A stretch of DNA of 36,577 nucleotides from Vitrella brassicaformis CCMP3155. Its lineage: Eukaryota > Protista > Chromerida. The notes under the pieces are model-generated. The model ran no database searches and was not told where the DNA came from. It saw nothing but the letters and a program-made list of their open reading frames with translations. Position numbers and translations under genes: made by a program. Positions 1 to 36,577 of the stretch are shown one piece after another (the first letter of the stretch is position 1; every line of letters starts with the position of its first letter). The DNA is taken from contig CDMY01000650.1 in the NCBI GenBank assembly GCA_001179505.1, positions 1-36,577 of the forward strand. Reading direction: 5' to 3'.

Positions 1-1783
1 GCCGGCCGTCCCCGTCGCCGTCAGCGTACCCGCCCCGCCCTTCTACCACCATCCCGCGTGGCCTGGCGCCAAGGTCGATGACTCCCTGGCGGCGTTCGAG
101 GGCGATCTGGGTATGGGTGGGGCTGGTGGCGGCAAGGGCGGCAAGAAGAAGGGCGGCGGGAGGGGCAAGGGGCTCAAGGCAGGCTTCAGGCCGGCGCCGC
201 TCAAGATACAGAAAAAGAAGGGCATCCACGCGGCAACCGACCAGCGCCCCCCACCCATGCCGCCGCACTTCTTTCAAGTCGCTCCGCCGGGCGCCATGGG
301 GCCGGGCCCGTTTGTGGCTCAGGGGTTCGCCGTGGGCAATGCGGTGCCTGAGGGCGGGATGGGCGCGATGCCGCCCCCGCCCCCACACATGCAGCACATG
401 ATGCCGATACATGGGTTTCTGCCGCCGCTGCCCGAGCACCCCTTCGCGCACGACGTGCGGCGTGGGGGTCCCCCGCCCCCTCCCCATCTCTGGCAGCAGC
501 TGAAGCCTCAGATCTCGTCTGGTGCGCCGGTGACCCCGTCGGGGCGCACGAACGTGAGTCAGACGGGGAGCGAGTCCAACAGCAGCCCCCAGAAGAGGAA
601 GGCCACTCTGCACAACGTGCCCCCCACCTTCTCACACGACGCCCATGTCGACCCCCTGGCCACACAGCGGGACAAGGTAAGGAAGCGAACCAGCACAGCA
701 AGCAGGATGACGCCACTGGTCATTGTGTCTGTGTCTCTCCCTCCCTGTGTGTGTCTCTCTGCGCAGGAGTACTCGCCTCCGCCGCGCGTGATGGTCGCAC
801 CGGCCCCCCCGCCCCCCTCCGCGCCACTGCCTGCGCCTGCGGGCTCGCCCGGCATGTCGCCCACCAAGACGACGCTCTCACACCTGTTGTATCCGCCCAA
901 CTCACCGCAGCCCCGCCCGAGGCCGACCCCGCCACCGTCGCCGGCCCAGTCGTCTATGCCGCCACCGGCCCTGCCCTTCGGACACCCACATGGCCCTTTC
1001 GTTCCACCAGGGCCGATGCCGATGCCCATGCCTGGTGTGGGTGGTGTGGGTGTTGACATGACCAACAACCCGCTGATCAGCCTTGCCAAGGGCGGAGGGC
1101 CACCGGTGCACCAGCCACCGCCATTTGCACACGCACAGCAGCCGATGCAGATGCAGCAGTGGCCGCGCCCACCACCACCGCCACCTGCACCACCATCGGC
1201 ACCGGCCTCCGGTGCTGTGGGTGGCCTGGCCGGGGGAGCGCCTCTCGGAGCGGGGGGCAAGGGAGCGATCGGTCCTGGTGCTGGTGCGGCTTCCGTTATG
1301 GGAGCGAGCGCCCTCGGCCTGACGCGCCGGAGCCGCGAGAGCACCCCTGCCGCCGTGGCGAGGGACGCGCCTGATCCATGGGGCGTCAAGGCTGGAGGGG
1401 AGGAGGGCGGCACCCCTTCATCGATGGGCCCGTCCGGCGCGTCATGCGACGACGATTCCAAGCGCGCCAACCTCAAGAAGCGGCCGCGTGAGTGGGGCAG
1501 CAGCAGCGTGGTGGAGGTGGCCGCCTCGCCACACCCACTGGAGACAGCCATCCCCCCTCTACAGAAGAGAGAGAGCGAGAGCCCGGAGTCGTCATTTCTC
1601 AAGGGCGGGCGAGTGGGGATGCGAGGGACCAGCCCTCCGCTGCTGCCGTCGATGTCGCTGCCTGGCGCTGGCGGGAGCGGTCGTGGTGGTGTTGGTGTTG
1701 GTGTTGGTGGTGGCCCCCAGCCGATGGAGGTTGACAAGAAGGGACGGGGGGAGGGAGAGGGGGAGGGGGCCACCACGCAGTGA
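1..1783 (+). CDS. Proline/glycine-rich low-complexity protein, 5' end outside the window
   Basis: The frame of ORF 113..1783 is open from position 2 (PAVPVAVSVPAPPFYHH...). There is one GT-AG intron at 677..766 (GACAAG|GTAAGG...GCGCAG|GAG, 90 nt, in frame). No recognisable domain. Confidence 0.75.
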   Translation, partial: PAVPVAVSVPAPPFYHHPAWPGAKVDDSLAAFEGDLGMGGAGGGKGGKKKGGGRGKGLKAGFRPAPLKIQKKKGIHAATDQRPPPMPPHFFQVAPPGAMGPGPFVAQGFAVGNAVPEGGMGAMPPPPPHMQHMMPIHGFLPPLPEHPFAHDVRRGGPPPPPHLWQQLKPQISSGAPVTPSGRTNVSQTGSESNSSPQKRKATLHNVPPTFSHDAHVDPLATQRDKVRKRTSTASRMTPLVIVSVSLPPCVCLSAQEYSPPPRVMVAPAPPPPSAPLPAPAGSPGMSPTKTTLSHLLYPPNSPQPRPRPTPPPSPAQSSMPPPALPFGHPHGPFVPPGPMPMPMPGVGGVGVDMTNNPLISLAKGGGPPVHQPPPFAHAQQPMQMQQWPRPPPPPPAPPSAPASGAVGGLAGGAPLGAGGKGAIGPGAGAASVMGASALGLTRRSRESTPAAVARDAPDPWGVKAGGEEGGTPSSMGPSGASCDDDSKRANLKKRPREWGSSSVVEVAASPHPLETAIPPLQKRESESPESSFLKGGRVGMRGTSPPLLPSMSLPGAGGSGRGGVGVGVGGGPQPMEVDKKGRGEGEGEGATTQ

Positions 1784-3883
1784 GTGAATCAGTGAAAGAA
1801 AGACTGCGGTGTGTGTGTATGTGGCCAAGTGATACAGACAGATAAAACGACAACAATTTTTTCGCACAGAAAGGGCAGGGCGGGATGGATTGATGGATTG
1901 GATGCAATTAATCGGCCTGGCTGGTGCGGTACGGTGCTGTGTTCTGGTGCATTGGGTTGCATTGGGTTGCAGCGAGAGGGGGGAGGGAGGGAGGGGGGAG
2001 GGTGTGGACGGACTGCCTGCAATGCCCGGCTCGCTCGTTTCTTTGGTTGTGTGCGTTGAGGGGAGGGAGGGAGGGAAGGGGCGAATGAGGGAGAGACAGG
2101 GAGAGGGAGGGGGACAGGGAGAGGGAGGTGTGTAGTGCATAGCTGACAAGGCAACGGGCTGCTGGGTTGTTTTTCATCCGCCGATCACATACAGACACAC
2201 AGATAGACCGACAGACAGACCGACAGACACAGAGACACCCATGGACTTGTGTGTGAAGGTCGAGCCTGCCGCGTCACCTGTTTCGCTTCGCGCGCAAAGC
2301 GTCTCTCACACAGTGCATAGCAACCACCAACACACGAGGAAGGGAGAGAGGCGACCCCATTCTCTTTGTTTCCTTCCGATTGCGCGGGCGCCGCGTCATT
2401 TTTGCTCATATGATGGATGATGGCCTTCTCTGTGGTGTGGCTGGGTGTGGTGAGCGAGACAGAGGGGGGAGGGGGGAGGGCAGGCAGGCAGGCCGGCAGG
2501 TGTGTGAGTGACCATTTAAAGCGTGCTCTCTCCATCTGTGTGTGTGCATCCATCCTCCACTGCTCATCAATCAGAACACACAAACGTACTCACTTGTTGC
2601 TTGCTGCCTAATTAGCTCAAGGACTCTCCCTCCGGTCAGCCAAGCCAATCGACACACGCCACGCGCGAAGAGAGAGGCCGTGTGGTGCGTGCCTGCGGTG
2701 TCGGTGTCGGTGTGGCGTTCGTTCTTTTGCCCCCTGACGTGTTTGGCAGAAGGGGGCGAAGTCAGGCAGGCAGGCTGGCAGAGACAGACAGACAGACATG
2801 CTTCGACCCACCAGATCGGTGCTGTCTGGTGGTGGTGGTGGTGGTGAAATGTGGCTCTTCGTTTGTGTCAAGCGAGAGAGGGGAGGGAGGGAGGGAGGGA
2901 GGGAGGGGCCTACTGACTGTCTGTGTGTGTGAATGCGTGTGTGTATGTGTGTGTGCGTGTGCGCTAGTCGGCTGATGTGTGGATGGATGGTGGCGGGCGA
3001 AAAAAGAGACTCACTCAGTTAGTCACTCCCGTGACTGATATGAATCGATGGAACACCACACCACACCGCAGCACACACTCCACTGCTGCTGCTGCTGCCG
3101 CTGCCGGTGAAGGTGAGGGTGAAGGTGTGTTCGGCTTACCTGACCTGCTGCAATTCACTGGCACCTGAGTGAGTTACCACCTACGGTATGGGGTGTGTAG
3201 TGACGTATGTTGTGATCGCACTTACCCACCCCCTGTGTGTGTGGATTGGGGTGGACCAACCTGACATGACCTGACCTGACCCATCGTATCGCTCAACGAA
3301 CGCCTTGCTGTCAGCCTGCATGTCTGTCTCTCTATCTATCTGTCTGTCTGTCTGTCTGTCTGTGCACCCGTAGTCTACTTGTTGGTTGCAGTTTTGTCGC
3401 GGGCAGGCAGGCAGGCCGCACGTGTGGATGAGTGAGCGCATTCAAAATGTTCGTTGGCTGACTGACTCGTCTGTGCCAGCGAGGTGGGTCGGTGTGGCGG
3501 TGGTTGTGGGCCTTGTTGGTTGCACTGCTATGCTGGAGGGCCGCACACTTGGACAAGGCAAGTCGTGCATTCCTCCGTTGCAGCTGCCGAGGCATCCAGC
3601 CGACGCCACGACGACTCAGTCAGACAGACAGATCTGCCCACACACAGAGAGGGACGAAAACTGTGTACACACACATACACACACACACCACGGAGGACAC
3701 AGCGTTCCTTCCCTCGTCCCCGGTGGTGTGGGAGAGGGAGGGAGGGGGCCTACCGTCTTTTTGCGAGGCAGCTACCGATCGGCGGCGTGAGTGAGGTTGG
3801 GAAGGGGCGGTGGGGGGGTGGGAGAAGGGCATGGCAAATCTCTGGCTGTATGTTTCTGCATTTTTGGCTGCTGCGATCATTGG

Positions 3884-3915
<32 letters not shown>

Positions 3916-4535
3916 CATCTACTTCTCCCTCTCACCGACCTCCACACAACAACACGCTGCACCTTTTCTACTCACACGCTCTGTCCGTCTGCCCTAGTCT
4001 TTCTATCTAAGGCTGATTCTGACCGACCGCTCTACCACGGCCGGCGGGGCCACCCACACTCCTTGACTTGTTCCTTTCTTAACCACACAACCATTCCTCC
4101 TCCCTCACTGCGTTTCGTAAAGGGTTTGTTGTATATATCTGAGATGTGTGTGTAGGGTTGGTGGGTGGCCCAGTGGGGTGTGCAGAAAGCGCCCTCTCTC
4201 GAGCAACTCGCGTGTCGTCTGGTGGCCCGCCCGTGTGTGGGGGACGGATGGATGGATGGATGGACGAGGGGATGGGGTAATTCAGGTCGTGTGCGTGTTT
4301 GTCGGGTGCAAGTCTGTCTGTCTGTCTTTGTGCCTGTGTGTGGTTGTCGCCGCACCCCTCCCTGTCTACCTGTCTACCTGCCTGCCTGCCTGCCTGCCTG
4401 CTCGCCTGCTCGCCTGCCCGCTTGTGTGTGTATTGTGGACACCACCAAATTCGCTTAATTGCAATTCTCAAGTGTTCCAGAAGGTCTGTCTGTCTCCACA
4501 CATTGGTACCAAACAACACACTCACACACACACAC

Positions 4536-5672
4536 TCATTCCACAGGTCTCATATTCTCTTTGCGGTGGGTGAGTCTTTGCCTGAACTGCTTCAGCCCGT
4601 CGTAGCCGCCATAAAGCTGCGCATTGCCCGTGAACACCGCCTCGTCCGACGCACACCGCAACAGCGCCCAGCGCAGCAGATTCCCCAACTGCACACACGC
4701 AACACACAACACACACACGCTTGGATGGATGGATGCCCTCTGGATGCTCACCGGTCCGTTGACATAGATCTTGTTGAGCTCCTTCCGGCCCATCAGCCGC
4801 ATGGTGGCCATCCGCGGCCGCCTCAACTCGCTGTAGGCCGACAGCCCCTCCCGCAGACGCGCACTACCCGGCAGCAGGGAGACCGGCCTGTGCGTGACGC
4901 CAGCTGCCTTGTCGCCAAAACCATGGTGTCTGAGTGTCTCGAAGAGCAGCACGGCGTCCTCTATGGCACTGTTTGCACCCTACACACACACACACACACA
5001 CACACACAGAGGAGGTGTCCTGCAAGCACACATAACGGCATTGGTAGGTCACCAGCCCTAGGGTGGGCAGCAGGCAGTGTGCGGCGTCGCCGATGAGCAC
5101 CGCCCCGTCAGAAGAGTAGGAGGGCAGCTCGGGCAGGTCATACCACCGCCACAAGACGGGAGCGTTGGACACAGTAGTGGCCAAATGGGCGTCTGAACGA
5201 ACCGATGGATGGATGGATGAATGGATGGTGCGTGTGAGTGATGAGTGTGCGTGTGGATATCGGCTCGGCGCACCTCCCGCTTCTTTGAGTGACGCCTCGG
5301 CCGCACCCCACTTGATGTAGGACAAAACCGCCGATACCATCGGCACTGAAAACCCTGCAGACCATCCATCCATCCATCCACAGCACCACAACGATAAGCG
5401 CTTTATGTGCCCACCTCTGAACTGTCCCTCCACAAATGTCTTCCACTCCATCGGGGTGCACTTGGCCAGAGCCCCGTGAGGGCACTTTCGCCTCTCAAGA
5501 GCTTCGTGGACGCAGAATACCCAGCCCACTGTGTGAGGGGCGCAGGGGATGAGCAGCATGCTCACGCCGGCACGTAGGTAGTAGTCGAATGCACGGCCAC
5601 GGCAGCACTCGCGCAGCAGCCGGGCTGGTGGGGACCTGTGCAATGGCGACAGCTCAATCAACCCACCTGTAG

Positions 5673-5720
<48 letters not shown>

Positions 5721-6754
5721 TCTGTGTCTGTGTGTGTGTGTGGTGAGCGACCTACCGATGCTTGTGGCGGGTGCTTCCTGCGGCTGCGGTGCTTCGGGAA
5801 AGATCAGCCGCCGGACTGTGGAGCTGCAGCCATCCGCACCGATGAGCACGTCACCCTCGGCCGTCGTCCCATCCGCGAAAGTCACACTCACGTTCATCGG
5901 ACGGCACTCTGTTACACATAGAACACACAAGTACAGACACAGAAAGACGATCTTCATGTGTTTCCGTGAATCCAATCATCTGTGTGTATCACACCAATGT
6001 GAGCGACTTCCTTGCCGAAGTGGATGTGTCTGCGCATGGGCCGCTGAAGGCGCGACAGCAGGGCACGGCGGGGCACGTCCACACCCCAGGGAGGCTCGCT
6101 GGCGTCCAGGGAGCTGCAACACATGGAGGGAAGGAAGATGGTCATTCATGTGTAGTCAGTCGTTGGATGTCATCCACACGTACATGTTGCGGATCAGTTT
6201 GCCGTCCGCATCGAAGAACCTGACCTGGGAGAGGGCCAGGCCGAGGCCACCTGCCGGATGAGATGAGATGAGATGACAGCCAGAAGCATCAGATCAGAGC
6301 ACCAACCCACACACCTCACGAACCAACCCAGACAGACAGACGTGCTTCCGTCCCGACTGTCTTATTACCGGTGCTGATGCCGAGCTCTTTGAGAGCGTTG
6401 AGACCGTTCCGCCACAGGTAGTAGTTCACACCGCCATATCGATGGCGCTGACGACTGCACACACACACACGAGTCGGACACAAGCAAGATTCGCTGCTCT
6501 GGAGTGCAGTCGTGACCTCTCGAAGATCTGCACTGAGTGTCCGTGGTTTTTCGCCGCCTTCCCCGCGGCGAGGCCCCCGATCCCGCCGCCAACCACCAGC
6601 ACGCGCAGACGCCTGCAGAGATGCAACAGGCCACATGCAGACAAGGTGGTTCTCACACATGCCATTCATGCCTCTGTGTTTTGTTGCCATACGTGTGTTC
6701 CTCTGCTGTGCAGATGGCCGTCCAGAGCAGGCCCAGCACGAGGGAGGGAAGCAT
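4536..6754 (-). CDS. FAD-dependent monooxygenase (group A flavoprotein hydroxylase) with a signal peptide; multi-exon
   Basis: The spliced start reads MLPSLVLGLLWTAICTAEEHT|RLRVLVVGGGIGGLAAG (GxGxxG) ... QIFERS. The DG motif LIGADGCSS and the GD motif LIGDAAH-x3-PTLGL|GANSAIEDA are present. Stop at 4536. Confidence 0.88.
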
Positions 6755-7082
6755 TAGCCTCGTCAGCCTGATGAGGTCTTACACACAGAATGAATCATGG
6801 ATCAATCATCTTGGGTCCAAACTTTCAAGATCATCCCACATCGGCAGTGCGGAGTACGCTGATTTCGCTCCAAGGGCAAAGGGGGGAGATCTGCACTCTT
6901 AGGCTCGCATGATCGAACCTCAGCTGCGTTCGTTCGTGCTGCCGGACCTTCAGCTGCTGCGACATTTGACGTGTTCGACGGCCAATGCTCCCGAGATGAC
7001 CTAATCTCAACTTCCGCTGATCCAGATCACGACGCTGGTGCTGCGCTGCATCACACAGGTGGTCTTGCTGAGTGAGGTTGTA

Positions 7083-7873
7083 ATGCAGCCATCCGATAGC
7101 GACCATGCGCCAGGCCCGGCCTCTGCAGCAGCATCCGCCGCCAAGAAGTCGAGCGGCAGGAAGGCCACAGACGAGAAGGACAAACCGCTTCCGCTGTGGC
7201 AGAAGGCTTTCTTGAGAGATGCCGAATTCGACAAGGTGAGGAGGTGACGCCACGCAGGCGCCACACACACAAACACACACAGAGGGGAAGCGGTGCATTG
7301 CATCGCTTGACTGCTGGAAGATCTGTTTTTCTGTGTGTGTGTGTTGGTGTATTGCAGAATGAGGTTGCGGACGTGCTTCACTGGACGCGCCAGTTTGCTG
7401 CTCTTGTGCTGGGCATCGCGTTCGGCCTGATGCCCGTCAAGGGCATCGTGGGGGTGGCAGGCGGACCTTTACTCATCGTCATCACCGGTAGTTCAGGCAG
7501 CCAGGCAGGCAGGCAGACAGCCCACACCAAGTGGTCGTTCGTCTATCTGCTGCATGTGTCCACCCACCTTGTGTTGTGTGTCCGCCAGGCCTGTCGTGGA
7601 GTCGATATGTGGATGTGGGCGAGGACGTGATGGAGCCGAAGCACATCCTGATGGAGGGAACACTGCCGGCCATCGGCACATTCCTGGTACACATCACGTG
7701 AATGGAGGGAGGGAGGGAGGGAGGGATGGAGGGAGGGAAGAGGTAAACAAGGTGTGCTGATTGGCTGGACCACTTTTCTCTCTCTGCGTGTGCGGTCGCT
7801 GTGTTGCGTTTGCGACTTCTTCCTTCCACTCCAGCTCTTTTGGGTGTCGGTGTACACGTTGGTTCACTTCTGA
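7083..7873 (+). CDS. RAB5IF: Rab5-interacting protein family (RAB5IF/OPTI) membrane protein
   Basis: Spliced exons read MQPSDS...FLRDAEFDK|NEVADVLHWTRQFAALVLGIAFGLMPVKGIVG...|...YVDVGEDVMEPKHILMEGTLPAIGTFL|LFWVSVYTLVHF*. This matches the family pattern (DVxYWxRQ, G-x-FL, W-x-x-YT). Confidence 0.82.
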
Positions 7874-8020
7874 CCCCCCCAAGACCCCTCGTCTTTTGCA
7901 TCCATCTGCACAACATTGCAATCATTGCCGTCAATCAGCTGTGATTGATAGACATGCACAAGGGCCTGCAAGTTCATGCTGACATTCCTGGCACTGACTA
8001 CAACATCTTTGTGCAGCAGC

Positions 8021-8047
8021 TCGTGACATAAATGCGCTGGTGTCCAC
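8021..8047 (+). repeat. 27-nt direct repeat, copy 1
   Basis: TCGTGACATAAATGCGCTGGTGTCCAC; one mismatch to 8883..8909. Confidence 0.9.
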
Positions 8048-8405
8048 GCTCTCTCGGCCCGCAGAGGTTTCTCAATAAAACACATTCGACAGAGTTAACA
8101 GCTGAGAGAGGAAGCGGAGCATCAGATGCGCCTGACTGACTTCACATGGAGCCTTTGTGCTGAGGTGATCAGTAGTCATTGAGTCTCCTCACTCATGCCA
8201 CGCATGAACCACCATGAAATGCTCACATACGGCGCCATCTGACATACGCCATGTGTGCAGGCAGCCACAAGCCCCTCTCTCAATTTGATTCAGAGCGAGG
8301 CTGCGAGCCGGCCCGCTTTTTGTGGCTAACGGCAAGTTAACGACTTTACGAAGCCTGTACGAGACAAAGAAAAACGAAGGCTCTACCCCCCCTCCTTTCC
8401 TTCTT

Positions 8406-8777
8406 ATGAAGACCTTGTGGCTCCTCGCTCTGGGCATGCTTGCCTTGGCTGCCGCGCAGGAAGCCAACGGCGTGACGTCTGCGGATGACGCTCAAGAGGC
8501 TGACGCTGTGAGCGCTGAGGGTGGCCTGCGTGGGCTGACATACTACACCACTGAGCATCGTGAGAGTGACGCCGCGAGCGAGCAATCATCATGCATTCCC
8601 ACCGGATATCTGGGATGCCGCTCTAATTCCGATTGCTGTTCCAATTGCTGCACACGAGCTCTGGCACAGCGCCGCTGTATGCCCCCATGGCACTGCACCT
8701 CTCATGCCGGTGGTTTGCGGGGCTGCGGTGTGCCTTTGCCGCAGATCCAAACCGCTCCTCCCCTTGAGCCTGTTTGA
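8406..8777 (+). CDS. Small secreted cysteine-rich (knottin/ICK-like) precursor, 123 aa, no evident intron
   Basis: Signal peptide MKTLWLLALGMLALAAAQ, an acidic pro-region, then C-x7-C-x5-CC-x2-CC-x8-C-x5-C. Confidence 0.75.
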   Translation: MKTLWLLALGMLALAAAQEANGVTSADDAQEADAVSAEGGLRGLTYYTTEHRESDAASEQSSCIPTGYLGCRSNSDCCSNCCTRALAQRRCMPPWHCTSHAGGLRGCGVPLPQIQTAPPLEPV

Positions 8778-8882
8778 CTCTGCGTGCTCATGGATGGGAC
8801 TGTATTTGTGAGGGTCACGGACACACAGACGAGTGTTACGGTTATAATTAATGCAATCTTTGTTGTGTGTGTGCACAGTTCA

Positions 8883-8909
8883 TCGTGACACAAATGCGCT
8901 GGTGTCCAC
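8883..8909 (+). repeat. 27-nt direct repeat, copy 2
   Basis: TCGTGACACAAATGCGCTGGTGTCCAC. Confidence 0.9.
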
Positions 8910-9227
8910 TCTTCGGCTAGCCTGGCCTCCTCCTGACCCCCCCAGACCAAAGAATTAATCCATGTGTTGAGTTCGGCTCTTTCTTCCTTCGGCCGTCGGA
9001 TAATCGATTTATTCTTCATGCACTCGCCGTTTGCTCGCATGGCATGGCGTCCAATTCAACAACCAGTCGTCACACTCAGACACACACACACAGCAGACAC
9101 GGACGCGGACAGGTCGCACACACACCGATAAACGCGCGGCTGCCTTATCTTATCATCGACTCGGTCTGTCCTTTACTCTCTGTGACATCCACACATCCAC
9201 ACATCCATCTGTGTACCCCCAGGGCCT

Positions 9228-9258
<31 letters not shown>

Positions 9259-11434
9259 GGTAAAAGCACTCACTCAGTGCACTCGGAGAAGGGCAGTCAG
9301 TGAGATTTGTGACCCCAGACCAAACACCATCCACCGCACACGACCGACAGGCGACGCTGAGAGCTTGTTGGAACCCTCAGCAGCGACCTGACCGCAGTCC
9401 ACGGCAAAGGTGAATGATCTGTCTGTCTCACGCGACGCGAACACGCCACCACGAGTCGCGTGCTGTGTGTTGAGATGTCCTGGCTGTTGCTGGGAAGTGT
9501 CTGTGTGGGTGTGGGTCGATCTGTGCACCGCCTGCTGCTGCTCGTGGCGGCTTGGCGATTACCAAGACACCACTTGCAACAGCAAGAGGGGGTCCATCGA
9601 CCCCACACACCACACATCCATTCGGCCAAATATCAGTGCTAGTCTCGGCGAAAAGAGCCCTGCCTGTCGCATCGATCGCATCCACCGGCGACACAACGTG
9701 CGATTCTTGCCTGCCTGAGAGAGCATCACATAGGGAGGGCCAACAGGGCCGTCCGGTCACTTGGGGGGTAAAAAGGCAGAGACGATACACCGACGCATCG
9801 CGATATACGCCACATCACGCCACCCACGCCACGCGAGGCCACGCACACAGAAATAACAGGTAAATAAAAATGAGGGTCACAGAAAGACACACAGGCAGGC
9901 AGGCAGGCAGGCAGGCAGGCCGGTGAAAGGTGTGCTGTGGTGGCTGCGTCGCGTGTGTGGGTGTGGTGTTTCGTTCTCTCTCTTTATGCGATGTGTGTGT
10001 GCACGCTTGAAAAATAATACTGATGTGGTGCGATCGATAGACGATAGATATGGACTCATACAGTAAGTGAACCACCCAGACCATCCATCCATCCATCCCC
10101 CCCGTGTGTGTGCTCACACGTGGATTCACACCGCCCCCCTCCGCTCCCCTCCCCCTCCCCCCGCCCCACAACCAAGACCCACTCACTACGGATGGGATGG
10201 CGACAGATGGACAGAAACAGGTGGACATGTTGTCAGTTGGTGGCAAGAAAGTCTCTCCACACCCAGAGAGGCTGTAGGTGGGTGGCAAGACAGACAGACA
10301 GGCGGACAGGCGGACAGCTAGGTATACCAATCCCCTCCCTCCCTCCCTCCCCCACCCCACTCACACCCCGCCAGGCACGCAATGCGACTAGATGAACTGT
10401 AGTGTAGTGTAGTGTAGTGAAGCTCACGCAGCCATTGATTGAAGGATGACATCGTTCTCTCCTCTCTCCTCCTCTCTCCTTCTCAATCTCTTCTCTCATC
10501 CATCTCGTCCGCCTATCTATTCACACACTCTGTCTTCTCTACCCACCCCCTTCCACCCCCAACCAACACACACACACACACTCAGTGGATGAAGGAGACC
10601 ATGAATGCGATGCTGCGAAACCTCACCCAACACCCCACCCAACGCCTTCTTCATCTCTGTCTTCATTTCGTTGTCAGGCCACAACCCACCACCCCACCCA
10701 GCAGCCACAAAAATAGCCAGTCTGTGTGTGTGTGTGCGTCGGGGTGTCTCTGGCGGTCGGTCGGTCGGTCTGTCAGTCAGCGGCCGGCCACAATCCCCCC
10801 CTCTCAGCCCAATTGCAGTCTGCAGAGAGGGGGCAGGCCTGGCGCGCACACACGCACACACACGCACACACGACTGGCCACTCACACACCCACACACCCA
10901 CCCCCAAACACACACGTAAGCACGAAAGACGTGTAGACGGATGGATGGATCGAATTACGCATTACTGGTTGGTACACACACACACACATCCAGCCTCCAC
11001 CCATCGGCTGCATTTTCGTCAGTCACAAATTGGTTGGTCGTTCCATTTGTCTGTCTTGTCTGTCTGTCTGTGCGGGTCTCTTAAGAGACACAGAGGAGAT
11101 AAAAAGGGCTGCGTTGAACCACACACACACACAGAGAGGGAGGGAGGGAGGGAGAGAGAGAGGCTAGGCTAGGCTAGGAGTAAAAAGGGGTCTGGTGAGG
11201 CTCCGGCCAGCCAGACACCAGCTCACTACACAACACACCATACCATCCACACACCACACCACACCACACCACACAAGGCAGCTAGCTCAACACAGCCCAA
11301 TCCATCCATCCATCCATCAGTAAGCGCATGTACGTTGCTGTACAACGCACCCACCCACACCCATGGCCCATTGCGCATTATACCCATTAGACCCATTCCC
11401 CATAACACATCCGCCCGTCCCTCAGCCCAGCTCA

Positions 11435-14355
11435 TCAGACGAGGTCATCGCTCTCCTCCTCGCTCATCTCGTCCAGCGCCGTAAACATTATCGGCACGCT
11501 CGGACCCTCCGCAAATATCCCAGCCGGCAGCATCACGCCGCCAGCACCAGCCCCCTTGCCACCCCCAGTCCCACTGCTACTGCTGCTGTTGCTGTTGTTG
11601 TTGCTCACCTCGCTGGACTCAGACACACCATTGCCCCCATGGCCGTTGCTGCTGCTGTTGCTGCTGCTGGTGGTGGTCGCTGTGGTGCGGTGGTCCCACG
11701 ACGGTGGGCTCATAAGGCCGGCAGTCGGGGTCGAGCAGGTCGTGGTCGGTGTCCACTGCCCACCACCACCAGAAGGGCTGCTGCGGCAAGCAGGCGGCGG
11801 CCGCGACCGCACGTGTGGGTGCGCATGGGAGTGGGCGTGTGCGCGTGGCGACGCAGCCACACAATGGTGACGGCGAAGTGACGCAAATGGGGTGCTGGGT
11901 GGAGGAGGGGGCGGCAGGAACACCTCTTCCCTCCCCACAACAACAGCAGGGGCAGCGGCATCATCTCCTCTCTCTCTCTCCTTTGCGGCAGCACCAGACG
12001 CAGTGGGTGTGGGGGTCGGCTGCTCGCTGCCGCTCACATCGCCCCAGTGACATCGCGCCGGGGTCGGTGTGAGGGAGAGAGACAGCGGCGTGTCCGGGGG
12101 CGTGCTCGTGCTGGGGCTGCCGTCGCTCGCCACCAAGCTGCCGATAGACGATGACGCCGACGAGTGGGCTGAGGGGGAGGTGGGGAGGGAGAGCCGCAGC
12201 TTGAGCTTGGTGGCGAGCCTCCTGGGGGCGGGTGGCGACTGCAGTGACGCAATCGACGCTGTCGGCGAAGCTGCGGCTGCGAGGGGGGGAGGGGAGGGGG
12301 CGTGCGGCAGGCTTATGCTGAGAGTCATCACAGGCGAGGCGTCTTCGCCAGCACCCCTCGGCTGACTCTCAACTCTCTGCAGACAGACAAGAGACGCAGA
12401 CACACGGAGAGAGAGAGAGAGAGACCGTGTGAATGCTCTGCTCTCTATCTCTCTCTCTCGCTCTCCCTCGCACCTGCTGTCCGTGGGATCGTCTGGGAGT
12501 CGGGCCATGCACCGTGGGCGTGCTCGTGGGTGAGAGGAACCCCACCCCCCGGTAGTATCTCTGCTGCCACTGCGCGAATCCCCGGCCGCTCGACTCGCTC
12601 CCCCTCTCCAGAGGCACTCCAAGCGACCGGCCACACGGGGTCGGCGTCGACACTGATATGGGCGGCACGCTCACGCCCACACTGCGACGGACTGAGGGCG
12701 TGGTTGACGGCAGCAGGGGAGTGGTGTCCATCTCGATCTCGCCGCTCACGCGGTCGACAATCCACTCACGGGGCGGCAGAGGGATGGAGAGGCCCACCGA
12801 AGGCGACTGCTGCTGCTGCTCCTGCTGGGGCTGTGGCTGCTGCCGCCGCTGTGCTTCTTGCTTCTCGCTCCTGGATGCGGGCGACGAATCGGTGGCAGCA
12901 GCTGCTGCCATGGCCACTGATAAGGGCGAGGATACCGGTGGCGGTGTGAGGGTGGGTACGGTGGGCGGGATGGTGTGGTGGATGAAGGGGTGCTGCAGGG
13001 CCTCTGCGGCCGTCAGCCGCTTCTGCGGATCGGGGTTCAGCAGGTGCTGCAGCAGGTCCGTCAGGTGAGCTGACAGGGGGGCGGGAGAGGGAGAAGGGGA
13101 GGGGGAGGGGGAGGACGGATCGCCCTTGCGGATCGCACTGATGAGCGAGCGAATGCCACGAGTCAGGAAGTACCTGGACACACACACACACATCAACCAG
13201 AGAGAGCGACGGATGGTACTAAACAGACGTGGTGTGGTGAGAGTGGAGGGGATGGGAGGTGTGCAGACCCGACGTACCGGTATGCTCTGTCAGAGCAAGC
13301 GGCAAATCGCCACGGGAGGCGCCCGACGGCGAGACCGAACCCCACCACCCCACACGCAAACACGTCCACAGGCGGACCTTCATAGTGGCTCAGGTAGCAG
13401 CCACCGCCACCATGGACACCACCATCAGCGCCACCACCAGCACCAGCACCGCAATCAGACTCCCTGCCCCTCGCGGCAGCCGCCCATCTCGCAGCCGTCA
13501 CCTCCGGCGCCCGGTAGCTCGGCTTGCCCACCTTGTCGGCAAAGGTGCGCTCGGCCCGGCCCTCCTCGCCCCACCGCCACTCAGCTTGGCCAAAGTCGAT
13601 GAGCCGCAGGTTGCCGTCCCGGTGCAGGACGACGTTCTCGAGCGAGATGTCCCTGTGTGTGACGCCGAGGGCGTGCAATGACGACACGGCCGAGAGGATG
13701 TTGCGCAGGTAGGCCCGGCAGAGGCTCTCTGGGAGGGCTCGCTCGTGTGGGCTGCTCCTGCTGCTGCTGGTACTGGTGGGTGATGGTGTGGAGGGGGAGG
13801 GGGAGGGCGCTGGAGAGGGTGTTGGAGAGGGGATGGCGCTGGACTTGGTGGCGGTGGTAGAGGTCAGGACCTGCAGCAACTCGCCCTCGTGGCAGTAGTC
13901 GGTGACGATGACAACGTCCTGACACGTGATACAGGGAGAGACATGTCGTCATGCCAGCCATGTGTAACAGCGAATCGAATGCCACACCCGTGCCATCCCC
14001 ACCGCCCACCCACGCCACGCACCTGCTGGTCGATGGCCACATCCATGATATCCACCACCCCGTGTGTCTCGCCGCCGCCCTCCTGCAGCTGCACGTCCAT
14101 CAGATACCGCGAGATCCACGCCTCCTGCGGCACCGACGACCAATCCGCAAAACTAGCGGCAGACACGGGCATCTTCAGCCGCTTGATCACATGCAGCTCG
14201 TCGGTGAGGCGGTGCCGGGCGAGACACACCGAGGGACCCCTCTCCCTGTCTGAGAGGGTCCGCACAAGGCCGTAGTCGGCTGAGCTGAAGGTGGGGAGGG
14301 AGAGAGGAGGCGCTCCCACGCCTCCCTCTGTGTCGAGATCGTTATAGACCACCAT
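11435..14355 (-). CDS. Ser/Thr protein kinase with a long low-complexity C-terminal tail; at least 4 exons
   Basis: Motifs HVIKRL, QEAWI (alphaC), HRDISLEN, LIDFG, GKPSYRAPE and DVFACGV. Introns at 14022..13919, 13277..13174 and 12473..12377 keep the frame. Confidence 0.9.
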
Positions 14356-14792
14356 GCTGCTGTTCTCGTGTTGCTCTTGTCGTCGGATGATGCCGTGTCA
14401 TCCTTCCTCGGTTGTCGCGTCTTCCGTCGAGAGATCAGATCAGATCACGTCACGCTGTGTCGAGAGATCTTCGGGAGATCAACCGGTGTAGACCAAAACA
14501 AGCGCACAGACAGACTGGGAGAGACCCAAAAGTCGGGAAGAGTCCTCTCCTCTCCTTCATCAGAAGCTCGCAGAAAAGCTCGCAAAAGAAAAAATTGTCC
14601 GTCTCGAGAACCCCGTCAGATCTCGTCAAGAGGTAAGCCGAGGTGAAGGCGAGCAGGTGACCACGAAAACGAGACGGCTCCACCATTCACTTTCGCTCTC
14701 CAGGTGTGGATTGCAGATCTAGAGTCCTTCGTGCGAGGAGTCGCTGTTAATAACCATCCGTCCGTCGGCACTGAGTGCAAGCGCATCGCATT

Positions 14793-15239
14793 ATGGCACC
14801 GCCCAAGAGAATATCGACCAGAGTCAAGGAGGAGCTCGGTATGCCAGCTTAGCTTGGACCATGACAGTACAGTCACTGTGGGTGGATGGGATGCTGTCAA
14901 CGATGTGTGTGTCGCATAGATGAGGTGACTAAGATGGTGGAGAAGATGGAGAATGAGCTCAAGGCCGCCCACAAAGCAGAGCTCGAGAAGAAGGACAAAG
15001 AAATCGCAGAGCTCAAGACGTGAGCACACAGCAGACCAACCATTGCAATTGGCAACGAACCGACATTGGCAATACCTATGTGTGTCGACTCGGCTCAAAC
15101 TGCTGCTTGTCAGGAAGCTGGAGAAAGACGAGGTGAGCACAGTGACGCACACACACGAGGGAGGGAGGGAGGGGTAGGGTGTGTGAGCGGGTGTGAAGTG
15201 AATGTGTGTGCGTCTGATCAGACGCCCTCCGGCAAATGA
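14793..15239 (+). CDS. 60-aa coiled-coil microprotein, 4 coding exons
   Basis: Joining three canonical GT-AG introns gives MAPPKRISTRVKEELDEVTKMVEKMENELKAAHKAELEKKDKEIAELKTKLEKDETPSGK*. Additional GT-AG introns are plausible in the 5' and 3' UTRs. Confidence 0.6.
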
Positions 15240-15693
15240 GACTTTTCAACACGTACGGCACGTCAGAATGCACACGGAGCCAGACAGACATGCACACCCA
15301 ATCACGCACTGACAGGCAGGTGTGATTTGTGTTTGCAGGTAGAACAACACGAGGCACACACGACCGACACCTGTGCGGCCTCTGGGCGCGGCGCGGCGCG
15401 TGGCACTTAGGTCGGTCTTCCTTACAGGCGGGATGATGGAGCGTAGGTGGTTGCACACAACACAGCACACTGCCTAGTCTTTATATACTTACGGCATCTA
15501 TGTGTGTATATGTGTCGATACGAACGCACTTTATGTAGTAAGCCACTTTTGCCTTGCCCCTGACGTGTGCTGTGCGTGTGGGCTTAGAGGTTGGGGCGAA
15601 GGAAGGGACTCGAGTCACGCTACTCATTGGTAGTAGCTAAACGTCTGTGTGTGGCCGTCCATCGATCCCTATGTTCAGCCAGCCACAGCACAT

Positions 15694-18013
15694 TCACCTA
15701 GCCGATTCCTTGTCAAGCGTCACAGCCCACCTTCCACCCCTCACACGCATCACCTCCCGCACTCGCATCCCACACACACTCTCGCCCTCCTCCAGCACAT
15801 CGACAACTGCCATGCCACCCATGGCTCTCCCAGACAGCACCAGCACCACACTGCTCACATCCCCCCTGCCGCCCAGGTGCGACAGCACCGAGTCGAGAGC
15901 AGTTCTGTCCTCAGCACGACGGTCGTCTCCAGGCCACAACAGCACGCACACCACTCTGCTGCCGCTGCTGTCGTCGTCTTCGCAAGTGGCTTGTGTCAGG
16001 TCAGGCGTGCTCGTCAGGTGGTGCTGGAGGGAGAGGGGTGTGGCCGCTGAGGGTGTGGTGTCAGAGTCTCCATGGCAGGGAGGGGAGGGCGGCACGTAGA
16101 GGGCGTGGTAGGCGATGCTCGGGGCGGGGGCGGGGGCGGGGCCATTGTCGTCGTGGCTTTGCTCGGACAGATAGGGCAGCAGGTGGGCGTCGATCGCACC
16201 CATCAGCTCAAGCTGAAGCTGCGTGTGGACACACACACACACATACATACCCACACGTACGGCAGACGGCATTCATTAATGCATCGACCCACCTTGCGGA
16301 CGTGGGTGTTTCTGGTGTGGCTTTGCCTCTCGGCCTCCGCGCGCCGGCGGAGGGCACATTGCCTGTCGGTCACCAGCTCCCCATTGGCCACCGCCAGTCG
16401 CAGATCGGCCAACGAGTCGCAAGACGCTATCACGCCCTGAACCACTCAAGCGCAGGAAGGACACCAACCTTATCTCTCGGTGCACTTATTGCCTTGTGGG
16501 TCACCTTGAACGTGCCCCGATGTGTGTCGTGTGGTGTCTTGCGGCCGTGGTCCATCACCATGGCCGCCATCCGCCCCTCTCCACACATGGGCACCCACAC
16601 ATGCCAACCACCGCCACACTCTCCCTCCCTCTCGACCAGGCGGCTGACGATGCGGCGCATGACGGTCGGCGGCAGACGCCCCGGGAGCGAGTCGTCATCC
16701 TGCGCTTGCTTGCCTGCGTCACGGTGGCGGTGCAGCAGACGATTGGCCAACACATCCGGGGCGAGGAGAGGTGCATCCACAGCAGCCGGACTCGGGTGGG
16801 CTTCGATGCAGAAGTGGCGGTACCGCTCGTTCTCTCTCTTTCTGTCCGCCATTTGCATGTGGAAGGCTCCCGGCCTTGCCCTGCGGTAGCGCCACACCTT
16901 CACCGGCCTGGTGGTGGACGAGGGTGGTGAGAAGAAGTGCTCGATCTCCCTCGCCGCCTGGCTGGGGGCGTCGGGGCCGTGCACCTTGTTGGTGACCAGC
17001 AGCAGGGCCTCATAAGCCGAAGGGTCGCCCGCAAAGGGCCCCGCCCACTCGACGCGCAGCCGCTGCTTGAGCCGCAGCCACGCGCCGGTCGCACCACCGG
17101 CAGGGCGCTCGAGCAGCCACCCCTCCACCATCCCACTGCATACCCACACACACACACACACACACATGAAGGATGCATCTCTTGCCGTCTGAGAAAGTCA
17201 CCTGGAGAGGTATTCAGCCGCGGCGTCATGGCGCGTCAGGTTGAAGGAAGACCCGTCGTTCATTTCTGCGGTATCGTCAGGATCGTCAGGCCAGCCCCAT
17301 GAGCACCACAGGAAGGCCATCGCCTCTTGGAGCGTCCACTGTCGGCTCTCACGTAGCCGAATGGTGAAGCCTTCTCGCTTGAGCCGCTGCTCCAACACAC
17401 CACGATACCCATGGCCGTCCTGAATGAAAGCAACCACAGACACACACACACACACACACATTCACCGTGCCGGACGCTCGCTTCTCTCATTTCTCGCATT
17501 ACCTACCGGCTTGATCAGAGCGAAGGTGACGTCTGAGCGGCACACCTCAATCGCAGCCTGGCCATCGCCTCGTGCAGTGGCAGACAGCCTGAGCCGCGAA
17601 ACACGGCCACTTCTTCTTCTCTGCTGATGGGCGCATCTGGTGTGCAGAGGCCGTGGCTGTGTCAGCAGCAGTGCCAATGCGGCAGGGATGCAGAAACAGA
17701 CGGCGGCGATGAGCAAACTCACGATGGAATGAATGGATCTCACGAAATCCGGGCAAGCGGAGCTGCCCGAATGGCTCCCTGGGGCCGGGAAAGGCACAGA
17801 TCTCTCTTCTCCCTTCTCGCCTTCTTCAGCAAGCTCAGCTGCCAGCTCGCACGCGGTGAGAGGGAACCGCTCCTCCTGTAAGAGGGAAGAGGAGAAGGCG
17901 TCAGATCCATGTCCATTGGCGCATGATGGACGTGACTGATGAGTTCTTTCGCGTCGTGAAGAGGCTCCGGCCCGGCCTGAGGGTGGCACCGCTGCAGCCG
18001 AACGAGTCGCCAT
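15694..18013 (-). CDS. Putative TM + nucleoside-diphosphate-kinase domain + SAM-methyltransferase-like domain fusion protein
   Basis: Splicing at 17506 gives TFALIKP|DGHGYRGVLEQRLKREGF, followed by EYLS|SGMVEGWLLE and TNKVHGPDAPSQAAREIEHFF (NDK motifs). Then come LPPTVMRRIVSRL...VWVPMCGEGRMA (motif I-like) and ALYVPP. The start codon is uncertain. Confidence 0.7.
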
Positions 18014-19375
18014 TCGCCGCCATGTCCATGCAAATCGTCAGTGAGCCGACACACACACACAGAGTCGCACACACACACCAGCATGACCAATGGGAGACCG
18101 CTTCAATGCTTGTGTGTTTGTGGTGTGGTGCAGATGTCGAACCTGGTTCGTGCAGAGCGTCTGTTGGGCAACATGAGCGCCGCTGGCGGAAACGATGCAG
18201 CCACAGACCCATCAGGCACCACTGCCGTGTATGTCTGTCTGCACACACACAGACAGACAGACAATGGATGCCGTGTGTGTGTGTGTGTATGTGTGATTCT
18301 CTGAGTAGAGGCGTGATCCGGATGTGCAAAGAGGACATCCAGACGCTCGAGAGCGTGGTGGACGTCCACACCCACACCCACGCCGACGCGTCTTCTGCGG
18401 CGTCGCTGTCCGCCCACCGTCATGGAGTGGTGTCGTGCCTTTACGACTACCTGCAGACACTCGCACAGAGGCTGCAGCAGCTGGAGGTCAACAGAATGCA
18501 GCAGCAGCTGGAGGTCAAGCGGTGAGAAATGGGGGCCCAGGTGGTGGGGGAGGGGGTGATGGGATGGAATAGGACAATGAACTGGGTTTGTGGCTGGTCG
18601 TGTGTGTGGGTGTAGGTATTTCTCCGGGCCTGGGTATCGCGGCGGGCCGGTGAGGGTCAAGAACAACGCGCATATGCCGGTTGAGAGTACGCGAGCAATC
18701 CCACCCAACACAAATCCATCCATCCATCAATAGCCTCTCTCTCTCTCTCTGTGTCTGTGTGTGTGTGTGTGTGTGTAGGGAGCGACGCCTTGTCGTATGC
18801 GCCGGCTGCGTGGGGGGAGTCCACCTCTCTCGCTGTGGATGAGGCCACGCAGCAGCAGCTGTCGGCTCAGACGCAGCAGCTGCTCAACATGTACAACACC
18901 GACCTTGACGCACTCAGGTGAGCGGTGTTTGCACCAACGAAGAGGTGCTGGAGGGTGTGTGTGTGTGTGTGTGTCAGGGATGCGCAGAGCAAGGTGTCGG
19001 AGATCTCTCAGCTGATGGGCTTCTTCGCCACCAAAGTCGCTGAGCAAAACGAGCTGTGCGAACAGAGTGAGTACGGCAGTGGACGTCATGGGCGGGCGGA
19101 ATGACACCATTCATTCATCTGTCTGTCTGCGTGTGGTCAGTTGCCAGCATGGCTGGCGAGAGTGTGGAGCTGATGGGCAAGGCCGGCAGACACCTTTCCA
19201 AAGCCATCCAGAGATCCAACTCGTATGAAGGAAGTTTTCTCACATAACAGTGGGCTGCGCCATACGCGTGGATGTGTGTGTGTGTGTGTGTGTGTGCAGG
19301 TATCGGTTCTACTGCGTGATGTTCTTCATTGTGGCCTCGGTGATCTTGTTGGTTCTAGACTGGATCAAGTCGTAG
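17923..19375 (+). CDS. STX18: Syntaxin-18/Ufe1-like Qa-SNARE
   Basis: N-peptide MDVTDEFFRVV; AHRHGVVSCLYDYL; SNARE helix DAQSKVSEISQLMGFFATKVAEQNE; C-terminal TM YRFYCVMFFIVASVILLVLDWIKS*. Confidence 0.85.
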
Positions 19376-19679
19376 AGAGCAGTGCTGCCAGCCAGCCATC
19401 GGCAGCTGCGTGTACAGGTCTGTCTGTGTGTCGGTCTGTCTGTCTGTCGGCTCTGAGTGTGTGTGTGAGAGAGAGAGAGCGAGCGAGGCAGTGAGACCTC
19501 ACACACGAGAGTGACTGTCATGATTGAAATCAGCCATCCTATCCAGCCTTGCCTCTCTCCTTGCCCTCCCTCTCTGGCAAGCACTCCCCCACCCTCCCTC
19601 TCCAGTCTTTGCTCTCCCCATCCCATACGTAAGGCGGCACCCTCCCCCTCCCCCCCCACAGCGGAAACTCACTCACAGC

Positions 19680-20806
19680 CGCCGGGCCGTGGTAGACCAT
19701 CAGCCCGGCCACCTGGCCCTTGGTAGCCGCCGCACCCAGACCTTTGACGCCGCCCATGTGTTGGCTCGCGTAGGCGTTGCCTGCACTTGCACCAGCTGCG
19801 GTGCCTGTCGCGGGTGCGCCTGCTGCCGCTGCTGCTGCTGTGGTGGTGGTGGTGCTCCGCTCCATGTCGGGCGTGAGATACTTGGCGCGAATGCGGTTCT
19901 GGCAGTAGAGGTCGAACAACACCTGAGCGGCCAGCCAAGAGAGATAGAGAGANNNNNNNNNNNNNNNNNNNNNNNNNNNNNNNNNNNNNNNNNNNNNNNN
20001 NNNNNNNNNNNNNNNNNNNNNNNNNNNNNNNNNNNNNNNNNNNNNNNNNNNNNNNNNNNNNNNNNNNNNNNNNNNNNNNNNNNNNNNNNNNNNNNNNNNN
20101 NNNNNNNNNNNNNNNNNNNNNNNNNNNNNNNNNNNNNNNNNNNNNNNNNNNNNNNNNNNNNNNNNNNNNNNNNNNNNNNNNNNNNNNNNNNNNNNNNNNN
20201 NNNNNNNNNNNNNNNNNNNNNNNNNNNNNNNNNNNNNNNNNNNNNNNNNNNNGGGTGGGGGGTGACCGACCTTCAGGTGGTGCAGCTGTGCATTGAGGAA
20301 GAGGAATCTGAATTCGCCCTGCGGCCCACCCAGCTGACGCACCAGCTCCACATTCACCTCATGTGCCATTTCCTGATAAACAGAACGGGCCAGGAGGGAG
20401 GCAACCAATCCACACACACACTCACACACACACACGCACACAGAGAGAGAGAGCGAGACGTCTTTCCTGAATGAGCGTACCAGCAGAGCAATGTCGCAGT
20501 GGTACTCCCACACACCAGCGGCACCAGCAGCACCAGAAGCAGCGGCGGCTCCCCCGCCCTTTGCTGCTGTGGTCTCTTTCTCTTTCCCGTCACCCTGCTG
20601 CTGCTGTTGCTGTTGCTGCTGCTGCTCTCGGAAGGCCCACTTTTCGTGTGGCGTGGGTGATGCGGCTGCGATGGGCGGCCTGATGGGTGTGGCCCAGCCC
20701 TTCTTGAGGGGCTCGTAGGCGATCAGACGGCCCTTCTCCTTCACCCTGGCCATGACGTCGTGGACGACCGCCTGAATCCAGCCACCCAGCCACCCCCCAT
20801 GTGCAG

Positions 20807-20838
<32 letters not shown>

Positions 20839-23122
20839 TGTATTGACCTTTGCGTGTTCGTGCTGGTATCTTTGGGCCTCCCTCTGCAGCCGAATGGTGC
20901 GGAAGAACAGTGGCCTGAAGGGGTGAAAGCAACGAGAGACAGATGAGATGGGTGGGCGGGGTGAGAGTGTGTGTGTGTGTGTGTCCCCTACCCCTCCAGG
21001 GGCACGTGAATGAAAGCCTCCATCTTCATCTCGCCATTCTGAGACACACGCACATACGTCTCTACACACCAACCACACCCCCCCCCCCCCCCCNNNNNNN
21101 NNNNNNNNNNNNNNNNNNNNNNNNNNNNNNNNNNNNNNNNNNNNNNNNNNNNNNNNNNNNNNNNNNNNNNNNNNNNNNNNNNNNNNNNNNNNNNNNNNNN
21201 NNNNNNNNNNNNNNNNNNNNNNNNNNNNNNNNNNNNNNNNNNNNNNNNNNNNNNNNNNNNNNNNNNNNNNNNNNNNNNNNNNNNNNNNNNNNNNNNNNNN
21301 NNNNNNNNNNNNNNNNNNNNNNNNNNNNNNNNNNNNNNNNNNNNNNNNNNNNNNNNNNNNNNNNNNNNNNNNNNNNNNNNNNNNNNNNNNNNNCCCCCCC
21401 CCCCCGTCTCTCGAACTCTCCCACTCTCCGCGCTCACCGAAATGACGGCCTTGGCGCTGTGCGCCGCCCCCCCTCCCTCTCCCTCCCTCTCCCTCTCTGC
21501 TGCTGCCGCTGCTGCCGCTGCATCAGGCTCGAGGAGGTGAAAGATGTCCAGGTTGGATGCCGCCGGCGGGAAGAGGGCGTTGCGGTGCTTGAGGGGCTCG
21601 GGCAGCCCGGGGGTCTCGCCATTGCGCGGGGTGCCCTGGAGCTTCCTGCACACACACACACACACACATGGATGGATGGATGGATGTGTGTGTGAGGGTA
21701 TGTGTGTGGGTGTGACCTCATGACTTGCACGTTGTACCACCTCCAGCCACGGGCAGCCACTGACACACAGACAGACAGACATAGACAGAGGCTGTCGGTG
21801 TCTGCCTGTGGTGTGTGGGAGGGAGGGGCGCGTACCTCTGGTGCGGATTCTCTCCACAACGTCTTGCTCGGTCGGCTGCTGCCTCTGTGTGTAGAGAGAG
21901 AGAGAGAAGGAAGAATGGCCTGTGCGTGTGTGTGGCTGGGTGCTGGTGTGCGGGGCTACCGGTGTCTGCTGCTGTTGCTGTGTCATGTGGATGTGTGTGG
22001 CGTCTTGTTTGATGCAGAAAATGCCACCCAACTTTTGCAGCCACTTGTAGGGACGGTACTCACTGGACCGCCCAACCACACACACACATAAATGTGGTCT
22101 CCCTCCCTCCCTCCCTCGTCTGTCGCTCACCCAGTGGTGTTATCCGTGCCAAATCTGAGCGCCAGGCCCTCGTGCATGGCCTTGGGTGAGGTCAGGCCGG
22201 TGTCGCCGCTCAGGTGGGGGTCGAACTGGAAGAGATCCACCAGCACCGCCACCCTCTCGCTCTGAGACATATTCCTGAACGCGCAGACACACACACACAC
22301 ACACACACGGAGAGGGAGAGGGAGAGAGAGAGATGTGTGTGTGTAAAGATCCTCGCCGCGTACCGTGTTTGTGTGCAGGCGGCGCAGAGGAGGTCGAGCT
22401 TGGGCAAGTACTGGAAGGTGATGGTCACGGGGAACGAGTTGGCGCTCTGCCACGTCCCCGCACCCATGCTGATCATCGGCTGACTTATCAACTTGCCACT
22501 CTGCAGCACCACACACACACACAGACACCACAGCGTGTGTTGGGGAGATGTGTGTGTGTGTGTGTGTGCATGTCTTACAGGGACGGCTAGTTGCGTGTTG
22601 ATAGGGTCTTCCGCAATGGTCACCGACACGCGCAGCCCACACACGCGGTAGTCCTCGGCGCTCTGACGCCATCCACCATCCACACACATACACACACACA
22701 TCCACACACCTACGCGGCGTGTTTTCCATTCGCTCGCTCACCACTTCAGGCGTCTTGACGGGCACATGGGGGGTGGCTGCGGTGCTGGTGGTGGTGCTGG
22801 CGGCATCGCCACCCGCCCGAGCGACAGCGGCACCATCAGCACCACGCTGCCGCTTCTCACTCTGTGACACACATGAACACACACACACACAGACAGAGAC
22901 AGAGAGAAAGAGAGAGAAAACTGCCACCGAGAGAAAGGATTAGACACGCAGATGCGCACCTGTCCGCTTTTTTCTGGTGCAGCTGTTGTTGCTGTGGGTG
23001 GTGTCTTCCTCTTGTGGTCCCTCTGGGGCGGCGCGTGAATGTCTCTCGTGTCGGCGGCCGTGAGCTCGCCAGCCACAGACACATCAGTGATATGAGCGTC
23101 GGTGTACTCCTTCAGCGCTACA

Positions 23123-23156
<34 letters not shown>

Positions 23157-24518
23157 ATGCATTGCGGAGGGAGGGAGGAAGGGAGTGTGGGTTGGTGTGT
23201 GTGTTTGTGTGTTTGGCGGGGTGGGTGTTAGTCAGTGCCTTTGAACTTCCTGTAGATGAGGTAGAGGGGTCTCGGGAGGCCTTTGGCCTTCGGGTCTTCG
23301 GCGCCCTCGGCCTCCTTGATGTGCAGATCTAACACACACACAGACACACACACACACAAAGAAAGAAAGAGAGAGAGAGAGTGGAGAGGCAGTGCACTTC
23401 TACCAACCACCTACACAGACACGTACTGTACTGACCTTCCTGGATTGTCTCCATGCCCTTCTTCAGGATGCCTGGATGCACGCGCACACAGAGAGAGCAC
23501 AAGCGCACACACATGAGGTGTGTGTGGGTGTGAGGGCGTGTCCGACGGTTGGCTGCTCACTGATTTTGCGTGCGGTCTCCTGCAGGAAGGCGCGCTTCTC
23601 CGCCTTGCGCTTCTCAGCCTTACGCGCACACAAACATACATAAAACAGGGAGTACTCTACACGGCATTCTTGTGTGGGCTGGAGTGGAGTGCTTACCGCT
23701 TTGATCTTTCGGTTGTTCTCCTCCACCTTGTCCGTCAGCTGCTTCCGCACCTGCACACACACAGAGAGAAAGTGAGCAGCATCCAGCCACCGCACCGCGG
23801 GCAACTCTCCCTCCCTCCCTCCCTCTCTGTCTGTCTCTTCGGACATTCTCATTCTCACTTGTCATTCACTCACCGCGAGTTCGTCTTTGAGTCGGTTCAT
23901 TTCGAAAGTGAAGGGATCGGTCTCCTTGGCCACGAAGCCCTCCTCGGTGTCCTTGGCCTTGGCGACGTAAGCCTCCTCGCTCATCAGGTGGCCCGACACG
24001 GTGGTGTACTCCACTGGATCAAAACTCTGATAAATCGATCGACGAGCGCAGAGATGGGCAGGTGTGTGCGTCTCGCGGTGTCTGTGGGTGGGTGCCTGGC
24101 TGAGAGGGAGGGCATACCTTCATCTGAGCGATGCGGTTGTTGAGGAGAGCAAGCTGCAGCTCCGCGGCCTTCTCGTCGTCTCTGCTCTGCTCCTCTCCCC
24201 GGTTGGCCTCCCGCACCCCGTCATGCGCCCTCACCAGCACCTCGCCCACGTCACGCAACTCACCCAGCAGCAGCGTCAGGGCGTCCTGCGCCTCGCTGCC
24301 CACCTGCACACACGAGTGAAAAACAGAGTCGAGAGAATGAAAGAGATCTTTCCTTGCTGGTGTACCTTGTTGACTTCCTCGTCGCTGAGCGGCTTGCCCT
24401 TGTCGTGGAGCTCCTTGAGTCTCTTGAGCACCTCACGCGCACGCTTGAGCGTCGCGTGGGCCCCGTTGAGGACCATCTGGTCGCTCGCCGGCAGCGACGA
24501 ACCCGTGTCGATGTCCAT
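19680..24518 (-). CDS. THOC5: THO complex subunit 5 (THOC5/FMIP); many exons, two assembly gaps, 3' end uncertain
   Basis: HLMSEEAY, MNRLKDELAVRKQL, LPRPLYLIY, ITFQYLPKLDLL, GDTGLTSP and RPYKWLQKLGG correspond, in order, to conserved THOC5 blocks as I recall them. Confidence 0.8.
19953..20252. other. Assembly gap (300 N)
   Basis: N run inside the THOC5 locus. Confidence 1.
21094..21393. other. Assembly gap (300 N)
   Basis: N run flanked by poly-C on both sides. Confidence 1.
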
Positions 24519-24640
24519 CGATGAGTGAGAGGGGAGATCTCCGGGAAAGCAGATCTGCCGAGGCGAGCTGGAGCTCGCAGAAGGAAGCGACGTTTCAGGA
24601 GCCCAGGAGACTCTTTAGGCGTCTGCAGCCTGTCGTGGTG

Positions 24641-26171
24641 ATGTTGGTGCTTGTGTTGCTTTGCTTCATCGCCACGGCCGCTTCATCGAGTGATACACGT
24701 GAGTGTTCAAAGGTCTGCGTCGGTGCACTCACATGTGCTCGTGGTTGTGGTTGTGGTTGTGTGTGGTGTGAATTCAGCGCCATCGTCGTTTGTCGGTACT
24801 CGAATGCTTGGAGGCGCGTCGGTTATCCGCCGTGTGAATCATTCGTCAGAGTCACGCGCACCTCTCTTCGCCACACAGGCAGGCAGGCTGCACACAGTGT
24901 GGCACATCTACACTGACAGACGGCATGAGCACATGGGTGCGTGTGCCTGGCGCATTGGATGCAGGATGCTGCTTCGGCAACAAGTGATGGTTCGTGATAG
25001 TTGGCTGCAGCTGAAACACACATGCGTATACGCAGACACCGGCAATGTGATGTGTGTGTGTGTGTGTGTTGATCGGTGCTGCCGCCCTGCGCAGGGCGGC
25101 ATGTGTTTCGGCACTTCCTCGAGAGAGCGCAGGAAAAGGTGGCACGCGACAAGGTGGGCTGGCTGGGCATTTCTTGCCTTGCAAGTGTGTGGCTGTGTGC
25201 TGCTGCCGCCATCCATCCATCCATCCATCCATCCATCCATCCGTCCGTCCGTCCGTCTGTCTGTCTGTCTGTCTGTCTGTTCGTGTGTGTGTGTGAGGCT
25301 CTCGAAGACGTACGTACGCCACCACACACACACACACACAGACAGAGAGAGAAAGAGAGAGACCGAGACCGAGATGGATGTGTTTTGTGTTGATTCACGC
25401 GATCGATCGATCAGCCTGAGAAGATGAAAGACGTAAGTGTGGGTACGGTGCGGCAGACTCCACTCATTGCATTGCTGCATTCCGCTGATTGCACATGGGC
25501 AGTGGAGGGTCGTCACTTGGTCAGACAACTCCCTGGGAAAACTCAGACGGGTCGGTGCCCCTCCCCCCCNNNNNNNNNNNNNNNNNNNNNNNNNNNNNNN
25601 NNNNNNNNNNNNNNNNNNNNNNNNNNNNNNNNNNNNNNNNNNNNNNNNNNNNNNNNNNNNNNNNNNNNNNNNNNNNNNNNNNNNNNNNNNNNNNNNNNNN
25701 NNNNNNNNNNNNNNNNNNNNNNNNNNNNNNNNNNNNNNNNNNNNNNNNNNNNNNNNNNNNNNNNNNNNNNNNNNNNNNNNNNNNNNNNNNNNNNNNNNNN
25801 NNNNNNNNNNNNNNNNNNNNNNNNNNNNNNNNNNNNNNNNNNNNNNNNNNNNNNNNNNNNNNNNNNNNNGCCCCCCCCCCCCCCCCCCCCCCCACACACC
25901 GATCTTCCCACGTCTGTCTGTCCTTCATCCAGACTTTGGAATCGGCCATGTACCGACACAAGCAAGATGCGGTCACATTAGAGCTCCAGCCGCACTCTCT
26001 CTCTCTCTCTCTCTCGTGTGTGTGTGTGTGTGTAGAAAGGAGGACGGCAGCATTGACCCGGACGAGTTGGGCGTCGAGGGCCCCAAAGACCTGATGCACT
26101 TCATGGAGCTGGCGGGCGGCAAGGTGGTGCCCCTCGACTATGTGGTGTCGGGCGAATGGCAGAAGGACTAA
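24641..26171 (+). CDS. Hypothetical multi-exon protein with a signal peptide or N-terminal anchor
   Basis: MLVLVLLCFIATAASSSDT|PPSSFVGTRMLGG...; last exon KEDGSIDPDELGVEGPKDLMHFMELAGGKVVPLDYVVSGEWQKD*. The internal exon chain is uncertain and crosses a gap. An in-frame upstream ATG lies at 24521. Confidence 0.5.
25570..25869. other. Assembly gap (300 N)
   Basis: N run flanked by poly-C. Confidence 1.
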
Positions 26172-26730
26172 CCCAAAAGCAGCCCGACCCCCGCGGACAA
26201 CGACAAGGCCATGGACAGTGACGAAGAGGGCAGCGACGAGAGCAGTGAGGACCTATACACACACACACACACACATACACATACACACACCTGTGTGTCT
26301 TGTGTGCAGGCGGGGCGGAGGCCAACGACACGAAGCGCACGTGACTAGCCGACTTGCTGCAGATGGATAGACAGCACAGACAGGCGGAATGAAATGCCTT
26401 TTTTTCGGAGTGCACAGGGGAGACAGGTCTGATGTGATAGGGCAGGTCCCTTTTTTCGGTGTGGTGCAGGGCAGGACCATTCCAATTTTATTGGTAGGTA
26501 GCCAGGTGGCTCGGTGTGTCGGTGGCTGGGTGGGTGGCTGGGACTTTTGTCCGTTTGTGTGCTGGGGCTCGGCGGTTGCTGATGGGATGTGTGGATCGTT
26601 TTGGCAAGTGAGGCGAGTGGCTACTGAGCGCATTGGTAGGGGCTTGTGTGATGATGTCGGTACGTCAGAGTGAGCGGATCTCGTTTGTGAGTCACTTAAT
26701 TCAGGGACGGGGGAATGCTACCCAACTCGC

Positions 26731-29032
26731 GTCAACAATCCTTGACCACATAAATGTCTCACGCCATGCAACATGAACGCCAAATCGGATGTAGGCACAT
26801 GGAAAGCCGTCCGATTTCCATACGCTCGATCGTAGCTACCTACCCACTGTCGTGTGTGGCGGCGATGGTGAGCTTACCGTCGTCCTGGTCGCACCCTATG
26901 ATTGTGCCCTCGACGCTGCCGAGTTGTGCAGGCGCGGCAGCATCTAATATTTGCACGGCAGACTCGAGCAGGCTGCGTGTGTGGGCGTCCATGCCCAGCA
27001 GCGACCTCATGCTCAAACAGGCGAACTCGACAGAGTCCGAGACGCCTGCAGGAACTGATGCATTTGACACACAGGCAGACTCACGCACGGGTCTCTCAGT
27101 CGGGCTGTCTACGCACCCACACACCCACCCACCTGTGAGATCGACGAGCAGTCTTGTGATGCATGGGAGTCCATCTGCCTGCTCGCCTATGTCGATGGCG
27201 TCCCCGCTGCCCTCTCCCCAAATCACACTCGCAGTCACCAGGTCGAGCTCTCGCTCAGGCCCGATCGCCTTGATGGCCTGCAGCGCCTGTTCCATCGGCA
27301 CACCGCCCAGGATGGACAGCACCCGCAAGTTGGGCATCTTGCTGGCCAGCTGGGTGCCGGCCGCTAATGCCGTGCGCTTGCCGAGGACCAGGGTCGACAC
27401 CTGCGGCATCGGCTGGATCTGGTCGATGATGGCGAGGGCAGGGTGGGCGGGGGCGGGGGCGGCCTGTGCAGGCTGGTCGACACCGATCACAACCGCACTT
27501 GTGGCCTTGTTGAATAAAAGGCCTGGCCATGTCGAGCATCGCAGGCGTGGGCGGGATGCCACCCGAGTAGGACCACCTGACGTCCACTGCCACCACAGTC
27601 GCCTGGTCTGCCAGCTGGCGCATGAGGGTCTTGAGGATGGGGGAGGGGGCAGCGGGGAAGAGGGGGCTGTGCAGAGTCACCAGGATGAACAATCCTGCGG
27701 CACTGGTGAAGCTAATGGGGACGTCCCCGATGCACACCGCACTGGCGAATGTCTGCAGGGCCTCGGCGAACTGGACAATCCTTGGGCCCACATCCGCCGG
27801 CTCGACGAACTTGACCTTCAGCGACTTGAGGGACCGACGACAGCCTCGTGACACGAGGACCGACCCCAGCTCCTAAGAAAGGAAATGACATGGGTCAGTA
27901 TCATTGCATCTGTTGTGCATTCCGTGTTAGCAGCCTGCTGACCTGCAACTGAGTGCACCATAACACCAACGCCTGCTGATTCGTCATCAGGTCGCCGGGG
28001 ACCTCAATCACCCCGATATCCTCCAAATTCGCCAGCGGCCCCGCCTGCTCCAACACCTCGGCCTTCTGGTCAACCGTCGAGGGCACGTCGAACACCCTCA
28101 GGCACCGCGACGAGCCGACGAGCTGTCCCAGTGTGTCGACGTGCTCGTGCGCCTGCACCCGCTCCAGCGACGGGGCGCACCAGCCGCGGTTGCCGATGCC
28201 ACGGTGGTGGGCAGTGAGGCCGGTGATGGATGTGAGGGCGGGGAGGGAGGGGGGCGGGGCACACGGAGGGGGAGGATGGGGTTGGTGCGCCCGACGGACG
28301 GCATGTCCTCGTCGTTCAGCTCAACCGCCTCGAAGGCGATCGTCGTGAGTGAGCCGTCGGGGATGTCGGCCTCCTCTCCCCGCCTCTCTGCCTCCGTTCT
28401 CTTCTCCGCCACCATCGCTGTGCGGCCCTCTGTGTGGCCCTCGATGAGTGCCGAGATGACGTCCAGACACCAGGCCCCCTCGCCAGCCGGGTGACCGCAC
28501 CAGATGCGGGCGACCTTCGGCATGCGGCCGCCCCACCTCTTGGCCACGTTGACGGGCATCGTCTGCCAGAAGGCCCTGTCGGCGGCCCGGGAGCCGTCGA
28601 TGTCCACCTGGCGCCACTGAGCCCCGGCCTCCTTGGCGATGCTGTTGTCGAAGAGCGGCCAGACGCCATAGTCCGAGATGAGAATGAGGTCCTCACGCGA
28701 CAGACGCCTCCCAGCCTGCGATGGGGAAGATCCATCATTGTCGAATGCATCGAATTTGGCTTCCTGGTGGTCTTACCTCTCCCTCGTTGGTTGGCCGCCG
28801 TCCCGACTGAGAGATCAAACGAAAAGACGTGCCTGGCGTGCCTATCGGCGTGCCAGCCATCCTGCACATGTCACCACATCCGCAGAGCATACCATTCCAC
28901 ACACAGGCAGGGAATGACTGGAGGGGCTCAACTTAGGAGTGAGTGCTCGGCTCACCTGCATACTAGGTATTAGTTTAAGAGGCGAGATGCTAAGATCTAC
29001 CACGACGTCTTGACGGGTCAAGGATAATGGAT
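26731..29032 (-). mobile_element. Candidate gene-carrying DNA cassette bounded by hairpins and a short inverted repeat (copy 1)
   Basis: Similarity to 36015.. begins abruptly at GTCAACAATCCTTGACC. ATCCTTGACC (26738..26747) is the reverse complement of GGTCAAGGAT (29016..29025). No transposase and no target-site duplication are seen. Confidence 0.45.
26840..28961 (-). pseudogene. Lineage-expanded hypothetical gene family member with two apparent frameshifts
   Basis: Exons MQ|SGRRPTNEGE|AGRRLSRED...MPVNVAKRWGGRM...WCLDVISALIEGH. The frame breaks at the G-run near 28250 and again near 27520 (MLDMAR/GLLFNKATS). The C-terminus is ...KLTIAATHDSG*. Confidence 0.7.
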
Positions 29033-29048
29033 CACACCCGTAGCGTCA

Positions 29049-29144
29049 GGGAGGTGTAGCTCAACTGACAGGGGCAGCCCGAAAGGCTTTGGGTTAAACC
29101 CGCCGCCCTCGTACAATGCGGGTTCGACCCCGCCGCCTTCCACC
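29049..29144 (+). ncRNA. tRNA-like structured element (pseudo-tRNA, SINE head or novel RNA); no valid anticodon arm
   Basis: Acceptor-like stem GGGAGGTG/CGCCTTCC plus A; A-box-like TAGCTCAACTGA; D-stem GCTC/GGGC; T-arm GCGGG-TTCGAC-CCCGC with B-box GGTTCGACCCC. Confidence 0.65.
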
Positions 29145-29399
29145 TATGAGGCGTTCAGTGGAAATTCGCCACAGCAAGTTCTTGCCTTCTTGGCTCATCT
29201 GCAGCGCCCGTGGTTTGCCTGTTTCCGTTTGCAAGCAACTTGCAGCTTGCACGATCGCAAGCTCGCTGGGAAGAGCGTCGATTCCAAAGTTCTGATGCTC
29301 TGCCGGTGCTGGACTGAAGCCCCGAGTGGTCGTCCGGCGAGACCTTTCTCCGTCACGCCGTGGTAATGAGATTTTCTTCATCATTGTGCTTGGTTGGCG

Positions 29400-30100
29400 T
29401 GGTGGTGGCTGCTCCGGCCTGTAGGCGGTGCTGCCGTCACAGAGGTGAGGGCAACGCGACAGACACAGACACACACATGTGGGATGAATCAGACCAGCGC
29501 AGAACTGACACGGCCGTCCGGTTTGGTTGCCTTTGTGTGTGTGTCTGCAGGTGTATTTGGCCACTGCAGAGGGCGTGGGCTCTGGCGAAACACGCACCTG
29601 CCAGGTGGACTAATGAAATGCACAGAAGCGCACACACACAGACACACAGAGGGTGCGCCTGTGTGTGTGGTGTCAGTTGGCTGTGGGTGACGGGGGTCCG
29701 CTGCCCTTTGGTGAGGGTTATCTCGATTTGCGTGTGGAGATCGCCGTCACAAAGTCGAGAGACTGCGAAAGGGTACGCACACACACGAGAGGCATGTCGA
29801 CTTGTGTGTGTGATCATTGGCTGGGGCGTGTGTGTGTGTGTGTGTCAGGGCACTGTGTTATGTTCCAGAAGATGGCACTGTCGTACAAGCAACTCCCAAT
29901 CTGCCTGATGTGTGGCGTGTTACCATGTTGTGTGCGCAGTCGGCCGGTCGATCGGTCAGTTTGGCTGACTTCGGTGTGTGGCACCGCAACGAGATGAGCG
30001 GAGCCCTCCGCGGCCTCACGCGCGTCCGCCGCTTCCAGCAGGACGACGCCACCCGACCAAATCGCCGCACGCACAACAAGAAACTAACACACACAAGACA
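29400..30100 (+). other. Possible spliced transcript of unknown coding status
   Basis: Three well-formed plus-strand introns (GTGAGG..CTGCAG, GTGGAC..TGTCAG, GTACGC..TGTCAG). I could not establish a start codon or a convincing protein. Confidence 0.3.
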
Positions 30101-30857
30101 GAGAGAGAAGCGTTCAGAAACAATCATTTGTGTGAGTGTGGCTGTGTCTACGCGCCTGAGTGTCAGAGCTGAGCTGGACTTTTTGTCCTCTTCGTCTACA
30201 AGCGCTTTGGCTTCGACTTCGACCCAATGGCTGCACTGTCTTCTGTTCCCTGTTGATCCACAGGGGAAACTGAGCTGTGGGATAAGGCTGAGGGCTTCTC
30301 GCCGGTAAGGGATCTGCTCAAGGCGACGTCGCCCCCGCCGTCCTACGCCCTGCCGCTGCACGTGACCCTCCGGCCGCTAACATCCTGCTCGGTGGTGCTC
30401 TCTGTGACGAAATAAATGAGTGACAGACAGGCAGACACAGTGGGTGGGATGGCGGGGCGAGTGACGCAGTTGATTTGGGGGTGCGGCGCGCTGGTGTGTT
30501 TGTATGTCATTAATCGGCTGCCAGCGGATGGACAGCGGGATGAGATACCCACAAGACTTTGTGTGAGTGCGTGATCATGGCCAAGGGTATGGGTATGTAA
30601 GGGTCAAGCGAGAATTGAAAAACAGCACACACGCGTCAGCTATCAGTCCATCCATCTGTCAACCCATCGCCAACTCAACACGCTACCCCCACTACCCTTC
30701 CAGTCGGTCGACAGACAGCGACCGCCCCCCCGTCGCCTGTCACTCAGCTCGCGACGCCCCCCGGCACACACAGATGGTGTGGCGCCTGACCTGACACGCA
30801 CCAAGGTCGCATCGATTTTTCCCTCATGTGTGTCGTGTGCGCACCTGACGCGTAATG

Positions 30858-32649
30858 TCAGATGGCTGACAGCAGCTCCAGGCAGGGGCGGTCCATCTTG
30901 TTCTGGGCGATGGCCACTGTCTGGGGGAAGGCAGTAGGGCCAGTAACGCCCTGCTGGGGCGCCTCGGTGGTCCAGAGGGCGATGCTTGCCGACTCATCAG
31001 GGTACTTGGTCATCTCGATGTAGGCCGTGAACTCGTCGCCTTCCTCGTCGCCACACAGTATGACGAGGCGGGAGGAGGTGTCGTAGTTGGTGTAGTCGAT
31101 GGTGCGACAGCCCCACAGGGGCGGCTCCTGGGCCATCAGCGCACCGATGCTGTCATACCCAGCAGAGTACCGACTGTAGGACCGATACCACAGCACAGGC
31201 GACCATGTCAACGCTGTAGGACGCCAGTAGTTACACGACACCACACGCGACGACAGCGATGCCAAACTGAAAGAGCAGGAAGGGAAAAGGCAGACAACAC
31301 GACACATTGGTGTGGTGTGCTCTCTCATTTGAGTCGCTGTATACTTCTCGATGATCCGTCCTCTAAAGGTGCATGCTCGAAACCAATTTCTGCAGACGCA
31401 CACACACAGCGGCAAACACCATCCATGCCAAGTTGCCTCTCGTGTGGTGCTTTTCCCTCCCCTCTCTCACGTCGGCACGGGGGATCGGCTGCGTCGGTGT
31501 GCACCCTCACCACACCCCCGCCCACCGTGTCCCTCCCCCCGGCAGTGCGCGTCAGCTGCATACTGTCGCCCAGTCGGTGGGCGTAGAGGCTGTACTGGCG
31601 GATGGCCTCTGGGCGGTTGAGGAAGACGGTCTTGTCGGCCGTCGCCTGCCGCACGTCGGCTGCTGTGATGATGAGTGGAAGCGACGCCAGACAGCCACTG
31701 CTCCTGGCCAGGGGCAGGATTGGCTTATTGCCCGCCCACTGCCCGCCCTTGGCCAGCACCCACCACAGGCTCTCCAGAAACCCCCGTTGGGTCATCTGCT
31801 GCTGCCCGGCCCCTCCCTGCGGCTGCTGCTGCTGCTGGGTGGTGTTGTGGTCATACGTCAGCACGCTGTCGATCTGTTGCTCGCGCAGCAGCTGGTCGAT
31901 GCGCTCCTGGATGCTCGTGGTGATGTTGGTGGCGAAGTCGAGTGTCTTGCAGGCACCAAAGAGAGCGGCACACCCCGCAACGCCCAGGAGGTCCGTGAAG
32001 TCCTCCGACAAAGCCGCCACCTCACAAAGCCCGAGGCTATCGACGATGGCCTTGAACAGACAGAAGGGCTCGCCGCTCTGCGCAGGCAAAGAAAGGCGAC
32101 ACGTGAGTCGAGGAGGATGGATTCATGTCAGCGATGCCGTGCAGGTGTGTACCTTCTGTCCATCGAGGCCCTGCTGCTGGACAATCTCACGGCCAACCCA
32201 TTTGAAGCCATCGCACCCCTGCGAATCAACCGCACAAGATCCTTGTCAACAGGACATCCCTGTATGTGTGTGTGTCTGCTTACTGCCTGGATGTCGTCAA
32301 GCTTGTGGAAGTGTCTTGTGGCGTTGGGCACGACTCTCTTGAACTCCTCTGTGCCGCCCACCTCCCGCATGAAGACCCTCGTCCCTCCCGCAGTCGGCTC
32401 CAGCTTGTACACCTCGGCCTCCACCCACTGGAACTTGTCGTCCCTTCTCCGCTCCGACACCATCAGCACGCGGCTGCCCACACGATACCGACACGGCGAT
32501 GCACCGACGGCCGCCTGCGTGACAAATGGGTCAAGCAACAAAAAAAGACGACGTCCAGCCCAGCCGTGCGCGTCTGTGCTGCGCGGCTTTGTGCTCTCTG
32601 TGCTCACCTGTGGATGAGTGTTACGGCCAGATGAGCTCGACGATGCCAT
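30858..32649 (-). pseudogene. Second lineage-expanded family, paralog B; 1-nt deletion frameshift near 31372
   Basis: Shares blocks with 33342..34598 (IRQYSLYAHRL, DAADPPCR, LMAQEPPLWG, RLVILCGDEEGD, WTTEAP, IAQNKMD). The exon 31389..31345 is 45 nt against 46 nt in the paralog. Confidence 0.7.
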
Positions 32650-33028
32650 CGTTGTGATGATGATGCAGCAGTGGCGGAGATCTCTAACTCACTCGAACAC
32701 GCCGGTTTCCGCCGACCGGAGATCTGTCGACTCACAGGAAGTACACGCCGGCGGCTGTACTCAAAAACGACGCGGTCAGGACATTTATTCGATCTCGCGA
32801 GCTTCAAACATTCTGCGGCTGCGCCTCAGGCAGACGTCGCTCAGAGGACTCCCTCTCTGTTCCGCACGACAGAGATCTCATCGCACCTCTGCCGTGTTCG
32901 TCGTGAGCCCTCCTGTCTGGCGGAGTGCCGTCCGGCCTTGTGACTGATTGGCTCATTGACTCATCGACTGACTGATTTGGTCGTTGGACGTTCGCTGCCC
33001 TCTCACCGGTAAGCACAGCACGAGAGAT

Positions 33029-33063
<35 letters not shown>

Positions 33064-33341
33064 GTGTGAACGACACACTCACTCACTGCGCCATTGTGTG
33101 TGTGGCGGTCTTCAGGCGTCGTGTGGGCTGCCGTGAGACCAGCGGGCGGCAACAATGAGCAGCACATCGGCATCAGCTGCTGCAGGTGGGCCGACTGAGT
33201 GGGAGAGGGAGGGGAGGGCTCATGTGTGTGTGGTGTGGTGTGTGTTGGCCAGGTGGTGGTGGTGGAAGTAGCGGTGTGGTTGACTTGGGGTTGGAGCCAT
33301 AAATCACACCGCCACACACGACAATGAGCAGTCGGTGAGCC

Positions 33342-34598
33342 ATGATGCGGCCGCACAAGCAAAGATCGTCATGGTCTCGTCTGCTTCTCGTGAGTCTGGC
33401 TCACTTGATTGGGTTTGACTTGATTGGGTTTGGGTTCGGGCGGCAGCTATACGCCCTGCCCGAGGCCCTCATGCACGGCACACTCCTCCCCCTCATCCAC
33501 CGGCGCCCCCACACCGCACTCGCCGAGGTCAGCAGTGCCCTCTGCTGCACCTCACCGGCAGTCGGCACCGCCGTCGCGGCCGCCCTCATCCAACAAATCG
33601 ACAGCATCATCGAACGCGACGGCCTCAGCGGCGTCATCGGCTATAGCCCGCTGCGCCAGTCGACCGGCGTCAGTCGGTCATTCCGGCTGATCCGGCTGCA
33701 CCATGTGATGGTGACGAGGGGCGACTGGCGGGGCAACGTGCCGGTGCTGCGGATCGCCAAGAGCTGTGGACGAGTGCAGCAGCTGCCGATCGAGCTGACG
33801 GATGACGACCTGCAGCAGGTGGGCAGCAAGGCCGTCATCGACAGCCGGCCGCCCAGCATCCACCAATACGCCCTCTACAGTCACCGACTGGATCGCATGA
33901 CAGGGCTGACGCGCGATGCCAACGGGAGGGAGATCCTGGGCATTGGTGAGGTGGTGGTGTACACACAGCAGACGGTGCCGGCTGAGTATGCGGACCGATT
34001 CGATGCGGCCGATCCCCCGTGTCGACGTGAGAGATGGGAAGGCAAAGTAGCGCAGGAGAGCCAACCTGAAATGGATGGTGTCTGCCACTGTTTGTATGTG
34101 TCTGCAGACTGTGGTGCCGAGTACGGCAGCTTCCGAGGACTGATCATCAGGAGGTATACAGCGACTCAGATGAGAGAACACGACACACCAATGTGTCGTG
34201 TTGTCTGCCTTTTCCCTCGGTGCTTTTTCAGTTTGGGAGAGTGGTTGTCGCGTTTGGTGTCGTATGAGTTCTGGACTCCGCCCTCTGACGAGTATCGTAG
34301 CATCGGTGGCCTGATGGCCGAGCAGCCGCCCCTGTGGGGCGGCCGCACCATCGACCACAGCACCATCGGCGACCCATACCGACTCCGACTCGTCATCTTG
34401 TGTGGCGACGAGGAGGGCGACGACTTCATGGCATACATCAGGATGTACGTGCATGGTAATGGGTCGGCATCGATCGACCTCTGGACCACCGAGGCGCCCC
34501 GGGAGGGCGGCAGTGGCCCTGCTGCCTTCCCGCGGGCAGTCGACATCGCCCACAACAAGATGGACGGCCCCGCCCTGGCGCTGCTGCGAAACATCTGA
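33342..34598 (+). CDS. Second lineage-expanded family, paralog A (intact); possible F-box-like N-terminus
   Basis: Open frame containing GT-AG introns 33390..33446, 34027..34107 and 34154..34231. It is homologous to 30858..32077. Confidence 0.8.
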   Translation: MMRPHKQRSSWSRLLLVSLAHLIGFDLIGFGFGRQLYALPEALMHGTLLPLIHRRPHTALAEVSSALCCTSPAVGTAVAAALIQQIDSIIERDGLSGVIGYSPLRQSTGVSRSFRLIRLHHVMVTRGDWRGNVPVLRIAKSCGRVQQLPIELTDDDLQQVGSKAVIDSRPPSIHQYALYSHRLDRMTGLTRDANGREILGIGEVVVYTQQTVPAEYADRFDAADPPCRRERWEGKVAQESQPEMDGVCHCLYVSADCGAEYGSFRGLIIRRYTATQMREHDTPMCRVVCLFPRCFFSLGEWLSRLVSYEFWTPPSDEYRSIGGLMAEQPPLWGGRTIDHSTIGDPYRLRLVILCGDEEGDDFMAYIRMYVHGNGSASIDLWTTEAPREGGSGPAAFPRAVDIAHNKMDGPALALLRNI

Positions 34599-35437
34599 CG
34601 GAGGTCGAATGAAACGACACATGGGGGAAGGGGAAGTTTGTCCACGTCTATTGCCTTTTCTCTTTCCTTCCCGGTGCAGGCACCTCCCCGTCTTTCAGCG
34701 TCGAGAGGCGTCGCGAGGTGGCTGTCGACCGACTGGAATGGTGGTGGGTGGGGTGACGGGGGGATGGCGTCAAGGGGGGCTGAAATGGCTGGCAGTGGGC
34801 GGCGGCTGGTTGACTTTAATCGGCTGGCGGACAGATGGATGGATGAGTTGATGTGTGTGCCTATGTATGTGTATTTGCTGTTTTTCATTCACTACTCTGT
34901 GCCAGGTGAATGAGTGTCGGCCACGTCATTTATTCCAGCCACGGCACACGCATCATCACCCGCACACACAAAACACACCACCGGGGAGGCCGCGAGATGG
35001 ACCGATCGGCCTGCCTTCATCCGTGTCTGTGGTGTGTGGGAATCCCTGCGTTCTTAATTCCTCGTGTGTCGATGTGGTGCGAATATTTATCTGTCTGTTT
35101 GGATGGACATACACCTGATGAACCGACTGGGTGAGTGGCCGGACTGCCTCTGTGCATGAGCATCCTTTGAATTGATCGATGACACACCGAATGTCGATCT
35201 GAGGCTGTCAGTCTCTGTCGTGACACCACACACACCCAGCTCCCTGCCCTCGCAAAAAGCAGGGAATATCTCTCACTGTCTGTCTGTCTGTCTGTTTGTT
35301 TGTTTGTTATTTTTGTTACCCTACTAGAAGCTGCACACTGCACATACATACACCCATACGCCCCCTCTCAATTGCCCCCGCCCCATCTGGCACCATCTCC
35401 CTCCCTCCCTCCCTCCCTCCCTGGATCCATCGGTTTA

Positions 35438-35927
35438 TCAGCCGAGCCATTTGGTGAAGAAGTCGTTGCCCTTGTCGTCCACAACTATAAAGGCCGGGAA
35501 GTTCTCCACCTCTATTTCCACACAGCCTGCAAACATCGCATCCATCCACATTGCACCCGAGAGAGAGAGGCATCCATTGTAAACGCCTCTGCTGTGCTCT
35601 GTCTGTGTGGATGGCCGGGCCGTGTGTGCGCAAACACATACACACCTCCATGCCGAGCTCTTCGTATTCCAGCACCTCCACCTTCTTGATGCAGTTCTGC
35701 GCCAATATCGCCGCAGGGCCGCCGATGCTGCCCAGATAAAACCCACCATGCTGCTTGCAAGCCTTGGACACCTGCACAACGCCCACCAAACCAACACACC
35801 ACACCGCTCTCTGTCCTGCGTGTTTGTGCGGGCGTTGTACCTCCTTTCTCCTGTTGCCCTTGGCAAGAGTTATCATGGACCCGCCCGCAGCCATGAATGG
35901 CCCCACATACGAGTCCATCCGGCCAGC
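35438..35927 (-). CDS. fumA: Class I (Fe-S) fumarate hydratase, C-terminal three exons only
   Basis: AGRMDSYV...[15 protein letters not shown]|[42 protein letters not shown]|[24 protein letters not shown]. Confidence 0.9.
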
Positions 35928-36014
35928 AAGAGACACCCATGCACCGCTCCACTCACACGCAGACGATACCCACAACCAACGCACTTAAATGCATGGGGTG
36001 GTATGGCCGAAGGG

Positions 36015-36577
36015 GTCAACAATCCTTGACCACATAAATGTCGCACGCCATGCAACATGAACGCCAAATCGGATGCAGGCACATGGAAAGCCGTCCGATT
36101 TCCACACGCTCGATCGTAGCTACCTACCCACTGTCGTGTGTGGCGGCGATGGTGAGCTTACCGTCGTCCTGGTCGCACCCTATGATTGTGCCCTCGACGC
36201 TGCCGAGTTGTGCAGGGACGGCAGCAATTATTATTTGCACGGCAGACTCGAGCAGGCTGCGTGTGTCGCTGTCCAGGCCCAGCAGGTAGCAGCACCGTCT
36301 TGCACCTGAGCTGCAGCAGCGACCTCATGCTCAAACAGGCGAACTCGACAGAGTCCGAGACGCCTGCAGGAAGTGATGCATTTGACACACAGGCAGACTC
36401 ACGCACGGGTCTCTCAGTCGGGCTGTCTACGCACCCACGCACCCACCCACCCACCTGTGAGATCGACGAGCAGTCTTGTGATGCATGGGAGTCCATCTGC
36501 CGACTCGCCTATGTCGATGGCGTCCCCGCTGCCCTCTCCCCAAATCACACTCGCAGTCACCAGGTCGAGCTCTCGCT
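36015..36577 (-). mobile_element. Copy 2 of the 26731 cassette (gene 3' end; continues beyond the window)
   Basis: 3 mismatches in the first 100 nt against 26731.., plus a 34-nt extra segment near 36285..36318 that shifts the C-terminal frame. Confidence 0.85.

What the first reader, a model, noticed from the sequence alone, without database searches (positions are those of the whole stretch)
15694..17720. Apparent NDP-kinase / SAM-methyltransferase-like fusion with an N-terminal hydrophobic helix
Seen: a complete NDK motif series (IKPDG, SGMVEGWLLE, NKVHGPD, AAREIEHFF) that keeps the Lys and phospho-His. Positions matching NDK Tyr52, Arg105 and Ser120 look substituted. Downstream are LPPTVMRRIV..VWVPMCGEG (like the VxDPxCGSG motif I of amino-methyltransferases), VIASCD and ALYVPP (like DPPY). 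A segment SIVSLLIAAVCFCIPAALALLL precedes both. I know of no described protein with this architecture. Inference: a His-phosphorylation or nucleotide-sensing module coupled to a methyltransferase fold.
Basis: partly seen in the sequence, partly recalled or inferred. Interest (0 to 1): 0.72.

Follow-up and report, generated by a model that had tools for sequence, protein, structure and literature searches.

The report
Degenerate NDK-like protein, orphan tail
This is a real, expressed, five-exon gene of the alga Vitrella brassicaformis that encodes a badly eroded nucleoside-diphosphate-kinase-like domain followed by a long tail with no detectable relatives, and the proposed methyltransferase half rests on a six-residue motif that no profile or fold test supports.

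Summary
They belong to one spliced gene of Vitrella brassicaformis CCMP3155, already deposited as a 525-aa "unnamed protein product" that UniRef names NDK. Transcript contigs confirm the splicing. The NDK C-terminal motifs and the supposed methyltransferase motif I lie on the same uninterrupted exon, so the two halves are one transcript.

The N-terminal ~165 residues are a genuine but degenerate NDK domain. Pfam NDK scores 28.4 bits against a cut-off of 27, and the best solved relatives are NDK and NME7 at E about 7e-5. Lys12, Asn115, His118 and Glu129 are kept. Tyr52, Arg105 and Ser120 are lost, Arg88 and Thr94 probably too, and there is an insert of about 18 residues.

The hydrophobic helix lies upstream of the annotated start, and whether it is translated is unsettled.

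Verdict: a lineage-specific NDK-like protein with an orphan tail, probably non-catalytic. Low interest.

The parts
15694..15696 (-). Stop codon of the gene
   Evidence: Read directly from the sequence. It is the end of P0001.
15697..16218 (-). Exon E (174 codons). Contains ALYVPP, a Pro/Ser/Thr/Asp-rich stretch modelled at low confidence, and the C-terminal alpha/beta domain.
   Evidence: Identical to P0001 residues 352-525. Codon-position GC is 0.70/0.51/0.74, which is coding-like. X1 record 1 covers 15339-16113, and its length accounts for 16114-16218.
15697..16011 (-). C-terminal small alpha/beta domain (P0001 ~421-525; order beta-beta-alpha-beta-alpha-beta-beta). This is the only part of the tail modelled at pLDDT 60-80.
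16219..16292 (-). Intron 4 (74 nt, GT..AG)
   Evidence: Splice sites. X1 record 1 has exactly 105 letters between 16113 and 16293, which equals 16114-16218. The P0001 junction agrees.
16293..16436 (-). Exon D (48 codons), containing VIASCD
   Evidence: X1 record 1 piece 16293-16435; P0001 residues 304-351.
16437..16504 (-). Intron 3 (68 nt, GT..AG)
   Evidence: Joint 16435->16504 seen directly in the X1 contig, with CT..AC on the + strand.
16505..17135 (-). Exon C. One uninterrupted exon carrying the C-terminal third of the NDK domain, a ~100-residue linker and the PMCGEG region.
   Evidence: X1 record 1 is continuous over 16504-17121. Matches P0001 residues 94-303 at 100% identity.
16979..16981 (-). 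Codon of the conserved catalytic-type histidine (His118 equivalent, P0001 His145) in NKVHGPD
   Evidence: Alignments to solved NDK/NME7 chains and to the NDK domains of P0004.
16574..16591 (-). PMCGEG hexapeptide, the only stretch that aligns to a real N-methyltransferase motif I
   Evidence: BLASTP against the Vitrella RlmL-like ORF gives 5/6 identities, E 0.57. hmmsearch --max gives 0.1 bits. hhalign aligns 6 columns at probability 7.5%.
17136..17201 (-). Intron 2 (66 nt, GT..AG, phase 2)
   Evidence: Splice sites. The P0001 junction reads ..EYLS|S|GMVEGW. X1 record 2 carries 38 further letters beyond 17202.
17202..17419 (-). Exon B, the N-terminal two thirds of the NDK-like domain including the ~18-residue insert
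   Evidence: X1 record 2 piece 17202-17418; P0001; alignment.
17420..17506 (-). Intron 1 (87 nt, GT..AG), which splits IKP|DG
   Evidence: The joint is seen within X1 record 2, pieces 17202-17418 and 17506-17810.
16925..17532 (-). Degenerate NDK-like domain (P0001 ~13-163; spans introns 1 and 2)
   Evidence: Pfam PF00334 scores 28.4 bits, E 1.7e-6, on P0001:1-175. PDB NDK 5x00 gives E 7.1e-5 and NME7 gives E 7.7e-5.
17533..17602 (-). Mini-intron of the deposited gene model (70 nt, GT..AG). It is retained in both transcript contigs.
   Evidence: Derived from the P0001 N-terminus MRPSAEKKKWP|Y against the sequence. X1 record 2 (17506-17810) and X2 record 7 (17536-17710) run through it without a gap.
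17603..17636 (-). Annotated first coding exon. Its ATG at 17634-17636 is the first ATG downstream of the transcript contig's 5' end.
   Evidence: P0001; sequence.
17660..17728 (-). Hydrophobic segment (mean Kyte-Doolittle 2.7 over 19 residues) in the open frame upstream of the annotated start. It is transcribed; translation is unproven.
   Evidence: Hydropathy; transcript coverage. The only in-frame ATG is at 18013, in a stretch whose codon-position GC is not coding-like (0.68/0.65/0.52).

Best explanation
This is a single-copy, expressed, five-exon nuclear gene of Vitrella brassicaformis CCMP3155. Its product starts with a strongly diverged NDK-fold domain of the group II (NME7/NME5-like) flavour. 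That domain keeps the phospho-acceptor His, the Lys of IKPD, the Asn of NxxH and the Glu of REI. It has lost most of the side chains that hold the nucleotide phosphates (Tyr52, Arg105, Ser120, probably Arg88 and Thr94), and it carries an insert of about 18 residues.

The remaining ~360 residues are lineage-specific: a basic linker, a long charged helix, a stretch rich in Pro, Ser, Thr and Asp, and a small C-terminal alpha/beta domain. None has a detectable relative.

The most likely mode of action (inferred, not shown) is that of other eroded NDK modules, such as the second domain of NME7, flagellar NDK5/RSP23 and the C-terminal domain of RP2. In these the fold serves as a structural or interaction platform, possibly with residual His autophosphorylation, rather than as a bulk NDP kinase. 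The genome has a separate canonical NDK for that job. The C-terminal part is not a demonstrable methyltransferase.
For: Organism and gene. G000 has 72,700,666 bases in 1064 contigs, which matches the Vitrella CCMP3155 assembly exactly (PMC4501334). P0001 is named as a Vitrella protein.

Gene structure and expression. Spliced transcript contigs in two runs show the A/B and C/D joints directly, and contig lengths account for the D/E and B/C joints. Exon C is continuous across the NDK-to-tail boundary. The four introns are GT..AG, 66-87 nt long, and the exon lengths sum in frame. Exons B-E show coding-type GC3 of 0.69-0.81.

NDK domain. Pfam gives 28.4 bits, E 1.7e-6. PDB NDK, NME7, FAP67 and RSP23 chains match.

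A canonical NDK gene with all motifs intact sits elsewhere in the genome, on C337.

Orphan tail. An exhaustive phmmer search of 1.84 billion representatives with exon C finds only the protein itself, TPR false hits on HGPD, and one multi-NDK protein at E 6e-4. The word search on residues 230-525 finds only the protein itself. There is no paralogue in the genome. There is no Pfam or PDB sequence hit.

Literature. Group II NME proteins and flagellar NDK5 can act through structure rather than canonical NDK activity (PMC13256974; PMC5662260 abstract).
Against: His118, Lys12, Asn115 and Glu129 are all retained. This could mean that phosphotransfer still occurs, since NME6 was long thought inactive until a partner was found (PMC13256974).

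The Arg88/Thr94 mapping is alignment-dependent.

No structural model of usable confidence exists for the NDK part; pLDDT is below 50.

The ESM feature search listed several class I MTase clusters among its sub-threshold hits, at 0.86. A very remote MTase origin of the tail is therefore not excluded.

The functional role as a scaffold is an analogy and was not tested.
Confidence: 0.62

Rival explanations
1. One reading: a fusion of a His-phosphorylation or nucleotide-sensing NDK module with a class I SAM-dependent amino-methyltransferase (Trm11/Trm14/RlmL/HemK-like) domain, possibly a decayed pseudo-enzyme of that origin.
Against: No MTase family appears in Pfam at E up to 10 on the whole region or on slices. 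PF01170 searched over the whole genome at E up to 10 does not pick up this locus. A custom 107-sequence RlmL/Trm14 profile run with --max gives 0.1 bits, which 57 of 2000 shuffles reach. hhalign gives probability 7.5% over 6 columns. Motif IV is VPPS, lacking both D/N and the aromatic residue, and the motif I Asp is Val. A 43-residue charged helix and a ~45-residue low-complexity insert interrupt the supposed core. Structural hits are tied with unrelated folds and lie below the level the tool calls meaningful.
Confidence: 0.08
2. The last ~100-150 residues are a decayed GNAT (acyl-CoA N-acyltransferase)-like domain, which would make the protein an NDK-like/GNAT-like fusion.
Against: The model has mean pLDDT 54.7. 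Only the C-terminal half of a GNAT is covered. No GNAT Pfam family hits. The stretch after the strand VVCVLLWP reads GDDRRAED, with no Q/RxxGxG/A pyrophosphate-binding loop (sequence). NUDT N-terminal domains, FemA, IF3-C and Trm14 score equally or better in VIA.
Confidence: 0.1
3. The true protein is the longer 674-codon form that begins at ATG 18013 and carries the hydrophobic segment as a membrane anchor. This would tether the NDK-like module to a membrane.
For: The frame is open from 18013 to the IKP codons. Both transcript contigs retain the annotated mini-intron, so in those molecules the annotated ATG gives only a 29-codon upstream ORF. The segment is strongly hydrophobic (KD 2.7) and is followed by an Arg-rich stretch.
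Against: The X1 contig ends at 17810, and the depth bookkeeping leaves 17811-17839 uncovered. ATG 18013 lies antisense inside the first coding exon (17923-18036) of the divergent + strand gene, whose GC3 is 0.84. The minus frame there has GC 0.68/0.65/0.52, which is not coding-like. Non-coding frames of 150-300 codons are common in this GC-rich region. Contigs drop rare splice forms (tool note).
Confidence: 0.25

Closest known systems
Group II NME/NDK-domain proteins (NME7 domain A; Chlamydomonas FAP67; NDK5/RSP23)
   Same: They share the NDK fold signature TxALIKPD ... GF ... SG ... NxxHGPD ... AAREhExFF. The HGPD and AARE-E-FF strings are those of the first NME7 domain. As in this group, the NDK module is fused to unrelated extensions, and some members work without canonical NDK activity (PMC5662260, PMC13256974).
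   Different: There is no DM10, Dpy-30, IQ or thioredoxin partner domain. Erosion is far stronger: the Pfam score is just at the cut-off, Tyr52 and Arg105 are lost, and there is an 18-residue insert. The C-terminal extension has no relatives at all. No orthologue was detected outside Vitrella.
Canonical group I NDK (Pfam PF00334; Vitrella copy on contig C337)
   Same: It shares Lys12, Asn115, His118 and Glu129 and the overall order of secondary-structure motifs.
   Different: The canonical copy scores 103 + 75 bits over its two exons and keeps Y52, R88, T94, R105 and S120. This protein scores 24-28 bits and lacks them.
THUMP/UPF0020 N-methyltransferases (RlmL, Trm14, Trm11; Pfam PF01170)
   Different: There is no profile-level similarity. 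The NPPY catalytic motif is absent, and there is no THUMP domain. Vitrella has bona fide members elsewhere (P0006).

Membership tests
Nucleoside diphosphate kinase (Pfam PF00334, NDK fold) | Profile match at or above the Pfam gathering score | tested here: met
   P0001:1-175 scores 28.4 bits against a cut-off of 27, E 1.7e-6. The whole protein scores 24.3 bits, just below the cut-off. Single exons score 14.9 bits or less. The match is marginal but specific, and it is backed by 30+ solved NDK chains.
Nucleoside diphosphate kinase (Pfam PF00334, NDK fold) | Phospho-acceptor histidine in NxxHGSD (His118) with Lys12, Asn115 and Glu129 | tested here: met
   IKPD, NKVHGPD and AAREIE align to the corresponding motifs of NME7, 5x00 and P0004.
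Nucleoside diphosphate kinase (Pfam PF00334, NDK fold) | Nucleotide-phosphate-binding residues Tyr52, Arg88, Thr94, Arg105 and Ser120 (the residue list is from my own knowledge of NDK structures) | tested here: not met
   Tyr52 is replaced by Leu or Met, Arg105 by Glu or Ser, and Ser120 by Pro. Arg88 and Thr94 are not matched in the MAFFT alignment, and the local alignment does not extend over that region.
Nucleoside diphosphate kinase (Pfam PF00334, NDK fold) | NDP kinase activity or His autophosphorylation | not testable with these tools
   Needs purified protein and a coupled assay or a pHis blot.
Class I SAM-dependent methyltransferase (amino-MTase type: PF01170/HemK/MTS) | Profile-level sequence similarity to any MTase family | tested here: not met
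   Pfam at E up to 10 on the whole region and on slices gives none. The genome-wide PF01170 search misses the locus. The custom profile gives 0.1 bits, which is shuffle-level. hhalign gives probability 7.5%.
Class I SAM-dependent methyltransferase (amino-MTase type: PF01170/HemK/MTS) | Motif I (h-h-D/E-h-G-x-G-x-G, or DPxCGSG) plus an acidic residue ending beta2 | tested here: inconclusive
   VWVPMCGEG and VIASCD are present, but the motif I Asp is Val. The region is modelled at pLDDT below 50, with a strand where helix A should be.
Class I SAM-dependent methyltransferase (amino-MTase type: PF01170/HemK/MTS) | Catalytic motif IV (D/N)PP(Y/F/W) | tested here: not met
   The sequence reads LYVPPSPP. 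The D/N position is Val and the aromatic position is Ser. The real family consensus is vtNPPYG (output).
Class I SAM-dependent methyltransferase (amino-MTase type: PF01170/HemK/MTS) | Seven-stranded Rossmann-like fold | tested here: inconclusive
   Single-sequence AF2 gives mean pLDDT 54.7. There is no whole-domain MTase match. Only the last ~100 residues tie weakly to Trm14, among unrelated folds.
GNAT acyltransferase | Q/RxxGxG/A acyl-CoA pyrophosphate loop between beta4 and alpha3, plus a Pfam GNAT profile match | tested here: not met
   The loop reads PGDDRRAED, and no GNAT family appears in Pfam. The only support is weak Foldseek hits at E 4e-3.

The most novel reading that the evidence does not exclude
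The tail is the relic of an amino-methyltransferase (RlmL/Trm14/HemK-type) captured by an NDK-like gene in the Vitrella lineage. It has decayed beyond profile detection but still folds as a Rossmann-like nucleotide- or SAM-binding module. That would give a two-pseudoenzyme sensor in which a phospho-His-competent NDK relic is coupled to a ligand-binding MTase relic.
Probability: 0.07. Interest if true: 0.45.

Novelty: new member of a known kind. Interest (0 to 1): 0.2.

Why it matters
It matters little beyond annotation. The result corrects a tempting "new fusion enzyme" reading. It also shows that the UniRef name "Nucleoside diphosphate kinase" overstates what this protein can probably do.

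It adds one more case to the growing list of eroded NDK-fold modules that keep the histidine but lose the nucleotide-binding arginines. It also flags a probable error, or minor isoform, at the 5' end of the deposited gene model.

If the protein were shown to be flagellar or cytoskeletal in Vitrella zoospores, it would be a lineage-specific addition to the group II NDK repertoire of alveolates.

Tried and rejected
- Exon-by-exon Pfam and PDB searches gave only a weak NDK C-terminal hit.
- The word search with exon C was blank within its length limits.
- The ESM Atlas feature search on exon E gave no usable hit. On residues 240-525 all scores were below 0.9.
- A TPMT-like reading of VPMCG (TPMT has VPLCGK; from memory) was considered. 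Pfam TPMT does not hit the protein, and the only genomic TPMT match is elsewhere, so it was dropped.
- Whole-protein AF2 was unusable at pLDDT 36. I therefore ran no fold search on the NDK part.
- The TPR proteins P0002, P0003 and P0005 in the exhaustive search are repeat-driven false positives on the string HGPDHP.
- Literature searches for Vitrella plus NDK found no papers.
All analyses of the spliced protein used the database's own record P0001. The alternative 674-codon form that includes exon A was never assembled, searched or folded as a joined sequence. That step is left out, as the operators instruct.
- Read laying was called once, with 5001 letters.

Full report
**Where the window comes from**

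The window's genome (G000) has 72,700,666 bases in 1064 contigs. That is exactly the size and scaffold number published for Vitrella brassicaformis CCMP3155 (PMC4501334). The protein recovered below is labelled as a Vitrella CCMP3155 product. The sequence is eukaryotic, about 58-65% G+C, with short GT..AG introns full of (TG)n repeats.

**Gene model**

The finding lies on the minus strand. Reading the sequence gave these exons:
- A: ending at 17507.
- B: 17202-17419.
- C: 16505-17135.
- D: 16293-16436.
- E: 15697-16218.
- Stop codon: 15694-15696.

The introns are 87, 66, 68 and 74 nt long, all GT..AG. The exon lengths add up in frame.

Transcript evidence comes from run X1. It is labelled only as a guessed RNA run, but it holds spliced contigs:
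- The C/D joint (16435->16504, CT..AC on the + strand) is seen directly.
- The A/B joint is seen directly within one 560-nt contig (17202-17418 joined to 17506-17810).
- The D/E joint follows from the contig having exactly 105 letters between 16113 and 16293.
- The B/C joint follows from 38 further letters beyond 17202.
- A second run, X2, of the same study, holds matching fragments.

Most important for the finding, the X1 contig is continuous over 16504-17121. The NDK C-terminal motifs and the supposed methyltransferase motif I therefore lie on one exon and in one open frame.

Exons B-E also show a coding-type GC pattern, with GC3 of 0.69-0.81.

**The deposited protein**

Family scans of the single exons left the protein open, and the word search was blank. 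I then ran the exhaustive phmmer search with exon C. It returned P0001, a 525-aa protein identical to exons B-E. NCBI names it "unnamed protein product [Vitrella brassicaformis CCMP3155]" and UniRef names it "Nucleoside diphosphate kinase".

I used this database record for every analysis that needs the spliced protein. The longer form that includes exon A was never assembled or searched as a joined sequence.

**The NDK half**

On P0001:1-175 the Pfam NDK profile scores 28.4 bits (cut-off 27), E 1.7e-6. On the whole protein it scores 24.3 bits.

More than thirty solved NDK chains match. The best are a bacterial NDK (5x00, E 7.1e-5) and NME7 from axonemal doublet structures (E 7.7e-5). Chlamydomonas FAP67 and RSP23 are also listed. 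The strings TFALIKPDG, GFTI, HGPD and AAREIEHFF are closest to the first NDK domain of NME7.

I aligned the domain with the repeated NDK domains of P0004 and with Vitrella's own canonical NDK. The outcome for the active-site positions, which I recall from the NDK structural literature, is:
- Kept: the equivalents of Lys12, Asn115, His118 (codon 16979-16981) and Glu129.
- Lost: Tyr52 is Leu or Met, Arg105 is Glu or Ser, and Ser120 is Pro.
- Not recognisably kept: Arg88 and Thr94.
- An insert of about 18 residues follows the Tyr52 site.

The genome has a separate, fully canonical NDK (103 and 75 bits over two exons; sequence). This gene is therefore not the housekeeping enzyme.

**The C-terminal half**

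Residues 230-525 give no relatives by any sequence method:
- No Pfam family at E up to 10 except noise, either whole or in six slices.
- No solved-structure sequence hit.
- No paralogue in the genome.
- Nothing but the protein itself in the word search.
- Exon C, which includes its first 65 residues, found no homologue among 1.84 billion representatives. The other hits were TPR false positives on HGPDHP and one multi-NDK protein.

I tested the methyltransferase idea directly. Vitrella has bona fide THUMP/UPF0020 methyltransferases (P0006).
- Pairwise BLASTP of the tail against one of them aligns only PMCGEG with PMCGSG, E 0.57.
- I built a profile from 107 RlmL/Trm14-type domains and ran it without filters. 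It gives the tail 0.1 bits, which 57 of 2000 shuffles reach, and again aligns only that motif.
- hhalign gives probability 7.5% over six columns.
- The supposed motif IV reads VPPS instead of (D/N)PPY.

**Structure prediction**

No homologues are available, so only single-sequence AlphaFold runs were possible.
- The whole protein gave mean pLDDT 36.
- Residues 244-525 gave 54.7, with only the last ~100 residues at 60-80.

Fold searches on the second model gave these results:
- Foldseek's best matches are GNAT acetyltransferases (Naa50, E 4e-3). A few methyltransferases appear at E about 0.1.
- The Atlas shape search is similar.
- The ESM feature search listed several class I methyltransferase clusters, but all at 0.86, below its own threshold for a lead.

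I conclude that the tail ends in a small generic alpha/beta domain. A methyltransferase fold is not supported, though it cannot be formally excluded with such a weak model.

**The hydrophobic helix**

The segment (about 17660-17728) is real, strongly hydrophobic and transcribed. It lies upstream of the annotated start.

The deposited model starts at ATG 17634-17636 and removes a 70-nt mini-intron (17533-17602) to reach the NDK frame. Both transcript contigs retain that stretch while splicing the next intron. In those molecules the annotated ATG opens only a 29-codon upstream frame.

The alternative is the long frame, and its only ATG is at 18013. Three observations weigh against it:
- The X1 contig stops at 17810, and 17811-17839 appear uncovered.
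- ATG 18013 lies antisense within the first coding exon of the divergent + strand gene (17923-18036, GC3 0.84).
- The minus frame there is not coding-like, at 0.68/0.65/0.52.

Long accidental open frames are common in this region. I regard the N-terminus as unsettled and give the membrane-anchored form about one chance in four.

**Interpretation**

This is a lineage-specific gene combining a decayed group-II-type NDK module with an orphan extension.

By analogy with NME7's second domain, flagellar NDK5/RSP23 and other eroded NDK folds, the module most likely serves as a structural or interaction platform. Structure rather than NDK activity matters for those proteins (PMC5662260; PMC13256974). 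Residual histidine autophosphorylation is possible. This is inference only.

The NDK-methyltransferase fusion is not supported.

**Earlier notes of this scan**

These covered only this same finding and unrelated features elsewhere in the window. They did not affect the reading.

Noticed in passing
window 17533-17636 (minus strand): The deposited gene model's first exon and 70-nt mini-intron are not supported by the transcript contigs of X1 and X2. Those contigs retain the 'intron' while splicing the next one. This is a likely annotation artefact or a minor isoform.
   Followed up: partly
window 14702-15447 (+ strand): A convergent neighbouring gene has RNA-supported GT..AG introns (14838-14918, 15253-15338). 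It appears to have a 16-nt micro-exon: the letters AAGCTGGAGAAAGACG lie between 15020 and 15220 in the contigs. One X1 contig runs from this gene straight into the 3' end of the NDK-like gene, so the two convergent transcripts overlap or abut at their 3' ends.
   Followed up: no
window 17923-19141 (+ strand): A divergent neighbouring gene starts at ATG 17923. Its RNA-supported introns are 18037-18133, 18521-18614 and 19067-19140. Its first coding exon is only about 110-290 nt from the 5' end of the NDK-like gene's transcript contig, which suggests a shared bidirectional promoter region.
   Followed up: no
G000:C55:41591-42424 (L016) and P0006: Vitrella encodes a THUMP + UPF0020 (RlmL/Trm14-type) methyltransferase with an insert of about 100 residues between motif I and the rest of the domain. 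Three related hits lie on the same contig, C55.
   Followed up: no
window ~19900-20300: A run of N (an assembly gap) interrupts ORFs on both strands. The windows at 20-22 kb and 25-26 kb show a drop in G+C to 0.40-0.45, which may reflect such gaps.
   Followed up: no
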